Assembly: GCA_030749235.1 (NCBI GenBank)
Contig: JASMKM010000013.1
Span: 41,717-105,716 of the forward strand
Direction of reading: 5' to 3'
DNA from: Planctomycetota bacterium
GTDB lineage: Bacteria; Planctomycetota; UBA1135
Length of the DNA: 64,000 nt
Shown here: piece after piece, positions 1 through 64,000 of the stretch
How the letters are laid out: every line of letters starts with the position of its first letter
How positions within the stretch are numbered: position 1 is the first letter of the stretch
Position numbers and translations under genes: made by a program
The notes under the pieces: generated by a model
What the model saw: the letters and a program-made list of their open reading frames with translations, nothing else
Databases searched by the model: none
Told to the model about the DNA's origin: nothing

Positions 1-655
1 CTAGGTCGAGGTCGATTAGGTTGTAGAGCGAATAGTCCCAGAGGTCTTGGATCATGTAGATCGCCAAGTGCATTAGCATGAAACCGAGCACCATCATGCC
101 AGCCTTCAGGTGATGGCTGAAGCGCGTGCTCAACGCGGTGGTGGCGGTGAAGGCCATCAGGATGAACAGGTAGGAATAGAGCGCACCGCGCATCAAGTCC
201 CAGAGGTCCAGGGTCTCGTCGACGCTGGAAGCCAGCGGTACCGACAGGAAGGCAACGGCCAGGAATGGAACAAAGAGCATCACGGCGCCGGTTGCCCAGC
301 GGACGAACAGGATGCGGGCGCGCGAGACCGGGCGGGAAAGCAGCAGCTCGGCGGTGCGTCGGTCAACCTCGCGCGCGACAATCCCGGTGCCCATTAAGCC
401 AGCGGCAGCGATACCGAACATGCCTGCGCCTTTATAGAAATGTTGCACGCAGAAGTAGGCCCAGAAGCCATGCTTTTCGAAGGCGCGCACGAAATCCTGC
501 AGCGGCTCGAAGGGGATGAACTTGATCATCTCTGGGAAGTTGTCGCGCATCTCCGGCCAGTACAAGGCGCCGCCCAACATGTTCAAGGCCAAGAGCAGGG
601 TATAGCCGACCATCAGGAAGCGTTGCTCACGAAAGTAATGCCAAGCGAGGTTCAT
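1..655 (-). CDS. ABC-2 type transporter permease (partial; gene continues beyond window start)
   Basis: Hand translation of the minus strand from ATG 655-653 gives MNLAWHYFREQRFLMVGYTLLLALNMLGGALYWPEMRDNF...FILMAFTATTALSTRF..., a hydrophobic multi-helix sequence. Its ATG overlaps the TGA of the upstream ABC ATPase (ATGA at 652-655). It is open-ended, so it is absent from the ORF track. Confidence 0.6.
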   Translation of the reverse strand, partial: MNLAWHYFREQRFLMVGYTLLLALNMLGGALYWPEMRDNFPEMIKFIPFEPLQDFVRAFEKHGFWAYFCVQHFYKGAGMFGIAAAGLMGTGIVAREVDRRTAELLLSRPVSRARILFVRWATGAVMLFVPFLAVAFLSVPLASSVDETLDLWDLMRGALYSYLFILMAFTATTALSTRFSHHLKAGMMVLGFMLMHLAIYMIQDLWDYSLYNLIDLDL

Positions 656-1509
656 GCGCCATCCTCCTTGCCGCCGGGGTCACCATCGACGTCGTTGCTT
701 TCTACTGGACCGTAAAGCGCATCGAAGACTTCCTCCAGCTTGCCGTGGTAATTCAGCTGCCAGTCGGTGCCTTCGCCGCTCCACGATATGTTGGAACTCT
801 TCGGCAAGGCATGCGCATCTAGCGGCTCACGTAAGGCAAGCTTCACGCTGTGGCCGGCGCGCTCGAGAATGCTGGCAACGGTGTCGCATTCGAGCAGCTT
901 GCCGTTGCGAAGGAATGCCACGCGGTTGCAGACACGCTCGACGCTGGCCAGGTCATGCGACGAGAAAAAGACTGTCTTGCCTTGTGCCGCGGCCGCCTCG
1001 AGGATGGTTTCCAGCTCGCGACGTGCGTCGGGATCCAAACCCTCCATCGGTTCATCGAGGAGGACAATGGGCGTTCCGCTGCAGATTGCCTGGGTGAGCA
1101 GAAGCTTGCGTTTCATTCCGTGACTCAGCGCGCGCACCTTGCGCTTATGTGGCAGCCCGAAGGAATCGAGCATCGCGTAGGCGCGTTCGAACTCGGCACC
1201 CTTGTGGAATGTCAATGCGAACTCGAGCATGGCACGCACCGTCATCGAGTCGTACATGGCCGTCTCGCTTGGCGCGTAAGCGCAGAGGCGGCGGCCGGCA
1301 AGCGATTGCTTAACGGCATCCACATCGCCGAGCCGGATGCTGCCGGAATCGACCCGTGTGAGCCCGAGTAGGCACTTCAGGAAAGTGGTCTTGCCCGCAC
1401 CGTTGGGGCCGACAAAACCGAAGATTTCGCCTTTTTCTACCCGCAGGCTGACGCCGCGCAACACGGATTGGGCAGCGTAGCTCTTATGGATGTTGGTGGT
1501 TGACAGCAT
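652..1509 (-). CDS. ABC transporter ATP-binding protein
   Basis: 285-aa ORF with Walker A GPNGAGKTT, ABC signature LSHGMKRKL and Walker B IVLLDEP. Confidence 0.9.
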   Translation of the reverse strand: MLSTTNIHKSYAAQSVLRGVSLRVEKGEIFGFVGPNGAGKTTFLKCLLGLTRVDSGSIRLGDVDAVKQSLAGRRLCAYAPSETAMYDSMTVRAMLEFALTFHKGAEFERAYAMLDSFGLPHKRKVRALSHGMKRKLLLTQAICSGTPIVLLDEPMEGLDPDARRELETILEAAAAQGKTVFFSSHDLASVERVCNRVAFLRNGKLLECDTVASILERAGHSVKLALREPLDAHALPKSSNISWSGEGTDWQLNYHGKLEEVFDALYGPVESNDVDGDPGGKEDGA

Positions 1510-1557
1510 GGGGCGTTCCGGTCAATTCGGGCGGGCTGGCCGGAACGACGAGCCACC

Positions 1558-4113
1558 CTATGCATGATTGTACGTTGCGGACTCCTCCGACGCCGGCTCA
1601 AGGGTGATGCCCTTGTCGTCGACATCGACCTTGACCAGATGCACACCTTCCAGCTCACCGGCAAGCAGTTTGGTGGAAAGCGGGTTGAGCAGTTCCCGCT
1701 GCAGCAGGCGGTGCAGCGGGCGGGCACCAAAGTCATGGTCGTAACCATGCTCGGCGAACCAGTCACGGGCGGCGGCGGTGACCTTCATGCCAAGCTGGTT
1801 GTTGTGCATCATGCGCGCTTCCACTTGGTTCAATTGCAGGTCGACGATCCTCACAATCACGTCGCGCTCCAGCGGCTTAAAGACCAGTACCTCATCAAGG
1901 CGGTTGATGAATTCCGGACGGAAGTGCAACTTAAGGTCCTCCATGCTGCGGATGTTCGAGGTCATCACCAACAAGGTGTTGGTGAAGTCTACGGTGCGAC
2001 CCTTACTGTCGGTGAGTCGACCGTCATCGAGCACTTGCAGCAGCGCATTGAAGACATCGGGATGGGCCTTTTCGATCTCATCGAAGAGGACCACTGCATA
2101 AGGATGACGACGCACCGCTTCCGTGAGTTGTCCACCCTCGTCGTGGCCGATGTATCCCGGAGGCGCACCAATCATGCGGGCGACGGTGTGTTTCTCCTGA
2201 TATTCGGACATGTCCAGGCGAATCATGCTGTGCTGGTCGCCGAACAGCTCGCCGCTGATTGCCTTACACAATTCGGTTTTGCCGACACCGGTCGGTCCTA
2301 GGAACACGAAGCTACCGAGCGGGCGCTCCTCATCCTGAAGACCAGCACGCGCGCGACGCACCGTCTCGGCAACGGCTTGCACCGCGTGATCCTGCCCAAT
2401 CACATGTTGCTTGAGTAGTTTCTCGAGATGTAGCAGCCGCTGCCGTTCGGTATCCAACATGCGGTCGACCGGGATGCCAGTCCATGCCGCGACGACGGCA
2501 GCGACTTCCTCGCTTCCGACTTCCTGACGCAGGATTGGTGCGTCACCTTGCAACTCCTTCAACTCTATGGCGTTCTTCTCGACAGTTTGCTCTAGGTCAG
2601 GAATCTCGCCGAATCGGATGCGACCAACCTCCTCCAGCTCGCCGCTGCGCTCCAGCTGTTCGGCGCGGGTGCGCAACTTCTCGATTGCGCTGCTCGCTTC
2701 CTTGATGGCATCAAGCTTCTCCTTTTCGTTCTGCCAACGCGCGCGCAGCACCTGTGCCTGTTCTTCGACACCGGCACGCTCCTCTTCTAGGGCAGCGATC
2801 TTGGCCTTGGCATCACTGCCACCTTCGGCCTCCAGGCCGGCTTGCTCAATCTGGTTTCGGCGGATGCGTCTTTCTAGGGCATCCAATTCGGCAGGCATGG
2901 AATCGAGTTCCAGGCGCAAGCAGCTCAGTGCCTCATCGACCGCATCGATCGCCTTATCAGGCAACTGACGATCGGAGATGTAACGGTTCGACAGCTCAGC
3001 AGCAGCGACGAGTGCTGCGTCCGTGATCTTCACACCGTGGTGTACCTCGTAACGCTCCTGCAGTCCGCGCAAAATGGCAATGGTGTCTGCGACGTCGGGT
3101 TCTTTGATTTGCACAGGCTGAAAGCGACGCTCCAGGGCCGCATCCTTCTCAATGTGCTTGCGGTATTCTCCATAGGTGGTGGCGCCGATGCAGCGCAACT
3201 CACCACGTGCGAGCGTAGGCTTCAGCAGGTTAGCCGCGTCGACCGCGCCTTCGGAAGCGCCAGCGCCGACCATGGTGTGTAGCTCGTCGATGAACAGCAC
3301 CACCTCGCCGCTGGAATCCTGCACTTCCTTCAAGACTGCCTTGAGGCGTTCTTCGAATTCACCGCGGTACTTCGCACCTGCCAAGAGGGCACCAAGATCC
3401 AATGCAAGTAGGCGACGCTTCTGCAGGCCAGTGGGTACATCCCCGGCAACGATCCGCAGCGCCAATCCCTCGGCGACTGCGGTTTTTCCTACCCCTGGCT
3501 CGCCAACAAGCACTGGGTTGTTCTTGGTACGACGCGACAGAATCTGCATCACTCGGCGTACCTCCTCATCACGGCCAATGACAGGATCGAGGCGGCCCTC
3601 CCGCGCCAAAGCAGTGAGATCCTGTGCGTACTTTTTCAATGCCTCATCTTGGGATTCAGGGTGATCATTGGTCACTTTGCGATCGCCACGAATTTCGCTG
3701 ATGGCGCTGCGCACGGCGTCAGGGTTGAGGCCCGATTCGTTCAAGGCCTTGCCAAGGGGGGAGTCTGCAGTGACCAGCGCCATCAATAGGTGCTCGGTAG
3801 ACAGGTACTCATCCCCATTAGCAGTGCGGGCGGCGTCGGCGGCCTGTAGAAGAAATGAGAGTTCTTGAGAACCGCGCAGGACGCTACCTTCGACGCGTGG
3901 CAGCTTAGCCAGCGCATCCTCGGCGTGGGAGAGGCAAAGCGCTGGAGCGATGCCAAGCTTGGCCAACAGCGAGGGCACAAGCCCTTCGGGTTGCTCCAGG
4001 AGAGCAATCAAGAGGTGCCCGGACTGAATCTCGCCATGCGACCGTGTACGGGCAACCTGCTCGCAAGCCTGCACGGCTTCGCGGGTCTTTTGAGTCCATT
4101 GTTCTGGGTTCAT
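1558..4113 (-). CDS. clpB: ATP-dependent chaperone/disaggregase ClpB
   Basis: Two AAA+ modules (GEPGVGKTA and GPTGVGKTE), a Clp N-domain and a long coiled-coil middle region. Start moved from 4197 to ATG 4113 ([10 protein letters not shown]), which is preceded by AAGGAGGA. Confidence 0.95.
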
Positions 4114-4166
4114 GTCTTCCTCCTTTGTTTGGTCGGCCAGGGAGCGGCCAACGTCCGATAACATTG

Positions 4167-4182
4167 AGCAAGCTGCGGGCCA
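4167..4182 (-). promoter_or_regulatory. Candidate sigma54 (-24/-12) type promoter upstream of clpB
   Basis: The minus strand reads TGGCCCGCAGCTTGCT against consensus TGGCAC-N5-TTGCW. GG and GC are separated by exactly 10 nt, and the -12 GC lies about 55 nt upstream of the clpB ATG. This is a motif match only. Confidence 0.25.
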
Positions 4183-4198
4183 ACAAAATACTGCCAAT

Positions 4199-4747
4199 AT
4201 GGCACACAGGCGCTGGCTACACTCTGGAATGGACGATTTGGTCTATTGGCTGTGCGTTGTCGGAACCGTGCTCTTTGCGGGCTTGGGCGCCTTCTTAATT
4301 CCTTTTGGGCTACCAGGGACTTGGATGATTGCGGCTGTTGGTTTGCTTGGCCCAGCCATGGGGCTGGGTTGGACTCCCTTCCTCGTTATGGTGGCCGCTG
4401 CTGGAGTGGGAGAGATCCTAGAACTCCTTACAGCAACAAAGGTTACGAAAAAAGCCGGCGCTGGCAAGGCGGGTATGTGGGGCTGCCTGATTGGTGGATT
4501 CGTAGGGGCCATTTTCGCGACGCCGTTGATTCCGATTCCCATTATTGGCACTCTTTTGGGCTCGTCATTCGGCGCTTTGGCAGGTGCCATCCTTTTCGAG
4601 ATGGTGTTCGCCACCAAGCAGACTCATGAGTTGATGGACATCGGCGTAGGCGCGTTCTTGGGAGTGCTGATCGGCAAGATTCTGAAGATGGCCATCGGCG
4701 CCTTCCAGGTCGTTTATTGGTGTTTGGTGGCGTTTAAGCTGCTTTAA
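4199..4747 (+). CDS. Small integral membrane protein, DUF456-like
   Basis: Gly/Ala-rich multi-TM ORF (FLIPFGLPGTWMIAAVGLLGP...). Start placed at ATG 4199; ATG 4229 is also possible. Divergent from clpB. Confidence 0.6.
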   Translation: MAHRRWLHSGMDDLVYWLCVVGTVLFAGLGAFLIPFGLPGTWMIAAVGLLGPAMGLGWTPFLVMVAAAGVGEILELLTATKVTKKAGAGKAGMWGCLIGGFVGAIFATPLIPIPIIGTLLGSSFGALAGAILFEMVFATKQTHELMDIGVGAFLGVLIGKILKMAIGAFQVVYWCLVAFKLL

Positions 4748-4856
4748 CCCAAATCGGGCAAACTGCAGAATATGTCGGCCGTACACATTGGGCCTCCCGG
4801 GATTTTCGCAGCCGCGGTACAATCTCGGACCCCATTCCACTCCGGAAACAGCACAC

Positions 4857-5678
4857 ATGTTTAGCAAAGCAATTCTTTTAGGCGCAGTAGCACTTGCAGG
4901 CGTCGCACCACTGTCCGCGCAAGTAGAGGCTTCTCCCGAAGCAGCTCCCGAAGCAGCTCTAATGAACAAGGGAACTCAGGCGGTCGCCAAGAACGTGCCG
5001 AAGATCCTTGCCTCCTCCTTCCAAAGCACCTTCGCGATTGATGTCTTCGGCGCAGACGCAGACGCAGAGGATAAGAAGGAGCAGTCCATGAACTTCACCG
5101 TGAAGTTCCAGGACATGAAGAACTGGGCATTGGAGATCTCCATGACCGCCGAGGACGAGTTCGAAGGTGAGGTCACCCAGACGTTCACCGTGATGGCCGA
5201 CGGTTCCTACCTTTACCTGGATTCCCCAGACATCGCCACGATGAGCCAGGGTTTCTTGAACGGTCCAGCAAAGTTGGAACTCGGATTCGTTGAGAAGATG
5301 ATGAAAGCCGAAATGGATTTCGACCTCAACGATGGTGAAGGTGCCAGGTCTAAGCTGAGTGAGGCACTCGGTCAGCTCAGCTTCAAGGAAGAAGGTAGTA
5401 CCGAAGGCAAGCGCCGCTTCCTGATGAATGAGGCGCCCATGACCGGCTTCATGGTCTTCAGCGCCGAGAACTGGTTCTTGGAAAACGCCGAGGTCAACGC
5501 CCCAGGCATGAAGGCCGTCATCAAGGCCAGCGATTCCGCCAAGGTCAAGGAGTGGCCAGAAGGCACCTTCACCTTCAAGCCTGCGGAAGGCGTCGTCGTC
5601 ACTGACGTAACCTCCATGCTTCAGGGCATGATGGGCGGCATGGGCGGCATGGAGCCCGAGGAAGACCTCGAATTCTAA
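4857..5678 (+). CDS. Secreted protein P1 of a paralog array (signal peptide; tail ...GMMGGMGGMEPEEDLEF)
   Basis: Start at ATG 4857 gives signal peptide MFSKAILLGAVALAGVAPLSAQ. The protein is acidic with a Met/Gly-rich C-terminal tail ending L-E-F. It is followed by a strong terminator. Confidence 0.75.
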   Translation: MFSKAILLGAVALAGVAPLSAQVEASPEAAPEAALMNKGTQAVAKNVPKILASSFQSTFAIDVFGADADAEDKKEQSMNFTVKFQDMKNWALEISMTAEDEFEGEVTQTFTVMADGSYLYLDSPDIATMSQGFLNGPAKLELGFVEKMMKAEMDFDLNDGEGARSKLSEALGQLSFKEEGSTEGKRRFLMNEAPMTGFMVFSAENWFLENAEVNAPGMKAVIKASDSAKVKEWPEGTFTFKPAEGVVVTDVTSMLQGMMGGMGGMEPEEDLEF

Positions 5679-5697
5679 GTTCGGTCCACACCCACCC

Positions 5698-5736
5698 GGC
5701 GGGTGCCCCAGACCCGGGGCGCCCGCCTTTTTTTTT
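5698..5736 (+). terminator. Rho-independent terminator between P1 and P2
   Basis: 12-bp GC-rich stem (GGCGGGTGCCCC / GGGGCGCCCGCC, one G-U pair), 6-nt loop, then a run of nine T (5728-5736). Confidence 0.8.
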
Positions 5737-5746
5737 GAGAGTTCAG

Positions 5747-6769
5747 ATGAAGTCTAAGTTCAGCTTCCTACTGCTGGCGTTTGGTGCCTGCACCACACCT
5801 TCAGAGAATCCTGATCCGCTGGCATCGGGCCTGCAGAATGCGAATGAGGTCCAGATCGAGCCAGAGACCTATGCGGAATGGGTGGATAGCCTGCCGGCGC
5901 ATTCCTTGGATTCGACGACCTTTCGCACCAGCGCACAGGGCAAGATTGGGGTGCAAATTCAAGAGGATGGCATGAACATGAACCTGGATATCCAACTCGG
6001 CATCGAGGTGGATTACCTTGACTTGCGCCACTTCCGCGAGGACATCTGGGTGCACGTCGCACTGCCCGATATTCCCGACTTTGCTGGCTTCGAGGATTTG
6101 AGCTTCGCAATCAAGCTTCTCGCCGATGGCGAGAAGCTGTACATAACCCCGGAGTTCCAGGATGACCTGCTCGGCGCGCAGATTGAGGCTGCCGACATCG
6201 GCATCGAGGACATGATTTTGACTCTCGACGCCGACCTGTTCGAGGACCTGATGAGAGTTTATTGGGTGGCCCTGGAAGACGTCGACGTGGATCTTTCTGC
6301 CTTCTTGCCTGAAGGCATGACGGTTGACGAGTTCTTTGAGCGCGGTCTCAATCCGGCTGGTTGGGCGCGCGCTTATATGATGACTTCGAACATCCTCGAC
6401 TTCGTGGTGGACAGCAATGAGGTTCGCATCAAGGCCCAGATGAAGGAGGAACTGTTCGGCAATGCCTTGCTGCTCATGCCCGAACAGAGTCAGATTCTCG
6501 ACGACCTCACTTATGAGATGAGCTTCAACCGCTACTCCGGGCTACCGGCCAGCATGGAGATGGATATGAAGGTCGACGAGATGGTGCAGATGCTGTTCGA
6601 GCTTGACTTTACTGAATTCGAGATGGGCATCGACCTCTTCACGCCCGCGGACTTCAGTGCCGCGCATCTGGACCAGAAGCACTTCTTCCCGGTGGACACC
6701 TTCATCCAGATGGCACTCGCCTCCATTCAAGCGACGATGAACAACGATGATGGCGACATGGCTTTCTAG
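5747..6769 (+). CDS. Lipoprotein P2 of the paralog array (tail ...MNNDDGDMAF)
   Basis: ATG 5747 gives MKSKFSFLLLAFGAC (lipobox LAFGAC). The TTG at 5735 in the ORF track lies inside the terminator T-run. The protein is very acidic and Met-rich and ends M-A-F. Confidence 0.75.
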   Translation: MKSKFSFLLLAFGACTTPSENPDPLASGLQNANEVQIEPETYAEWVDSLPAHSLDSTTFRTSAQGKIGVQIQEDGMNMNLDIQLGIEVDYLDLRHFREDIWVHVALPDIPDFAGFEDLSFAIKLLADGEKLYITPEFQDDLLGAQIEAADIGIEDMILTLDADLFEDLMRVYWVALEDVDVDLSAFLPEGMTVDEFFERGLNPAGWARAYMMTSNILDFVVDSNEVRIKAQMKEELFGNALLLMPEQSQILDDLTYEMSFNRYSGLPASMEMDMKVDEMVQMLFELDFTEFEMGIDLFTPADFSAAHLDQKHFFPVDTFIQMALASIQATMNNDDGDMAF

Positions 6770-7634
6770 TCAGCGAGCGATTCCCGCTCCCATTGCATGC
6801 CTTTGCCTTGTTGCCGCAATCGCTTCGTGCGGCGACGACCCCAAGACAGCTTCCGGATCGTCAGGTGTTGCCGGAGCTGAATCCACACACTTCGGCGACC
6901 CCGCTACCTTGGCTGCAGGCGCCGATACCGCCGGGGAATGGCATCAAGTCGCACGCTCAGACTTAAGCAGGTCGCGTAGCTGCTCTTACACCAGCACCTC
7001 GGCGCGCAGCGGCTCACAGCGTGGCAGCCTGATCCATGAGGATCGCACTCACTTCCTAATCCGTTCATTTATTCCCGTCGCCACCACGAGTAGTGATGGT
7101 GAAGCGGCCGCCACCGAGTTCGAGGTGGTGCGCGCCGTCGACGGCAAGGAGTTACGCATCCTGTTGCCGACGGTACTCGGCACGGCGTCGAGCGTCGCCA
7201 TCTTCCCGGTGGACCGCCTCGACGAACTCGCCGACGTTCGGCCCGGTCATCCACTCCACCGCTTCCGCTTCGAGGCCCTGAACCCTGTGCTGATGGCACA
7301 GGCCCTAGTGGACGCATGCAGTGACGTTGCGAAACTAAACGAGGAGTCCGATGCGCTGCGACTTACCGCCAAGCTCCAGGCCGAAGACTTGCGTCGGCTT
7401 GGCGTGATTGACCTGAACGATCGTGAAGCAAACTTTAAGTTGGAAGTCGAGCTCATGGAGGAGACCGGTAGCTTCCTTGGCTTAAAGGTGCTCGGTGCTG
7501 ACAGTGGAGCCATTCGCTTCCAGCTTCAGTTCGCGGACCTGCCGCCAGATTCACGTCTGCACGAAGAGGCTTTTACTCTTGACATTCCGGCGGCCTACGA
7601 CATCGTCGACCTGTCTCAGCAACTCTCCCGCTAA
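6747..7634 (+). CDS. Lipoprotein P3 of the paralog array (lacks the acidic x-F tail)
   Basis: Lipobox LVAAIASC. Its start overlaps the P2 stop by 23 nt. Shares an ELRI(L/S) motif and an early EW motif with P2, P4 and P5. Ends ...DLSQQLSR. Confidence 0.65.
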   Translation: MMATWLSSQRAIPAPIACLCLVAAIASCGDDPKTASGSSGVAGAESTHFGDPATLAAGADTAGEWHQVARSDLSRSRSCSYTSTSARSGSQRGSLIHEDRTHFLIRSFIPVATTSSDGEAAATEFEVVRAVDGKELRILLPTVLGTASSVAIFPVDRLDELADVRPGHPLHRFRFEALNPVLMAQALVDACSDVAKLNEESDALRLTAKLQAEDLRRLGVIDLNDREANFKLEVELMEETGSFLGLKVLGADSGAIRFQLQFADLPPDSRLHEEAFTLDIPAAYDIVDLSQQLSR

Positions 7635-7646
7635 TTCCCTCCCAAG

Positions 7647-8696
7647 ATGAAACTCCTTCTCCCCTTGATTTTTGCAACCTTGTTCCTCTCGTGCGCCGCA
7701 CAACCGAAGCATAAGGACATCACCCTCGAAGGCTCTGCCGCCAACGCGGCCTTCCACGAGTGGTCAGCGGCCTTGCCTGCCGAGTTCACCTATCCGGTGG
7801 AGTATCGCTTCGACATGACCTTCGGCATTGAAGGTATTGAGGATCTCGCAGGTCAGGAATTGGTTTTTAAGATCGGTGCCGATACGTCGATGGTCTCCGC
7901 ATGGGAATTCCGCATGCAGTCCAAGCTCTCGCTCGAGGTCATGGGCCAGGAGATTGCGGTCAATATCGGTGCAGAATCCAACGCCGAGGAGTTGCGCATC
8001 TCGCTCGACAACATGGAGTTCCTCGCCATGCAAACGGGCATGGAGCCCCCTTCCGGCCTCAGCATCTCCACCGATCGCGTGCAGAAGGTCTGGGACGCGA
8101 TTATGCGCCTGACCGAAGTATCGCTCGAGACGGTTGATGGCTTCGAGGATGTTGGCGCCTTTGCTGATGGATTTAAAGGAGTCGGTGACTTCGTCCACCC
8201 TGCGTTGAACTCGCGTTATCTGGCGATGTCGCCGATGCTGAGCGCGGGTCGCTGGCAGGTGGAGGGTGAGTTCGCGTACGTGAGCTTCGACATTAACCAG
8301 GATCTGTTCATGGAGATGCTGAGCGATCTTGCTAGCGCCGAACTCGCTATCGATATGGACGCGATCAGTCAGGCTGCGGACAACATGAAGATGAGCACGA
8401 CCTTCGATGTGCAGGACGGAAAGATGACGAACATGACCGTGCTAGCATCGCTCTCCTTTAAGGACGACTTCGGCCAGGAGTTGCCGATGGACATCGCCAT
8501 AACCTTCGACAACTCGCCATTGCTTGAACCGGTCACGCCGGTGGAGTTCTCGGACCCGAGCACCGCCATGGACCTGAACACCTACTTCGATGATTACTGG
8601 CCTATGGTCGAGAGCATGATGCCGATGATCGAGAGCATGATGCGTCAGGAGATGGGCGACGATGCCGGCGCCGCCGACGAAGACTTCGAGTTCTAA
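7647..8696 (+). CDS. Lipoprotein P4 of the paralog array (tail ...DDAGAADEDFEF)
   Basis: Lipobox TLFLSC. Clearly collinear with P5 (NAEELRISL/NHEELRISH; GLSISTDRVQ/GMVISADRLQ; GDFVHP/SDIFHP; DLNTYFDDYWPMV/DLNEDFDEMWPLI). Confidence 0.8.
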   Translation: MKLLLPLIFATLFLSCAAQPKHKDITLEGSAANAAFHEWSAALPAEFTYPVEYRFDMTFGIEGIEDLAGQELVFKIGADTSMVSAWEFRMQSKLSLEVMGQEIAVNIGAESNAEELRISLDNMEFLAMQTGMEPPSGLSISTDRVQKVWDAIMRLTEVSLETVDGFEDVGAFADGFKGVGDFVHPALNSRYLAMSPMLSAGRWQVEGEFAYVSFDINQDLFMEMLSDLASAELAIDMDAISQAADNMKMSTTFDVQDGKMTNMTVLASLSFKDDFGQELPMDIAITFDNSPLLEPVTPVEFSDPSTAMDLNTYFDDYWPMVESMMPMIESMMRQEMGDDAGAADEDFEF

Positions 8697-8698
8697 GG

Positions 8699-9741
8699 AT
8701 GAAGCGGATCGGTGTGGCGTTGATGGCTGCCGCCCCTTTGTGGGCGGCGTGCAGCGATTCGGAGGTCGACTGGGACAGCATCACGGCGCTGGAAGGCGCA
8801 AACGGCGCGCAAGCGGCACTCGAGTGGAGGAACGGCCTCGACTTCACGAGCGAGCTGCAATATCCAATCACGGTGCATTGGGATATTGACATCCAACTGA
8901 AGGACATTCCTCAACCCCTGGGGCCAGCGAAGGATGGCTTCATCGTGGCTTCGCTCGATACCACCTTGTTCGGAAAGAATGAATTCCGCACGCGTTGTTC
9001 AATCGAGATGGCGGCATGGGGGCGCGATGAATTCATCATTGTGCACCTGGATTCCAATCATGAGGAGCTGCGCATTAGTCATCGTGGCATCGACTCCATC
9101 GGTCCAATCGAGGTGCCGACGGGAATGGTCATCTCCGCCGACCGCCTACAGCTGGCCACCGACTTCTTGCTACGCCTGGTCAGCAATGCACCGGGTTTTC
9201 TTGCCGAGGAACTGAAGGTGGTCTCCGATTTCGATGGAATCTCCGACATCTTCCATCCTGACAATATCGCGCGCTTGCTTGGCCCTACGACCTTGCAGCA
9301 AGGCTGCACCTGGAGGCAGTCCGATGAGCGCACCCAAGTGACCTTCGCACCCTTGATGGCCTTGGCCAGTTCCGAGGCTACGGAGGTCATGCCGTCGGAC
9401 TTTTCCTTGTCCGGATTCGACCAACTCTTCGACCTCGAGATCACGATGGAATTCGATCGCGTAAGCGGCGCCTTCATGGCATGGATTCTGCCTTCCATTA
9501 CGTTTTCGATGACTTGTCTGCCAACACCAAGGAGCAGCCTTCGATGATGGTGACCTTGCATTGTGAGCCGCGCGGCACCGAGGTCCGAGCGTTGAAGTTC
9601 CGGGAGAACGAGGAGGTCTTGGATCTTAACGAGGATTTTGATGAGATGTGGCCGTTGATTGTCGCCATGGAGCCAGCCATCCTCGAGGCCTATCGCAAGG
9701 TCGCCGATGATGCGGCGCAGTCGGAAGACTTTTCCTTCTGA
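8699..9741 (+). pseudogene. Lipoprotein P5 of the paralog array, interrupted by a 1-nt frameshift near 9480 (tail ...AAQSEDFSF in the second frame)
   Basis: ORF 8699-9547 (lipobox LWAAC) and ORF 9481-9741 together are collinear with P4. Restoring one nt in TTCATGGC^ATGGAT gives FDRVSGAFMAMDSAFHYVFDDL, matching P4 FDVQDGKMTNMTVLASLSFKDDF. Confidence 0.6.
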
Positions 9742-9742
9742 A

Positions 9743-10843
9743 TCAGGACTTGCCTAATTCGGGCTCAATAGCCGCCCACACGCGTTCGGCCACCGAACGC
9801 CACGAGAACTGCTGCGAACGTGCGCGCCCCAGTGCCGCCAACTCCTGGCGCAATGGGCCGTCTTCCACCAGGCGGAACAGTTGCTTGGCGATCGATTCGT
9901 CGTCAGCGGGATCACAGTACAGGGCGGCGTCGCCACAGACCTCGGGCAACGAGGTGGTGTTGCTGGATATCACCGGACAACCGAGCAGCATGGCCTCTCC
10001 AGGTGGCAGGCCCCAACCCTCGTAGAAGGAGGGGAACACGAAACCGAGCGCATGTTCATAGAGCGCGCGCAGTTCGCCGTCGGAGACACGCCCGACATGG
10101 ATGGCATTCTCGGACAAGCTATCGACGCCATCGGCCTCGAAGACCTTCGGGTTGGTGCCGCCGGCGATGACCAGTGGTACCTTGACGTCGGCAATCTTCA
10201 TGGCGCGCAGGATGGCGGCGAAGTTCTTGTTCGGATTCAAGCTGCTGACCGCCAGCAGGAAGCCGCCATGCTCGAGACCGTGCTTATCGATGATGCTGGT
10301 GTCGGCGTCGCAACGCAGCACATGCTCATGGCCTTCCAACAGCACATGCGTCCGTGAGCGCGGGATCTCGAAGTACTTCTCGATCTCGGCGGCGGTGTTC
10401 TCGCTTACTGCGGTCAACACCTTCGCGCGTTTGGCCGCACGCGGCATGATCCAGCGGTAGACCAGGTTGAAGATGCCGGTGTGGGTTTCCGGTCGCGCGA
10501 AGACCTGCAGGTCATGGATCATGACCATCATGTCGCGGTGGCCGACCGGCGCGGTGTTCTTCAGGTTCAGCAGGAAACCCTTAGCGAGGCGAGGCAGTTC
10601 GAACTGCTCCCAGAAGTGCGAACGCATCATGCCCTTCACGCGCAGTTGCAAATGGCGATACTCCGGCATCTTTGCGGGATGCGTGGGGCTCAATAGGATG
10701 AACTCGTAACGTTTGTGATCGATACTGCCATCCTCGATCATGGCGTCGAGCTCGCGCAGGAGCTCACGACCCCAGCGCTGGACGCCGGTGAGCGGTTCGT
10801 CGAGGAACCGCGCGTTGATGAAGATAGGGATCGGCTTGCTCAT
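9743..10843 (-). CDS. Glycosyltransferase family 1 (GT4-type, mannosyltransferase-like)
   Basis: 366-aa ORF with a GT-B C-terminal EX7E motif (EGWGLPPGE) and typical N-terminal FINARFL...TGVQRW. Confidence 0.85.
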   Translation of the reverse strand: MSKPIPIFINARFLDEPLTGVQRWGRELLRELDAMIEDGSIDHKRYEFILLSPTHPAKMPEYRHLQLRVKGMMRSHFWEQFELPRLAKGFLLNLKNTAPVGHRDMMVMIHDLQVFARPETHTGIFNLVYRWIMPRAAKRAKVLTAVSENTAAEIEKYFEIPRSRTHVLLEGHEHVLRCDADTSIIDKHGLEHGGFLLAVSSLNPNKNFAAILRAMKIADVKVPLVIAGGTNPKVFEADGVDSLSENAIHVGRVSDGELRALYEHALGFVFPSFYEGWGLPPGEAMLLGCPVISSNTTSLPEVCGDAALYCDPADDESIAKQLFRLVEDGPLRQELAALGRARSQQFSWRSVAERVWAAIEPELGKS

Positions 10844-10858
10844 GCGCGAAGGCCAGAC

Positions 10859-11587
10859 CTACTCGGGTGGTGCCGCGGCAAGGATGCGGTCCTGCATCTC
10901 ACGCACCGCTTGATCAAGTCCGATGTAGACGGCACGGCAGACGATGGCGTAACCGATGTTCAGTTCTTCGATCCACGGCAGTTGCGCTATCGGCAGCACG
11001 TTGTCGTAATCCAAGCCATGTCCGGCGTTGACGCGCAGTCCCATCTCATGCGCATAGTTCGCGGCGGTCTCCAATCGCTTCAGTTCGTTCTCCTTGTTGT
11101 TACCGCTGGCGTTGGCGTAAGCACCGGTATGCAACTCCACATAATCGGCGCCGCAGCGAGCCGAGTTCTCGATGGCGTCGGGCAGGGGATCGATGAACAG
11201 GCTCACTTCCACGCCAGCTTCGTGCAGGCGCTTGATGCCGGCCGGCAAGCAATCCATGTAGGCGCTGACATCCAAGCCACCCTCGGTGGTGAGTTCCTCG
11301 CGTTTCTCCGGAACGATGCAGACCTGTGCCGGCTGCAGTTCACAAGCAAGATCGATCATCGATTCGGTCCACGCCATTTCAAGGTTGAGCATGGTCTTCA
11401 CCGTCTGGCTCAACAGGCGCACATCACGTTCCTGAATGTGGCGCTGATCCTCGCGCAGGTGCACGGTGATGCCGTTGGCACCGGCGAGCTCACACAAGCC
11501 AGCGGCCATGACGGGATCCGGTTCCTGGGCTCGGCGGGCTTGCCGCACGGTGGCGACATGATCGATGTTCACGTGGAGTCGTGGCAT
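10859..11587 (-). CDS. pdxJ: Pyridoxine 5'-phosphate synthase
   Basis: N-terminus [15 protein letters not shown], plus [12 protein letters not shown] and GHGL motifs. The 242-aa length is typical of PdxJ. Confidence 0.95.
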
Positions 11588-11610
11588 GGAGCGCGTATTC
11601 TACTTCAGCC

Positions 11611-12195
11611 ATGCTGCGCATCACTGCTGGAGAGTTTCGGGGCCGCCGCCTGAAGGTGCCCAAGGTCGCTGCTACGCGACCCCTGGTCGAGCGTGCCCGG
11701 GAAGGCATGTTCAACCATCTCGGTGACCTGGTCGAGAATGCGCTGGTCTGGGACGTCTATGCTGGCAGTGGCATCTTGGGCCTTGAGGCGCTTTCTCGCG
11801 GTGCGGCCAAGGTGATCGCCGTTGAGCGCCACCATCGTGCTGCCATGCAGTTGGAGGAGAACGCTCAGTTGCTGGCTTGCCAGGACCAGCTGCAATGCCT
11901 GCGCATCGATGCCTTCCGCCTGCCCACCCTGACCGATTCTCAGGCGGCTCCGGATCTGATTTTCTTCGACCCACCATACGATGACTTCCGCAGGGGCGGG
12001 CCTGAGAGAATCAAGGTCTGGAGCTTGTTTTTGGACTTGGCGCGGCGCCTCAATGTCGGCGGGTGTGCTGTGGCCCACACCCCACGCGGCATTCTCAGCG
12101 ACGAGGAGCTCAGTGATTTGCCGGGCATCGAGCGCCGTGATTACAGTAATACCTCTCTTTACTGGTGGCATAAGGCCGCCAGCACCGAATCATGA
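11611..12195 (+). CDS. rsmD: 16S rRNA (guanine966-N2)-methyltransferase RsmD-like
   Basis: MLRITAGEFRGRRL start, SAM motif YAGSGILGLEALSRGA, and DPPY motif. Start set at ATG 11611; the track start at GTG 11581 would overlap pdxJ. Confidence 0.85.
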   Translation: MLRITAGEFRGRRLKVPKVAATRPLVERAREGMFNHLGDLVENALVWDVYAGSGILGLEALSRGAAKVIAVERHHRAAMQLEENAQLLACQDQLQCLRIDAFRLPTLTDSQAAPDLIFFDPPYDDFRRGGPERIKVWSLFLDLARRLNVGGCAVAHTPRGILSDEELSDLPGIERRDYSNTSLYWWHKAASTES

Positions 12196-13340
12196 AGAAC
12201 GGAATCCGCGCCTCCCTCTGGAATGGCAAGGCCTTTGCGCCGGGTTGGATGACCTGGTCCCAAGGCACAATCGGTCAGTTGAAGTTCGGCGCGCCGCCCC
12301 GCAAACAGGCCGCCAATCTTCATGACCTCGGCACCTCCGAGGTCATACCTGGCTTCGTCGACACCTTGTTGCATGGTTTCGCCGGCGTTGATTGTGGCGA
12401 TGGCTCGGCGGCGGCCTTGGATCGCATGAGTCGTGCGCTTGCTGCCACCGGAGTGACCACTGCCTATGCCGGCATGTATCCGTTGAGTCTTGGCGATTAC
12501 CGCGCCGCAGCGAAGCGTTGGAAGCAATGGAGGTCCAAGCGTGGAACAGCACGTACGCGCTTCATCGGTTGGCATTCCGAAGGTCCGTTCATCGCGCGCG
12601 GCATGCGTGGCGCCTTGCCGGCCAAGGCAATCCTGAAGCCAAGTGCCGAAGCCGCCAAGGAGTTGGTGAATGCCTGCGATGGTTGGTTGAAGATCTGCAC
12701 CTTCGCACCGGAAGTGAAAGGCGCACTCGATGCCTGCGAAGTCTTCCGAAAGCATGGCGTGATGCCTTCGGTGGGCCATAGTGATGCCGGCTACCTGGAT
12801 TGCCAAGCTGCCGCTGCCACCGGCGAGTTGGCCATCACTCATATGGGCAACCGCATCCAGCCGTTGAGCGCACGGGAACCTGGGCCGATTGGCTATGCGA
12901 TGGCGGGCGGCATCCACTGGGCCGCAGTGATTCCCGACATGGTGCATGTAGCCCCGGAGGCTGTGCGCTTATGGGCACGCACGCCAGCCTTGCGCAAACG
13001 CCTGATGGCTTGCTCCGACAACCTGTCGCATGCCGGATTGCCAGCGGACTCGTTCACCTCGGGTGGTCAAAGGTTGCAACGCAGCGGTGCGGTCGCGATT
13101 GACAAGCAAGGCAGCTTAGCCGGCACTTTGGATTCGCTGCCGGAGTTGCTGTTGCGGATGTTGCGCGATGGCTACCTCACGCTGCAGCAGGTCATTCGTC
13201 TGGGCTGCGAAGTACCAGGAGCACTCGCCGGTGATTGCGGTCGCCTCGAAGTAGGTTTGCGACCCGATTTCGTTGTCCTAGAGAATCAAAAGCGCATCGG
13301 AGCGGTCTGGATTGGCGGCCGTAGGGTGGCTAGCAGCTGA
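12192..13340 (+). CDS. Amidohydrolase, N-acetylglucosamine-6-phosphate deacetylase (NagA)-like
   Basis: PGFVDTLLHGFAGVD, GWHSEGPFI and ITHMGN motifs are collinear with the NagA family. Confidence 0.7.
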   Translation: MKNGIRASLWNGKAFAPGWMTWSQGTIGQLKFGAPPRKQAANLHDLGTSEVIPGFVDTLLHGFAGVDCGDGSAAALDRMSRALAATGVTTAYAGMYPLSLGDYRAAAKRWKQWRSKRGTARTRFIGWHSEGPFIARGMRGALPAKAILKPSAEAAKELVNACDGWLKICTFAPEVKGALDACEVFRKHGVMPSVGHSDAGYLDCQAAAATGELAITHMGNRIQPLSAREPGPIGYAMAGGIHWAAVIPDMVHVAPEAVRLWARTPALRKRLMACSDNLSHAGLPADSFTSGGQRLQRSGAVAIDKQGSLAGTLDSLPELLLRMLRDGYLTLQQVIRLGCEVPGALAGDCGRLEVGLRPDFVVLENQKRIGAVWIGGRRVASS

Positions 13341-14020
13341 TGAGTTCTTCGAGCCCCATCGATAAGGAGCGCCGCAACATTGCGGAGCTGTTGCGGGATT
13401 GGCCGCCGACGGTGGTCGACGCCGTCATCGACGAGATGTTGCATCTGTGGCATGCGGAGCAGCTGCGCGAGAAAATAACTTGGCGCTGGAATGCGCGTCT
13501 ACGCACCACCATTGGTCGCGCTATGCTCGATGACATGGTCCTGGAACTGAATCCACTGTTGTTGGGGCGTAACCCCGAAGAGATGCGTGGCGTGGTCGTG
13601 CATGAGTTGGCGCATCTCGTCACCACCAGTCGTTACGGTTTCCGCGTGCCACCGCATGGCGACGAATGGAAGTCGTTGATGCGGGCCGCTGGGGAATCTA
13701 CCCGCGCCACCCACAACCTCGATGTGGAAGGTTTGCGTGCCAAGCCAAGTCGCCGTCGCCGCCGCCGGAAGGTCCGCGTATTTTCTTTCCTGATGCTCGG
13801 TCTATTCCTGCTGCCGATGTCTTGCGCCTTCCCTGGAAGCAAGTGCTGCGCTTGTCTGGATTACATTGAGCACTACCAGGAAGAGGAGGTCGCCGGAGTC
13901 TTGACCTTGCGCGCTCAGGTGGAGCCTGGGGAGCCTAGCGTCGACTTGTCCAGCGGACTGACTGGTTGGGGTGCTGAGGAAGCCGAAGCTCTCGTCGCCC
14001 AAATCCAAAATGCCGAGTAA
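13340..14020 (+). CDS. SprT-like zinc metalloprotease domain protein
   Basis: The HExxH motif in VVVHELAHLV follows a SprT-like N-terminal region (RWNARLRTTIGRA). Basic linker and hydrophobic segment after it. The start overlaps the nagA-like stop (TGATG). Confidence 0.7.
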   Translation: MSSSSPIDKERRNIAELLRDWPPTVVDAVIDEMLHLWHAEQLREKITWRWNARLRTTIGRAMLDDMVLELNPLLLGRNPEEMRGVVVHELAHLVTTSRYGFRVPPHGDEWKSLMRAAGESTRATHNLDVEGLRAKPSRRRRRRKVRVFSFLMLGLFLLPMSCAFPGSKCCACLDYIEHYQEEEVAGVLTLRAQVEPGEPSVDLSSGLTGWGAEEAEALVAQIQNAE

Positions 14021-14032
14021 GATACGGGGCTA

Positions 14033-15037
14033 ATGGAGTCGTCCAAGAGCCCTGTTGAACCGCATCTGTTCACCCGCCTCCTGAAGGAGAAGGTGTGGGG
14101 TGGTACGCAGCTTTCCGCCGCGCTCGGTCTCGACCTGCCCTTCGACGGACCGCTCGGCGAGACCTGGGAGCTGAGCGATTACCCTGGCGAGGAGACGCTG
14201 GTGCGTGGTGGTTCCATGGATGGCGTCAGCCTGCGCACCTTGATGGAGGACCATCAGGAGCAGATTCTCGGCCGCTCGCAACCGAGTGCCGACGGACGCT
14301 TCCCGTTGTTGGTGAAGTTCATCGACGCCGGCGATGACCTCAGCGTGCAGATCCATCCACCGGATGGTCCGAAGTCACCGACCGGGGTCGGCAAGACCGA
14401 AGCCTGGTACATCCTCGATCATGATCCCGGCGCGGTAGTGATCTGTGGCCTCAACGAAGGCACATCCAAAGAGGTCTTCGAGAACGAGGCGGGGAGTAAG
14501 CGCGTGCGCAATCATCTGGCCGAGGTCGAGGTGCAGCGCGGCGACTGTGTCTTCGTGCCTGCCGGTCAGACTCATGCAATCCGCACCGGCGTGGTGTTGT
14601 GTGAAGTGCAACAGACCTCCGATGTTACCTATCGCATGTACGACTGGGATCGCCTCGGCCTGGACGGCAAGCCACGCGAAACCCATCTGCAGCAGGCTCT
14701 CGAAGTGGTCGATTACGACTTGGGCGCGGCACAGCCGACACGCGCAGATTTTGAAAGCGGCGATGGCCTGCGCAGAAGCGACTTGGCCGAATGTGATTAC
14801 TTCCGCCTGCATGCCTTGAAGGTGGGTACGGAAGGTGGCGTGCTGAATACCGATGGTTTCGCACATACGTTGGCCGTGGTCGGCGGTGTCGGTCGCGTCG
14901 AATCCTGTGACAATAGCTTCAGCGCACGCGACTTGGTCTATGGCGATTCGGTGTTGTTGCCGGGCGCCCTCGATTGCGTGCGCCTGATCGGCGAAGGCGA
15001 CGAAGGCATGGAGATTCTGATGGGGGTGGCGCTGTAA
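14033..15037 (+). CDS. manA: Mannose-6-phosphate isomerase, class I
   Basis: KVWGG, ETWELSD, LSVQIHP, KTEAWYIL and VPAGQTHAI cupin motifs. Confidence 0.85.
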   Translation: MESSKSPVEPHLFTRLLKEKVWGGTQLSAALGLDLPFDGPLGETWELSDYPGEETLVRGGSMDGVSLRTLMEDHQEQILGRSQPSADGRFPLLVKFIDAGDDLSVQIHPPDGPKSPTGVGKTEAWYILDHDPGAVVICGLNEGTSKEVFENEAGSKRVRNHLAEVEVQRGDCVFVPAGQTHAIRTGVVLCEVQQTSDVTYRMYDWDRLGLDGKPRETHLQQALEVVDYDLGAAQPTRADFESGDGLRRSDLAECDYFRLHALKVGTEGGVLNTDGFAHTLAVVGGVGRVESCDNSFSARDLVYGDSVLLPGALDCVRLIGEGDEGMEILMGVAL

Positions 15038-16176
15038 TGGCGAAAGGATCGAAAAGGAAACGCGCGACCAAGAAGAAGGACCGCAACAAGCCGACGGCCG
15101 GCGCCGGGCGCGGTAAGCCGAAGGTCTCTAAGCGCGCCCGACGTGTCGCCCACGGTTTCGTGGCCGCAAGCGGAGCGCCAAGCAGCCCGGTCAAGGAAAG
15201 CGAGCAGCAGCAGTATGCAATCGACCGTTCGTCGACCGTTGGTGGCGTTCGTCTGAACCGTTGGCTTGCGGAACAAGGCGTGGACTCACGGCGCAAATGC
15301 GACCAGAAGGTGCTCGATGGCGAGGTCTCGGTCAACGGCGTCATTGTCATGGAGCCTGGCTACCGCGTGCAGGAGAATGACGACGTCATGGTCAACGGCG
15401 CAAGAATCCATCGTGCCCGCCGTCTCTACTACTTGTTCTACAAGCCTCGTGGAGTCTTGTGCACCAACGATCCGCGCGAGACTCGTACGCGTTTATGTGA
15501 CCTGGTCGATCCCATGGTGCCAAGTCGCGTCTATCCGATTGGTCGCCTCGACGAGGATTCGGAAGGCCTAATCCTGCTCACCAACGACGGCGACTTCTCG
15601 CAGTTGATTGCGCATCCCAGTCATGGCGTCAAGAAGACCTATGTCTGCATGATCTCCTCTTCGATGAGCGGCGAGGATCTCGATCGCTTGCGCAGTGGTG
15701 CCTGGCTTGAAGGCTCGAAGGTCATCCCGGACAACGCGCGCATCATCCGTCGTACCCCAAGTAGCACGCAACTCGAGATCACGATCAGTGAGGGGCGGAA
15801 CCGGGAAGTCCGACGCCTGCTCGCGCGCTTCGGCTTAGGTGTGAAGCGCTTGAAGCGTGTGCGCATCGGCTCCATCGGCCTAGCTGGAATCAAGCGCGGC
15901 ATGTTGCGACCGCTGTCTCGCGCCGAACGTGACGCATTAGTAAAGATGGCGCTGACTTCAGGCGATGAAGGTGGCACCACACCACCACGCACCCATCGTC
16001 CTCAGCAACGTCAGTTTGGTTCGCGTTCGGACCGTAAGGCGCGAGCCAAGGTCTCACGCGAGGAGGCCGCCTCCACGCGTCGAGGCAGCCGTCGCGGCCG
16101 TCCTTCCCGATCGCCGAAGTCACCCAGCTCCTCGAGGCCGTCGCGCCCAAACAAGTCTGTGAAGAGGGGTAAGTGA
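15037..16176 (+). CDS. rluB: Pseudouridine synthase RluB/RsuA family with S4 domain and basic tails
   Basis: S4 domain (RLNRWLAEQGVDSRRKCDQ), catalytic GRLDEDSEGLILLTNDG, and an Arg/Ser/Lys-rich C-terminal tail. Start at ATG 15037 (TAATG overlap with manA). Confidence 0.85.
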   Translation: MAKGSKRKRATKKKDRNKPTAGAGRGKPKVSKRARRVAHGFVAASGAPSSPVKESEQQQYAIDRSSTVGGVRLNRWLAEQGVDSRRKCDQKVLDGEVSVNGVIVMEPGYRVQENDDVMVNGARIHRARRLYYLFYKPRGVLCTNDPRETRTRLCDLVDPMVPSRVYPIGRLDEDSEGLILLTNDGDFSQLIAHPSHGVKKTYVCMISSSMSGEDLDRLRSGAWLEGSKVIPDNARIIRRTPSSTQLEITISEGRNREVRRLLARFGLGVKRLKRVRIGSIGLAGIKRGMLRPLSRAERDALVKMALTSGDEGGTTPPRTHRPQQRQFGSRSDRKARAKVSREEAASTRRGSRRGRPSRSPKSPSSSRPSRPNKSVKRGK

Positions 16177-17555
16177 TTATGTTGCGTTTCGAGGGCATCA
16201 TTCGCGATCCGGTCCACGGCGACATTCCACTAACCAGCGAGGAGCTGCAGGTTCTCGACACCGCCGAGATGCAGCGCCTGCGCAACGTGCGCCAACTCGG
16301 CGCCACGCACCTGATCTATCCCGGCGCGCAACACTCGCGCTTCGAACATTCAATCGGCACCGCCCACCTTGCCACACGTATGGCCGAGTCCGTCAACAAT
16401 GTGCGCGACTCGCAGAGCGACGGCCGCCTTGACGGTTACGACGCGCATGGACTGCGCATCATCCGTCTCGCCGCCTTGGTGCACGACGCCACTCATCTGC
16501 CTTTCGGCCATAACATCGAGGATCAGACCGGCCTGCTGCCGCGTCACGATACGCCAGCACGTTTCGAGAAGATGTTCTCGGAACAGACCGACCTTGGCCG
16601 AGCCTTGCGCAAGACCGGTGCCCATCACGACGTGCTCTCCATCTTGGCACCAGACCTGGTCTCCGACCATGCCAGCGCACCACCGCATTGGCGTGGCCTT
16701 GTCAGCGGCACCATCGATGCCGACATGCTCGACTATCTGGCACGCGATGCCATGTTCACCGGGCTCAAGTTGGAATACGATCCGCGCATCTTCAACGTCT
16801 TCCGTGTCCACCGTCGCAGCCAAGAACTGTTCGTCGACTTGGGGCGCAAGGGTTACCTGAAGGAAGCGGTCTTGAGTGAAGTGGTGCGCTGCCTGGAGGC
16901 GCGTTTCTACTTCTCCGAGCGGGTGTATTACCATCATGCCAAGGTTGCCGCCGGATCCTTGGTGGCCAAGGCGGTGGAAATCGTCCTGCTTGAGCAGGCG
17001 GTTACTTTTGAGCAACTCCAGTCCGCCACCGACTCCAGTCTTTTCGAGTTGCTGGCCGGCGCCGAGATCAAGGATGCGCGTCGCCGCGCGCTGCTTGACA
17101 CCTACCTTCTGGCTTGGAGTAGAAGAAAGCTGCCCAAACGTGCGGCAGTCTATCCGGTCTATGCCAACGCCTCCTTCCAGCAGGACCTGATCAATCGATT
17201 CTTCGGCGCAGGCTCCGCGGAGGAACGCCGCGCCACCGAGCGCCGTATGACGGAGAGTCTCGCCAAGCGTGTCGGGCGTGAGATTCCCATTATGCTTTAT
17301 TGCCCGTCGGGACAGATGCAGCTGAAACAAGCAAAAATGCTAGTACGTTGGCCTGGCGACTCGCATCTTACCCGCCTTTCGGACCACTCTTCGGAGATTC
17401 CCCGCCTTGCCGACCTGGAGAACTCTTACACGCGGATGTGGAAGTTTTATGTACATGCATTGACCAACGATTCCTCCGAGTTGGCGGCGGCCGGTGAAGT
17501 ATGCGCGGAGTACTTCCCTCAAGCGACCAATGTCTTGGATCGAGTCCGAATTTAA
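16173..17555 (+). CDS. HD-domain phosphohydrolase (dGTPase/SAMHD1-like superfamily)
   Basis: IRDPVHGDI, RFEHSIGTAHLA, LVHDATHLPFGH and DADMLDYLARD motifs. Confidence 0.8.
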   Translation: MIMLRFEGIIRDPVHGDIPLTSEELQVLDTAEMQRLRNVRQLGATHLIYPGAQHSRFEHSIGTAHLATRMAESVNNVRDSQSDGRLDGYDAHGLRIIRLAALVHDATHLPFGHNIEDQTGLLPRHDTPARFEKMFSEQTDLGRALRKTGAHHDVLSILAPDLVSDHASAPPHWRGLVSGTIDADMLDYLARDAMFTGLKLEYDPRIFNVFRVHRRSQELFVDLGRKGYLKEAVLSEVVRCLEARFYFSERVYYHHAKVAAGSLVAKAVEIVLLEQAVTFEQLQSATDSSLFELLAGAEIKDARRRALLDTYLLAWSRRKLPKRAAVYPVYANASFQQDLINRFFGAGSAEERRATERRMTESLAKRVGREIPIMLYCPSGQMQLKQAKMLVRWPGDSHLTRLSDHSSEIPRLADLENSYTRMWKFYVHALTNDSSELAAAGEVCAEYFPQATNVLDRVRI

Positions 17556-17591
17556 GTGTTACGCAAATCGCTAAGTCGTCTATCATGAGGG

Positions 17592-18512
17592 ATGCCCTCG
17601 CCGAGCATTTCGCCGGCAGTCCCCGAGGAAATGCTTTATACCCTCCTGAAATTCTGCGGTGCCGTTGTAGTCAGCGGAACCCTAAGCGCAGCTTCGCTTC
17701 CCCTTAGCAGCGCCGCGCCTGCACTGGATGGCAACCAATCCACGGTTGCCTTAAACAATGCAGTTTCCGTCGTTTTCGTAGGCATCGAAGGTGATTACAA
17801 GGCCACCTCTGCTGATGAGCTCGCGACTTGGTTGCTTGAAGAGAAGAAGGTCGTCGTCGGCGAATCGATTCGGGCCATGAACAATGCTGATCGTCGCGTG
17901 TGGGCAATCCAGTCGGAGGACAGCAAGAAAATGCTGAGGAGCTTGAAGTCCGGCTTAAAGAAACAAGGCTTCAAAGCCACTCCACTGGTCGCGACGGCGC
18001 TCTCTCCGCTTCGGGAAGATATGCGCACAATGAAGTCGGCGATGCGCGATGTGGAGTCCAAGGAGAAGAGAATCTGGACTTTCGCAGGTGGCGGTCGCGG
18101 TAAGGCTTTGTGGGCTTTCCACGAGAGCCGCTTCAAGTCGAAGGATGTCGAAGCCTTGTTCCGGAAGACCAAGTCCAAGATGGCCTTCTTCCACACGGAG
18201 TTCTGTTTTCAATCCGACGTCAAGGCGGAGTTAAACGGTGGCGTGCCTGCGGAGGCCGATCTCAATGTCGAGGAGATCACTAAAATCGCGGCAGCCTCCC
18301 TTGATTGCCTCAAGGTCAGCACACGCGACGGGGGGGTCGTGATGGATCTCTACATCCGCGATGCTGAAAGCGTGTTGCTGTTGGAGTCTTCCAACGGTCG
18401 CCACAAGTTTTTCTGCCCCAACATCCAGAAGACCTCCATCAAGCGTTTGCAGGTTCCGGAACTGAACTGGACGGTCACGGTTGAAAACCCTGGAATGCCC
18501 TTCGGGGGTTAG
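17592..18512 (+). CDS. Hypothetical secreted protein, Lys-rich
   Basis: Long ORF with a hydrophobic N-terminal segment (MLYTLLKFCGAVVVSGTLSAASL; an alternative start is near 17631). I recognise no motifs. It lies in a visibly more A/T-rich stretch. Confidence 0.55.
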   Translation: MPSPSISPAVPEEMLYTLLKFCGAVVVSGTLSAASLPLSSAAPALDGNQSTVALNNAVSVVFVGIEGDYKATSADELATWLLEEKKVVVGESIRAMNNADRRVWAIQSEDSKKMLRSLKSGLKKQGFKATPLVATALSPLREDMRTMKSAMRDVESKEKRIWTFAGGGRGKALWAFHESRFKSKDVEALFRKTKSKMAFFHTEFCFQSDVKAELNGGVPAEADLNVEEITKIAAASLDCLKVSTRDGGVVMDLYIRDAESVLLLESSNGRHKFFCPNIQKTSIKRLQVPELNWTVTVENPGMPFGG

Positions 18513-18534
18513 CTGGCTTTTCTGCGGATTTCAG

Positions 18535-18762
18535 CTAACGGGCCCCGCTAAGGGTGGTAAATGTTGGCGTGAACGACAGTACACACCCATTATCAGAACG
18601 CAGCGGCTCCGGACACTTGCCCGGTTCTCTGCCATTTTTCTTCGCTTGAGCTGAGTCTGGACAAGGCGTCGAGACTATTTTTCGCTGGAATCGCCGATGG
18701 CGCCAGCGAAGTCGCGCATTCTGCAAAGGGACGAAGAGTGACAGGGTCTGGTATGGGCTCAT
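18535..18762 (-). CDS. Possible small ORF (75 aa) with a strong Shine-Dalgarno sequence; coding status doubtful
   Basis: The minus strand reads AGGAGGACAAAGATG (perfect SD with standard spacing). The product is Arg-rich and low-complexity and resembles nothing I recognise. Confidence 0.2.
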   Translation of the reverse strand: MSPYQTLSLFVPLQNARLRWRHRRFQRKIVSTPCPDSAQAKKNGREPGKCPEPLRSDNGCVLSFTPTFTTLSGAR

Positions 18763-18808
18763 CTTTGTCCTCCTATAGGGGAGGGAATTCTGCGTTCACG
18801 ACGTCACA

Positions 18809-20866
18809 ATGGGTCTACCTATGTCGGAATACGGTTTCATCAACCGGCTGCATGATTTCTTCACCAGCCGTCGCTTTGTCTGGATCCTGACCATCGTTCT
18901 CGCGGTGTTCCTGGTCCTGTACATGCTGTTCGTCACGATTTTCTTCAACCCTTTTGAGGCGAAGCTCGACGACACGGCCACCATCGTGCCTTCCCAGGTC
19001 GATTACTTCGTGCGTTGGCGCGACGCTGGCAGCCAGTTCGGCGACTTCCCCGAGCCTGCGATTTGGGAGGATTTCGAGGACAGCAACGCCTACGCGGAGG
19101 TGGCGGAATCGGGAGCACTGATGGATATTGGTGCCTCCAGCGGCATCACCGGGGTGCTGAACGAGATTGGCAAGGTCAGTGATTACCTGCCGGTGGGTCT
19201 TAGCCTCAAGGACGACTTCCTCAGCGAGATTGCCATCGCCGGCAATGGTGAGCTGCGTTTCGACGACCGTTTCGAAGGCATGGTCATGATGCGCGCCTCC
19301 TTCAAGGTGAAGGCCGGGGTCTCGATGATGGGTTTCGGCTTCGTGCGCGACAAGCTTCCCGAGGACATTCAGATTGAGGACGTCGGCGACGACGTCTATC
19401 GCCTGCCGCAGTTTGAACCATTCGGCTTTCAGGATGCTTACTTAGGTCGGGTAAAAGATGTGGTAATTCTCTCGAGCCGCCAGGAGTTCCTCACGCTTGC
19501 GCAGGACCTGGACAGTCGTGGCGGCCAGGATTCGCTCGCCAGGGCGTCGAATTTCCATGACAACGTCAGCGCACACCTCGGCCCGAATGAGATCCCGATC
19601 GAGATGTTCTTCCGCTGGGACAAGATTGGTCCACAGGCCGGGCGCTGGCCCGACCCGAATAGTGAAGGCCTCGCGTCCCGTTTCCTCGGACGCTTTTTCG
19701 ACACGCAGATGCTGCGCTTTCTGTCCGGCTACCTGGATCTCGATACGCATATGAAGCTGCGGTTGAGTGGCGATATCGACGCCAGCCTAGGTGCTGATTT
19801 CCAGAAGGCATGGCTACAGGGACCGGCGCTTGGGTCGAATCGCATCAAGGAGTTCGCCTCGATGGCGCCGGCACAGGCCTTTGCATTCATGGCGCTGGCA
19901 GGCGATCCCGGCGACGTGCTGGTGCAGTCCTACGATTTGGTGGCCGGCGACTTGCGCCGTAGCCTGGATCGCGCGGTTGCCGATAGCGGTCAGTATCAGA
20001 GCATGCTGCAGCTGCTGCAGGATATTGGCAAGATCTACAAGCCAGGGCTGGCAATGGTCCTACGCAACAACAATATCAATACCCTGGATACCGAGTCCGC
20101 ACCGAAGCACGACGGTACTCCGGTGCCGTTGTTCGCGATCGTCGGCAATGTCGATGACCCGGCCGCATTGGACCGCGTGCAGAATTTCTTCGAGGTCAAC
20201 TGGGCAGCGTTCACCGGCAACCAAGGCGACGAGACGATCCAGCGATTGAGCAACATCGGTGGTGCAGAGGGACTCAGTTTCGTGAGCACCGTAATCCCCG
20301 GCACTGGCGAAATCGCGCTGTTACATCTGCGCACCCTGGATACCCTAGTGTTGACCAACTCCGGCAACTTCGCCTACGAGATCCTCACCGTGGCCTTCCT
20401 CGATCCGAAGAACTCACGCAACAAGAATTCGATTCTCGCCCTTCAGGAGAGTTTCGAAAAGGCCTTGAACACCAACAAGAACGGAGCCCACGCATTTGCC
20501 TGGATAGATCCGGGTAATGGTCGTGAGTACTTCGAGGAAAGCTCCATCGGTGCAGCCGAGGATGCCTTCCGTCTCGAGCGCGAGAGCGTTTGGCGCGCTC
20601 TGCGTCCGCAGGAGGAAGCACGTTTGCGACAGGAGATGTTCCCCGGCCAGACGTCCTTGTCCGGCACTCAAGAGAACGCTTTGCAGGCTGCGGTCGATGA
20701 GGCCTTGTTAGCTGCCGATACCGGTGCCGACAGGCGACTTCCGGAGCTGACCGCAGCAGCGCGTAGCTCCTGGTTACCTTCGCAGTTGATGGACTGGTTC
20801 TCGATAGGCTTCCGGGTCAAACGGCGTCACGCAGAACTGATGATCCAAGGCGAGATTGCCGATTAG
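18809..20866 (+). CDS. Hypothetical membrane-anchored protein (N-terminal TM helix, large extracytoplasmic domain)
   Basis: 685-aa ORF with one N-terminal TM segment (FVWILTIVLAVFLVLYMLFVTIFF). No catalytic motif recognised. Confidence 0.7.
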   Translation: MGLPMSEYGFINRLHDFFTSRRFVWILTIVLAVFLVLYMLFVTIFFNPFEAKLDDTATIVPSQVDYFVRWRDAGSQFGDFPEPAIWEDFEDSNAYAEVAESGALMDIGASSGITGVLNEIGKVSDYLPVGLSLKDDFLSEIAIAGNGELRFDDRFEGMVMMRASFKVKAGVSMMGFGFVRDKLPEDIQIEDVGDDVYRLPQFEPFGFQDAYLGRVKDVVILSSRQEFLTLAQDLDSRGGQDSLARASNFHDNVSAHLGPNEIPIEMFFRWDKIGPQAGRWPDPNSEGLASRFLGRFFDTQMLRFLSGYLDLDTHMKLRLSGDIDASLGADFQKAWLQGPALGSNRIKEFASMAPAQAFAFMALAGDPGDVLVQSYDLVAGDLRRSLDRAVADSGQYQSMLQLLQDIGKIYKPGLAMVLRNNNINTLDTESAPKHDGTPVPLFAIVGNVDDPAALDRVQNFFEVNWAAFTGNQGDETIQRLSNIGGAEGLSFVSTVIPGTGEIALLHLRTLDTLVLTNSGNFAYEILTVAFLDPKNSRNKNSILALQESFEKALNTNKNGAHAFAWIDPGNGREYFEESSIGAAEDAFRLERESVWRALRPQEEARLRQEMFPGQTSLSGTQENALQAAVDEALLAADTGADRRLPELTAAARSSWLPSQLMDWFSIGFRVKRRHAELMIQGEIAD

Positions 20867-20880
20867 CCAGCATTTGGGGC

Positions 20881-20908
20881 TGGACGAAAGCTTGAGGCGG
20901 GCTAGAAT
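20881..20908 (+). promoter_or_regulatory. Candidate sigma70-type promoter for tRNA-Leu
   Basis: TGGACG-N16-TAGAAT, with the -10 hexamer ending 15 nt before the first tRNA base. Confidence 0.3.
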
Positions 20909-20923
20909 TTCCGCTCCAAACCA

Positions 20924-21012
20924 GCCGGGATGGCGGAATTGGCAGACGCGCATGGTTGAGGGCCATGTTGGGATAATACCCAGTGCAGGTTCGACCCCTG
21001 TTCCCGGCACCA
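20924..21012 (+). tRNA. tRNA-Leu (anticodon GAG), type II with long variable arm, CCA encoded
   Basis: Acceptor GCCGGGA pairs with TCCCGGC. Anticodon stem CATGG/CCATG with loop TTGAGGG (anticodon GAG). Long variable arm TTGGGATAATACCCAGT. T-loop GGTTCGACC. Discriminator A at 21009 followed by CCA. Confidence 0.9.
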
Positions 21013-21020
21013 AAACACGG

Positions 21021-21048
21021 CGGACCACCTTAGGGTGGTCCGTTTTTT
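21021..21048 (+). terminator. Rho-independent terminator after tRNA-Leu
   Basis: CGGACCACC-TTAG-GGTGGTCCG stem-loop followed by TTTTTT. Confidence 0.8.
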
Positions 21049-21146
21049 CGTTCACGACGATGCGCCAGACACCTCTCAAGCCTTCACTCTCAACGGGCTG
21101 AAATACGGGCCCACGCGGACGCAGTTCGGCGCGATGGTAAAATTAT

Positions 21147-22214
21147 TTGGTGAATAGGCACGACTCTAGTACGCCCGAATCCCAATACGAAAGATTGAAT
21201 GCGCTTTCGCATTTGGTAGGGAATACTCCGATGTTGGTCTTGCGCTGCAAGTTCGAAGGTCGTGAGCTGAACATCTACGCCAAATACGAGTCCTCGAACT
21301 TTACCGGTAGTATCAAGGACCGCATGGCCCTGCATATCTTGCGGCATGCTTATGCCAAGGGTCGGATCCAGCCCGGCGACATGATCGTCGAGGCCACCAG
21401 CGGCAACACCGGCATCGCATTCGCTGGAATCGGCCGGGCGTTGGGGCATCCCGTTCGCATCCTGATGCCGGATTGGATGAGCCGCGAACGCGTGCAGATC
21501 ATTGAGAGCTTTGGTGCGACAGTGGTTCCGATCAGCAAGGCTGAAGGCGGCTTCCTCGGCAGCATCGATTGCGCGAACAAGTACGCCGCGGAGAACGACA
21601 ATGTCTTCCTGCCGCTGCAGTTCGAGAACGACGCCAACGTGCAGGCGCACTTCATGACCACCGGACCTGAGATCGTCGCACAGATGCGCGGTGCGGGTGT
21701 CGAGCCGACCGGCTTCGTGGCCGGCGTCGGTACCGGCGGGACCGTGATGGGAGTGGCGCGTTATCTGCGCAGCGAAGTCCCGGCCGCCACCGTGCATCCG
21801 CTGGAGCCGGCGAACTCACCGACCTTGCGCACCGGCCATAAGGTCGGCAGCCATCGCATCCAGGGCATCAGTGATGAGTTCATTCCCGAGATCGTCAAGC
21901 TCGACACGCTTGATGAGATCGTCGACGTCTGGGATGGCGACGCGATCCTGATGGCGCAGAAACTCGCCACCCAGTGCGGCTTGCCGGTCGGAATCTCCTC
22001 GGGCGGCAACCTTGTCGGCGCGATCAAGATCGCATTGGAGCAAGGCGAAGGCGCTGCCGTGGCGACGGTGTTCTCGGACTGCAACAAGAAATACCTGAGC
22101 ACCGACTATTGCAACGACGAGCCTCAGCGCGAAGATTACCTGACGCCGGAGATCGAACTCCTTGGCTTCCAGGTGTTGGAGCCGGCAAGCCTGTCATGCC
22201 AAGTCCCAAGCTAA
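21147..22214 (+). CDS. cysK: Cysteine synthase (O-acetylserine sulfhydrylase family, PLP-dependent)
   Basis: GNTPML, PLP-lysine motif GSIKDRMA, and TSGNTGIA. The start is TTG 21147 or GTG 21150. It has a C-terminal extension relative to minimal CysK. Confidence 0.85.
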   Translation: MVNRHDSSTPESQYERLNALSHLVGNTPMLVLRCKFEGRELNIYAKYESSNFTGSIKDRMALHILRHAYAKGRIQPGDMIVEATSGNTGIAFAGIGRALGHPVRILMPDWMSRERVQIIESFGATVVPISKAEGGFLGSIDCANKYAAENDNVFLPLQFENDANVQAHFMTTGPEIVAQMRGAGVEPTGFVAGVGTGGTVMGVARYLRSEVPAATVHPLEPANSPTLRTGHKVGSHRIQGISDEFIPEIVKLDTLDEIVDVWDGDAILMAQKLATQCGLPVGISSGGNLVGAIKIALEQGEGAAVATVFSDCNKKYLSTDYCNDEPQREDYLTPEIELLGFQVLEPASLSCQVPS

Positions 22215-23062
22215 GCATCCAGACCACCACGCTGTGGGAGTATTCCTCGCAGCATTACGGCAATACCGAGCAAGGCAGCTCGGCCTACCGCGGGGCTACG
22301 CCGTCCTATGTGATCTGGAACCTGCTGCAGCGCTACACCAAGAAGAAGGACTTGGTGGTCGACCCATTCTGCGGCAGCGGCACCACCGTGGACGTGGCGC
22401 GGGACCTCGGCCGCCGCGGCCTAGGCTATGACCTGCAACCGCACCACTCGGGCGTGTTCAAGGCCGACGCCCGCAACTTGCCGCTTGAAGATGGCAAGGC
22501 TGATTTCGTCTTCATGGATCCGCCCTATGGCGACAACCTCACCTACTCCGGTCGCCCGGAATGCATCGGTGAGTTGGCGGCGACCGACCCCGCCTACTTC
22601 GAGGCTTTCGAGGAGGTCTTTGCCGAAGTGGATCGCATCCTGAAGCCAGGTCGTTATATGGCGGTCTATGTCTGCGACGTCTGGAAGAAGCAGGCCTTCG
22701 TGCCGATCGCATCGATCCTAAGCAACATGTTGGCGCAACGATTCCTGCCGGTGGATCACATCGCAGTGGTGCGCGGCAACAAGGATCTGGATAAGGGCAA
22801 CTACCACAAGGCCGCAGAGGAGGAGAACTTCTTCCTGCGCGGTTTCAATCACCTGTTGATCTTCAAGAAACCCGAAGCCGGTGAGGTGCGTCGGGCGAAG
22901 GCGCAGGAGAAAGGCCAACGACGTGGTGGAGATGAACCGGGTCGTGGACGAGCAGGTGACCGCGGTCGTCGCCCTGGTGGCCCCCGTAAGGGAAGGCCGG
23001 GTCGCCCCGGTGGTGGAAGGGGCAATCGCGGTCGGAACCGCAATCGCCCTGAACGTAGCTGA
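22196..23062 (+). CDS. N6/N4 DNA methyltransferase-like protein, motif I before motif IV, with an Arg/Gly-rich C-terminal tail
   Basis: Start at ATG 22196 (MPSPKLSIQ), overlapping the cysK end by 19 nt. DPFCGSGTT (motif I) precedes FMDPPYG (motif IV). ILKPGRYMAVYV and HLLIFKKP resemble the core of N4/N6 methylases. The tail is GRGRAGDRGRRPGGPRKGRPGRPGGGRGNRGRNRNR. Confidence 0.7.
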   Translation: MPSPKLSIQTTTLWEYSSQHYGNTEQGSSAYRGATPSYVIWNLLQRYTKKKDLVVDPFCGSGTTVDVARDLGRRGLGYDLQPHHSGVFKADARNLPLEDGKADFVFMDPPYGDNLTYSGRPECIGELAATDPAYFEAFEEVFAEVDRILKPGRYMAVYVCDVWKKQAFVPIASILSNMLAQRFLPVDHIAVVRGNKDLDKGNYHKAAEEENFFLRGFNHLLIFKKPEAGEVRRAKAQEKGQRRGGDEPGRGRAGDRGRRPGGPRKGRPGRPGGGRGNRGRNRNRPERS

Positions 23063-23082
23063 ATCCGCGCTTTGCTTGAGCC

Positions 23083-23540
23083 TTAGCCTTTCAGCGCTTC
23101 ACGGACGCGCTTGCCGTAATCAGCGTCGGCGGCATCGAAGTGCGCCAACTGGCGATCGATGATCTCCTGTGGCACGCCATCCATCGAGCCGGCGATGGCA
23201 GCAGCCAGACGGTCGCGCTGACCGTCGTCGAACATCCGGTAGAGGTTGCCTGCTTGGGTGTAATCGTCATTGCCTTTGCGGTGGTCATGGCGACCTGCGT
23301 CACCTTGCAGTGCCAACGGAGGCTCAGCGACGGACGGATCCTGAGCTGGCCCACCAAAGCTGTTCGGCTCGTAGTTGGGCGCGCCACCACCGTTGTCGTC
23401 GAAGCGCATTTGACCGGCACGGTAGTAGTTGTTGGCAGTGGTCGCCTTCGGTGCGTTGACCGGAAGCGCATCGTGATTCACGCCAAGGCGATAGCGATGG
23501 GCATCGCCGTAGCTGAAGATGCGCGCCTGCAGAGAGCTGG
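23083..23540 (-). pseudogene. Catalase remnant (C-terminal third or less only)
   Basis: Minus-strand translation gives ...LQARIFSYGDAHRYRLGVNHDALPVNAP...APNYEPNSFGGP...DDYTQAGNLYRMF..., collinear with the distal part of monofunctional catalases. The haem-binding N-terminal two-thirds is absent, and an in-frame TAA lies at about 23597. Confidence 0.8.
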
Positions 23541-23616
23541 GCAGAGAATGAGGAGGCGATCGATAAGGTGCTGCAGGAAATGCTCTTTTTGTAGATGTCG
23601 GTTAACCTAGAGCATC

Positions 23617-25143
23617 ATGCTCTGTACCGCATTCCTGCTGCTCCTCCAAGGCGCTGGCCCCGCGATTGGCAACCTTGAGATCGCTTCCTACCAAGGTGGG
23701 AGCATCGAGATCCATGGTCAGGGATTCGGCGATCAAGCCGCCGGCGGCATGTTGCTGCTGAAGAGCGGCTCTCAATATCGTTTGTTGCCGGCGGCTTCGC
23801 CACGGATTCCGACCTGGGAGGACCAACGCATCATCCTGGACCTGCAGCATGATTCGCCAAGCGGCAGCGTGCGGGTGATCACCACCAACGGCATCAGCAG
23901 TGCCGCTCGCGTCGAGGTCTATGCCTACGATTGGTTCGACATCCCGCCGACGCCTGGCACCAACGCATCACCGTTATCGATCACCGTCGACGATACGGAT
24001 CGCGTCTGGGTGAACGAGGAGTTCCATCTCGCCTTCCAACGCTTGGACTTGAATACCGGTGTGGTTACCGGCTTGTCGATCCCGCAACCACCGCCGCCAG
24101 GCCCGTTCGCGAGTACCATCTTCGCCGACAACCGCACGCAGATGTCGATCCTCGGCGAAGACGTATTGGTCGATCCGCAAGGGCGTATCTGGTTCTCACA
24201 AGGAGGCGCCAACCTCTATTCAGGCATCCATCCGAACCATAGTCGCATCGTCTGCGTACTGCCCGACGAGCCTAGTGGTCCGGAGTTCCGCGTCTACAAC
24301 ATGCCGAACGACTGGAACGAGGTCATCGGCCTGGCGTGGGATCCGACGCGCGATTGGCTCTGGTTCGCCGAGGGTAGCCTCGCTTCCGGTTCGCGCATCG
24401 TCGGCTTCGATCCGGAATTGATCCCATGGGATAACCATTTCGATTTCAGCACTTCGCTTTCGCATCAAGTAGGGACACCCGGCTTGCCGACGGACCCGGT
24501 CTATCACTACTACGACGTACCGAATCCCACGGCTCATGCGGCGCATCTGTTGGTGACCGCAAATGGCGACATCTGGTTCACCCACTTCTGGGGTAGCGCC
24601 ATCGGTCGCTTGGTCCCGTCCACCGGGCAGGTCACCACCTATCCCGTCCCTGCCGCGATCTCGCGTGCGACACCTTCCTACATCGTCGGCGCCGGTCCAT
24701 GGCAGATCGTCGAGGCACCGAATGGCGACATCATCTTCAACGAGTTCTTCGATTCCACCATCACGCGTTTCGACATCACGCGTGCGGATGACCCCGCCAC
24801 TTGGCAACTCGATGCCAATGGCTTGAATCCCGGTATGACCGATCGCGTGGTGCCGCGTTTCGATAAGCGTCATGAGCAGATGCATTCCATCGCCTACGAC
24901 GAGAAGGGCAACCTTTGGTACACCATGCACACCGCCGATGAACCGAACCTGAAGGCGGCAGTCGGATACCTCAATCCCGAGTGGACCGAGATGACGCGCT
25001 TCTCGCCGATGGATCCCACGCCTGGAACCCGCGCGTGGTCGGCTGCCGGCATCGCCATCGATCACGATTCAGGCAGCATCTTCCTCGCCGAGTTCTGGCG
25101 CAAACGCATCGGGCGATTGCGGCATGTGCCGCGGCTGCCTTAA
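23617..25143 (+). CDS. Secreted IPT/TIG-domain + beta-propeller repeat protein (Vgb/streptogramin-lyase-like repeats)
   Basis: N-terminal Ig-like segment (IEIHGQGFGD...VRVITTNG). Repeated G(R/D)IWF(S/T) and NLWYT blades follow (GRIWFSQGG, GDIWFTHFWG, GNLWYTMH, GSIFLAEFW). Confidence 0.65.
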   Translation: MLCTAFLLLLQGAGPAIGNLEIASYQGGSIEIHGQGFGDQAAGGMLLLKSGSQYRLLPAASPRIPTWEDQRIILDLQHDSPSGSVRVITTNGISSAARVEVYAYDWFDIPPTPGTNASPLSITVDDTDRVWVNEEFHLAFQRLDLNTGVVTGLSIPQPPPPGPFASTIFADNRTQMSILGEDVLVDPQGRIWFSQGGANLYSGIHPNHSRIVCVLPDEPSGPEFRVYNMPNDWNEVIGLAWDPTRDWLWFAEGSLASGSRIVGFDPELIPWDNHFDFSTSLSHQVGTPGLPTDPVYHYYDVPNPTAHAAHLLVTANGDIWFTHFWGSAIGRLVPSTGQVTTYPVPAAISRATPSYIVGAGPWQIVEAPNGDIIFNEFFDSTITRFDITRADDPATWQLDANGLNPGMTDRVVPRFDKRHEQMHSIAYDEKGNLWYTMHTADEPNLKAAVGYLNPEWTEMTRFSPMDPTPGTRAWSAAGIAIDHDSGSIFLAEFWRKRIGRLRHVPRLP

Positions 25144-25171
25144 GTGCGAACGGGAATCGCCGTCAGCTTGT

Positions 25172-25831
25172 TTACCTGGAGTTTCTCACGAACACATAGG
25201 CGCCCTTCTCCGCACCCCAGACCTGTTGACCGTCGGCATCGAAGCCGCGGTCCCAACTCTCCAGCACGTCCGGGTAGATCGACACCACGGACGTGGCATA
25301 GGAAGCACCGGCGAGTGAACTCGCGCAACCGGTTCCGTCGGTGCTGCCTGCGTAGACGCCATCGAATGGAACGAGGTAGATGGAACAGCCATCGCGCAGG
25401 CCAAGGTCGTCGGGACCGAAGGTGTCGAAACGGGAAGGCGATCGCCAAGCTCCGGCGTATTCAAGTGGGTCACCGGGCAAGGTGTAGACATCGCTACGGA
25501 TCATCTCGCCATGTGCAGAGAGGCGGTAGATGCGTTGGCGATAGGGGCGCTCCAATGCGCTTGCCGCGGCCTGTTCGATGTAGAGCCACGGCCCATCCAT
25601 GCGGTCCTCCCAGATCTCGACCATCTCCAGGCGGATGTCGAAATAGTTGTCCGGATCGGCGAGAGCCTGCGCCGAACTCGAGAAGGATCCTGTCATCCAA
25701 CTGGTGAGCTCGGCGATGCGTGCTTCCGGTGAATCTTCGGCGGATGCAGGCGAGACGCATGCAGTTGGCAACAAGGCGAGGCTCATGCAAAAAGCAAGAA
25801 GAGCCACGCGGGAGCTCAGGGGATTTGCCAT
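25172..25831 (-). CDS. CpcT/CpeT-like (DUF1001) lipoprotein
   Basis: Lipobox LLPTAC. YFDIRLEMVEIWEDRMDGPWLYIEQA, PYRQRIYRL, RDGCSIYL, GCASSLAGASY and ESWDRGFDADGQQVWGAEKGAYVF are collinear with the CpcT/CpeT family. Confidence 0.75.
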   Translation of the reverse strand: MANPLSSRVALLAFCMSLALLPTACVSPASAEDSPEARIAELTSWMTGSFSSSAQALADPDNYFDIRLEMVEIWEDRMDGPWLYIEQAAASALERPYRQRIYRLSAHGEMIRSDVYTLPGDPLEYAGAWRSPSRFDTFGPDDLGLRDGCSIYLVPFDGVYAGSTDGTGCASSLAGASYATSVVSIYPDVLESWDRGFDADGQQVWGAEKGAYVFVRNSR

Positions 25832-25885
25832 GCCGAAATGCTAGCGCTGCGGTCGGAACGTCGGCGAATAGACCGGAAATTGAAG

Positions 25886-25917
25886 AAGACCTGCACTCCT
25901 TCCGAAGTGCAGGTCTT
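25886..25917 (-). terminator. Hairpin downstream of groEL (probable terminator)
   Basis: Perfect 12-bp inverted repeat AAGACCTGCACT/AGTGCAGGTCTT with an 8-nt loop, 56 nt after the groEL stop. Only a weak U-tract follows on the minus strand (CUUCAAUUU). Confidence 0.5.
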
Positions 25918-25972
25918 TCGAAGCGCACGAAGCCCGATCGATCAGGCAGCGGCGCGCGTGAAACGGGCAGGC

Positions 25973-27628
25973 CTAGAAGCCGCCCATGCCACCCATTCCG
26001 CCCATGCCACCCATCGGGTCGCCGCCACCGGCAGGCATCGGAGGAACAGCTTCCTTGATCTCGGAGACAATCGCCTCGGTGGTGAGCAACAAGGTGCTGA
26101 CCGAGGAGGCATTCTGCAGGGTAGTGCGCACGACCTTGGTCGGGTCGATGATGCCAGTTTCGATCATGTTGACGTATTCGCCGGTCGCGGCGTTGTAGCC
26201 CTTGGCAAAGGATTTGGCGGAGCGGACCTTATCGACGACCAAGGAACCATCCACACCAGCGTTGCTGGCGATCTGACGGATCGGAGCCTCGAGTGCGCGC
26301 GAGATGATCTCGGCACCGGCCTTCTGGTCACCACTCAAGTCGAGCTTGGCGATGCCAGCTTGTGCGCGCAGCAAGGAAGTACCGCCACCAGGCAGCACAC
26401 CCTCTTCCGCGGCGGCACGGACTGAAGCGAGCGCGTCCTCAACGCGATCCTTCTTCTCCTTCATCTCGGCTTCTGTTGCTGCGCCGACGTTCAGCACTGC
26501 GACGCCACCGGACAACTTGGCTAGGCGCTCCATCAACTTCTCGCGATCGTACTCGCTCGAAGTGCGTTCGATCTCGGCGCGGATTTGCTCCATGCGATCC
26601 TTAATCGCGGCCTTGGAACCTGCACCCTCGACGATGGTGGTGGACTCCTTGGTGATTACGACGCGCTTAGCGCGACCAAGGTGCTCCACTTCCGTGGTCT
26701 CGAGCTTCATGCCCAAGTCCTCGACAATGGCGGAACCACCGGTCAAAATCGCGATGTCTTCCATCATCGACTTGCGACGATCACCGAAGCCAGGTGCCTT
26801 CACAGCAGCACACTTGAAGATGCCCCGCAGCTTGTTGACGACCAAGGTTGCTAGGGCCTCGCCCTCGACGTCCTCGGCGATGATCAACAACGGCTTGCTG
26901 GACTTGGCGACGGCCTCGAGCACAGGCAGCATGTCGCGCACGTTGGCAATCTTCTTCTCGAAGATCAGAATGTAGGCATCTTCGAGCTCGGCTTCCATCT
27001 TCTCCATGTTGGTGGAGAAGTGCGGCGACAGGTAACCCTTGTCGAACTGCATGCCTTCGACCCACTCAATCTCGGTGTCGAGCGAACGGCCTTCTTCGAC
27101 GGTGATGACACCATCCTTGCCGACGCGATCAAAAGCCTCGGCCAACTTCGAACCGATTTCGGTGTCGTTATTGGCAGCGATGGCTGCGACCTGCTCGATT
27201 TCCGTCGTGCTCTTGACCTTGGTCGACTTCTTCGTCAGAAAGCTGACGACCGAATCGACCGCGGCTTCCATGCCACGCTTCAGCTCGACTGGGTTGGCGC
27301 CAGCAGCGACGTTGCGCAGGCCTTCCTCGAAGATGGCTTCGGCAAGCACGGTTGCCGAAGTGGTGCCATCGCCAGCGATGTCACTGGTCTTGGCGGAAAC
27401 CTGACGCACCAGCTGTGCGCCGATGTTCTCGTAGGCGTCTTCGAGCTCAATCTCGCGGGCCACCGATACACCATCCTTGGTGACGGTTGGGGTGCCGAAG
27501 CTCTTCTCGATGATGACGTTGCGACCACGTGGGCCGAGGGTGACCTTCACAGCAGCAGCAAGCTTCTGTACGCCGGCGCGGATTCCGTCGCGGGCTTCCT
27601 GGTCAAATGCGATTTTCTTAGCAGCCAT
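25973..27628 (-). CDS. groL: Chaperonin GroEL (Hsp60)
   Basis: Full-length GroEL: [12 protein letters not shown]..., [23 protein letters not shown], and a C-terminal [12 protein letters not shown] repeat. Confidence 0.97.
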
Positions 27629-27637
27629 GATTTTGTC

Positions 27638-27946
27638 CTAGCCAATGATTCCGAGGATGTCGTTCTCGGACATGATGAGGTACTCGACGCCTTCCCACTC
27701 GACTTCAGTGCCGGCGTAGGAGGTGAACAGCACGGTGTTACCCACGCCAACGGTGAACTCGGTGCGGGAGCCATCCTCGAGCAAGCGGCCTTCGCCGAGT
27801 GCGATGATGGTGCCTTCAGCAGGCTTCTCCTTTGCGGAGTCAGGCAGCACGATGCCACCGGCAGAGATGTCAGCAGCTGCGAGGCGCTGGACGAGGACTT
27901 TGTCGCCCAGTGGGCGGATTGCGACTTTCTTGGCGGTCTTGGCCAT
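27638..27946 (-). CDS. groS: Co-chaperonin GroES (Hsp10)
   Basis: 102-aa ORF with IRPLGDKVLVQR and the mobile-loop region, 9 nt upstream of groEL. Confidence 0.95.
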   Translation of the reverse strand: MAKTAKKVAIRPLGDKVLVQRLAAADISAGGIVLPDSAKEKPAEGTIIALGEGRLLEDGSRTEFTVGVGNTVLFTSYAGTEVEWEGVEYLIMSENDILGIIG

Positions 27947-27977
27947 GGTTAGTTATGTGTTTCTCGGAGCGCGAGGA

Positions 27978-28403
27978 TTACCAAGGCTCGCTCGGATCGG
28001 GCGAGCTACCTGGGCCCATCGAAGGGCGGGGATGATCCGGACGCTGGGAAAAGATGCGTTGGACGGTGATGCGAAGCACCTCCGCCGGGATTGGTTTGTG
28101 CAGCATAGTGATAACACCCAAATCCATCGCGGCCATTTCGATCTCGCGGGAAGGGTTGCCTGTCATCAGAATGCTAGGAACAAGCTGTCCTGCTTGTTGA
28201 AGCTGCCCCAAAACCTCAAGCCCAGTCAAACCAGGCATGTGCATGTCGAGCAGGGAGAGGTCAAATGGCCCATCTAGTAGGCATTGCAGTGCCTGACCAC
28301 CATCCGTTGCGATTTCAATCGTGACATCCAAGCCCTTCAACAGGGCGACCACGGCAGCGAGCTGCTCCTGCTGGTCGTCGGCGATCAGAATGCGGTATGG
28401 CAT
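27978..28403 (-). CDS. Stand-alone response regulator receiver (CheY-like)
   Basis: Start at ATG 28403 (MPYRILIADDQ). Acidic pocket DD, phospho-acceptor in LLDMHMPG, ILMTG and LHKP are all present. No output domain, only a short Pro-rich tail. Confidence 0.85.
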   Translation of the reverse strand: MPYRILIADDQQEQLAAVVALLKGLDVTIEIATDGGQALQCLLDGPFDLSLLDMHMPGLTGLEVLGQLQQAGQLVPSILMTGNPSREIEMAAMDLGVITMLHKPIPAEVLRITVQRIFSQRPDHPRPSMGPGSSPDPSEPW

Positions 28404-28468
28404 GGGTAAAACCTTGCCCCGCAAAGAGCAATCGCTGTGCCAAGCGCAACCTGTCGTATTGGCAGTCA

Positions 28469-28780
28469 CTAGGCGCCGGGCCAGCAATCCTCGTCTTCTT
28501 CCTCGTCCTCGCCCTCGTCGCCGAAGTCGTGGCCACCTTCGACCCACTCGCTCTCCTCGAGCCATTCACTCTTGTCCAGGGCCTGGACCTGGCCTTCTAC
28601 GAGGATGTCCTTGTTCTCCCAACTATCGATCGCCTTCTTCAAGGCTTCGGAATCGAGCTTGCCGCCGCACAGCAGGCACAGGCCGCCACCTTCCAGCGCC
28701 TCAACGGCGTCACTGAAAGAGGCCACGGTGTAGCTGCACAAGGGGCAGGTCACGACGACGTTGGAGGGTGGCATCAGCAC
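28469..28780 (-). CDS. Small zinc-ribbon-like protein with a highly acidic C-terminal tail
   Basis: CPLC...17 aa...CLLC pattern followed by DFGDEGEDEEEDED. Tight overlap with the NUDIX gene stop. The start is at 28780 or 28774. Confidence 0.55.
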   Translation of the reverse strand: MLMPPSNVVVTCPLCSYTVASFSDAVEALEGGGLCLLCGGKLDSEALKKAIDSWENKDILVEGQVQALDKSEWLEESEWVEGGHDFGDEGEDEEEDEDCWPGA

Positions 28781-29349
28781 GGAGCTCCTTTAGGCCCAAA
28801 CTCAGCACCGGTTTCGCGCTTGCGAAGGTAATGGAGCAGCGGAAGTTGCAGCAGCGCATGGCAGATTTCGCTGTTCTCGATCATGTCTGCGAGTTCCGAG
28901 AACGGGCGCGTGAAAACGTCGATGACCTCGTCATTATCGAGGTCGCGATTGGCACTGGGCCTGGCGTTGCGCACCAGATAGGAGCTGCAACGATTGTTGT
29001 GCGTAGCGGGATTCGGTTCAGTGGCGCAAAGCAGCACCGGTTCGTCGCCAACATAACCGGTCTCCTCGCGCAACTCGCGGACCGCCGCGTCCTCGGGATC
29101 CTCGCCTGGTTCGATCACGCCGCCTGGGATCTCCAAGCGCACGCCGCCGATGCCGGGTCGCTGCTGACGGATGAACACGATCTCGTCTTCGGGGGTGACC
29201 GCGACCACATTCACCCAGTCATTGGTCTCGATTACGTAGAAGGACCGTTCGCCATCCTTATCCGGATGGGAATAGAAATCCTCGCGTACCGAGAAGATGC
29301 GGAATTGCCCGCATGGGCGCGAGCGTAGTAGTTTCCAACGATCAGCCAT
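28774..29349 (-). CDS. NUDIX hydrolase (ADP-ribose pyrophosphatase-like)
   Basis: Nudix box GGVIEPGEDPEDAAVRELREETGY. Start moved to ATG 29349 (MADRWKLL). Confidence 0.85.
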   Translation of the reverse strand: MADRWKLLRSRPCGQFRIFSVREDFYSHPDKDGERSFYVIETNDWVNVVAVTPEDEIVFIRQQRPGIGGVRLEIPGGVIEPGEDPEDAAVRELREETGYVGDEPVLLCATEPNPATHNNRCSSYLVRNARPSANRDLDNDEVIDVFTRPFSELADMIENSEICHALLQLPLLHYLRKRETGAEFGPKGAPC

Positions 29350-29992
29350 TGCCGTGCGTTGCGCCCAAACCTGGGTCAGCATGTTGCTTTGCGACTTCCA
29401 GTAAGGCCGACAGCGCCCCAGAAGCAAGCAAGGCGTAGAAGGCGCCGGCCAGGAACTCGGCAGCCATGTGTTCGGCATTGTCCTCTTCCATGAAGCGGGT
29501 GACAGCTGCCGAAGCGCCCAACATCGAAGCCGAACCGGCCAAGTCCTCATGCCAGAACTTGCCCCAATCACTGAAGCGCGATTCGGCGCGGCGGGCGGCT
29601 AGGCGATGCCAGTTGCCTGCGCGCAACATCTCGGCGAGCTCAGGGCTGCTCGTCTCGACGCGGACTTCCCAGACCGGATCCTTTCCTTGATCACCCCAGA
29701 CCATGCCAACAAAGACGCAAAGCAGGTTTTGATTGTCCATCCAGCGGTAGCCGTACTCCAACCGGCCGTCGCTAGGTTGCGGATCGACCAGCAGGAAGGG
29801 GGCGTCGTCGGGTAGGGCGAAGGTCGCGCGCGCATGATCGAGAACCTTTTTCACGCGCTGGAACAGGGTGGGGATGCGCATCACCGCCGCCAAATCCTCA
29901 AGCACGATTGGGTTCGTCCGAGGGTACTCGGTAGGAACGCTGCGCTGCGGTTCGGCAGGTGGCTGTGGAGAAGGTTCAATCACGCCATCCAC
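29342..29992 (-). CDS. Hypothetical protein
   Basis: 216-aa ORF whose stop overlaps the NUDIX start by 8 nt. No motif recognised. Confidence 0.55.
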   Translation of the reverse strand: MDGVIEPSPQPPAEPQRSVPTEYPRTNPIVLEDLAAVMRIPTLFQRVKKVLDHARATFALPDDAPFLLVDPQPSDGRLEYGYRWMDNQNLLCVFVGMVWGDQGKDPVWEVRVETSSPELAEMLRAGNWHRLAARRAESRFSDWGKFWHEDLAGSASMLGASAAVTRFMEEDNAEHMAAEFLAGAFYALLASGALSALLEVAKQHADPGLGATHGNG

Positions 29993-30041
29993 AGTTTAAG
30001 GAACTCTGTTTGGTTCCGCTTAGGCTTGGCAGGGGCTGCGA

Positions 30042-30389
30042 TTAGCCCCTCAACAGGGTCGTTGCGAAACCGGTGTCATCCAAGCCTGCCTCCAGGCTGC
30101 GCAGCATGACGTTGACGGCTTCGCCTGGACGATCCTGCTCATGCAACGACAGGATTAGCTCCGACACCGTAATCGGGTCAGTTGGTGCATGTTGCCAAGC
30201 ACGCTTCAGATAGGCCACAGCCCCTTCCAAATCGCCGACGGCACGCAAGACTTTGCCCAGTTCGCGCGCAATTTGATGGTTTTCCGGATCTTGGCGAAAG
30301 GCTTCCAGCAGGAAATCAGCTGCAGCGACGAAGCGGCCTTCGTCGTGACAGCGCTGGGCGCGGTGGAGGAGGTTTTTGGGTGATTTCAT
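30042..30389 (-). CDS. Small TPR-repeat protein
   Basis: Two to three TPR-like helical hairpins (GRFVAAADFLLEAFRQDPEN, GDLEGAVAYLKRAWQHAPTD). Confidence 0.6.
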   Translation of the reverse strand: MKSPKNLLHRAQRCHDEGRFVAAADFLLEAFRQDPENHQIARELGKVLRAVGDLEGAVAYLKRAWQHAPTDPITVSELILSLHEQDRPGEAVNVMLRSLEAGLDDTGFATTLLRG

Positions 30390-30435
30390 CTGGATGCTGG
30401 GAAGTGTCCAGGCCTATATCGTCGTAACTCCGGGC

Positions 30436-30472
30436 AAAAATGAAGGGAGGCCGGGAAAAATCCCGGCCTCCC
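30436..30472 (-). terminator. Rho-independent terminator after the metalloprotease gene
   Basis: Perfect 12-bp stem GGGAGGCCGGGA/TCCCGGCCTCCC with a 4-nt loop. On the minus strand it is followed by TTCATTTTT. Confidence 0.75.
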
Positions 30473-30492
30473 TAGTAAAGGAAGTTCCTTCC

Positions 30493-31782
30493 TTAGTTGA
30501 TGCTCACGGTGACCGTGTTGGAGTTGTAGATGTCCGTGCCATCCACAATCTGCATTTCGACGTAGGCAGTGCGGCCAGCACCACGGCTAGGAATGAGCTT
30601 GTTGTAGGAGCCGATTCCAGACGAGGTGGTAGCACCCGTACCGACAATACCGTTCCAGGTAGTGAAGAGAGGGCTGCCATCAGTGAAGGAGTAGACGATG
30701 GTGTACGACTTGTTCGCAGGAGCACCGGTCCAGCTGAGGGTAACCAGCTGACCTGGGTTTGGCGTGGAGTCGCTGATGGTCATCGCGATGGTGTCGTTCG
30801 CCAAGCCGCCGCCGTTGCCACCGAATGGGTGACTCTCGGACAGGCTGCTGCCGCCAGAAGCGTTGGACTGAACGTGGATCGCACCACCTTCCCAACCACC
30901 GGTAGGCAGGGTCATGTTAATGACAGTGCCACCGCTGCTAGAAGCAAGGCCATTAACCTTCACCATTTCGCCACCAGAGTTGGAGCCGTTGAGAGTGTTG
31001 CTCTGCAGCCACAGGGTGTTGCCCGTGGAGGAGAAGTTCGTACCGGTGATGGTGATGTTGCCGCCAAGGGTCATGTTGCCGGTGATATTCGTGATGGAGG
31101 GCATCGAGGCACTGCGGGTGCCGTAGATGAATTTCACACCATTGCTGTCATCGGAAGCGATTGAACGGTTTGCATTACCGGTACCAATCGCGTAGGCGTA
31201 CATGGTGGCCGAGCTGCTGCTCGAGTGACCGAGACCCAACGCGTGGCCGAGCTCATGACAACCAATACCTTGAATGTCCTGACCACTGCCCACGTTGTTT
31301 GGGCCGTCCTGCCAGTTCCACGCGTCGCCGTAGAAGCGGATGCGCCAACCGTTGCTAATCGGGGTCTCGCAGTAGGCGAGGACACCACCCGAAGAGCCGC
31401 CGAGGGAGGAGATGATGTTGTCATTTCCGCCACCGACGCCACTGGCGTTACCGTTCCAAACGAAGCTGAAGTTGGCGCCGCCGGAGCCGACGGTGCTTTG
31501 GGAGGAGTCACCCGTACCGTCACCGTGAGCGCGCGAGCCCCACTCTGCACCACCTTTCCACAGCGCGAGTTCTGCGCCATCGTAGTCAGGCCAGTTCGGG
31601 TGGATGGTGTTGTTGTTGTTGGCGCTGGAGCCGTTGAAGTTGTTGAACACGCGGAAATCGCGCTGTGCCAAACCGAGGCTACCACCGATGGTGCTGTAAC
31701 CCTCAGCTTCCTGCGGAGCGACAACCATGGCGGAGCCGACTAGCAAGGAGCTACCGATTGCGAGACGTAGGACGTTTTTCAT
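30493..31782 (-). CDS. Secreted matrixin-type (M10-like) zinc metalloprotease with C-terminal Ig-like domains
   Basis: Signal peptide, then HELGHALGLGHS (HExxHxxGxxH followed by Ser, the matrixin signature) and Met-turn ATMYA. The C-terminal half has repeated beta-rich Ig-like segments (ITITGTNFS, VTLSWTG). No PRCGxPD cysteine-switch propeptide is visible. Confidence 0.85.
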   Translation of the reverse strand: MKNVLRLAIGSSLLVGSAMVVAPQEAEGYSTIGGSLGLAQRDFRVFNNFNGSSANNNNTIHPNWPDYDGAELALWKGGAEWGSRAHGDGTGDSSQSTVGSGGANFSFVWNGNASGVGGGNDNIISSLGGSSGGVLAYCETPISNGWRIRFYGDAWNWQDGPNNVGSGQDIQGIGCHELGHALGLGHSSSSSATMYAYAIGTGNANRSIASDDSNGVKFIYGTRSASMPSITNITGNMTLGGNITITGTNFSSTGNTLWLQSNTLNGSNSGGEMVKVNGLASSSGGTVINMTLPTGGWEGGAIHVQSNASGGSSLSESHPFGGNGGGLANDTIAMTISDSTPNPGQLVTLSWTGAPANKSYTIVYSFTDGSPLFTTWNGIVGTGATTSSGIGSYNKLIPSRGAGRTAYVEMQIVDGTDIYNSNTVTVSIN

Positions 31783-32315
31783 CGCTGGGCCTCCTGAATG
31801 TTGTTGATTTCGCTCTTGAGGTTGCTCACACGAATGTTGCCTTCAACTGCGAAGCCTTTGCCTTTGCCGAGCACCACGGGACCCTTCTTAGTATCGATGG
31901 TGCGGAAGATGCCGCCCATAGAAGCGTAGACGCAGTGGTCAATTTCAGGACCCCAACCCTCAACCATGCCACGGAAGACAACGACTTCGTTGTCCAGGCG
32001 GTACTCGGAGGGTGCAGGCATCGAAGTGACCATCATCGAGTCGCCTTCGAAGGTACCGCCCAAGAAGGCGGCCTCTACAGTCGTGGTGTTTCCGGTATAA
32101 AGGTCTTCACCTTCAACGGTAAGGATGGTGTAGATGAGTCGGTCATCGCCTTCAGGGACGAAGCGCACAGTGCGCACGTCGGTGATGGTTCCGTGGACCG
32201 CAGAATCGGTCTTTGAAATCATCTTGGCAAGATCCAACTCCTCGATGCACGCGGAGCCACCCTGAACAAGCAGGACAGTCAAAGCCGCGGCGAGTAGCCA
32301 GCGAAGTGTTTTCAT
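31779..32315 (-). CDS. Small secreted two-cysteine protein translationally coupled to the matrixin-like protease (candidate inhibitor/partner)
   Basis: Start at ATG 32315 gives MKTLRWLLAAALTVLLVQGGSA|C. The stop overlaps the protease start (ATGA at 31779-31782). It contains only two Cys, at predicted mature residue 1 and in IDHCVY. Confidence 0.65.
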   Translation of the reverse strand: MKTLRWLLAAALTVLLVQGGSACIEELDLAKMISKTDSAVHGTITDVRTVRFVPEGDDRLIYTILTVEGEDLYTGNTTTVEAAFLGGTFEGDSMMVTSMPAPSEYRLDNEVVVFRGMVEGWGPEIDHCVYASMGGIFRTIDTKKGPVVLGKGKGFAVEGNIRVSNLKSEINNIQEAQR

Positions 32316-32601
32316 CAGTAGGGAGTTACTAGGGAATCGGGTTGTGTTCAGAGCCAACAGCTAGGCTCCGTCACTATGAGGGACACGTGACGAACCGCTC
32401 AGGTTCCCCCAAATTCACGTTTCTGGGCCTTCTGCGGTTCCTTGGAGGGGTGGAGGATGCTTATTTGTACCAGACAAAACGCCCAATTAATGCGGATTTC
32501 TAGCTGGAGCCATATTTTCAACCCGTATTTCGGCATGGGTTCTGGTGCCTCTGAGCAAGATTTCTACGCCAACGGGCAAATTTTCGTGGCAGAATAGGAG
32601 C

Positions 32602-34407
32602 ATGCAACGTTTGTTGATTCCCCTCGCCTGCGCAGCTGGTCTCGGTATCGGTCTGCTCACACGTGCTGACGCCGGATCCGCGGCCATCGAATTGGGTCCT
32701 TCCCATGTCGAGATCCTGCCCTTTGGCCTTCTTGACGAAGTGCGCCGCGCCGACTTGGTCGTCCCCATGCAAGTTCAGCTCTACAACTCTGGTTCCGCTG
32801 GCGTGGAACTCGTGGACCTGGTCATCCAGACTCCAGAGGGTGAGCTCATTGGCTCCCGCACCTTGGATGATCGCGCGCTTGCCGGAGACCATGGTTTCCT
32901 GAACGACCTTTACCTGGAGATGGAGCGCACCGACCCGGATTTCAGTCACCGTCACACGAAGCGCCTGTTCATTCCGCTCGAGGAATACGAGCCGCTCGGT
33001 CCTGAGGGCGAAGCAGAAGCCATGCGCCGGGTGCTGCAAGGAGTCTCGGAACTGAAGCAGAGCGGCGCGCCGCAAATTTACGACGCCCAGTTCGAAGTCG
33101 ACTTGGCGGCCCTGTTCGGCCCGGAGCCCCAAGTAGGAGATGTCGCGCCTTTCGAGATTATCGTGACTTGGTTCGATGGCACGAATCGCCAGAGCAATAA
33201 CTTGTCGCGCACAATCACCATTTTGGCGCCGTTTCGCCCAGCGCCTCCTGGACATTGGAGCTACAACCGTGGCGTCGGCAGTTGGATGACCGGCGACCTG
33301 CATGTGCACAACTGCCGTGACGAGGCGATCAATGGCTGTGACTCCTGTGCAGCTGAGTCGGTCAACATCACTGGTTCCTTTACCAACGCGCAGCTGAAAC
33401 CGCAGTTCCAGGCCCTGGGCTTTGACTTCTTCAGCTCCACCACCCACAGCTACTGCATCAACAGCGATGCCGAGTTCAATGCTGTGGTTGCCGAGGCCGC
33501 AGCCTTGACCGACCCGAGCTTCGTGATGCTCGCCAGCACTGAGGTCTCAGGTCGTGAGACTGGGGTGCAGTCGGGCAGTGATAGTTCCACCGCATTGTGC
33601 CTGCTCGGCTTCTCCGGCAATGAAGTGCACCACATGGGTGCGCACCACATCACCTCGCGTAAACCAGGCGGCCGTCAGGGCTTCTTGGATTTCTGCGACG
33701 ATCCGCTGTATAGCCAAGCCGTCAATTACAACGACGTCAACAGTGAAGGCGGTTTCGCTGTGATTAACCACCCAGCGTCGAGCATGTGGGGCTTCAACAG
33801 TCTTGCCGACCTCACTGGCCAAGAGCGCAACAACGCTTGGGGTGTGGAAGTCTGGAACGGCTCTGAAGGCGCCAACAACTTCCAGACCTTCCATCGCAAC
33901 TGGTGGGTGGCACGCATGGTGGGTGGAAAGCTGCTCTACCCTTACTCTGGCAGCGATACTCACGATTCAGCATATAACTTTGGCGCCACGCATACCTACG
34001 TGAACGGTCCACTGAATGGCGATTCGGTCAACGAGGCCCTCAAGTCCGGCATGAACTACTTGTCGAACGGTCCTTTCCTCGACATCAGCATCAGTGATAA
34101 CGGTGGTCGCGGCTTGGGCATGGGTGAAGTCTTTAGTGTGCGCGGCAGTTTGGTTCCGAACAACTACCCAATCACCATCTCGGTGCCTTACAACGTCGAC
34201 CAGAACGGCTCGACCATCGATATCTATCGTGGTGTAGTTGGCGTCGGCGAGGTGCTGGTCTCGTCGCAGAGCGGCATCACCGGCAGTGGCACCTTGACCG
34301 TGCCCGACACCCTGCCACAAAGCACCTGTTGGTATCGTGCCGAGGTACGCAACACCATCCTTACGGAATCCGCGTTGACCACGCCGGTGTTCGTTCACAT
34401 GTTCTAG
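32602..34407 (+). CDS. Secreted PHP-domain metallohydrolase (CehA/McbA-like)
   Basis: Start at ATG 32602 (MQRLLIPLACAAGLGIG signal). His-rich PHP-type motifs GDLHVHNC, STTHSYC, NEVHHMGAHH and GSDTHD. Confidence 0.65.
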   Translation: MQRLLIPLACAAGLGIGLLTRADAGSAAIELGPSHVEILPFGLLDEVRRADLVVPMQVQLYNSGSAGVELVDLVIQTPEGELIGSRTLDDRALAGDHGFLNDLYLEMERTDPDFSHRHTKRLFIPLEEYEPLGPEGEAEAMRRVLQGVSELKQSGAPQIYDAQFEVDLAALFGPEPQVGDVAPFEIIVTWFDGTNRQSNNLSRTITILAPFRPAPPGHWSYNRGVGSWMTGDLHVHNCRDEAINGCDSCAAESVNITGSFTNAQLKPQFQALGFDFFSSTTHSYCINSDAEFNAVVAEAAALTDPSFVMLASTEVSGRETGVQSGSDSSTALCLLGFSGNEVHHMGAHHITSRKPGGRQGFLDFCDDPLYSQAVNYNDVNSEGGFAVINHPASSMWGFNSLADLTGQERNNAWGVEVWNGSEGANNFQTFHRNWWVARMVGGKLLYPYSGSDTHDSAYNFGATHTYVNGPLNGDSVNEALKSGMNYLSNGPFLDISISDNGGRGLGMGEVFSVRGSLVPNNYPITISVPYNVDQNGSTIDIYRGVVGVGEVLVSSQSGITGSGTLTVPDTLPQSTCWYRAEVRNTILTESALTTPVFVHMF

Positions 34408-34463
34408 GCGAAGCTTGAGAATTCAGTTCTTCTTTAGGAAGTTACGCTAATATCTCTGGCTAT

Positions 34464-35642
34464 ATGCCGGATCGCATACCTTCCGAGTGGCCCTCCGTCC
34501 ACCGAGTCAATAACCTCGAACAACTCACTGCAGCCATCGAGCGGTGGCGCGTGGCGGGGATTCTCGGCGTGGATACCGAGGCGAATTCCTTCTTCGCCTA
34601 TCACGAACGCATGTGCCTCTTGCAGGTCTCTGCGGAGGGCGAGGACTGGATCGTCGATCCGCTCGAGCTGGGCGACGACCTGCAGGCCATGGTGCCGCTA
34701 TTGGCCGACCCGACAGTCACCAAGATCTTCCATGCCGCCGAGTTCGACCTGATGATCCTGAAAAAGGACCTCGGTGTCGAGGTACGTGGCCTGTTCGACA
34801 CGCAGGTGGCGATGACTCTTTTGCGCCACGAGAAGACTGGCCTTGCCGCGTTAATCCAAGCCTATTACGGCATGGAGTTGTCCAAGAAGGAGCAACGATC
34901 TAACTGGGGTAAGCGCCCGCTGACCGAAGAGCAAATTGCCTACGCACGCATCGACACGCACTTTTTGGTCGACCTGCATGATCGCCTGACCAAGGAGTTG
35001 CACGAGGCCGACATGATGGGCGCAGCCGAAGGCGAGTTCCGTCGCCAGGAAAATGAGATCCTGGTCCCAGGGCCACCGGATCCGGAACGCTATCGAAAGA
35101 TGAAGGCGGCACGTGGTCTTGATGGCGCTTCGCTCGCGCGCCTGAAGGAAATCTTCTTCTGGCGCGAGTCCGTCGCTGAGAGCCGTGATGTCCCTCTGTT
35201 CCGCGTACTCGCCAACCAGGCCATGGTCGAGATGGCTAAGACCGCTCCGACCACCATCAAGGAGCTCGCCGAGATCAAGGGCATGGGCTGGAAGCAGGCC
35301 AAACGTTACGGCGATGAGCTGCTGGCGGCGATCGGTTCTGCCAAGGGCAAGAGCATCGAGGTCAACACGCCGAAGGTTTCCGCAGCCGAGCGCAAACGTC
35401 GGCGCCTGATGCGCGAGAACCTCGACGAGATGCGCAACTGGCGCAAGGAAGTTGCGAGGGAATTGGACCTACCCAGTGAGCGCCTGATGCACCGACGTCA
35501 CCTCGAGGCCATCAGCAGGGCACGTCCGCAGACGTCGGAGGAATTGAATGCTGTCGTGCCGCTGAATGATTGGCAGCGACAGAACTTCGAAAGCTCGTTA
35601 TTGGCTAAACTAGAGCAGTTACCTAATCCAGACGAAGCATGA
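34464..35642 (+). CDS. rnd: Ribonuclease D
   Basis: DEDD 3'-5' exonuclease motifs (LGVDTEANSF, FHAAEFDL, YARIDTHFL) followed by HRDC-like regions. Confidence 0.9.
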   Translation: MPDRIPSEWPSVHRVNNLEQLTAAIERWRVAGILGVDTEANSFFAYHERMCLLQVSAEGEDWIVDPLELGDDLQAMVPLLADPTVTKIFHAAEFDLMILKKDLGVEVRGLFDTQVAMTLLRHEKTGLAALIQAYYGMELSKKEQRSNWGKRPLTEEQIAYARIDTHFLVDLHDRLTKELHEADMMGAAEGEFRRQENEILVPGPPDPERYRKMKAARGLDGASLARLKEIFFWRESVAESRDVPLFRVLANQAMVEMAKTAPTTIKELAEIKGMGWKQAKRYGDELLAAIGSAKGKSIEVNTPKVSAAERKRRRLMRENLDEMRNWRKEVARELDLPSERLMHRRHLEAISRARPQTSEELNAVVPLNDWQRQNFESSLLAKLEQLPNPDEA

Positions 35643-35878
35643 AGCCCACCCAAAGTCTGACCCTGCTACTTGCAGTCTTTACCCTCGGTGCATGTGGCGG
35701 CCTTGGAACGCGTGGATGCGAGGCATGTCGCGAGCATGCCATGGAAATCGGTCGAGAATCCGAGGCATTAAACGCGCTCGGTTATGCCGAGTTCCCGGAG
35801 GCCGAGCCACCGCATTATGAGCACGATGGTCGCAGCCAGAAGGAACGCGACCTAGAAGTCATCGGCCGCAAGAACTGA
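35639..35878 (+). CDS. Small lipoprotein, hypothetical
   Basis: Lipobox FTLGAC. The start overlaps the rnd stop (ATGA). 79 aa. Confidence 0.5.
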   Translation: MKPTQSLTLLLAVFTLGACGGLGTRGCEACREHAMEIGRESEALNALGYAEFPEAEPPHYEHDGRSQKERDLEVIGRKN

Positions 35879-35929
35879 ACGGCCTTGCCGCACGACTCGA
35901 CCGGCTTCAAAGGCCGTTGCGCAAAGCTG

Positions 35930-36907
35930 CTAACAATAGGCCGCCGCCGCTAAGCCACGCTCCAGCATCGCGCGATCCAGACCGTGACCGATAAACACGA
36001 CCTCGGTGGTGGCTTCGCTTTCCTCCGGCCAAGGCAGGTCGGCCTCGACCGAGTAGAGGTCATAGACACCTTGCAGCAGGCAGCGATAAGGAATTCCCTG
36101 GATATTAAGGAAGCCCTTGTAGCGCACCAGCTTGTCACCGAATTGCTGCACGCAGGCATCTAGCCAGAGCCGTGCCTTCAACTCATCCAAGGGGGCGCCG
36201 CTGCGTAGGCTGATTGAGGAGATACCGCTGTGATGCGCCTCATGGGCGGCGGCGGCCACCTCGGCCAACGGCACCGCTCGCTCACGCGCCTGCAGAACTT
36301 CGTGCAGTGGTACGTCTGCGTTGGTGGTCGGCAGGATTGGCGCAGTGGGATTCAACGTACGCAGATCCACAAGTGCCTGCTCCTTGGCCTTTTCGCGGAC
36401 CAGATCGGTCTTGTTCAATACCAGCAGGTCCGCCAGGGCGATCTGCTCGACCGCCGAACGTGCGGTCACCGCGTGGTAGAGGTTGGCGGCGTCGGTCAAA
36501 GTGACGACCGACTCAACTTGGTAGTAAGTGGCGATGTCGTCTTCCAACAGAAAGGTACGCAGCAGCGGCGCCGGTTCGGCGATGCCGGTGGTTTCGATGA
36601 TTACACGGTCGAAACGCCTGCGCCGAAAAGTCGGTAGGCGGCGCTTGCGAAGGGCCAAGAGGCTGTCTACGAGGTCGCCGCGGACGGTGCAGCACACACA
36701 ACCATTCGACAACTCCACGACGTTGTCATCGGAACGCACTACCAGCCTGTCGTCGATACCGATTTCGCCGAACTCATTGACCAGGACCGCATATCGGGTT
36801 CCCTGGTCGTTGGCGAGCAATCGGTTCAAGAGTGTGGTCTTTCCAGCGCCGAGCCAACCGGACAACAAAGTGACCGGTGTGACGAGAGCATTGTTCTCCT
36901 GCGACAT
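35930..36907 (-). CDS. COG0523 (CobW/YjiA/ZigA-like) G3E GTPase metallochaperone
   Basis: Walker A GWLGAGKTTLLN, CxCC motif GCVCCT, ETTGIAEP, NKTD, and a C-terminal CobW_C-like domain. Confidence 0.9.
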   Translation of the reverse strand: MSQENNALVTPVTLLSGWLGAGKTTLLNRLLANDQGTRYAVLVNEFGEIGIDDRLVVRSDDNVVELSNGCVCCTVRGDLVDSLLALRKRRLPTFRRRRFDRVIIETTGIAEPAPLLRTFLLEDDIATYYQVESVVTLTDAANLYHAVTARSAVEQIALADLLVLNKTDLVREKAKEQALVDLRTLNPTAPILPTTNADVPLHEVLQARERAVPLAEVAAAAHEAHHSGISSISLRSGAPLDELKARLWLDACVQQFGDKLVRYKGFLNIQGIPYRCLLQGVYDLYSVEADLPWPEESEATTEVVFIGHGLDRAMLERGLAAAAYC

Positions 36908-37025
36908 TTCCCACAGGATACTGATAACGGTGACTGGAGGAGGCGATAAACTTGTTGCCAGCGAAGAGCCTTGGAAGGCAGTAAATCAGGATTCAAGTCT
37001 GGATCCGAAAAGCAGCCTGCCCATT

Positions 37026-37037
37026 CTTTTCGAAAAG
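37026..37037. promoter_or_regulatory. Perfect 12-bp palindrome CTTTTCGAAAAG in the divergent COG0523/cupin intergenic region (possible operator)
   Basis: The self-complementary sequence is read directly. It lies between divergent genes, 59 nt upstream of the cupin TTG. Confidence 0.3.
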
Positions 37038-37095
37038 CGTTCTCCCCGATGCGGTCACCCGTCGTGCCAACATCGAAGCCGGGCGGCGCTTCGTT

Positions 37096-37692
37096 TTGCC
37101 AAATGACATCATAGAGCAAGCCAACCTGAGTAGCTCGTGGACCGCTGAACTTGTCGCCAAGCTTCATGAGGCCATGCCTGCCACCAACGACACCGACCGC
37201 CGCGAACAGGTTAGGGCAGCACTTGCGGAGCAGATCGGAATCGAAACATGCCTACAGCACCCCGACACGCTGGAGGCCCCAGCCGCTTCTTATGGCCGCC
37301 GCCTTCTTTACCGAGATCCTGGCGGCGCCTTCACCGTGGTTTTGATGATCTGGGGTGGAGGGCAAGGAACACCACTTCATGACCACGCCGGATTGTGGGT
37401 CGTCGAGGCTGTTTGCCTTGGCACCATCACCGTGGAGAGTTACAAGAGGAAGCCCGCCCGCGCCGATGGTTCTGGTCTCCACGATTTCGACAAGGTGCTG
37501 ACTGTCGAGGCCGGTATCGGCGAGACGGAGGCCCTCATCCCGCCTTTCGATTATCACACAATTCACAATCACCACGACAAGACGGCGGCGACCATTCACG
37601 TCTACGGCGGCGACTTGACCGAGTGCAATATCTTCTTGCCGGAGGGCTCGGGATATCGACAGGAAGTGATGCCTTTGGCCTATTCCGACTGA
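37096..37692 (+). CDS. Cysteine dioxygenase type I-like cupin protein
   Basis: Cupin metal motif GQGTPLHDHAGLWVVEAV...TITVESY and HTIHNHHD. Start uncertain (TTG 37096 or ATG 37174). Confidence 0.65.
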   Translation: MPNDIIEQANLSSSWTAELVAKLHEAMPATNDTDRREQVRAALAEQIGIETCLQHPDTLEAPAASYGRRLLYRDPGGAFTVVLMIWGGGQGTPLHDHAGLWVVEAVCLGTITVESYKRKPARADGSGLHDFDKVLTVEAGIGETEALIPPFDYHTIHNHHDKTAATIHVYGGDLTECNIFLPEGSGYRQEVMPLAYSD

Positions 37693-37711
37693 GCGGCATT
37701 ACAATCCGCGC

Positions 37712-39946
37712 ATGACGTGCGGTCACCAGGGGTCCTTGTTCGGCGCGCCCGAAGGGCGGTACGCGCGCGTTGCGCTCGATACCCCAGTGCGCCGCGAGTT
37801 CTCCTATCACGTGCCTGATTCCTGCGAGCCGCTTGTCGCTGGCAGCCGCGTGCGCGTCCCTTTTGGTCGACGGGAAGGCCTCGGTGTGGTGGTCGGCGTC
37901 GATGAGCATCCGCCTTCCGATGTGCCGCCCGACCGCATCCGTTCGCTGAATGGCGTGCTTGATCCCGATCCACTGCTCACGCCTTCGCTGTTGCGCTTGG
38001 CTCATTCGATTGCCGACACCACCTACTGCTCGTGGGGGCAGGCGCTGGCGGCCATGCTGCCGGCGGCGTTGCGCCGCGATCGTCCGCGCCGCACCATCCC
38101 GGTGGTGGAGTTGGTCGAGATGCCAAGCGCTGAAGATCTCGAGAAGCTGGAGAAGTCCTATCCCAAGCAAGCGAAGGCCTTGGCTTACCTGGAGCGCGCC
38201 GGCGGTCCGATGGAGCTGCGTGAAGTTCGCAATCGCACCGGCCTGTCGCGTTCCCCGCTGGACACCTTGGCTAAGAAAGGCTTCGTCAAGTTCGGCCGAC
38301 GCAAGGAGTTCCTCGACCCCTTTTCCGACGTGCCGTTATTGCGCGACAAGCCGCCGCAACTGACTGATCCGCAGCAACACTGTGTGGATCGCTTGCTCGA
38401 GAGTCTCGAGACCCGCAAGCATCGCGATTACCTTTTGTTCGGCATTACTGGCTCCGGCAAGACCGAGGTCTATTTGCACGCCCTGGAACGTTGCCTGGGG
38501 CAAGACCGCGGTGCCATCGTGCTGGTGCCGGAGATCGCACTGACGCCACAGACCGTTTCGCGTTTTCGTGCACGTTGTGGCGAAGTTGCGGTGCTGCACT
38601 CGGGATTGACCGACGCTGAACGCCATGATCAATGGGTGGCGATCCGTGAAGGGCGATTGCGCGTTGTTGTGGGTGCACGCTCCGCCTTGTTTGCGCCGGT
38701 CGCCGACCTTGGCTTGATTATTGTCGATGAAGAACATGAGTCCTCCTTCAAGCAGGAATCCACGCCGCGCTATCACGCACGGGATGTAGCCCGTGAACGG
38801 GCACGCTTGGAGGATGCGGTCTGCGTATTGGGCAGTGCCACGCCGTCACTGGAATCTTGGGCAGCTGCACACGAGGAAGGAGGTCTAGTCAAACTGGAAC
38901 TGCGCGATCGGGTCGCTGGTGGCAAGCTGCCGGGCATCCAAGTGGTGGACATGCGGGTGCAGCAACCGGAGAAGGGAAAGTGGCTGGTGATGTCACAACC
39001 CCTGTGCGCAGCATTGGGCAAAGCGCTCGATAACGACGAGCGCGCCATTTTGTTCCTGAACCAGCGCGGTTACGCACCGGCATGGCATTGTCGTGCTTGC
39101 GGCGGCAGTGTGCATTGCAAGGCTTGCGACGTGGCACTCACCTATCACCGCTGGCGGCGTAAGGCGATTTGTCATTATTGCTTGCACGAGGAGGAGCCGC
39201 CGCAGATCTGCCCGAATTGCAAGGGGCCGGTGGACATGGTCGGCGTGGGTACCGAACGCGCCGAGGACACCGTCGAGCGCATGTTTCCGAAGGCACGCCT
39301 GGCGCGCATGGATCGCGACACCATGTTGCGACGCGAATCCTACGAGGAAGTTTTGAAGGCCTTCGGCTGCGGAGATTTCAATGTTCTACTCGGCACGCAG
39401 ATGGTGGCCAAGGGTTTGGACTTTCCCGAGGTCACCCTGGTTGGCGTATTGAATGCTGACACCGCATTGCACCACCCCGACTTCCGCGCTAGTGAGCGTT
39501 GCTTCAACCTGATTGCGCAGGTCGCCGGTCGTGCCGGCCGTAGCGACCGTGGTGGCAAGGTGGTGGTGCAGACCTGGATGCCGGAACACCCGGCATTGAT
39601 GGCAGCCAAGAACCACGACTACGTCGGCTTCGCCAGGGCCGAGCTCGCTGAGCGCAAGTTGTTCGGATTCCCGCCCTTCGGTGCAGCGATTCGCTTGAGC
39701 TTCGAGGCAGAGCATCGAAGTCGGGTAGAGGAGACCGCCAGCGCCGCTGCGCAGGCACTACTTGCCGCGGCCAACGGTGCACCCGACATCAAGATCCTTG
39801 GACCGGCCGCACCGCCGGTGGAAAAGATTCGCGGGCGTATCCGCAGGCAGATCCTGATTCGCACTAGCCGCAGCGGACTGACCCAGATTCGCGAGGTGCT
39901 CTTCGACTTATGTCAGAAGCAGGGCATCACCGTTGACCCCCTGTAG
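37712..39946 (+). CDS. priA: Primosomal protein N' (replication restart helicase PriA)
   Basis: Walker A GITGSGKTEVY, DEEHE, the Cys-rich zinc-binding insert CRACGGSVHCKACD...CHYC...CPNC, and C-terminal helicase motifs. Confidence 0.92.
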   Translation: MTCGHQGSLFGAPEGRYARVALDTPVRREFSYHVPDSCEPLVAGSRVRVPFGRREGLGVVVGVDEHPPSDVPPDRIRSLNGVLDPDPLLTPSLLRLAHSIADTTYCSWGQALAAMLPAALRRDRPRRTIPVVELVEMPSAEDLEKLEKSYPKQAKALAYLERAGGPMELREVRNRTGLSRSPLDTLAKKGFVKFGRRKEFLDPFSDVPLLRDKPPQLTDPQQHCVDRLLESLETRKHRDYLLFGITGSGKTEVYLHALERCLGQDRGAIVLVPEIALTPQTVSRFRARCGEVAVLHSGLTDAERHDQWVAIREGRLRVVVGARSALFAPVADLGLIIVDEEHESSFKQESTPRYHARDVARERARLEDAVCVLGSATPSLESWAAAHEEGGLVKLELRDRVAGGKLPGIQVVDMRVQQPEKGKWLVMSQPLCAALGKALDNDERAILFLNQRGYAPAWHCRACGGSVHCKACDVALTYHRWRRKAICHYCLHEEEPPQICPNCKGPVDMVGVGTERAEDTVERMFPKARLARMDRDTMLRRESYEEVLKAFGCGDFNVLLGTQMVAKGLDFPEVTLVGVLNADTALHHPDFRASERCFNLIAQVAGRAGRSDRGGKVVVQTWMPEHPALMAAKNHDYVGFARAELAERKLFGFPPFGAAIRLSFEAEHRSRVEETASAAAQALLAAANGAPDIKILGPAAPPVEKIRGRIRRQILIRTSRSGLTQIREVLFDLCQKQGITVDPL

Positions 39947-40026
39947 GGGGAGTCAGCAGGCTAGCCTACGTCGAAGCAGGTGTGGTCAGGTCACGCCACG
40001 CTACGCGTTGTGGTTCCCCTAATGAT

Positions 40027-41697
40027 TTATTCCACACCGGTGATGGTGCCGTCCTCGAGTAGGTCGATTTCGTTGGCTGCGGGAACACGAGGCAAGCCAG
40101 GCATGCGGAAGATTTCGCCAGTGATGACCACCAGGAAGCCGGCACCGGCGTTGATCTCGATGCGGCGGATGGTAATCGTGAAGTTGGTCGGACGCCCATA
40201 CTTCTTCGGGTCGTCGGATAGGGATCCAGGCACCTTGGCGATGCAGATTGGTAGGTTGCCGTAGCCAAGTTCTTCCGCGCGCTTGATTTGGCGGTGCGCC
40301 AAACCGTCGAACTCGACATCCTTGGCACCATAGACCTTCAAGGCTACCGAGCGAATCTTCTCTTCGACTGGGGCATCCAACTCATAAACCGGTTGCAGTG
40401 GATTTGGCTCGGTATCGGCGGCCTTCATCACGGCCTTGGCAAGATCCACGGCACCTGGTCCACCTTCGGCGTGATGGGTGGAGGCGGCGAAGCCGATGCC
40501 GAGCTCCTCGCAACGCTGACGCACCATCTCAATCTCCTCGGGCGTGTCGGTGGCGAACTGGTTCAGTGCTACAACCGCAGGCTTGCCATACATACGCATG
40601 TTCTCAACATGCTTATCGAGGTTTGGCAGGCCTTCCTTGACCGCATCGGCATTGGGTGCATCCAACTCCTTCACCGGTACGCCGCCGTGCATCTTCAACG
40701 CGCGGATGGTTGCGACCAGGACGATAGCGTCGGGATTTAGCTCTGCCGAACGGCATTTGATGTCGAGGAACTTCTCGGCACCCAGGTCGGCGCCGAAGCC
40801 GGCTTCGGTGATGGTCCAGTCGGCGAAGTGCATCGCCATGCGCGTGGCGATCACCGAGTTGCAACCATGCGCGATATTCGCGAAGGGGCCGCCATGGATG
40901 AAGGCGGGCGTGCCGTTGAAGGTTTGCACCAGGTTCGGGTTCATCGCATCGCGCAGCAGTGCCATCATCGCGCCGACCCCATCCATCTGCTCGGCAAAGA
41001 CCGCAGTGTTGTCACGGGTGTAGCCGACCACGGTCCGGTTGAGGCGATCGCGGAGGTCGTTGGCATCCTTGGCCAGGCACAACATCGCCATCACTTCCGA
41101 TGCCGCAGTGATGTCGAAGCCGCACTCTCGTGGCACGCCTTGGCCCGGACCACCGAGGCCGGTGACATTGCGACGCAGCGCACGATCGTTCATGTCGAGC
41201 ACGCGTGGCCAAGTAATCTTGCGCTGGTCGATGCCTAACTTGTTACCGAAGTGCAGGTGGTTGTCGATTAATGCGGCGAGCAGGTTGTGCGCGCTGGTAA
41301 TCGCATGAAAGTCGCCGGTAAAGTGCAGGTTGATGCGATCCAACGGCATGACCTGACTATGGCCACCGCCGCAAGCCCCACCCTTCATGCCCATACAGGG
41401 ACCGAGGCTTGGTTCACGCAGGGCCAAGCAGGCAGACTCCCGCAACTCGGTGAAGGCCTGCGCCAGTCCAATCGACGTGGTGGTCTTGCCTTCACCCGCC
41501 GGAGTGGGGGTAATCGCCGACACCAGGATCAGCTTTTGCTTTTTGCGTTTCCGCGGCTTGTCCAAGGCCTTAATGTCAACCTTGGCAATCTCTCGACCAT
41601 AAGGCAACAGGTCATCCTTGGAGACGCCGAGCGTATCCGCGATCTCGTGGATCGGGCGCGCGGTATATTGGCGGGCAATCAGTACGTCAGTTGTCAT
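40027..41697 (-). CDS. fhs: Formate--tetrahydrofolate ligase
   Basis: PTPAGEGKTTTSIGL P-loop and full-length collinearity with FTHFS. Start moved to ATG 41697 (MTTDVLIARQ). Confidence 0.95.
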   Translation of the reverse strand: MTTDVLIARQYTARPIHEIADTLGVSKDDLLPYGREIAKVDIKALDKPRKRKKQKLILVSAITPTPAGEGKTTTSIGLAQAFTELRESACLALREPSLGPCMGMKGGACGGGHSQVMPLDRINLHFTGDFHAITSAHNLLAALIDNHLHFGNKLGIDQRKITWPRVLDMNDRALRRNVTGLGGPGQGVPRECGFDITAASEVMAMLCLAKDANDLRDRLNRTVVGYTRDNTAVFAEQMDGVGAMMALLRDAMNPNLVQTFNGTPAFIHGGPFANIAHGCNSVIATRMAMHFADWTITEAGFGADLGAEKFLDIKCRSAELNPDAIVLVATIRALKMHGGVPVKELDAPNADAVKEGLPNLDKHVENMRMYGKPAVVALNQFATDTPEEIEMVRQRCEELGIGFAASTHHAEGGPGAVDLAKAVMKAADTEPNPLQPVYELDAPVEEKIRSVALKVYGAKDVEFDGLAHRQIKRAEELGYGNLPICIAKVPGSLSDDPKKYGRPTNFTITIRRIEINAGAGFLVVITGEIFRMPGLPRVPAANEIDLLEDGTITGVE

Positions 41698-41790
41698 GAG
41701 GAGCGGAAGTCTAGCTGCTTTCCGCGACCACGGGAACTGCTTCGCCTTCCGGCGAATCATGGCATCGCCGCGCCGAATCCGGATGACGGA

Positions 41791-43851
41791 TTATTTCATC
41801 CTGTCGGTCAGGTCCACAGCCTCGCCACCGTTCGCGACGGCCAACTCCGCAAGGAAACTCGCCTGCGCTGAACCGGCCGCGATGGTGTGGAAGCGGATGC
41901 GTCGGTTGCGATTGGAGCGCTCCAGCTTCTGCAGGATGGCATCCGGCGCGGTGATTGGGCCAATGGTCGGATCGCCGTCGGTTAACAGGTAGACCGTCTG
42001 CGTTTCGGCGAAGGATAACGATGTCATCAGGGCATCATGCAGGTTGGTTCCACCGCCGGGGGCCGCTTGCTCAAGGAAGCCTTGTGCCGAAAGAAGGTTG
42101 TCTGCATCTGCGGCCACCAACTCCTCACGCCACGTCTTCACGCTGTTAGAGAACAGTACGATGTTGAATCGCGTATCGGTCGGGAGATTCGCGATGGTCT
42201 CATCCAAGACATTGGCGAAGTATTGATAGTAGGTTTGGCTATCGTCGAAGCGAGTCGACATCGAATCGCTCACGTCAAGGACGAAGACCAGGCCTTCCTG
42301 TGCGACGTTAAGACCGTGGTAGGTGTTGCGCACCATCGAATGGTTATTCTCTTCATGGTTAGCCTTGCGATTGCGCAACATGGTGGCCGCCGTCTTCTCC
42401 GAGGGCAACTGATAGAACTCAGGCCGTGCGTCCAGCCACGCCGCCCAAGCCTCACCGCTAGGGCCGACGTCCTCACCACTGAGTAGGGTCAAGCAATGAA
42501 CCGCATCCTCGCGCACACGCCCTTGTTCAGTGGTGGCGAGTTCTACCAAGGCGGCCAAAGAGCTGGTACGGCGGAAGGCGAGCATGCTCTCGGTCGCCAT
42601 CGAACGCACCGGCCAAGCATCATCCTGCAGCAGCTTGCAGGTGGCCTCGTAAGCCGGATTGGATTGTGAAAATCGGCGCAGCACATGGGCAGCCTGCACA
42701 CGTTCGGCGGTATGGTCACTCGCGGCCAGCTCGAGGATGCGCGGCTCGGCGCGGCTTGGCAGGTTCCCGATGGCGGCCAGCGCCCACATCGCATCGCTGC
42801 GTACCCGCGTATCGCTGCTGTCCAGGCGCGCAATCAAGATGTCACGGATGGAGTCCGAACCGGATTTGACTAGGCCTTCCATCGCTAGGTCGCGCACCTT
42901 CGGGTCTTCATGCTCAAGCAGTTCTGTCAATACCGGCTCACATACGGTTGGCATGTCGGCAGCGACGTTGGCGATGACGTCGGTGCAGACTCGCGTCAGA
43001 TCGTGGTCCTCGGCTTGGATGCCGCGCTTAATCAAGGCTTCTACTTCAATGCGCGATTTGGCACGTTGCAGCCCTGCGGCGATGTCGTCTCGGAACATCA
43101 AGTTCGAGGCGTCGAACCAGGCTTCAATCAGCAACAGGTAACTGTTCGCTCCGCCTAGATAGCCTAAGGCTTGAATGGAATCGCGACGTAGCTGCAGATC
43201 AGAGCTCTCCAACCCATTTTTCAGGTAGCGGGCAGCCTCACTGAGTCGCAGCTTCCCAACACCGAAGGCACCTGCCGAGGCCAACACAGAATTCTTGGAC
43301 TTGACTGCCTTCAGGACCGCCTTTTCAAGGCCAGGCACGTCATTGGTAAGCAGGCCGCGAAGGACTTCACCACGGATCATCAGGTTGGGTTCAACCACCA
43401 AGCGCACGTCGCGTAGGAAAATCAGGTGGTCGTTCCCGGCAAGCAGAAGGTCGCGGCAAGCTTGACGACGCACGATCTCAGAGCGGCGGTGGGCGGCCAG
43501 CAGGCGCAACTGTTGGTTGGCATAGTTGGAGTTTGCCAAGTAAACCGCATGGACTGCGGCCATCTGTTGTGCGCCCTCGAGCTTTTGCACCATCCCGACC
43601 AGGGCTTCCACCGCTTGGTCGGTGCCGAGGCGACCGATCTCATGGATGCGAGCCACGCAAATGCGCGTGTCGGCTCCGCTGCGGCGCAGATGTTTCAGGT
43701 CTCCAAGCTGGTCGGCCAGCGTCATCGGCAGCAGCTCGCCCTGCTGAGCCATTGCGGCGGGGACGGCCCAAACCAAGGCCACAGCCTCAGGCCCTACAGC
43801 TAGGCTGCAGGCGGCGCTAAGAGCAAGTGTGGCAAGGGATTTAGGCATCAC
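41791..43851 (-). CDS. Secreted HEAT-repeat + von Willebrand factor A (VWA) domain protein
   Basis: Signal peptide, many HEAT/PBS-lyase-like repeats (e.g. DPKVRDLAMEGL, DTRVRSDAMWAL, AWPVRSMATESM), and a C-terminal VWA domain with MIDAS motif VLDVSDSMS. Confidence 0.75.
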   Translation of the reverse strand: MMPKSLATLALSAACSLAVGPEAVALVWAVPAAMAQQGELLPMTLADQLGDLKHLRRSGADTRICVARIHEIGRLGTDQAVEALVGMVQKLEGAQQMAAVHAVYLANSNYANQQLRLLAAHRRSEIVRRQACRDLLLAGNDHLIFLRDVRLVVEPNLMIRGEVLRGLLTNDVPGLEKAVLKAVKSKNSVLASAGAFGVGKLRLSEAARYLKNGLESSDLQLRRDSIQALGYLGGANSYLLLIEAWFDASNLMFRDDIAAGLQRAKSRIEVEALIKRGIQAEDHDLTRVCTDVIANVAADMPTVCEPVLTELLEHEDPKVRDLAMEGLVKSGSDSIRDILIARLDSSDTRVRSDAMWALAAIGNLPSRAEPRILELAASDHTAERVQAAHVLRRFSQSNPAYEATCKLLQDDAWPVRSMATESMLAFRRTSSLAALVELATTEQGRVREDAVHCLTLLSGEDVGPSGEAWAAWLDARPEFYQLPSEKTAATMLRNRKANHEENNHSMVRNTYHGLNVAQEGLVFVLDVSDSMSTRFDDSQTYYQYFANVLDETIANLPTDTRFNIVLFSNSVKTWREELVAADADNLLSAQGFLEQAAPGGGTNLHDALMTSLSFAETQTVYLLTDGDPTIGPITAPDAILQKLERSNRNRRIRFHTIAAGSAQASFLAELAVANGGEAVDLTDRMK

Positions 43852-43963
43852 AGCAATTGCAGTTTACTACCCGGACGAGACCCGGTTGCACCAAGACATT
43901 CTTCGGCCATCGGAGAGGGTTCGATAAAATACTCCACTTCTCCGAAATAAGGAGCGCCGTGTC

Positions 43964-45361
43964 ATGTTCAAGCCTACAACCATCATTGAGCCCTTCCGCG
44001 TGAAGGTCGTCGAACCTTTGCCGGTCCGGACTCGTGAACAGCGAACCGTGGCCCTGAAAGTGGCAAAGCTTAACCTCTTTTCGGTTCATGCGGACCAGGT
44101 CACCATTGATTTGATGACGGATTCTGGGACTTCTGCCATGAGTCAGGAGCAATGGGCCGCCATTATGCGTGGCGATGAGTCCTACGCTGGCGCGCGATCC
44201 TTCTTCCGCTTCGAGGAGACCGTCAAGCAGCTGACCGGCATGAAGCACATCATCCCGGTGCACCAGGGCCGGGCGGCCGAGAAGATTCTCTTCACCGCCT
44301 TGGGTGGCAGCGGCAAGGTAATTCCCGCAAACACCCACTTCGACACCACCCGCGCTAACGTCGAAGCCAGCGGCGCAGAGGCACTCGACCTGGTGATCAA
44401 GGAAGGCCAATGCCCTGCGACCGAACACCCCTTCAAAGGCAATCTCGATACGGACGCCTTGACCAAGGTCTTGAGCGACCGCGGCAAGGACGTGCCAATG
44501 GTGGTGCTGACGGTCACCAACAACTCCGGTGGCGGTCAGCCGGTATCGCTCGAGAACATGAAAAAGGTGCGCGAAGTCTGTGACCGCTTCAAGGTGCCAC
44601 TGTTCCTTGATTGCGCGCGCTTCGCTGAGAACGCTTGGTTTATCAAGTTGCGCGAGGAAGGGCAGCAGCATCGCACGCCACGCGAAATCTCCGAGGAGAT
44701 GTTCCGCTTGGCCGATGGCGCCTGGATGTCGTCGAAGAAGGATGCCTTTGGCAACATCGGTGGTTTCCTTTCGCTGAAGGACAACGCCATCGCCGGTGAG
44801 TGCCGCAACATGTTAATCCTGACCGAAGGCTTCCCGACTTATGGTGGTCTTGCCGGACGTGACCTGGAGGCGCTATCAGTTGGCCTTGAGGAGGTGCTCC
44901 AAGAAGATTACCTCGAGTATCGCATCCGCAGTACCGAATATGTCTGGCGCCACTTGGATGAGGCCGGCGTGCCATTGCTGCGTCCTGCCGGCGGCCACGC
45001 CGTCTACTTGGATGCACGCGAATTCCTTCCCCATGTCCCTCCGGGCGAACTGCCTGGGCAATCGATCAGCGTGGCGATGTTCCTCGAAGGGGGAGTACGC
45101 GCCTGTGAGATCGGCACGGTGATGTTCGGTCACACCTTGCCCGACGGCACCCAAGAAGCCGGCCCGATGGACCTCGTGCGCTTGGCGATTCCACGTCGCG
45201 TCTACACGCAATCACATATGGATTACGTGATCGAGGCGGTGAGTTACGTTTTCGAGCGTCGCGATCGATTGGGTGGCTTGAAAATCACCGATGAGCCGTT
45301 GGCCCTGCGTCACTTCACCTGTGGATTCGAGCCGCTCGGCTGGGATCCATTCAAGGCTTAA
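43964..45361 (+). CDS. Beta-eliminating lyase (tryptophanase / tyrosine phenol-lyase family, PLP-dependent)
   Basis: EPFRVKVVEP, IDLMTDSGTSAMS, GDESYAG and HQGRAAE motifs. A PLP-lysine region (SSKKDAFGNIGG) is present. AAGGAG lies upstream. Confidence 0.9.
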   Translation: MFKPTTIIEPFRVKVVEPLPVRTREQRTVALKVAKLNLFSVHADQVTIDLMTDSGTSAMSQEQWAAIMRGDESYAGARSFFRFEETVKQLTGMKHIIPVHQGRAAEKILFTALGGSGKVIPANTHFDTTRANVEASGAEALDLVIKEGQCPATEHPFKGNLDTDALTKVLSDRGKDVPMVVLTVTNNSGGGQPVSLENMKKVREVCDRFKVPLFLDCARFAENAWFIKLREEGQQHRTPREISEEMFRLADGAWMSSKKDAFGNIGGFLSLKDNAIAGECRNMLILTEGFPTYGGLAGRDLEALSVGLEEVLQEDYLEYRIRSTEYVWRHLDEAGVPLLRPAGGHAVYLDAREFLPHVPPGELPGQSISVAMFLEGGVRACEIGTVMFGHTLPDGTQEAGPMDLVRLAIPRRVYTQSHMDYVIEAVSYVFERRDRLGGLKITDEPLALRHFTCGFEPLGWDPFKA

Positions 45362-45384
45362 TTCCTCGGAGCCTCCCTGGACGC

Positions 45385-47715
45385 TCAATAGAGTTCCACT
45401 TCGGCGAAACCGACACTGGCATTCCGTCCGGGTTGTCCTTGGCTCACGGAGATCACGCGTAGCTTGATCCTCTTGACCGAGATTTCCTCCTCGAATTCCA
45501 TCACAGCCTTCTCCTGGAGATAGGTCGGCATGCGCAGCATCTTCGGCGGAAGGTCATTGATCGTCACCTCGACAATTTGCGGCGCCGGGGACCGATGAAC
45601 ACCACGGAAGTCGAATGGAGCCATCACCAACTTCAACACCGACGCCTTGCGTTTACGTCGGAAGGTAATCTCGGCTTGTGGTTGGCTGTCCTTGGCTTGG
45701 CAGCGCCACGAGGTGGCGTAGAGGCCGTCGGTGAGAAATTGTGCGACGTTCGCTCCAGCATTTGTGGAGACCTCGACACTCGGTGAGCCTGAAGGCACCA
45801 GGTTCCCTTCGCCTTCGGTGACATAGGCCAAACGTTCGGCGGAGATGCCTTCGGTCTGACGGAAGTCGATGATGCCGGATTTGAGCATTCGACCGTTGTT
45901 CAGCTGCGCGTCGGCCCGGATCTTCCAATCGCCACGCTGCGCGAAGTCATGCTGAATCGCGAAGCGGTTCTCGAACATTTCTTCTATCCGTATCCACGGC
46001 GAGTCAGGTGCTTGCAACCAATAGACCACGCGCGCGATCTCGTCAAAGTTTTCGGTCTGGCTGTCAATCCAAAGGGAGTTCGGTTGGTTCAATGACACAC
46101 GAAGCAACAAGGGACCTTCATCGGGCACAGACTGCAGGGAGCGATCATTATGTAGGTTCACGCTGGTCAACGCATGACGCGAGGTTGCTTTACGCAGGAA
46201 CAGCAAGGCGAAGGATTCAATCAACGGTGAGGCATCGTTATCCCAGCAGCCGCTCCCTTTCTGCTCGTCGACGATATGTTCGGCGCCTTCGAGATACCAG
46301 GAGCGACTTCCGAACATGTCGCGGTCGGTCAATCCACCTGCACGTTCGAGTCCGTAAAGGTAGTAGTAACTGGACATGCCTACTGTCATGCCTTCGTGCC
46401 AACCCCAGTTCTGGTCCAACCAGCGGATACCACTCTCGACTGAAGCCTGTGCACGCGTGACCAGCTTGTCCCTTTCGCTACGTTTCAGGTTGGCGATGCA
46501 GATCGCCAAGGTACCGATACCCGCTGCCGTCATCGACGGCGAACCCTTGTCTGAGTGACTCCTGTAGCCGAAGCCATAGGCGGAACGACTGCTTGCCTTG
46601 TTGCCCCCGTCTTCGCGACAGGCAAGGACGGCACGCGTCAAGCTTTCCCAGGTTGATTGTGGCACGTCGATGCCGGCCTTCACCGCGGCACGTAAACCCA
46701 ATGCCGCATATTGGGTATTGGACAGGTCGCCGTCAGTGGCACCAACTCCCAAGCCATAGGTCCACATGCCGTTGCCTGCCTGTCCACGAATCAGACGCCT
46801 GGCGATTTCCTCCATGCGCCCCTGATCTTGCGCATCGCCACCGGCCTCGAAGGCCATCAATTCCAGGGCTGCGGAGTAGGTTCCTTCAGCCCGATTCCGA
46901 TTACGTAACCGCGCCAACCCCTTCAATACCGCTTCACTGCGGATGGACTGCCCACTATGGATCAAGGTGTAGATTGCTAGCGCGTCGGTGCCATTCGGAT
47001 AGCCTCCATAGGGAGGCCAGGAACCATCGATTAACTGCGAATCGAGCAGGTGTTGTACACCGAGGTCGACCGCAAAATTAATGCGCCGCACGTCAATGTG
47101 ACGGCGACTGCGCATCTCGAACTGCCAGCTCTCGGATTCATCGACCACCTCAATCAGGAGGTGATTCAAGCCTGGTTGCAGGTCGAGGGTGAAGGAAGCA
47201 CTTTTGGCATCGAGGTGGTCAAAGGCCTTGCGTCGGAAGATGAAACGGCCGTTCCACCAAAGGCTGAGTCGCCCGGCTGCGCCGAAGGTCACGTCGGTAG
47301 TGGACTCGGCATTGGCATAGACCGGGCGATACAAGTAGGTCGCGCGCTTGCTGCCCGGAAGGCCAGGGATCAAGCTACGGAAGTCGATGATGCCGCTATC
47401 CAGACCGGCCTGTATGCGCGGATTGACGAGGTCCTGATCCTGCGAGATCCGCATGCTTTCCAGGTTGAGCGGCATCCAGTCAAGTTCGCTGCTGTCGGTG
47501 CCGGCGTAACTCTCACGCAAGCCTAGCCAGGGTTGGCCGGCTTCCATGTGCTTGACGTTACCGAGCAAGGCCCTGGCTCCCTTGCTGTTGCGGCTTTGCA
47601 ATGGACCGAGCATCTTCCATGCACCTGGGCGCAGGTGGTCCACAATCTCATCCACGCTCTGTTGCGGCGGCGCCCACGCGGAGCCGGCGAGCAGGAAAAA
47701 TGAAACCAGGAGCAT
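45385..47715 (-). CDS. Secreted multidomain protein A: N-terminal beta-sandwich, prenyltransferase/squalene-cyclase-like alpha/alpha toroid repeats, C-terminal discoidin-like domain
   Basis: Start at ATG 47715 (MLLVSFFLLAGSAWA). Repeats QLIDGSWP, GNGMWTYG, NTQYAALGLRAA and GSGCWDND. The C-terminus ...WRCQAKD...ASVGFAEVELY is paralogous to 51232-53601. Confidence 0.8.
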   Translation of the reverse strand: MLLVSFFLLAGSAWAPPQQSVDEIVDHLRPGAWKMLGPLQSRNSKGARALLGNVKHMEAGQPWLGLRESYAGTDSSELDWMPLNLESMRISQDQDLVNPRIQAGLDSGIIDFRSLIPGLPGSKRATYLYRPVYANAESTTDVTFGAAGRLSLWWNGRFIFRRKAFDHLDAKSASFTLDLQPGLNHLLIEVVDESESWQFEMRSRRHIDVRRINFAVDLGVQHLLDSQLIDGSWPPYGGYPNGTDALAIYTLIHSGQSIRSEAVLKGLARLRNRNRAEGTYSAALELMAFEAGGDAQDQGRMEEIARRLIRGQAGNGMWTYGLGVGATDGDLSNTQYAALGLRAAVKAGIDVPQSTWESLTRAVLACREDGGNKASSRSAYGFGYRSHSDKGSPSMTAAGIGTLAICIANLKRSERDKLVTRAQASVESGIRWLDQNWGWHEGMTVGMSSYYYLYGLERAGGLTDRDMFGSRSWYLEGAEHIVDEQKGSGCWDNDASPLIESFALLFLRKATSRHALTSVNLHNDRSLQSVPDEGPLLLRVSLNQPNSLWIDSQTENFDEIARVVYWLQAPDSPWIRIEEMFENRFAIQHDFAQRGDWKIRADAQLNNGRMLKSGIIDFRQTEGISAERLAYVTEGEGNLVPSGSPSVEVSTNAGANVAQFLTDGLYATSWRCQAKDSQPQAEITFRRKRKASVLKLVMAPFDFRGVHRSPAPQIVEVTINDLPPKMLRMPTYLQEKAVMEFEEEISVKRIKLRVISVSQGQPGRNASVGFAEVELY

Positions 47716-47752
47716 GCTTCCATCTAGGCTAACGTAGCGGCAACGGTAACTT

Positions 47753-50700
47753 GTGAATTCAGTGCGCACCCCCTCCACCCCCTTCCAAAGCACATGGCGC
47801 CTCGTCCTTGGCGTCCTGGTCGTCTTCGGCTGCACTACGACGGCCGTCACCGGCCAATCCAAAGACAAGCAGGAAACGACTCAGGAGCATGTCAGCATCG
47901 AGTACGGGCGCAAGGCGATGGCCGCCGGCGACCACTCCCAGGCCTATGGTCACTTCTTGTTCGGACTGGCGCGCACCACCAGTCCTTTTGAGGTCGTGCA
48001 ACTGCTGCTCGAGAACTCCGCCCTCGCTGCCGATGCCGACGCCAGCGCCTTGTGGGCGCACGATTTCTACGCGCTTGGCGGCGACATCCGCGGTCGCATG
48101 AAGTTGAAGCCAGGCGTTTCGAAGTTATTACCGGAAGACGATGACTTCCCTTCGTCCTTGTCGGTGTCACGCGCCGAGGCCGTGCGTGAGTTGATGAAGT
48201 TCCGCGATGCGCGTGCGCGTAGTAAGCGCATCGGCGATCCTTTGTTGGCGGAGTGGGCGGAAGACCTTGCGCGCCAACTAGCCCTGGAGTCACCAGCCCT
48301 GCAGGCCGAATACGCGACCAAGTTGGATCCCAGCCTTGCGGTGAACCGTAAGGTGCAACGTCAGGTCACGCGTGGTCTAGAGAAGTTGATCCGCAACGGT
48401 TTCGGCGGTGGTGGCAACGATCAGGTAATTCGTGCAGCACGTTGCCTGCGCGGACTTGGCGCGCAGGCCAACTTCAAGGATCTGGAAGGTCCCGAACCAC
48501 CGAACATGAGTGGCGAGCTGTCGACGGCGTCGGCGGCTTTAGCACGTGCACGCCAAGCGATGGCAAACAGCGGCGTGAAGGTGTGGAGCATCGAGGAGCT
48601 GGAGGATCTCGATGAGGACCAACAGCGCGCCTTCACCTTGGAGCATGGTTCCTTCGCCAACCCCGGTGTTGCGCTTTCGCCGAACGGCTGGTACCTGATC
48701 GAAACCAACTGCGGTTACTGGACCTTGCTCGGCGCGGCACAGACCGTCGAGGAACATCACAAACGCCTGGTCAATTGGTACGGAGTGGATCCCTTTATCG
48801 GCATCCAAGGCATCGTGCGTCTGGTCCCGGAATCTTACGGCCTGGAGATGGAGGGTTCGCCTTTCTGGTGGGCTGGTGGTTTCCAAGGCGGCAACGTCAC
48901 CACCCTGAAGTTCACTATCAGCACGATTCCGGCCTTGGGTCGCGGACTGACGCACGAGCTCACGCACCGCTTCGATGGCGGTGCCTTCGGTGGCTTGCCG
49001 GCATGGCTGAGTGAAGGGCGTGCGGTTTGGACTGGCGGCAGCTATGGATCAATCTACGATAAGGATTTCATCGAGGATTACGTCAACTACGGCACGCTGT
49101 TCGGCGTCTACAACGATGGCTATGGCGAGCAGGAGAACCTTGAAGAGCTCATCGACGGCAGCATCGAGGAGTATCGCGATAACTATTCGGCGGGCTACGC
49201 CCTGTTCGTCTTTTTGCGCTCGTGGACTGGTTTCCTCGAGGAACCATACGAGGACGAGAATGGCAAGGAGCATGTCTACCACGACGAAGACAACGCAGTG
49301 CCGATCTTCGCTGAGCAGCTGGAGAAGTTCATGGCCGATCGCAATCGCGCTCGCGGTGGAGCGGTCGCGGGCTTCGCCAAGTACTTCGCCGACGGCAAGG
49401 ATGGTCGCCCAGCGGATATGGAGACCTTCGCGCGCGATTACAAGCGCTTCCTGCGCGGTTTCTATTGGAAGGACTTCGAGCCGTGGGTGGAACTCTATGA
49501 TCCGCGCGCGCCAGCTAGCCCCGACGACAACCGTCGCGTTTACGATGAGCCCACCTTCACTTGGTTGCGCAATCGTGCGGAACCATGGTTCGGCCAGGAT
49601 CAAGCGCGCGTCGCTGCGGAGCTGTTCTCCGAAGTGGGATCGATCGATGATGCCGTCGCCGCCTACCGTTGGTGCTTGGCGGTGGACGAACCTAGTGATG
49701 CCACCTTGGAGCAATTGGTTGCCGACCTGCAAAGCCGGAAGTTGGCGAACGCCGCTTGGGTGATGCAGAAGTGGCAACGCTTCAGTTCGCCCTTGCGTGA
49801 TTATGAAGGCAGCCTGCTCGGCCCCGCACCCTTCTTGGAAAAGCTACCACGTTTGCGTGCCCTGTTGGAAAACCGCGCCGCCGCCGCCAAGGACTATGAG
49901 GGTCGCGGTTGGCATCATGCTGCTGCAGCCATGGCTGCCGACCACGATCTACTCGCTACGGCGGTCGGCGTGGAGTTGTTGGATTATGCGCGCCCCGAAG
50001 GAGAGTTCCTTCATCCTTATACGCGGCCTGGCCGTCACCTCAGTCTTGGCGGTTGGAGTGAGAGTGGCCTGACCGGCCTAGAGGACAACCGCATCGAAGG
50101 CAACTGGTTCGTCGATTACCAAGACGACGTGCACGTCGGCCGCAAGACCGCACGTTCCGGCACCGACACCATGGACCGCGATGCGCGCGGTAGCGATGCC
50201 TTCGTGCATTCGCTTGAATGGCAGGACCCGGGTCGATACCAACTGACCGCTAAGATCGAGCAGACCACCGAGTACTACAGTGCCGGTGTCACCCTCGGTT
50301 GGACGCGCCGCGACCGCAACATTCGCTTCAGCTTCACCGGCGGCGATTACCGTTTCGCCACCAAGCAATCCGAGGAGCGCGAGGATGGCTACGGTTTCGG
50401 TTGGAACCTGAACGGGCTTTACGCGCGACAAGGGGCCAAGAGCGGTAGCGTGGGTTTCGACCGCCGCAAAACCACCTGGGACCTGCGCATGTTGGTCGAT
50501 GGCCCGACGGTGGAGGTCTTCGTCGATGACAAGTACATTGCTTCGTTGACCACCCTCGACGCCCGGCCGATTCAGGGTTACATCGGCTTCTTCACCTCGA
50601 CCGGCACGATGCGCGTGATTCAACCGCAAGTCACCCGCCTGGATCGCGAACTGTTCGGTCCGACTGCGACCAGTTCCGGCCGAGGTCTGCACCCTTCGCG

Positions 50701-51235
50701 CAAGGGTGCCAATCGCATGCGCGATTTCATTGGACGACCTGTCACCGGCCTGCCGCTGGCTGGCGCGGGTACGGCCATCCTGTGGATTCCAGGCGAGAGC
50801 GAGAAGCATCGATTGGAGATGGAGGAGGGCGAATGGCGCGAATCCGTACAGAAGACCGTCTCGACCTTTCTTGCGAGCTGGGTGGTGGAGGATCCGAGCC
50901 AAGGCATCACCGTGGTCCTACCGGAAAGCATGGCCGCCACCGACCGCGCTGCCCTGCGCGACTACTTCGCCGAGACGCCTAAGGACGAGGAGTTCGTCTT
51001 GCCACGCGGCGGGCTTCGTTGGGCGGATCACAGTTCCGATCTCGACATTACCGAACGCGGCATGACAGTCGGCGGTTGGATCCGTCCGTTGCTCGGTTTC
51101 GCCGACCCGGCTGGCATCATGCGTTATCACGCGCGCATGTCGCGTTTACGAGTGTCCTTGCCGAAGGAACTGCGCAACTTGCTGCGCGAATACCAGGATC
51201 ATTCACGTCCTGGCCAGGCTGGGGCTGGCGACTAA
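47753..51235 (+). CDS. Large lipoprotein B with a Peptidase_MA-like (HExxH...E) domain and a C-terminal concanavalin/DUF1080-like domain
   Basis: GTG start gives ...WRLVLGVLVVFGC (lipobox-like). Zinc motif HELTHRF followed by PAWLSEGRAVW. The C-terminal region has beta-sandwich features (WDLRMLVDGPTVEVFVDDKYI, GYIGFFTSTGTMRV). Confidence 0.8.
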   Translation: MNSVRTPSTPFQSTWRLVLGVLVVFGCTTTAVTGQSKDKQETTQEHVSIEYGRKAMAAGDHSQAYGHFLFGLARTTSPFEVVQLLLENSALAADADASALWAHDFYALGGDIRGRMKLKPGVSKLLPEDDDFPSSLSVSRAEAVRELMKFRDARARSKRIGDPLLAEWAEDLARQLALESPALQAEYATKLDPSLAVNRKVQRQVTRGLEKLIRNGFGGGGNDQVIRAARCLRGLGAQANFKDLEGPEPPNMSGELSTASAALARARQAMANSGVKVWSIEELEDLDEDQQRAFTLEHGSFANPGVALSPNGWYLIETNCGYWTLLGAAQTVEEHHKRLVNWYGVDPFIGIQGIVRLVPESYGLEMEGSPFWWAGGFQGGNVTTLKFTISTIPALGRGLTHELTHRFDGGAFGGLPAWLSEGRAVWTGGSYGSIYDKDFIEDYVNYGTLFGVYNDGYGEQENLEELIDGSIEEYRDNYSAGYALFVFLRSWTGFLEEPYEDENGKEHVYHDEDNAVPIFAEQLEKFMADRNRARGGAVAGFAKYFADGKDGRPADMETFARDYKRFLRGFYWKDFEPWVELYDPRAPASPDDNRRVYDEPTFTWLRNRAEPWFGQDQARVAAELFSEVGSIDDAVAAYRWCLAVDEPSDATLEQLVADLQSRKLANAAWVMQKWQRFSSPLRDYEGSLLGPAPFLEKLPRLRALLENRAAAAKDYEGRGWHHAAAAMAADHDLLATAVGVELLDYARPEGEFLHPYTRPGRHLSLGGWSESGLTGLEDNRIEGNWFVDYQDDVHVGRKTARSGTDTMDRDARGSDAFVHSLEWQDPGRYQLTAKIEQTTEYYSAGVTLGWTRRDRNIRFSFTGGDYRFATKQSEEREDGYGFGWNLNGLYARQGAKSGSVGFDRRKTTWDLRMLVDGPTVEVFVDDKYIASLTTLDARPIQGYIGFFTSTGTMRVIQPQVTRLDRELFGPTATSSGRGLHPSRKGANRMRDFIGRPVTGLPLAGAGTAILWIPGESEKHRLEMEEGEWRESVQKTVSTFLASWVVEDPSQGITVVLPESMAATDRAALRDYFAETPKDEEFVLPRGGLRWADHSSDLDITERGMTVGGWIRPLLGFADPAGIMRYHARMSRLRVSLPKELRNLLREYQDHSRPGQAGAGD

Positions 51236-53601
51236 TGCAGCTCAATCTCGCTGAAGCCGACCGAGGCAGCGCCTAGCTTTCCGCCGGTGACCTCGATGAT
51301 TCGCACCTTGAGAAAGTTAACCTTTGTCTTGGGGGGCAGGTCGATCACCGTCTTGTGGAACGGATCAGGATTGATGTCGTAGACCGTCGGCTCCTTGTCG
51401 TTGTTCAACCACAACTCGATCTTGGTTGCGCGTGGATTATTGGTCTGGTCCCAAGCGCACGTCAACGCGTGCGAGAACAGGATGCGGCTGGCCTTGGCGC
51501 GACGCTTCAACTTGATTTCGAGCCACGGGTCAGCATCGCCCGCCTCGCACCGCCAACGCGTTTTCCATTCATTGTCGACCAGGAAGTTGCCACCTTCGCT
51601 GCTCAGGTTGGACGAGATCGAGATCTTCGGACGGTAGGCGGGCAGAATGTTGCGCATCGAATCGCTGGCGTAGGACAAGGTCTTCGGGTCCACGCCGAAC
51701 TTCAACTCAAATCGCACGGTACCCGACTCGTTGGTCGCACCGCCCTCGAAGTGTCCGACGCAGCGCACCTCATATGTCCCGCTCTTGGTGGTGGGGAATT
51801 GCTTGGCGTAGCGGTTCTCGGTAGAAGTGCCGATCGAATCCCATTCCTCGCCGACCTCGCGCACAAAATACTCCACCGCATCCGGCAGCCGGTTCTCGGG
51901 CGGGGTCACCCACATCGTCATCGGGCTCGAAGCCAATACATGCAGCTTTAGCTCGCCATCTTCAGGTAGGGAGAAATGCAGCTCATTTTTCTTCTTGTTG
52001 ACGACGCTACCGCCGGTGGTGGCCCTTGCCGATGCCTTCTTCAGGAATAGTAGGGAGAAACTAGTGGAGGTGCATTTGCGCCCACCCCATGGGTCGACCC
52101 ATTGGCCCTTGTTGCCTTGCTTCGAGATCAATTGCAAAGCACCTTTCTGATACCAATCATGGTCGCCGATGGTGCTGATCTTGAGGTAGCTACCGACGCG
52201 CTCCACTCCGTACAGCCAATAGTAGACCCAGTTGTAACTCTTATTGGGGTTACTCTTGACCACAAACTCGCGCGCCATCCAAGCCATGCCTTGAGAGATA
52301 GCGCGATCGATCCTGATGCGGTACTTCTTCTGGATGTTTTCGCCAAGCTGTTCGCGCGCGACCGCCAAGACGGTTAGGCCGGCGGTGGTCATCGAGCCAG
52401 TAATGCCGGTGCTGTGGCCTTGATAGTACGCGAAACCCGCCGGCACGATGGTTGCGGAGCGCTTGACCTTCTCTTGAGCGAGCATGGCTCCGTCGACTGC
52501 GTCGTACCAAACCTTGGCGGGAATCTCCACACCAGCTTCGGCAGCGGCACGTAACCCCATCACCGCGAACTGGGTGCAAGACATGTCGGCGTGGCCGCCC
52601 GGGTAGGCCCATTGGCCATTGTTCTCTTGCCAGGAGATTAGGTCCTCGGCGCGCTCCTCGATCCATTCCAGGTAGTCGGGATCGTTGAGAGCGGCCAACG
52701 CCATCAACTCGCAAGACGCCGAATAGGTCATGTCGGAAGGCACGCAACTGATGTACTCGAGACCGCGCAGAATCGCTGGATGCTTCGGGGAGATACCCGA
52801 ACTTAGTAAGGCATATAGCGCGAGCGCAGTCGAGCCGTTGCGGTAGCGCCCGCGTTCTTGGCCCCAAGAGCCATCAATCAGCTGCAGGCTAAGCAGATGT
52901 TCGACACCACGGTCGACAGCATTGTTGATCTTGGCTTGTTCGACACCACGTGGTGCCTGCATCTCGAACGCCCATGCGCCGCCCGCATTGGTCACCTTGA
53001 CCAATAAGTGGTTCAGGCCTTCCTGCAGCTTCAAGGTCAGTTGGTCATCGAAAGGGCTAATGCCACGGGCAACCCCCTTGGCGAAGACCTGTTCACCGTT
53101 CAGCCACATCACGCAGCCATCGTCACTGCCGAACATGATCGGCACCTGGAGTTCTTTGGTGGCTGTCAACGGTAAGTAGAGATAAGCCGCTGTCTTGCCT
53201 GTCTTGCCACATAATCCCCACAAGTCGAACTTGCCGCTATCTACGGCGGTCTTGCCGCGCGGGTTTGTGCCTTGAACCTTCTTCCACACCAAGGCGCCGT
53301 CGTCATTTTGAAAGTCACGCTCCAAGCCAGGCCAAGTCTTACCAACCTTCATCTTCTTGATGAAGTCTTCGGGACCATGCTTGCTGCCAATTGCGTGACC
53401 TTCCGGGTGGTCGAAGGCGCCGACCAACATCCAATCACCAGCGGTCACTTCTTCCTGCATCGAAACAGCAGGTGACGCGAACAGCGTAAATGCTGCAGCG
53501 CAGATCAGCAGTGCGAAGACGGGCCGAGGAGGGTGGGGTCTCAGGGGCAAGTCTTTAGAGTAGCAACGAATCCGCGTTTTTTGAGGCATCATTGCAGCCA
53601 T
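51232..53601 (-). CDS. Secreted multidomain protein C, paralog of protein A (beta-sandwich + alpha/alpha toroid repeats + discoidin-like domain)
   Basis: Collinear with A (LNHLLVKV/LNHLLIEV; QLIDGSWG/QLIDGSWP; CTQFAVMGLRAA/NTQYAALGLRAA; ASVGFSEIELH/ASVGFAEVELY). Start probably 53601-53589 (MAAMMPQK). Confidence 0.8.
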   Translation of the reverse strand: MAAMMPQKTRIRCYSKDLPLRPHPPRPVFALLICAAAFTLFASPAVSMQEEVTAGDWMLVGAFDHPEGHAIGSKHGPEDFIKKMKVGKTWPGLERDFQNDDGALVWKKVQGTNPRGKTAVDSGKFDLWGLCGKTGKTAAYLYLPLTATKELQVPIMFGSDDGCVMWLNGEQVFAKGVARGISPFDDQLTLKLQEGLNHLLVKVTNAGGAWAFEMQAPRGVEQAKINNAVDRGVEHLLSLQLIDGSWGQERGRYRNGSTALALYALLSSGISPKHPAILRGLEYISCVPSDMTYSASCELMALAALNDPDYLEWIEERAEDLISWQENNGQWAYPGGHADMSCTQFAVMGLRAAAEAGVEIPAKVWYDAVDGAMLAQEKVKRSATIVPAGFAYYQGHSTGITGSMTTAGLTVLAVAREQLGENIQKKYRIRIDRAISQGMAWMAREFVVKSNPNKSYNWVYYWLYGVERVGSYLKISTIGDHDWYQKGALQLISKQGNKGQWVDPWGGRKCTSTSFSLLFLKKASARATTGGSVVNKKKNELHFSLPEDGELKLHVLASSPMTMWVTPPENRLPDAVEYFVREVGEEWDSIGTSTENRYAKQFPTTKSGTYEVRCVGHFEGGATNESGTVRFELKFGVDPKTLSYASDSMRNILPAYRPKISISSNLSSEGGNFLVDNEWKTRWRCEAGDADPWLEIKLKRRAKASRILFSHALTCAWDQTNNPRATKIELWLNNDKEPTVYDINPDPFHKTVIDLPPKTKVNFLKVRIIEVTGGKLGAASVGFSEIELH

Positions 53602-53783
53602 GCTTCTCACCCAGAACCGATTTCGCCACTGCGCAGGTCGATGACCTGTAGCCATACGCTAGCATCGGAAAGCCATGCACGAGCCTGCAAGACGGCAGCT
53701 GCTTAACCCTGAGTATCGTTGTCGACCGTAATACGCCCACTTTTTTTGAGGGGGCGAAAGGTCAACGACACCAAATGGAAGAC

Positions 53784-54566
53784 CTAGTCGCGACGCATGA
53801 GCAGCATCAGGATGTGCTTGAACATGATGATGAAGTCGATCAGCAGAGTGGCTGCCGCAGCGGCGGCCATATTCTCTGGATAGCGCTTCATGATGTTCTG
53901 CGTGTCGTAGAGGACGAAACCGCCCATCAGCAAGACGAAGGCCACCGAGAACCCCCAGCCGCTGACGATGTTGCCGCCAATACCGAAGAAGCTCAACAAC
54001 ACAATTGCCATCAGGCCAAAGAAGCCCATCCATAGGGCTCCACGTAGCCACAAGAAATCACGTTTGGTGGTGAGCGCGTAGGTGGACAAGCCGCCGAAGA
54101 CGGCCAAGGTCAGCACGAAGGCTTGGGTCACGATGCCGGTGCCGAGCTCCAAAGTTCCGTCATAGAGCACGCCATTTTGCAGCGCGAACATAGCTTGGTC
54201 ATTACCCTGACAAAGAGCGAGATAAACCAGCGGAGCGGTTAGGAAACCTTCTAAGACTCCGAATAAACCCAATCCAAGTAGGCTGATGCCTGTTCCAGCA
54301 TTTGCGGTTAGGCGCAGCAGGAAGAACATGGCGCCCATCAGGAGGATAAACCCGATGAAACCGAAGCTCATCAGGCCAATGGCCTTTTCAAGCAAGGTGG
54401 TGTTAAAGGTCACCAACAAAGTGGTGCCCATCCAAACAGCCATGGCACCACCGAACAAGGTGTATACCTTGCGCAGGAATGCGATGCGGACTTCAGGGGT
54501 GGATTGGATGACGCTTCCAGCGACCACATCGCGGGCGCCTGCAGATCCGGTACGAGTAGTGTTCAT
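53784..54566 (-). CDS. Bax inhibitor-1/YccA family membrane protein
   Basis: Seven hydrophobic segments, FLRKVYTLF near the N-terminus, and VLYDTQNIM plus a charged C-terminus typical of the BI-1 family. Confidence 0.85.
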   Translation of the reverse strand: MNTTRTGSAGARDVVAGSVIQSTPEVRIAFLRKVYTLFGGAMAVWMGTTLLVTFNTTLLEKAIGLMSFGFIGFILLMGAMFFLLRLTANAGTGISLLGLGLFGVLEGFLTAPLVYLALCQGNDQAMFALQNGVLYDGTLELGTGIVTQAFVLTLAVFGGLSTYALTTKRDFLWLRGALWMGFFGLMAIVLLSFFGIGGNIVSGWGFSVAFVLLMGGFVLYDTQNIMKRYPENMAAAAAATLLIDFIIMFKHILMLLMRRD

Positions 54567-54599
54567 GGTGCGTATTCTAGCTTCAGGAATGGGATTCGG

Positions 54600-56393
54600 C
54601 TAAACCGCCGTATGCGGCCAGCTCCAACGCAGTACGACCGCGCCCAGTAGAGCGCAGCAGAAAGGCAGTACGAAACTGTCGCCCAGCAGCAATCCGCCGA
54701 TACCGAACAATAGGCCATAGATGAGGGCGATTCCACCGCCCCAGCCGGCCAGGATGGCGGCCACTTGACCGGAGGGGTTTGTACCGAATGGCTTCCAAGC
54801 GCCCACGGGTAAGACTTTTGCGTAGAAGAAGGCGAGATGTTCGCGGTTCACCGGCGGCGTCAGCATGGTGACGATTAGGCAGACTAGCAGCGAAGCGCCG
54901 ACCACCACGATGTAGCTAACCGGGTAGGGCAGGTCGATGATGCTGCTCTCGGCCCCGAGCTTCGAGGTCATGGTCAACACCGTCATCACGGTGCTGGTCA
55001 GCAAGGCCGCAACCTCGGTCCAGGTATTGGCGCGCCACCAGAACCAGCGCAGCAACATCGCAGGGCCAAGTCCGCCGAGCAAGGACAGCGAGAAGGTGAA
55101 CAAGCCGGCGATACTGTCGGCGATGGTGGCGAAGATGCCGGCAATGATGGCGATGCCGATCTCGGCGAAACGCCCCACCCAAACGTAATGACGGTCACCT
55201 TTGCTCGGCGCAAGGAAACGCCGGTACAGGTCGTTGACCACATAGGCCGATGCCAAGTTGAAGTGGGTGTCCAACGTGCTCATGAAGGCCGCCAGGAAAC
55301 TCGCGCACAGTAATCCGAACAGGCCTGGGCCGAGGTACTTCGCCATCATCATCGGGTAGGCGGCTTCGTGGTCCGGGGTCAAGCTGCCGTCGTCGCCAAC
55401 GAGCTGCGGTAAGGTGGCGGGATCGATCAGAATCAGCGAAGCCAGGCCGACCAGGATCCAAGGCCATGGGCGCAGGCAGTAATGGGCGAGGTGGAACCAA
55501 AGCGCCGCACCGCGGGCATGATTCTCATCCTTACATGCGGAATAGCGTTGCACGCCGATGCCACCGCCGTCGGCGTTTTTGTTTAGCCAACCTTGTAGGC
55601 CGAAGTAGATGAGGAAGCTGCCGAAACCGGCAGTCCACCACGACATCGCCGTCCAGCCCGGGGAGATGCCGGTGTTGGGGTCGGCGTCGGTAGGCAATAG
55701 GGTGGTAATGTGGTGCGGCAGCTCGGCGAATGCGGCGTGGGCTTCGGAGAAACCACCCAGCGCGCTAATGGCCTTCCATGCCAGCAGAAACGCGCCGACC
55801 AGCGCCAGTACGAACTGGAACAAGTCGGTGATCACCACGCCCCAAAGGCCCGACAGGAAGGAGTAACCCAAGGCCAGCACCAAGGCGCCGCCGACGATCC
55901 AGCCATCCATGCTTTGGTCTTCTACGTCCAAGACCACGCGCACCAACTTCTTCATAGCGACCAACACCCACATCAGCACCACCGTGTTGGTAATCATGGA
56001 ATGGTAGGCGCCGTAGAAACCGCGCAAAAAGCGCGCCGGACGTCCGTGATAACGGCGCTCGATAATCTCGGCGTCGGTGGTGACCTCAAGACGCCGCCAC
56101 CAGCCTGCGAGCACCACGAAGCTAAGGCTGCCACCAACAGCCATGCCCCACCACAACCAATTCATCGAGATGCCACCGGAGCGCACCCAACCAGCGACCA
56201 CCAGTGGGGTGTCGGCTGCGAAGGATGTGGCCACCAAGGACGTGCCTGCAACCCACCATGGCAAGCTGCGGCCGGCCAGATAGAAGTCGCCGGTACTGCG
56301 GGAAGCGCGTCGAGTCAGCGTGATGCCGACGCCCATGGCGAACAACAGATAGACGCCAATGGCAACCCAATCCAGGTAGTGGAAACGCTCCAA
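54600..56393 (-). CDS. Sodium:solute symporter (SSS) family transporter
   Basis: 597-aa polytopic protein with N-terminal DFYLAGRSLPWWV...SLVATSFAADTPL typical of SSS transporters. Confidence 0.85.
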   Translation of the reverse strand: MERFHYLDWVAIGVYLLFAMGVGITLTRRASRSTGDFYLAGRSLPWWVAGTSLVATSFAADTPLVVAGWVRSGGISMNWLWWGMAVGGSLSFVVLAGWWRRLEVTTDAEIIERRYHGRPARFLRGFYGAYHSMITNTVVLMWVLVAMKKLVRVVLDVEDQSMDGWIVGGALVLALGYSFLSGLWGVVITDLFQFVLALVGAFLLAWKAISALGGFSEAHAAFAELPHHITTLLPTDADPNTGISPGWTAMSWWTAGFGSFLIYFGLQGWLNKNADGGGIGVQRYSACKDENHARGAALWFHLAHYCLRPWPWILVGLASLILIDPATLPQLVGDDGSLTPDHEAAYPMMMAKYLGPGLFGLLCASFLAAFMSTLDTHFNLASAYVVNDLYRRFLAPSKGDRHYVWVGRFAEIGIAIIAGIFATIADSIAGLFTFSLSLLGGLGPAMLLRWFWWRANTWTEVAALLTSTVMTVLTMTSKLGAESSIIDLPYPVSYIVVVGASLLVCLIVTMLTPPVNREHLAFFYAKVLPVGAWKPFGTNPSGQVAAILAGWGGGIALIYGLLFGIGGLLLGDSFVLPFCCALLGAVVLRWSWPHTAV

Positions 56394-56408
56394 CAGCCTG
56401 TTCAGATC

Positions 56409-57791
56409 CTATTCTCCAGCAGCGATCAGCATGCCCAGCAAGGCTGGCGACAGGCCTGGGAGGTACCAACCGCGTGCGGCGCCCGGGGCGAGTTCGGCGG
56501 CATCGGGCGAGCCCGCGACGTACAGTGGCGGATGGTGATGCTGGATGGCCTCCAACCATGGACCCGGGATATTCGGCAAGCCATGACCCTCGCGCGCGCC
56601 GCATAGAATCAGCAGCGGACCAGGGAAGGTGGCGGGCGGTTCCGAATCGGGCTGGAAGATCGGCATATCCCATTCCTGCAGATACTGGATTGCATCCGGG
56701 GTGCTGGCCATGTTCAGGGTGAGGGCTGGGCGCGAGTGCGTGCGGCCGGCGGCGCCACCAGGCAAGGGGCGCAGCAAGGTCTTCGAGCCACCGCCGAGGA
56801 TCAGCGGCTTTGGCGTGTCGACTTGGCGGTCCAAGGCTAGGCGTAACAACTGATCCAGACGTCCGACGGCCTCGAAGACGCGCTCTTGATTCAAGTCGCC
56901 TCGGTCGAGGGCATCACGCAGAGTAATCGCCAAGGTGACTGGGTCAGCGGGGTCAAGCAGTAAGTCCACGCCGGCGTGGATCGAGTCGACGGCTAACTCT
57001 TCTTGTGGTCCGTCACCGAATCCCGCCATGCTAATCGAGTCGGTGACCGCGACGCCGTCATAACCCCAATCCTTGCGCAGGATGTCCATCATGACCTTGG
57101 AGCGACTGGCGGGCAGACCATCAGGATCGAGCAGCGGGTATTCGAGGTGGCCAATCATGATGCTGGGCATCATGTTGAGGAGAGTCTGGAAAGGCTCGAG
57201 GTGGATACCCGGATCTTCGAAGCACACCGCCATTTCGGTGTGACTGTCTTGACTGCAGTTGCCATGTCCGGGGAAGTGCTTGCCACAGGGTATGCCGCCT
57301 GCATCATTGATGCCGCGGGTGAAGGCGCCAGCACATTCGATGACGCGTTGCACCTCGCTGCCGAAACTACGGTTGGCGATAATTGGCGAACGGGTGGTAT
57401 CCGGCAAGGTCTGGTGCAGGTCGAGGACCGGGCCGAGAATCCAGCGCACGCCGGCGGTGGCGGCTTCGGCGGCGGTGCGGTGGCCAGCAGCGTAAGCGGC
57501 TTCCTCACCGAGCAGGCCGAGCGCCCAAGCATCGGGAAGCGGGGTCAAGCCTTCGAACTGCTGGCCAGCTCCGCGTTCCAGGTCGGCGCAAAACAAAATG
57601 GGATGGCCCGCCTGGTCCTCGAGGGTGTCGTGCAACCATTCGACGTCTTCTGCGTCGCCGCCAAAAATCATGAAGACGCGCGGGTCGAACTCGCGCAGAC
57701 AACGCAGGCCTTCGGCCAAGCCCTCTCCTTTATCAAGACGCAAAGTAGGGGCAACTAGGTAGTCAGTTGGGGCGTGGCTCACAGCCGGCAT
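56409..57791 (-). CDS. Glycoside hydrolase family 3, beta-N-acetylhexosaminidase (NagZ)-like
   Basis: GKHFPGHGN...DSHTE catalytic region, VTDSISMAG, and an extra C-terminal domain. 15 nt upstream of the SSS transporter. Confidence 0.8.
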   Translation of the reverse strand: MPAVSHAPTDYLVAPTLRLDKGEGLAEGLRCLREFDPRVFMIFGGDAEDVEWLHDTLEDQAGHPILFCADLERGAGQQFEGLTPLPDAWALGLLGEEAAYAAGHRTAAEAATAGVRWILGPVLDLHQTLPDTTRSPIIANRSFGSEVQRVIECAGAFTRGINDAGGIPCGKHFPGHGNCSQDSHTEMAVCFEDPGIHLEPFQTLLNMMPSIMIGHLEYPLLDPDGLPASRSKVMMDILRKDWGYDGVAVTDSISMAGFGDGPQEELAVDSIHAGVDLLLDPADPVTLAITLRDALDRGDLNQERVFEAVGRLDQLLRLALDRQVDTPKPLILGGGSKTLLRPLPGGAAGRTHSRPALTLNMASTPDAIQYLQEWDMPIFQPDSEPPATFPGPLLILCGAREGHGLPNIPGPWLEAIQHHHPPLYVAGSPDAAELAPGAARGWYLPGLSPALLGMLIAAGE

Positions 57792-57846
57792 TTTAGACGA
57801 AGCGGACGACCTACCTGGGGCTTCCCGAGCACGTAAAATCGCTGGG

Positions 57847-58722
57847 ATGGCTTCTCCACTCGTCTTGGTTCACGGCGGCGCGGGCTCGATTCCGGCCGCA
57901 TCGCAGTATGCTCATGCGCATGGCTGCCAGCTGGCCGCAGAAGTGGGCGGCGCGGTGCTGCAAGCTGGCGGTTCCTCGGTGGATGCCGCTTGCGCCGCGG
58001 TCGAGGTGCTTGAGGACAACCCGATCTACAACGCCGGTCGCGGTTGCGCCCTCACGCGCGAAGGCCGCGTGTCGCTGGACGCTGCGGTGATGTGCGGCAA
58101 GTCGCGTAATGCAGCTGGCCTTGCCGCGCTCGACGCTTTCCCCAATCCGATCAAGATTGCCAGGGCGATGCTCGAGGAATCCGAAGTGCTGTTGGTCGGC
58201 CATCCAGCGTCGGAGTGGGCTACCAGCCGCGGATTCCGACGGGTTCCGGAGAATGAGCTCACCACCGAAGCCGCCCGCATCCAGTGGCATAAGGTGGTGG
58301 AGGAAGGCGCCGACTCCAACTTCGCCGGCGGCACCGTCGGCGCCGTGGTGCGCGATGCCGAAGGATTCCTGGCGGCGGCCACTTCGACTGGCGGCACCAT
58401 GGGCAAGATGCCCGGGCGCGTCGGCGATTCTCCGCTGATTGGTGCTGGCACCTATGCGGATAGCAAATGCGCTGTCAGCGCCACGGGCCAGGGCGAGGCT
58501 TTCATGCGTGCGGTCTTCGGCGCTCGTGTGGCCGACACTATCCGGTTCGGCGAAGATCCTGCCGCGGCTTTGGAGCGCAGCCTGATTCGCATCCGCGATT
58601 TCTTCGGCGGTTTGGGGGGAGCGATTCTGGTCACCCCCGATAGCGGACCGCAACAATTCTGGACGACACAGGGCATGTCCCATGGTTGGTGGTCGCCAGA
58701 AGATTCCGGCTGCGGGATTTGA
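57847..58722 (+). CDS. iaaA: Isoaspartyl peptidase / L-asparaginase (Ntn hydrolase)
   Basis: LVLVHGGAG, NAGRG, autoprocessing site GGTVGAVV, and TSTGG. Confidence 0.88.
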   Translation: MASPLVLVHGGAGSIPAASQYAHAHGCQLAAEVGGAVLQAGGSSVDAACAAVEVLEDNPIYNAGRGCALTREGRVSLDAAVMCGKSRNAAGLAALDAFPNPIKIARAMLEESEVLLVGHPASEWATSRGFRRVPENELTTEAARIQWHKVVEEGADSNFAGGTVGAVVRDAEGFLAAATSTGGTMGKMPGRVGDSPLIGAGTYADSKCAVSATGQGEAFMRAVFGARVADTIRFGEDPAAALERSLIRIRDFFGGLGGAILVTPDSGPQQFWTTQGMSHGWWSPEDSGCGI

Positions 58723-59552
58723 TTGCAAACAGCAAGGTTTCACCAGGCACTTGGTGGATGATCGCCGCAGCGTGTTCCTTTGCGCTAATGGCCGCATCGT
58801 CGAAGATGATGCCGGAGCTGCCGAGCTTCGAGAAGGTCTTCGTGCGCAGTGTGATCTCGGTGGTGCTGACCTTGGGTATGATCCGCAACGCCGGCAACTG
58901 GACACCGCCCAAACGTAAAGGCGTGTTGTTCTGGCGGGCGGTCTTCGGCTTCATCGGCCTGAGTTGTTATTTCGAGGCCATCGATCGAATCCCGCTGGGA
59001 ACCGCGGTTACGGTCTACAACATGACGCCACTTTTCGCCGCAGTGGTCGGTGTGATGTTCCTGCGCGAAGGGCTGAAGTGGTTGCAGGCGATTTCATTGC
59101 TGGTAGGCCTGGGAGGGGTGGCCCTGATCAAGGGCTTCACACCGGAAGTCACTTGGGATGGCGTACTGTTCGCCCTCGGCACTGCCTTCTTCTCGGCGCT
59201 GGCCTACAGCCTAGTGCGCGTATTGAATCGCACCGAGCATTCGCTGACCATCGTGTTGGCATTCCCGCTGATCTCGATCCCACTTTCGTTGATCGCCGGT
59301 GCACATGAGTTCGTCTGGCCACAAGGTATGGCGTGGTTTTGGCTGTTGGCGCTTGGGCTTGCCACTCAGGGTGGCCAGGTCTGCCTGACCCATGCATTGC
59401 GGTATCACACCGCCTCGCGCGCCACACAGATCGGATTCGTCGGCGTGATCTTCGCGATGCTGCTTGGCAGCTTCATGGGCGATGGCTTGCCCGGCTGGGC
59501 GCAGCTGCTCGGTGCAGGATTGGTGTTCTTGAGCTTGCGGCTCGGGCGCTAA
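58686..59552 (+). CDS. DMT superfamily (EamA-like) transporter
   Basis: Ten predicted hydrophobic segments in two EamA-like halves. TTG start is uncertain. Confidence 0.75.
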   Translation: MVVARRFRLRDLIANSKVSPGTWWMIAAACSFALMAASSKMMPELPSFEKVFVRSVISVVLTLGMIRNAGNWTPPKRKGVLFWRAVFGFIGLSCYFEAIDRIPLGTAVTVYNMTPLFAAVVGVMFLREGLKWLQAISLLVGLGGVALIKGFTPEVTWDGVLFALGTAFFSALAYSLVRVLNRTEHSLTIVLAFPLISIPLSLIAGAHEFVWPQGMAWFWLLALGLATQGGQVCLTHALRYHTASRATQIGFVGVIFAMLLGSFMGDGLPGWAQLLGAGLVFLSLRLGR

Positions 59553-59566
59553 GTTACACTCGGAGA

Positions 59567-61006
59567 ATGCCGAATTCCCTTTCTCGAATCCTGATAGGTG
59601 GCTTTGCAGCAATCGCCATTTCGACTTCTGCCTCCGCACAGGGGCCCGAGTTCCAGGAGGGGAAGGTGCGTGTCGATGGCCAGGATTATCCCTACCAGTT
59701 GCTGGTGCCGTCGAATTTGGAAGAGGGCAAGCGCTATCCGTTAATCTTGTTCCTGCATGGCGCTGGTGAGCGTGGCAATGACAATCAGGCGCAGATCCGA
59801 CACTTCCCCGGGCGCATGAAGAGACTTCAGGAAGAGAATGGTGAACCATGCTTCGTACTGGCTCCGCAATGCCCCAAGGGCGTTTGGTGGACCGGTAAGC
59901 GTACACGCGGTTCTTCTGGTGTTGGCGCGGATGCTCCCATTCGGTCGATGCGTGCAGCAATGGTCGCCTTGGCGAATGTAGTGCGCGAACGACCAATCGA
60001 CCTTGATCGCATGGCGCTGACCGGCTTGTCGATGGGCGGCTATGGATCTTGGAGCATGGCTACGCGCTATCCATCATGGTTCAGTGCGGTCGTGCCGATT
60101 TGCGGTGGCGGCGATGAAAGTCGTGTCTCCCGTCTCGCCGGCTTACCTCTTCAGGTTTGGCATGGCGATGCGGATACTGTGGTTCCGCCTGACCAATCAC
60201 GTCGCATGGTAAAGGCATTAAAAAGGTTGAATATCCCAGTCGAATATCACGAGCTGGAAGGTGTGAGACACAACTCTTGGTCGACTGCTTATGGTGACGG
60301 TAGCTGCTTAGCCCTGCTGTTCAAGAAGAGGCGCAACCCAATCGCGGTGCAGAAAGCAACTGCTGCAGTGTTGGCGGGTGCGATTGCGAAGGAAGAACGC
60401 ATCGCCTTCTTGGGCGATTCGATTACGCAGTCAGGCGCTCAGGAAAATGGCTATGTCGACTTGATCCGCAAGGGCATCGCGAAAGCGCGCCCAGATGCGG
60501 TAATCATCCCAGCCGGTATCAGCGGACACAAAGTTCCTGACTTGCTGAAGCGCTACCAAAAGGATGTTTTGGACAAGAAGCCGACCATGGTTTTTATCTA
60601 CATCGGCATCAACGATGTGTGGCATTCGCAGAACGGTCGTGGCACGCCAATCGAGGAATACGAAGCCGGCCTACGCAAATTGGTCAGGGAGTTTCGCGCT
60701 GCGGGGGCGCAGGTGGTGTTGGCAACCCCCAGTGTGATTGGCGAGAAGCCGGAAGGTGAGAATGAGCTCGACAAGATGCTTCTCGATTACGCCGCAGTGT
60801 CACGCAAGGTTGCCGCCTCCGAAGGTGCGACCCTCTGCGATCTTCGTCAAGCTTTCCTGGATCACTTGATGATCTTCAATCCGAAGGACAGGTCCCAAGG
60901 CATCCTCACTAGCGACGGCGTGCACTTGAACGCCGAAGGCAATTTGTTCGTCGCGTCGGAAGCTGCGCGCGCCTTGTTCGAGGCGAAGAAAATGGGCGGT
61001 GAATAA
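59567..61006 (+). CDS. Secreted fusion protein: alpha/beta-hydrolase esterase domain + SGNH/GDSL hydrolase domain
   Basis: Start at ATG 59567 (GGAGA upstream). N-terminal half has LILFLHGAGERGNDN, nucleophile elbow GLSMGG, and HGDADTVV. C-terminal half has SGNH blocks FLGDSITQSG, GINDV and DGVHLN. Confidence 0.8.
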   Translation: MPNSLSRILIGGFAAIAISTSASAQGPEFQEGKVRVDGQDYPYQLLVPSNLEEGKRYPLILFLHGAGERGNDNQAQIRHFPGRMKRLQEENGEPCFVLAPQCPKGVWWTGKRTRGSSGVGADAPIRSMRAAMVALANVVRERPIDLDRMALTGLSMGGYGSWSMATRYPSWFSAVVPICGGGDESRVSRLAGLPLQVWHGDADTVVPPDQSRRMVKALKRLNIPVEYHELEGVRHNSWSTAYGDGSCLALLFKKRRNPIAVQKATAAVLAGAIAKEERIAFLGDSITQSGAQENGYVDLIRKGIAKARPDAVIIPAGISGHKVPDLLKRYQKDVLDKKPTMVFIYIGINDVWHSQNGRGTPIEEYEAGLRKLVREFRAAGAQVVLATPSVIGEKPEGENELDKMLLDYAAVSRKVAASEGATLCDLRQAFLDHLMIFNPKDRSQGILTSDGVHLNAEGNLFVASEAARALFEAKKMGGE

Positions 61007-61151
61007 TCAGCGCCTGAGATTCGGACTGTGCCTATTGGTCACGGTCCTGCTTGGAGTTGGTACCTAGCTCCTCCGTGGCACCGCTGTCGACGCCATCGCG
61101 AAATACCTTGGCCCCAAGCCTCAGCGAGCGGCAGATATTGGGTGACCGAAA

Positions 61152-61886
61152 CTACCCAGTCACCAGGATCAACAAACCGCTCAACGCCATCATCCAAACA
61201 ACCGCAGTCCTGAACCGCTTCTCACCGATTCGCGCCAACCAATGTCGGCCGACCATATTGCCGAACACCGAACCCACGCCCATTGCCACGCCGAATCCGA
61301 GCAAGCGCCAATCCAGCACGCCGAAGCTGACATAAGTCCCGACCTTGGTCAGGTGCATCAAAAATGCGTTGAATGCCTTCGTCGCGATTATCTCCTCGCG
61401 ATGTACTTGCAGGTTCAGGTAAAAAGGATTCAGCACCGGGCCGACGCCACCCACTAAACCTGAGCCCGTCGCCACCAGGAAGCCGACTGGGGCCATCATC
61501 GGGATCGTTGTCTTGAAGGCAGCCTTTTTCCTGCCCCAACGATACTGCAACACCGTACTCATTAAGAACAATCCGATTAGCCAGCGAAGCGCCTGCAGGC
61601 TGTCGTCGGAAGTGACAATCGATGCGAACAGGCGCGCCCCCAGGAATGCACCAATCAGCGCACCTGGCAGATACCAACGCGTGATGTCCCAACGGATGTG
61701 CTGGAACATCATCACGATGCGCGACAATCCGCTGCTCATGGTGCAGACCGTCACCACCGGCGCAACCGCGTGGGCACCAAGTGCCCAAGTTACGACTGGA
61801 ATCAGAATCAATGCCGCGCCACCGGCCGTAAGCATGCCAAGCGCGAAGCAGGCGGCCGCTGCAAAGGCAAGCAGCAGGTGCAGCAT
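61152..61886 (-). CDS. TauE/SafE (TSUP) family anion exporter
   Basis: 244-aa polytopic protein with Gly-rich helices and internal duplication typical of DUF81/TSUP. Confidence 0.8.
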   Translation of the reverse strand: MLHLLLAFAAAACFALGMLTAGGAALILIPVVTWALGAHAVAPVVTVCTMSSGLSRIVMMFQHIRWDITRWYLPGALIGAFLGARLFASIVTSDDSLQALRWLIGLFLMSTVLQYRWGRKKAAFKTTIPMMAPVGFLVATGSGLVGGVGPVLNPFYLNLQVHREEIIATKAFNAFLMHLTKVGTYVSFGVLDWRLLGFGVAMGVGSVFGNMVGRHWLARIGEKRFRTAVVWMMALSGLLILVTG

Positions 61887-61895
61887 GATGACGAC

Positions 61896-63092
61896 TTAGT
61901 ACTTCAGGAACAGGTAGTACATACGGCCACGTGAACTGACGTGGCCAGCACGTGCCATAGCGGCATCGCCAAGGCCCATAAAGACATCACAGCGGCCGGC
62001 CGAGCGGATGGCGCCGCCGCGGTCCTGATCCAGGGCGAAGAAACGCGTTGGGCGTTGCACCAGTTGGCCGTTCGGATCGAAATCTGGCAGTCGCGTCTCG
62101 ACGTAGACGAGGGCGGCGCGTGGGAAGACGTCCTTGTCGGTGGCAATCGAGTGCATCGCGGTCACCGGTTGACCAAGACAACCGTAAGGTCCGCCGGCAC
62201 TCTCCTGGAAGAACACGAAACTCTCGTTCATCGGAATCACGCGGTCGATCTCCTCAGGGTGATCATCGAAGTATGCGCGCAAGGTCGGCTGCGACAACTT
62301 CGAAGCCTCGATCTTTCCCTCCTCAATCAGGATCTTGCCAATGCTGGTGTATTCATGGCCGTTCTTGCCGTGATAGCCGATTTCGTACAGCTCATTGTTC
62401 GGCAGGCGAATCACCGCACTGCCTTGCACCTGCGCGGTGAAGGCATCGTAGGGATGGGCTAGCCAGACCAGTTCCAGGCCATCGAGGTGCTGGTTGTCGC
62501 GCAACTCGGCAGCTGTGTAGTAGGGGACTAGGCCGCCGTCGGAAGTCATGCGACCAAGGATTTGGCCATCGGACGGATCGGTGACGAGATCATCGGGGCG
62601 CTTGTAGAGCGGGAACTGATATTCACCACCTTGCTCTAGGGAGCCATCGAGGATCGGCGTGCCGTAGCCAGTGAAGAAGACGTCGCCGGTGGAGCTGCGG
62701 CCGCGCGCCACCCAAACGTCAAACTCATCGTTGAGCGCGGTAAGCATGTCCTCGGCGCTGGTGGCGGTCTCGAGAATCTCGCCGAAGCGGCTCACCGAGC
62801 GCACCATGCGGTCGTGGGTAATCTCACCGTTGGGTCCGGCCGGGAAAAATCCCTGCGACGACGGCTTGCCGAGGTAGGCCAGGCTGGCGCGGGTGGCGTC
62901 GATGAGCTCCTCGCGTTGTTGCCAGCCGATCGAGAAATCGGGTCCTGGCTGGTTGTACGGCAGGCGCTCGATGCCATATTCGCCGTCCGCCAGCTCATAG
63001 TCATAGGCGGTGAGGCCTTCGGGCTGGACCTCCGGCTGGACGCAGGATGCGGCGAGCAGGAGCGGGGCAAGAACAAGGTGACGGCGCGGCAT
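61896..63092 (-). CDS. mltA: Membrane-bound lytic murein transglycosylase A
   Basis: Lipobox LLLAASC. MltA-type domain order with a C-terminal 3D domain (DRGGAIRSAGRCDVFMG). ATG 63092 is preferred over GTG 63098. Confidence 0.85.
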   Translation of the reverse strand: MPRRHLVLAPLLLAASCVQPEVQPEGLTAYDYELADGEYGIERLPYNQPGPDFSIGWQQREELIDATRASLAYLGKPSSQGFFPAGPNGEITHDRMVRSVSRFGEILETATSAEDMLTALNDEFDVWVARGRSSTGDVFFTGYGTPILDGSLEQGGEYQFPLYKRPDDLVTDPSDGQILGRMTSDGGLVPYYTAAELRDNQHLDGLELVWLAHPYDAFTAQVQGSAVIRLPNNELYEIGYHGKNGHEYTSIGKILIEEGKIEASKLSQPTLRAYFDDHPEEIDRVIPMNESFVFFQESAGGPYGCLGQPVTAMHSIATDKDVFPRAALVYVETRLPDFDPNGQLVQRPTRFFALDQDRGGAIRSAGRCDVFMGLGDAAMARAGHVSSRGRMYYLFLKY

Positions 63093-63116
63093 AGGCACAG
63101 CGTATCCTGTGGGCTC

Positions 63117-64000
63117 ATGCTTTTCGAATACCGACGTGAACTTAGCGGCGGCGCGGTCCTGACCACGCTCGACGTGGACTCCGATTTACTGCGCGGCAAC
63201 CCTCTGGGCGACCCGTCCAAGCGCAGTCAGCCACTGCTGCTGCCACCGGGGGAAACTTCCGGCCTGCCGTTGGTCACCGTGCTGGTCGGCTATACGGGCT
63301 TCAACCACAAGGTGCTGAATAAGGGGTCGATGTGGGGTGAGAATGTGCCTGAGCGAATTGCTCGGGGCATGGCCAGTGGTGCCATCCCACTGGCGGTCTT
63401 CGTGTGGCCAGCGGCCGAAACTAGGCTAGGTGGCAGTCAATATGTGGACAGTGCCGGTACTGGGAACTACCAGTCTTACGTGTTGGACGAGGTCATCCCG
63501 ACGGTCGAGCAGCATTTCCAATGCGGTGGTGCTGGCAAGCGCGTGGTGGTCGGTAAGTCCAGCGGTGGTTTCGGCGCCTTGAGCTTGGCAATGCGACGGC
63601 CGGGCTACTTCTCGGCGCTGGGCTCCCATGCCGGCGACATGGGTTTCGACATGAGTCATTTCCGCGGATTTGCCGATGCTCTGAATTGTTGGGCCAAGTA
63701 CGGCGGCCCCGAGGAGTTTGTGAAGGCGCTACCGGAGCTCGAGCATTTTGGGCACATGGAACATGCTGGCATCGAAGGCATCGCCATGGCGTCGTGCTAC
63801 TCGCCGAATCCCGATGCGCCGCTGGGAGTAGATCTGCCCGTCGACCCGGCCACCGGTGAAATCCGTCATGAGGTCTTCAACGGTTGGCTGAAATTCGACC
63901 CATTGCGGATGGTGGATCAACCAGAGTTCGCCCAAGGTCTGCGCGACCTGAAGTTGCTCTACCTGGATGCCGGCGAGACCGATGAGTTCGCCTTGCAGTG
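63117..64000 (+). CDS. Esterase family protein (esterase D / enterochelin esterase-like), 3' end beyond the window
   Basis: Hand translation from ATG 63117 gives MLFEYRRELSGGAVLTTLDVDSDLLRGNPLGD... with nucleophile elbow VVGKSSGGFGAL. Open to the window end, so absent from the ORF track. Confidence 0.7.
   Translation, partial: MLFEYRRELSGGAVLTTLDVDSDLLRGNPLGDPSKRSQPLLLPPGETSGLPLVTVLVGYTGFNHKVLNKGSMWGENVPERIARGMASGAIPLAVFVWPAAETRLGGSQYVDSAGTGNYQSYVLDEVIPTVEQHFQCGGAGKRVVVGKSSGGFGALSLAMRRPGYFSALGSHAGDMGFDMSHFRGFADALNCWAKYGGPEEFVKALPELEHFGHMEHAGIEGIAMASCYSPNPDAPLGVDLPVDPATGEIRHEVFNGWLKFDPLRMVDQPEFAQGLRDLKLLYLDAGETDEFALQ

Follow-up and report, generated by a model that had tools for sequence, protein, structure and literature searches.

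A conserved gene pair of uncultured Planctomycetota links a propeptide-less matrixin-type metalloprotease to a new family of small secreted proteins, candidate cognate inhibitors

Animal matrix metalloproteases (MMPs) are held latent by a cysteine switch, and the propeptide that carries it is missing from most bacterial matrixins. To our knowledge, latency during export is understood for very few bacterial matrixins, karilysin with potempin A among them. Inhibitors of the Inh/AprI type (MEROPS I38, PF02974) from Pseudomonas, Serratia and Erwinia are periplasmic beta-barrels with an N-terminal segment that enters the protease cleft. In the KLIKK-peptidase/potempin system of Tannerella forsythia, the OB-fold protein potempin A (PotA) inhibits the bacterial MMP karilysin, and its gene overlaps or abuts the karilysin gene (PMC9890683). 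Potempins are outer-membrane lipoproteins, and PotA is reported to make no contribution to prokarilysin secretion or maturation (PMC9890683). In the emfourin/protealysin system, a small co-transcribed gene likewise encodes an inhibitor of a bacterial metalloprotease (PMC9505478). Cysteine-switch latency is also reported for the bacterial metalloprotease mirolysin (PMC8259862). The concept of the pairing described below is already known from potempin A and karilysin, and the first-pass annotation overstated its novelty in calling it a new pairing (PMC9890683).

The DNA analysed, here called the window, is a 64,000-nucleotide stretch of contig JASMKM010000013.1 from a Planctomycetota bacterium. 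It carries a two-gene cassette with the following features; a slash marks signal peptide cleavage.

31779–32315, minus strand: small partner gene, 178-aa precursor and 156-aa mature protein (open reading frame with ATG at 32315 and stop at 31779).
32250–32315, minus strand: signal peptide of the small protein, aa 1–22, ending GGSA/C (alignment A1; predicted signal peptidase I site).
32220–32249, minus strand: mature N-terminus C-I-E-E-L-D-L-A-K-M of the small protein, aa 23–32 (logo of 126 mature sequences).
32247–32249, minus strand: Cys23 codon of the small gene (sequence reading).
31932–31934, minus strand: codon of the second Cys (C128 of the precursor, C106 of the mature protein, in IDHCVY; covariation with Cys23).
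31779–31795, minus strand: coupling signals, an AGGAGG Shine-Dalgarno sequence at 31790–31795 and an ATGA overlap at 31779–31782 (sequence reading).
30493–31782, minus strand: M10 matrixin-type metalloprotease gene, 429 aa (Pfam PF00413).
31222–31257, minus strand: zinc-binding motif HELGHALGLGHS, protease aa 176–187 (sequence reading).
31198–31209, minus strand: Met-turn ATMY, protease aa 192–195 (sequence reading).
30444–30473, minus strand: intrinsic terminator-like hairpin just past the protease stop, with a 13-bp stem, 10 GC pairs and a T-run.

The ATGA overlap joins the TGA stop of the small gene (31779–31781) to the protease ATG (31780–31782), and the protease Shine-Dalgarno sequence sits within the 3′ end of the small gene. 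The ATG chosen for the small gene agrees with a JGI gene call. This layout supports translational coupling of the small gene to the protease gene. The strong terminator after the protease gene indicates a bicistronic unit, and we infer co-transcription from the overlap and this single terminator. An Rfam scan of the window for regulatory RNAs returned no matches. The first-pass annotation had described this overlap, an exported upstream protein of roughly 155 residues with a signal peptide ending VQGGSA/C and exactly one further Cys (IDHCVY), and a protease with the matrixin motif, Ser after its third His, the Met-turn ATMY and no PRCGxPD propeptide; each of these was found again.

The arrangement resembles that of potempin A and karilysin: a small exported beta-barrel gene lies immediately upstream of an MMP-like M10 protease gene. 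The T. forsythia reading frames overlap or lie within 5 bp and are co-transcribed; the window genes share four bases and are probably co-transcribed. Inh/AprI genes also stand in an operon with a metzincin gene, with the inhibitor gene after the protease gene rather than before it. Emfourin (M4in) of Serratia proteamaculans shares the bicistronic pairing of a zinc metalloprotease with a small inhibitor that binds 1:1 at the active-site region; its target is an M4 thermolysin-like protease, described as intracellular, and the inhibitor is unrelated and lacks a signal peptide (PMC9505478).

The protease matches Pfam Peptidase_M10 with an E-value of 3.4e-12 (46.9 bits, cut-off 24), and a PF00413 match is precomputed on 120 of the 120 homologues listed. 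Its best PDB sequence matches are MMP-7, MMP-14 and karilysin, and NCBI has an entry with 100% identity under the name "matrixin family metalloprotease [Planctomycetota bacterium]". Behind the signal peptide (aa 1–28) come the catalytic domain, which extends from aa 29 to ~226, and a pair of Ig-like beta-sandwich domains at aa ~227–429. Across 40 homologues, H176, E177, H180 and H186 of the zinc motif and T193 and M194 of the Met-turn are invariant. HExxHxxGxxH, the following Ser and the Met-turn are all present in the window protease, and among partner proteases the third His is followed by Ser or Thr. An AlphaFold2 model (pLDDT 83.4) was compared with the PDB using Foldseek. It superposes on MMP-7 (TMt 0.75) and on karilysin from the PotA complex (8b2q_A, TMt 0.74, 24% identity), and on MMP-13, MMP-12 and MMP-3 at 0.65–0.72; the C-terminus resembles Ig-domain pairs. 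When MMP-7 is aligned with the protease by HMMER, LAHAF and DAHFD stand opposite LAYCE and RIRFY; judged by this alignment, two His ligands of the structural zinc site of vertebrate MMPs seem to be missing.

The protease contains no PRCGxPD motif. An alignment of 42 orthologues shows a signal peptide ending in A-x-G/[YFW] and, right behind it with no propeptide between, the start of the catalytic domain. This absence is compatible with M10 membership because the family is defined by the catalytic domain. The evidence supports a true matrixin-fold enzyme without a propeptide. Karilysin, in contrast, has a short propeptide. Because the catalytic domain directly follows the signal peptide, the protease needs some other latency device.

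The small protein belongs to a new unannotated family. It has 85 close homologue clusters, and the wider family has 163 representatives; a sister clade that lacks the N-terminal Cys is larger, with at least 951 clusters from metagenome-assembled genomes (MAGs) of Planctomycetota. Searches of the small protein against Pfam (E ≤ 0.1) and NCBIfam gave no match, the TIMP (PF00965), NTR and Inh profiles included. Seven distant family members gave nothing in Pfam at E ≤ 1, and a profile search of the PDB with the small family gave nothing below E = 0.3. No earlier description of the partner family in Planctomycetes or with bacterial MMPs was found in the literature. By sequence, the small protein is placed outside the TIMP family.

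The AlphaFold2 model of the small protein is a beta-barrel with N- and C-terminal helices (pLDDT 88.9, pTM 0.80). Among the 50 Foldseek matches listed against the PDB, the only resemblances are to OB-folds, and these are non-significant (best E = 0.045). TIMP-2 (2e2d_C) has the top query-normalised TM-score among these 50, 0.39, at a non-significant E of 0.22. These weak OB-fold matches, TIMP-2 among them, lean towards the proposed TIMP likeness; neither a significant fold match nor a sequence match to TIMP or NTR accompanies them. PotA is in the PDB (e.g. 8b2q), yet the top 50 matches of this structural comparison include no potempin chain. Potempins are also shorter and narrower in distribution, with 98–132 residues and T. 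forsythia as the only source, whereas the present family has ~156 mature residues and more than 1000 clusters in Planctomycetota MAGs. Inh/AprI proteins have an 8-stranded barrel of another topology, and their target is an M10B serralysin that leaves the cell by type I secretion.

The first-pass annotation had named failure to co-occur in other genomes as grounds for refutation, and the pair held together. The protease gene lies immediately downstream of the small gene in 43 of 45 informative genome loci. Metagenome search patterns were drawn from the narrower alignment A3, A2 being too diverse, and in the non-Cys clade the protease gene likewise lies directly downstream of the small gene in 74 of 76 informative metagenome loci. 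Intergenic gaps in the orthologous genome loci are -4, -1 or 0–11 nt, with 63 nt in one locus (L045); over genomes and metagenomes together they are mostly -4 to ~40 nt. Of the 121 informative loci, 117 preserve the gene order with spacing close to zero, a recurrence that places the arrangement far beyond chance. The pairing persists at identities down to ~40% and in unrelated genomic neighbourhoods. The other window neighbours are absent from the 76 metagenome loci, which leaves the pair by itself as the conserved unit. Within the Cys clade, co-occurrence owes part of its strength to inherited synteny.

The cassette also duplicates as a unit, giving arrays such as S-P-S-P (S, small gene; P, protease gene), and some arrays have one small gene per two proteases. 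Small-protein and catalytic-domain identities are correlated (r = 0.90, n = 43). Inter-protein covariation (mutual information with APC, 87 non-redundant pairs, Neff ~60) was discarded for phylogenetic confounding; the top pairs were all clade-defining columns, with protease S106 and N110 set against many small-protein positions.

That the two secreted proteins merely share a promoter, as in a nutrient-scavenging regulon, and have no functional partnership is very improbable. Four orphan small genes without a nearby protease (L046, L047, L080 and L086) favour this reading, and the link between the proteins is one that we infer. Against it stand the order and spacing in 117 of 121 loci at identities to ~40% and in unrelated neighbourhoods, and the duplication of the pair as a unit.

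A non-inhibitory helper is a less remote, though still unlikely, alternative. The small protein would then be a folding or secretion chaperone, a surrogate for a prodomain foldase, or a subunit that recruits substrate or surface, and it would be made 1:1 with the protease and leave the active site unblocked. Synteny, coupling and parallel divergence would be the same as for an inhibitor, and two protease genes may follow one small gene. The protease has no prodomain, and foldase activity is a frequent role of prodomains in secreted proteases. A residue-exact free N-terminus, of the kind documented below, is no obvious requirement for a chaperone. The characterised small proteins co-transcribed with bacterial metalloproteases proved to be inhibitors (PMC9890683, PMC9505478), and PotA is reported to have no part in prokarilysin secretion or maturation (PMC9890683).

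Signal peptide processing was surveyed in 124 Cys-clade sequences and favours signal peptidase I in the choice between SPase I and SPase II raised by the first-pass annotation. The -3/-1 rule of SPase I is satisfied by 123 of the 124. The classical lipobox [LVI][ASTVI][GAS]C occurs in none of them (0/124), and the window protein has G-S-A-C. At position -3, where the classical lipobox calls for Leu, Val or Ile, these sequences have only Gly, Ala, Ser or Thr. Position -2 is variable and frequently charged or polar, with Arg in 23 sequences, Asn in 16 and Asp in 7. A rough search for further lipoproteins in the window turned up too few candidates for a useful background.

The fit to SPase I and the lack of a classical lipobox make a lipoprotein unlikely. 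If the small protein were a potempin-like outer-membrane lipoprotein, signal peptidase II would cleave it, Cys23 would then be acylated, and the protein would anchor the protease to the cell surface or inhibit it there. In favour of this reading, every sequence of the window's clade in alignment A1 has Ala at -1 and Cys at +1, a permissive lipobox pattern is matched by 23 of the 124 sequences, and the potempins themselves are lipoproteins (PMC9890683). The residues at -3 and -2 described above argue otherwise. The sister clade has the same cleavage position and the same protease with a residue other than Cys at +1, and so cannot be lipidated; locus L045 keeps its protease with Ser at +1. The covariation of Cys1 with Cys106, given below, is as expected for a disulfide, which excludes a thioether-linked lipid. 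Behind the Cys there is no flexible tether, as residues 21–28 are coil in the model and a helix runs from residue 29, six residues on. A lipoprotein of this kind is accordingly hard to credit, and the predicted SPase I-type processing, a feature also of Inh/AprI proteins, separates the small protein from the potempins.

Processing at this site would expose a mature N-terminus that is conserved family-wide as x-I-E-x-L-D-L-x-x-M. Among 126 unique mature sequences, position 1 is Gln in 69, Cys in 43 and Ala in 6; position 2 is Ile in 122 and Val in 4; position 3 is Glu in 110; and positions 5, 7 and 10 are Leu, Leu and Met in 124, 126 and 123, respectively. Ala stands at -1 in 122 of the 126, which fixes the position of the N-terminus to the residue, a trait shared with TIMPs. 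The sister clade has Gln, Ala, Ser, Lys or Glu at +1, mostly Gln, and is still paired with the protease. N-terminal Cys is restricted to one syntenic lineage. It is not the defining trait of the pairing that the first-pass annotation took it to be, given that a protease of this type also accompanies the small proteins of the larger, Gln-type clade.

Within the Cys clade, Cys1 is present in 43 of 43 proteins. A second Cys at column 106 occurs in 35 of these 43 and in only 1 of 69 Gln-clade sequences. This covariation suggests a disulfide, with Cys106 as the probable partner of Cys1 (Cys23 of the precursor) in the window's lineage. Six of the 43 have Cys1 and no other Cys, so the disulfide is not universal; pinning of Cys1 by a disulfide, as first proposed, thus fits most of the clade and fails in these six. 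An intermolecular disulfide was considered and rejected: a Cys before HExxH in the protease is equally common in both clades and is uncorrelated with Cys1 of the partner.

The Cys thiol might itself be the warhead. A free N-terminal Cys would then ligate the catalytic zinc, and this "cysteine switch in trans" would replace PRCGxPD. Retention of Cys1 throughout the clade, in the six proteins without another Cys as well, and the cysteine-switch precedents in MMPs and mirolysin speak for this idea. Most of the family is paired without Cys at +1, so the thiol is not the general mechanism, and the covarying second Cys in 35 of 43 suggests that the thiol is engaged in a disulfide. Direct ligation by the thiol is improbable.

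The best explanation, with a probability of about 0.5, is that the small protein is a cognate inhibitor or latency partner of the protease and represents a new family of such proteins. The cassette would yield the propeptide-less matrixin-type protease and the small secreted beta-barrel in roughly equal amounts. The small protein would bind the protease and keep it latent in the periplasm or near the cell, as an inhibitor or "propeptide in trans". Signal peptidase I would expose the N-terminus x-Ile-Glu-x-Leu-Asp-Leu as the proposed contact element. This segment may lie in the active-site cleft, as in TIMPs and serralysin inhibitors, and Ile2 would suit the hydrophobic S1′ pocket. Residue 1 is Cys in the window's lineage, usually with a probable disulfide to Cys106, and mostly Gln in the sister clade. 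PotA works differently: two of its loops occupy the cleft, an Asp binds the zinc, and the N-terminus is not the blocking element.

Several observations weigh against the inhibitor model. N-terminal Gln, the majority residue in the family, tends to cyclise, and the free alpha-amine needed for strict TIMP-type chelation would be lost. Conservation of the N-terminus could serve folding rather than contact, because Leu5, Leu7 and Met10 belong to the first part of a helix that packs against the barrel. The fold matches are non-significant, some arrays have one small gene per two proteases, and there are four orphans.

A more specific version of the inhibitor model is doubtful. It holds that this OB-like secreted family, with at least 1000 clusters in uncultured Planctomycetota, is a set of convergent TIMP-style inhibitors that act on propeptide-less matrixins through an active-site-inserted N-terminus, with Cys1 disulfide-pinned to the barrel in the window's lineage. 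Like the enzymes targeted by TIMPs (NTR module, PF00965; vertebrate MMPs), the window protease has the matrixin fold, and its partner begins with a Cys that is probably disulfide-linked to a possibly OB-like barrel. On the other side, sequence searches connect the small protein with neither TIMP nor NTR. The TIMP-type Cys1-x-Cys3 is absent: the N-terminus is C-I-E with one covarying partner Cys only, giving at most one N-terminal disulfide, which is missing in 8 of 43. Residue 1 is other than Cys in most of the family, and the fold match has an E-value of 0.22. Overall, the sequence observation behind the TIMP-like reading was confirmed, and the reading itself stands for the pairing and SPase I processing but not for Cys as the defining trait or for TIMP membership.

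The analysis ties one unannotated small family to a propeptide-less matrixin across more than 100 independent loci. If the N-terminus does inhibit in TIMP style, the small proteins would make up a new inhibitor family for MEROPS and show one way in which bacteria keep MMPs that lack the cysteine switch latent. If the small protein is an inhibitor, it would define an abundant new family of proteins that inhibit metalloproteases, possibly convergent with TIMPs and usable as scaffolds for inhibitors directed at MMPs, and a function would be given to hundreds of "hypothetical proteins" in Planctomycetota MAGs.

The matrixin-type protease and a small exported protein are encoded by overlapping reverse-strand genes, and this two-gene feature is real and robust. 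An apparently complete matrixin without a propeptide shares a translationally coupled gene pair with a secreted barrel protein of residue-fixed N-terminus. Features of the pair and its surroundings are as follows.

20924–21012: tRNA-Leu(GAG), the single tRNA in the window (ARAGORN)
25973–27946, reverse: groES/groEL
30444–30473, reverse: hairpin with 13-bp stem and T-run, after the protease stop
30493–31782, reverse: M10 protease ORF, 429 aa
Protease residues 176–187, reverse: zinc motif HELGHALGLGHS
Protease residues 192–195, reverse: Met-turn ATMY
31779–31782, reverse: ATGA overlap of small-gene stop TGA and protease ATG
31790–31795, reverse: AGGAGG
31779–32315, reverse: small ORF, 178 aa, ATG at 32315 and stop at 31779 (same start in an independent metagenome gene call)
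32545–34407, forward: divergent gene for a 620-aa exported protein, NCBIfam NF038032 (CehA/McbA family metallohydrolase domain; 84.7 bits, cut-off 80)

The hairpin and T-run behind the protease stop indicate a bicistronic unit. A JGI gene call (P0236, 411 aa) starts the protease 18 codons downstream, leaving out residues 1–18 (31729–31782), and would lose the signal peptide. Across 42 orthologues a MKNxLR... N-terminus is conserved which, like the ATGA overlap, supports the 429-aa start. The 620-aa protein matched no Pfam family, and no Rfam families were found at gathering score within positions 1–64000.

Profile, motif and fold all place the protease among the M10 matrixins. It scored 46.9 bits against Pfam Peptidase_M10 (threshold 24, E=3.4e-12), and the solved structures nearest to it in sequence are MMP-7, MMP-14, MMP-13 and karilysin. 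An AlphaFold2 model built from 40 homologues (pLDDT 83.4) gave target-normalised TM-scores of 0.75 to MMP-7 and 0.74 to karilysin of the potempin A complex (8b2q_A; 24% identity). Structure comparison of the model identified residues ~227–429 as two Ig-like sandwiches. NCBI holds a 100% identical protein named "matrixin family metalloprotease [Planctomycetota bacterium]". The signal peptide ends in A-x-G↓[Y/F/W] in 42 orthologues (↓, cleavage site), with the catalytic domain immediately after; there is no PRCGxPD motif in the protease and no space for a propeptide. Animal MMPs carry a propeptide, whereas this protease has none; the His residues that ligate the structural zinc also seem to be missing. 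Among these ligands in vertebrate MMPs are the two His in MMP-7 "LAHAF" and "DAHFD". The two segments align to "LAYCE" and "RIRFY" at protease residues 132–155 (about 31318–31389), and the window matrixin is probably without a structural zinc site.

The small-protein precursor reads MKTLRWLLAAALTVLLVQGGSA↓CIEELDL... and has exactly two Cys, at residues 23 and 128 (Cys1 and Cys106 of the mature protein). Every detail that the first-pass annotation had read from the sequence was borne out: the protease motifs, the missing propeptide, the ATGA overlap, the N-terminal Cys and the one other Cys. Sequence searches of Pfam, NCBIfam and PDB gave no match. Homologues form 85 clusters with 46–95% identity, and all named ones come from Planctomycetota metagenome-assembled genomes (MAGs). 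An AlphaFold2 model (pLDDT 88.9, pTM 0.80) has coil at residues 21–28, a short helix from 29, then a beta-barrel and a C-terminal helix. No PDB structure was a significant Foldseek match (best E=0.045). The OB-fold proteins ribosomal uS12/eS23 and PriB headed the list, below significance. TIMP-2 of the MMP-13 complex ranked 23 (E=0.22), with the highest query-normalised TM-score (0.39) among the 50 matches listed.

Scanning one genome per species yielded 47 small-gene loci, and an M10 gene comes next on the same strand in 43. Gaps are −4, −1 or 0–11 nt, and 63 nt at locus L045. Two of the remaining four loci stop at a contig edge and are uninformative; the other two, L046 and L047 (38% identity), are genuine orphans with no protease. 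The genome loci share the window's synteny (RNase D, CehA-like hydrolase, the pair, then TPR, NUDIX and response regulator), so part of the co-occurrence is inherited. Searching 1.84 billion representatives with a profile recovered 163 relatives, most with the N-terminus ...A↓QIERLDLxQM, and three look-ups plus a metagenome scan added 85 loci of this wider family. A same-type M10 protease lies directly behind the small gene at 74 of the 76 with enough downstream sequence, and none of the window's other neighbours is present there. These loci are the stronger evidence for pairing, and the conserved unit is the pair, nothing else. Partner and catalytic domain run parallel in identity to the window proteins (r=0.90, n=43), and the cassette is duplicated as a unit (S-P-S-P, S-P-S-P-P and similar; S, small gene; P, protease). 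The expected co-occurrence in other genomes therefore held, and it is very improbable that the two proteins are not partners.

Tandem arrays occur at L013, L016, L085, L100, L105, L034 and L039, with patterns including P-S-P-P-S, and some array proteases are not preceded by their own small gene. At least four small genes and five proteases lie on MAG contig QQUA01000023.1. The CehA/McbA-like gene is present at 21 of 47 loci of the window's lineage (Cys clade), directly adjoining the pair in the closest ones, and is absent from all loci of the mostly Gln-bearing sister clade (Gln clade). At E≤1e-10 that sister clade has at least 951 clusters, none of them annotated; the named ones are all Planctomycetota. 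One locus labelled "Myxococcota bacterium" (L011, JBLINB010000014.1) has the cassette and flanking synteny of Planctomycetota loci, and mis-binning or mislabelling is likely. At L047 (5118–6540), as at L046, the small protein has Asp at +1 ("AFA↓DVMALDL") and no M10 protease is nearby. The L047 small gene follows immediately on an M14-like zinc carboxypeptidase ORF (5118–5888) and precedes a DUF59-like ORF. This homologue may be a repurposed orphan or the partner of a different metallopeptidase.

Few parts of the small protein are as strongly conserved as the residues that directly follow the cleavage site.

Residue counts at mature positions (126 unique mature sequences)
Position 1: Q 69, C 43, A 6
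Position 2: I 122, V 4
Position 3: E 110
Position 5: L 124
Position 7: L 126
Position 10: M 123

Ala occupies −1 in 122 of 126, and nothing is inserted between cleavage site and motif. The conserved feature is therefore the exact position and sequence of a free N-terminus, and the N-terminal Cys is a lineage-specific variant.

An N-terminal Cys could instead mark a lipoprotein anchor, and a permissive lipobox pattern fits 23 of 124 Cys-clade sequences. The classical lipobox fits none, and 123 satisfy the signal peptidase I −3/−1 rule. All but one have Ala at −1; −3 takes Gly, Ala, Ser or Thr, not once Leu, Val or Ile, and −2 varies widely, with many charged or polar residues (Arg 23, Asn 16, Asp 7). 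The sister clade keeps the cleavage position with Gln, Ala, Lys, Glu or Met at +1, making lipidation impossible in those proteins; L045 has Ser there and retains its protease. The Cys106 column is Cys in 35/43 Cys-clade versus 1/69 Gln-clade proteins, a covariation with Cys1 that is the signature of a putative disulfide, incompatible with a thioether-linked lipid. Clear lipoprotein processing is thus not indicated by these sequence patterns, and an anchor is the least credible reading. One Cys-clade protein (L032, 6001–6510) has Pro at −1 ("GAALP↓CIKALTL"), a poor residue for both signal peptidases, and cleavage there may have moved to "AGA↓ALPC".

Cys1 is kept in 43/43 Cys-clade members. Because six of them have no other Cys, it is more than a disulfide partner there. 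A thiol "switch in trans", with Cys1 as the specific warhead, is nevertheless improbable. Protease Cys175 (codon 31258–31260) directly precedes the first zinc-binding His ("C-HELGH"). A Cys at this place occurs in ~80% of paired proteases, in both clades alike, and does not correlate with partner Cys1.

We propose, with a probability of about 0.5, that the small protein is an inhibitor or latency partner. It would bind the protease 1:1 and hold it latent, as an inhibitor or a propeptide in trans. Its N-terminal segment would probably be laid in the cleft, a model offered tentatively overall. Ile, as at position 2, is the kind of residue favoured by MMPs in the S1' pocket, and N-terminal insertion is used by Inh/AprI and TIMPs. 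A strict TIMP mechanism is opposed by the commonest first residue, Gln, which is prone to cyclise with loss of the amine, by some arrays with one small gene per two proteases, and by four orphan small genes. A non-inhibitory chaperone or adaptor is a lesser but serious possibility. Inhibition is the most likely reading because of the precedents of potempin A, emfourin, Inh/AprI and TIMPs. Emfourin inhibits protealysin and is encoded in its operon (PMC9505478). Potempin A, an OB-fold protein, inhibits the bacterial MMP karilysin, whose ORF its own overlaps or abuts (PMC9890683); an exported small inhibitor whose gene overlaps that of a bacterial MMP therefore has a precedent, and the pairing concept is not new.

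Assignment of the small protein to TIMP/NTR, Inh or potempins failed on sequence tests, CxC motif and lipoprotein feature. It may nonetheless function as they do. The first-pass interpretation is partly supported: for co-occurrence and the improbability of lipoprotein processing, not for the N-terminal Cys as defining feature of the pairing or for novelty of the concept. Literature searches on Planctomycetes and bacterial MMPs found no published description of the family. The new elements are the small-protein family, how large and phyletically wide it is, and its residue-exact N-terminus.

Follow-up and report, generated by a model that had tools for sequence, protein, structure and literature searches.

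A predicted gluzincin-type metallopeptidase gene and its two paralogous neighbors: a partly conserved locus of uncultured Planctomycetota

Do two paralogous genes for exported multidomain proteins that bracket the gene of a predicted metallopeptidase share a role with it, or are the three neighbors by descent only? We studied this question in a 64,000-nucleotide stretch of a Planctomycetota genome assembly (contig JASMKM010000013.1; here called the window, whose positions are used throughout). The ORF list and translations placed all three open reading frames, here A, B, and C, at the positions given by the first-pass annotation of this DNA.

45385..47715, minus strand: gene A (likely start ATG 47715, giving 776 aa; maximal ORF 45385..47868)
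47716..47752, no strand: A-B divergent spacer (37 bp, from the sequence read)
47753..51235, plus strand: gene B (1,160 aa, from the ORF and its translation)
51232..51235, no strand: B/C stop-codon overlap (B TAA at 51233-51235; C TAG, minus strand, at 51232-51234)
51232..53601, minus strand: gene C (M19 at 53601, giving 789 aa; maximal ORF 51232..53655)

A and B are transcribed divergently, B and C convergently, and these orientations were identical in all orthologous loci. Operon genes would share one strand and short gaps, whereas here A is on the minus strand, B on the plus strand, and C on the minus strand. The different strands therefore exclude co-transcription, and the three-gene module of the first-pass annotation consists of three separately transcribed chromosomal genes. 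With GTG 47762 as the start of B, the one used in the NCBI version of the protein (P0001; 1,157 aa versus 1,160 aa for the ORF), the A-B spacer measures 46 bp. A promoter scan found no sigma-70-like site in this spacer, and a terminator scan found no terminator between B and C. In orthologous loci, the measured B-C gaps were 3 to 94 bp. The overlapping stop codons of B and C were considered as a mark of antisense regulation, but we attach no special meaning to them because the neighboring convergent pair, a beta-eliminating-lyase gene and A, is also tightly spaced (23 bp). Rfam and tRNA scans of the region returned nothing relevant. The surrounding genes have housekeeping functions (PriA, FTHFS, GroEL, ClpB, and MltA).

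Conservation of the A-B-C neighborhood, on which the first-pass reading depended, reached beyond close relatives and faded with distance. Where B identity was 55% or higher and the flanks were long enough, the full A-B-C order was present: all seven loci had C, and six of the seven had A. With falling B identity, a convergent C adjoined B in 7/7, 4/8, 8/15, and 2/45 evaluable loci; the total of 21 out of 75 comes mostly from a clade in which B identity is 42% or higher and is inseparable from shared ancestry. The convergent B-C pair was kept down to approximately 40% B identity. A divergent A was adjacent to B in 6/7 and 5/7 loci of the closest two identity bins, and an A orthologue was divergent from B in 11 of the 14 evaluable loci with B identity of at least about 49%; below about 49%, A was never adjacent. 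Three loci (L005, L013, and L015) retain A only, and in another (L004) a 4.7-kb insertion separates B and C. At the far end, approximately 60 B homologues (at most 44% identity) had no A/C-type gene within 10 kb, and of three sampled A/C-family genes of the more distant kind, two (31 to 34% identity) had no B nearby. Within the family, the C-type genes adjoining B resemble C most closely (36 to 48% identity). The adjacency of A, B, and C follows phylogeny and may be simple inheritance.

The B-C pair occurs in two unrelated flanking contexts and is the only pair found in both. In one, it is preceded by PriA and HEAT-VWA genes and followed by Bax1-I, SSF, and GH3 genes; in the other, it lies between an M1 peptidase gene and FG-GAP and GFO_IDH genes. 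We counted this recurrence in favor of a common role of A, B, and C.

The three genes are real, partly conserved neighbors with a putative joint function. The explanation that we consider best, with a confidence that stays just short of even, is that they encode separately transcribed, lineage-specific exported proteins that all act on one glycan-decorated substrate. A, B, and C, Sec-exported multidomain proteins specific to one uncultured Planctomycetota lineage (including MAG UBA1135), would meet their shared substrate at the cell surface or in the periplasm. The glycan or ligand moiety of this substrate would be recognized or kept in place by A and C. B would cut the peptide part by means of a catalytic domain, with HExxH and a Glu after it, predicted to lie between two TPR-like helical domains, which are followed by an Arg-rich sandwich and an alpha/beta domain. 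This common role, plausibly in the envelope-located or extracellular processing of glycoconjugates, would then be reflected in the long-standing convergent pairing of B with C and in the paralog A having been recruited later on the opposite side.

It is also quite possible, if somewhat less probable, that the genes are neighbors by descent only. B would then be an independent exported metallopeptidase, A and C independent glycan-binding proteins or enzymes, and their adjacency a remnant of synteny in a part of the core genome that is compact and rearranges slowly. The differing strands agree with this, as do the housekeeping surroundings, several of which are still syntenic at equal divergence. 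The same holds for the absence of adjacency in most B homologues whose identity is under 42%, for the A/C-family genes found without B, and for the insertion tolerated between B and C. Descent is harder to reconcile with B-C as the sole pair surviving in both contexts and with a second paralog that flanks B opposite to C in one subclade. It is also at odds with the finding that, of the family members, those adjacent to B resemble C most, whereas the two sampled members that are not linked to B resemble it less. We regard as unlikely a lineage-specific envelope or extracellular system of B, C, and, in one subclade, A, in which thioester-less toroid proteins of terpenoid-cyclase fold, equipped with PA14 and CBM32 modules, would bind a glycoconjugate and pass it on to an as yet unclassified gluzincin family.

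If the link between the genes is real, it would provide the first function for two protein families that occur widely across an uncultured lineage of marine Planctomycetota. One consists of orphan gluzincins with neither a curated model nor a solved relative, and the other of exported "terpene cyclase/mutase family" proteins, a name that is probably wrong in current annotation. It would also place an alpha/alpha toroid in a noncatalytic, nonthioester role outside the cytoplasm, and a true A/B/C capture system would give the cyclase/thioester-domain fold a new function, that of a protease partner. If the link is not real, the outcome is a corrected domain annotation, a warning about unreliable cyclase names, and a defined new peptidase-like family fit for a Pfam or MEROPS entry.

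As first proposed, A and C are paralogs, and they align along their entire length (31% identity; E = 2e-109 by BLASTP). In the predicted layout of both, a signal peptide precedes a PA14-like beta-sandwich; one alpha/alpha toroid comes next, then an Ig-like domain, and a CBM32/discoidin domain closes the protein. They share the motifs QLIDGSW, S[CN]TQ[YF]A, and ASVGF[AS]E[VI]EL[YH]. The hydrophobic N terminus of A reads MLLVSFFLLAGSAWA|PP. The AF2 model of C (pLDDT of 88.4, pTM of 0.80) contains four domains: a beta-sandwich, an alpha/alpha toroid, an Ig-like domain, and a jelly-roll. The predicted domains of the two proteins are located as follows.

47104-47625, minus strand: A, PA14-like domain (approximate, by alignment to C)
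46189-47091, minus strand: A, alpha/alpha toroid (approximate, by alignment to C)
45844-46128, minus strand: A, Ig-like domain (approximate, by alignment to C)
45388-45780, minus strand: A, CBM32/discoidin-like domain (approximate, by alignment to C)
52957-53448, minus strand: C, PA14-like domain (AF2 model of C; profile match to PA14)
52042-52938, minus strand: C, alpha/alpha toroid (AF2 model; PDB profile matches to SHC)
51703-51981, minus strand: C, Ig-like domain (AF2 model)
51238-51627, minus strand: C, CBM32/discoidin-like domain (AF2 model, profile, and Foldseek)

Profile searches, the AF2 model, Foldseek, and the named motifs agree with the N-terminal beta-sandwich, cyclase-type repeats, and discoidin-like end described at first pass. 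By profile and predicted fold, the C-terminal domain of A and C is an F5/8 type C (discoidin)/CBM32 domain and a putative ligand binder. The A/C family profile matched CBM32/F5_F8 domains in the PDB (E of about 3e-5), the jelly-roll of C matched factor VIII C, CBM32, and APC10 structures in Foldseek, and PF00754 and PF22633 are recorded for many homologues of the family; the Pfam F5_F8_type_C model scored C just below its cutoff (27.3 versus 28.2 bits). The profile of the N-terminal domain matched the RsgI3 PA14 dyad (E = 1.8e-5) and one PA14 protein (E = 0.15). The PA14 assignment is tentative because a Pfam scan of the window proteins gave no PA14 match in A or C. We view A and C as paralogous putative binding proteins, or possibly enzymes.

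A zinc peptidase combined with CBM32/discoidin modules is also found in ZmpB of Clostridium perfringens (M60-like), whose CBM32 structures were among the Foldseek matches of C. Unlike in ZmpB, the CBM32 domains of this locus sit on the separate proteins A and C instead of on the peptidase, and no sequence similarity to M60 was detected.

Signal peptides are conserved in both the B and the A/C families. B had been taken for a lipoprotein on account of its VVFGC sequence, a status that we reject at the family level: the Cys of V-F-G-C in the window protein is missing from most homologues, and the signals of the B family are ordinary Sec signals ending in A-x-A|Q. A periplasmic location of A, B, and C would be equally possible as an extracellular one.

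The toroid of A and C belongs to a fold class that is shared with the thioester domain of alpha-2-macroglobulin and complement C3/C4/C5, where it also lies between beta-sandwiches. At first pass, a protease-partner or substrate-capture role had therefore been called conceivable; in such a system, the thioester-less A and C would trap, inhibit, chaperone, or present substrate to B. A and C do flank the protease gene, their order of beta-sandwich, toroid, and beta-sandwich is loosely like that of the alpha-2-macroglobulin family, and Foldseek placed the C model near the complement C3/C5 chains, inside which the thioester domain lies (C3b and C5, E values of 2e-7 to 5e-7). We nevertheless consider such a partnership very unlikely. 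The TM-scores of the C model to C3 and C5 were only 0.2 to 0.26, its four domains include neither an MG-domain array nor a bait region, and B is widespread without A or C. In a PDB profile search, the A/C family retrieved no macroglobulin or complement sequences at an E value of ≤1, but it matched the QW repeats of squalene-hopene cyclase with an E value of 5.7e-15. A motif scan agreed with the earlier observation that A and C lack CxEQ (CGEQ in the macroglobulin and complement proteins). The site flagged at first pass reads D-L-S-[C/N/L]-T-Q in the A/C family, with no CxEQ at the SCTQ site. The C-x-E-Q present in 5 of 39 relatives lies elsewhere in the alignment, at a position that is AREQ in C and CIAN in A. 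What is left of the proposed alpha-2-macroglobulin likeness is the fold class; in sequence, the toroid has more in common with terpene-cyclase/prenyltransferase repeats. It would have lost, or never possessed, the catalytic motifs of cyclases, prenyltransferases, and thioester proteins. An invariant cluster in the toroid (D338, S340, Y292, Y332, F389, Y391, E466, R467, and W482) is a candidate ligand site.

The AF2 model of B (pLDDT of 86.7, pTM of 0.86), together with conserved columns and Foldseek, divides the protein as follows.

47882..48652, plus strand: all-helical, TPR-like repeat domain, residues 44-300 (AF2 secondary structure)
48665..49597, plus strand: predicted catalytic domain, residues 305-615 (invariant columns and AF2 model)
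48953-48967, plus strand: HELTH, residues 401-405
49013-49015, plus strand: putative third zinc ligand, E421 (invariant column)
49601..49966, plus strand: second helical domain, residues 617-738 (AF2; TPR-like PDB profile match at profile positions 585-683)
50105..50638, plus strand: concanavalin-like beta-sandwich, residues 785-962 (Foldseek)
50771..51193, plus strand: C-terminal alpha/beta domain, residues 1007-1147 (AF2 model)

The 280 homologues of B are all unnamed Planctomycetota proteins of approximately 1,100 to 1,200 aa, and B is encoded in 256 species genomes; the cultured relatives Saltatorellus, Engelhardtia, and Rohdeia may carry orthologues. A profile search with the peptidase domain recovered 183 representatives among 1.84e9 proteins, found the same architecture only, and gave no bridge to a known family; by these searches, the B family is closed and lineage restricted. 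All Pfam and NCBIfam matches of A, B, and C fell below the gathering cutoffs, and literature searches on Peptidase_MA_2 and on the host lineage returned nothing on these proteins.

From its motif and modeled structure, B is predicted to be a zinc metallopeptidase of the gluzincin type, with proteolytic activity as the expected function. The gluzincin motif reported at first pass is intact: HELTHRFDG and E421 are invariant in 40 homologues with 36 to 78% identity to B, and strict invariance extends to H401, E402, H405, and E421 as well as to about 60 further residues of the catalytic domain. As in the gluzincins (MEROPS clan MA(E)), the AF2 model puts HExxH and the Glu on two consecutive helices (392-411 and 417-429, respectively). 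E421 is part of an EGxAxWT motif and would act as a zinc ligand. The nearest Pfam family is Peptidase_MA_2 (PF13485); its match to B covers the HExxH...E stretch but scores 16 bits against a cutoff of 32.4, and 6 of 40 family members matched it with an E value of <0.01 (best, 2.9e-4).

B shares further features with the M1 peptidases. A Gly-rich strand motif lies about 22 residues upstream (GGFQGG, within the invariant WxGGFQGG at residues 373-380, versus GxMEN in M1), some 70 residues downstream there is a conserved Tyr (in the invariant YRDxY at residues 474-478), and helical domains adjoin the catalytic domain. Unlike M1, B has an HExxH-x15-E spacing (versus x18), lacks GxMEN and the N-terminal beta-saddle, and carries additional lectin-like and alpha/beta domains. 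Pfam M1 had no match in B or the 40 homologues. An hhalign comparison of the B catalytic domain with three Pfam-confirmed M1 peptidases, those encoded beside B in other genomes, gave a probability of 1.2%. A profile search with the peptidase domain also found no sequence relative in the PDB.

Periplasmic zinc metallopeptidases of the BepA (YfgC) type (M48) contain TPR domains. B is similar in general layout, as an exported HExxH/Glu metallopeptidase with a TPR-like domain, and by analogy its repeat domains may select substrates in the envelope. However, no sequence relation to BepA was detected, domain order and size differ, and only B has a lectin-fold sandwich. The full-length B profile weakly matched designed TPR proteins in the PDB, reaching significance in the second helical domain (E = 0.003); the first helical domain gave weaker TPR matches only (E values of 0.03 to 0.1).

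That B is not a protease at all, with HExxH serving another hydrolysis or a structural role in what is mainly a lectin or TPR scaffold, seems highly improbable to us. The unreached thresholds of curated peptidase families, the missing PDB and M1 relations, and the large share of noncatalytic domains would fit such a scaffold, but the invariance of the four motif residues and some 60 others in the domain, as well as the gluzincin-typical helix-helix geometry of the model, speak against it.

The concanavalin fold assigned to the beta-sandwich of B at first pass was recovered by Foldseek, with matches to GH16 lichenases, CBM66, PL7, and ERGIC-53 (E values of 2e-5 to 4e-4; target-normalized TM-scores of 0.45 to 0.63). 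It is not the last domain as had been stated, since an alpha/beta domain of approximately 150 aa lies beyond it, and the suggested DUF1080 (PF06439) had no match in B or 40 homologues in a Pfam scan. A motif scan found no GH16 ExDxxE in the sandwich. Five sandwich arginines (R797, R801, R853, R892, and R962) are invariant in the 40 homologues, and the modeled Arg-rich sandwich probably binds a ligand. For the alpha/beta domain, a thioredoxin fold was considered and found unsupported: the PDB profile search gave only a nonsignificant match to thiol-peroxidase (E = 0.54). The domain is followed by a conserved tail, QDHSRPGQAGAGD. Considered as a partner-binding peptide, this tail motif covaries with C adjacency; both traits are clade specific.

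Of the database names given to A/C-family proteins, those denoting active terpene cyclases or prenyltransferases are hardly credible: although the QxxDGSW-type repeats and alpha/alpha toroid place A and C with the squalene-hopene cyclase/protein prenyltransferase superfamily (SQHop_cyclase_N/_C and Prenyltrans), Foldseek matched the C model to small SHC-like cyclases and MstE (8paj, 8pak, and 6sbg; target-normalized TM-scores of 0.56 to 0.59), and NCBI names some homologues "terpene cyclase/mutase family protein," A and C have one toroid instead of a beta-gamma didomain, no conserved Zn-ligand triad, Sec signals, and fused PA14-like, Ig-like, and CBM32 modules, the motif scan found DxDD in none of 39 family members, and the enzyme models scored far below their cutoffs (TIGR01787, 26 versus 323 bits) or under them (Pfam SQHop_cyclase_N, 22 versus 26.2 bits). 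The Cys of the D-x-S-C site occurs in just 17 of the 39 members. Among the 354 homologues of C, many have PF00754, PF13243, or PF13249 on record.

Three long open reading frames, identified by ORF calling on mixed strands, fill 45385-53655:

45385-47868, minus strand, maximal ORF of A; its upstream part would extend into B, and translation probably starts at the ATG at 47715 (776 aa, N-terminus MLLVSFFLLAGSAWA/PP)
47753-51235, plus strand, B (1160 aa)
51232-53655, minus strand, maximal ORF of C; counted from M19 at 53601, C has 789 aa and a hydrophobic signal

The NCBI protein identical to B begins three codons downstream of the start used here. A and B are divergent, with start codons 37 bp apart (spacer 47716-47752), and B and C are convergent, with stop codons sharing 2 nt (51232-51235). 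The first-pass annotation described a three-gene module and was silent on strands; the genes are there, and their strands (minus, plus, minus) exclude a single transcript of all three. A scan of the A/B and B/C junctions revealed no promoter-like or terminator-like site, nor was there a sigma-70-like site in the A/B spacer. Because the A and B starts lie so close, each promoter or 5' UTR must lie within, or extend into, the start region of the other gene. A is also convergent with a beta-eliminating-lyase gene just 23 bp away (gap 45362-45384); tight spacing is therefore a trait of this genome and not of the trio.

A homologue search with B returned 280 proteins of ~1100-1200 aa, nearly all unnamed; the named ones came from Planctomycetota MAGs. 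In an alignment of 40 homologues (36-78% identity to B), H401-E-L-T-H-R-F-D-G and E421-G-x-A-x-W-T were invariant, as were WxGGFQGG upstream of HExxH, YRDxY downstream, and the long block DEPTxTWxRxRAEPxxG. In the AF2 model (pLDDT 86.7, pTM 0.86), helix 392-411 contains HExxH and the helix after it contains E421; this layout is that of gluzincins and bears out the motif first read from the sequence. The model of B comprises the following parts:

N-terminal, signal peptide
residues 44-300, helical repeats
residues 305-615, predicted catalytic domain
residues 617-738, second helical domain
residues 785-962 (window 50105-50638, plus strand), beta-sandwich
residues 1007-1147, alpha/beta domain

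Sequence support for any named peptidase family in B is weak. B scored 16 bits against Pfam Peptidase_MA_2 (cut-off 32.4), which was matched by 6 of the 40 family members (best E value, 2.9e-4), and had no NCBIfam match. Profile searches, including those with the catalytic domain alone, found no sequence relative in the PDB, and no profile similarity linked B to the M1 peptidases whose genes lie near its homologues in other genomes. Searched against 1.84 billion cluster representatives, the catalytic-domain profile found just 183 proteins, and the 150 matches listed had B's own architecture or were fragments. Judged from these searches, the B family is closed and lineage restricted. B works like a gluzincin, yet it reached none of the curated family thresholds tested, and a new gluzincin-like family is its most fitting description; it is probably an active zinc peptidase.

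Foldseek matched the beta-sandwich of B to GH16, CBM66, PL7, and ERGIC-53 folds. The concanavalin-like part of its earlier assignment therefore stands, and the DUF1080 part falls, as PF06439 matched neither B nor the 40 homologues; the GH16 catalytic motif is also absent from B. The many invariant or near-invariant sandwich arginines (R797, R801, R809, R852, R853, R855, R858, R892, and R962) suggest an anionic ligand. B had also been called a lipoprotein; family members do not conserve the VVFGC Cys, and most homologue signals end in A-x-A/Q, so this is not a property of the family. Residues 1148-1160 (51194-51232) form a low-confidence yet conserved tail, ..QDH[SA]RPGxAGAx[DE]-COOH. Across loci L001-L086, this tail occurs in the clade with an adjacent C-type gene; other clades end in ..VFRNR, or in FRDHGRPxRxLP followed by an acidic extension. 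The tail could be a linear motif or a mere clade marker. For one homologue (P0056, contig of L061), the annotation is a 1422-aa protein in which a VOC/glyoxalase domain and a zinc ribbon are fused at the C-terminus (residues 1207-1419); in another genome, a small glyoxalase gene sits immediately upstream of B (L004, 9204-9554). These may reflect an artefact of gene calling or a weak link by fusion.

A relative of B is carried by 256 genomes. We sampled B loci in six assemblies plus 80 species genomes, located A/C-type genes nearby by tblastn, and considered a locus evaluable when at least 2.5 kb of flank was present on the relevant side.

Genes adjacent to B, by identity of the homologue to B
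At least 55%: convergent C-type in 7/7; divergent A-type in 6/7
48-55%: C-type in 4/8, one more 2.1 kb away; A-type in 5/7
42-48%: C-type in 8/15, one more 4.7 kb away; A-type in 0/18
Below 42%: C-type in 2/45; A-type in 0/40

Flanking of B homologues by A/C-type genes, the check proposed in the first-pass annotation, was common at high B identity and rare below 42%. Orientation relative to B was constant wherever such genes were present, and in orthologous loci where this was measured, 3-94 bp separated B from its convergent C-type neighbour. Our most likely, if tentative, reading of this partly conserved, orientation-fixed neighbourhood is that A, B, and C would cooperate, sharing a part in the processing of a glycoconjugate, either in the periplasm or on the surface of the cell. 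The arrangement is similar to ZmpB-type glycoprotein-directed peptidases with CBM32 modules, although ZmpB carries CBM32 on the peptidase and here the modules are on separate, separately transcribed proteins.

The main rival, a serious possibility, is adjacency by descent with no functional link among the three, and shared ancestry confounds the counts of conserved synteny. Both families are present but unlinked in some MAGs (e.g., IT454_06290 and IT454_01105). C-type genes adjoining B are the family members nearest C (36-48% identity); the two remoter A/C-family members sampled (31-34% identity to C) have no adjacent B, and one of their loci holds two tandem paralogs without B (L087, 8001-13834, 3.8-Mb contig). 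B-C occurs in two unrelated contexts, one with PriA and HEAT-VWA on one side and Bax1-I, SSF, and GH3 on the other, the second with an M1 peptidase on one side and FG-GAP and GFO_IDH on the other, and is the sole gene pair common to both. A is no recent copy of C; none of C's top 120 relatives was closer to A. A-B-C offers a clean target for biochemistry and for defining the family, and would hold nothing surprising for a specialist unless cooperation were demonstrated.

Several of these loci had further features. The L087 paralogs lie on the same strand with a small phosphatase-like gene between them. One lineage (L004, 13597-18260; same contig as L031) has its convergent C-type gene 4.7 kb from B, behind four inserted genes: a 112-aa ORF, glycosyltransferases of families GT4 and GT2, and a 640-aa ORF. 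The M1 aminopeptidase gene of the second context is a close upstream neighbour of B (L001, 6821-9995; L004, 7476-9182; L088, 11044-14236): the two adjoin directly in L001, and one or two small genes intervene in L088 and L004. An AhpC/thioredoxin-domain gene is beside the M1 gene in L001 and L088, and both L001 and L004 have FG-GAP/UnbV_ASPIC genes in the vicinity. MAG UBA1135, which has been grouped with the proposed Saltatorellota/OM190 cluster (bioRxiv 10.1101/817700), carries one of the B-C loci.

A and C align end to end (31% identity; E value, 2e-109). No Pfam or NCBIfam cut-off was reached by A, B, or C; C scored 27.3 bits against F5_F8_type_C (cut-off 28.2) and 22 bits against SQHop_cyclase_N (cut-off 26.2). 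A profile of 39 A/C-family members matched squalene-hopene cyclase in the PDB via several QW-type repeats (E value, 5.7e-15) and CBM32 and F5/8-type C domains (E value, ~3e-5), and a first-domain profile matched the RsgI3 PA14 dyad (E value, 1.8e-5). The AF2 model of C (pLDDT 88.4, pTM 0.80; model residue number is ORF residue number minus 19) resolved four domains:

residues 51-214, beta-sandwich
residues 221-519, single alpha/alpha toroid
residues 540-632, Ig-like sandwich
residues 658-787, jelly-roll

Foldseek searches of C against the PDB returned small SHC-like cyclases and MstE (target-normalised TM 0.56-0.59), complement C3b and C5 chains (E value, ~1e-7; TM merely 0.2-0.26), and many CBM32, factor VIII C, and APC10 domains. 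Both the paralogy and the beta-sandwich, toroid-repeat, and discoidin-like domains proposed at first pass were upheld. Sec-type signals that end near A-x-A/Q are present in A, C, and their relatives. All three window proteins are exported, multi-domain proteins; the domain types of A and C are known ones, joined in an architecture undescribed so far. In a shared glycoconjugate-processing role, the PA14-like, CBM32-like, and concanavalin-like modules would bind glycans or an anionic polymer.

The macroglobulin-like protease-partner idea of the first-pass annotation, to which the complement matches relate, is improbable: CxEQ is absent from A and C, as that annotation had observed, and the SCTQ site it flagged reads D-L-S-[C17/N15/L5/T2]-T-Q-[YF]-A in the family alignment, with D and S invariant. 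True cyclase or prenyltransferase activity of A/C is highly improbable, since DxDD is absent from both proteins and from the toroid in all 39 members; the homologue names "terpene cyclase/mutase" and "prenyltransferase/squalene oxidase repeat" refer to the repeats and not to a demonstrated activity. C-x-E-Q does occur, probably by coincidence, at one aligned toroid-helix position in 5 of the 39 members (C model residue 414, ~52357-52368); this differs from the SCTQ site, and there C has A-R-E-Q and A has C-I-A-N.

The genes around A-B-C are core chromosomal (ClpB, GroEL, RNase D, CobW, PriA, and FTHFS, with a HEAT-VWA protein, Bax1-I, an SSF transporter, GH3, and MltA), and GC is flat across the region at ~0.59. 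Rfam gave no match at the gathering threshold in the 64-kb window. Elsewhere in the window we observed the following:

18809-20866, plus strand, 685-aa ORF without a Pfam match
20924-21012, plus strand, tRNA-Leu(GAG), the sole RNA gene detected
30493-31782, minus strand, matrixin-like (Peptidase_M10) protein
32545-34407, plus strand, 620-aa ORF without a Pfam match
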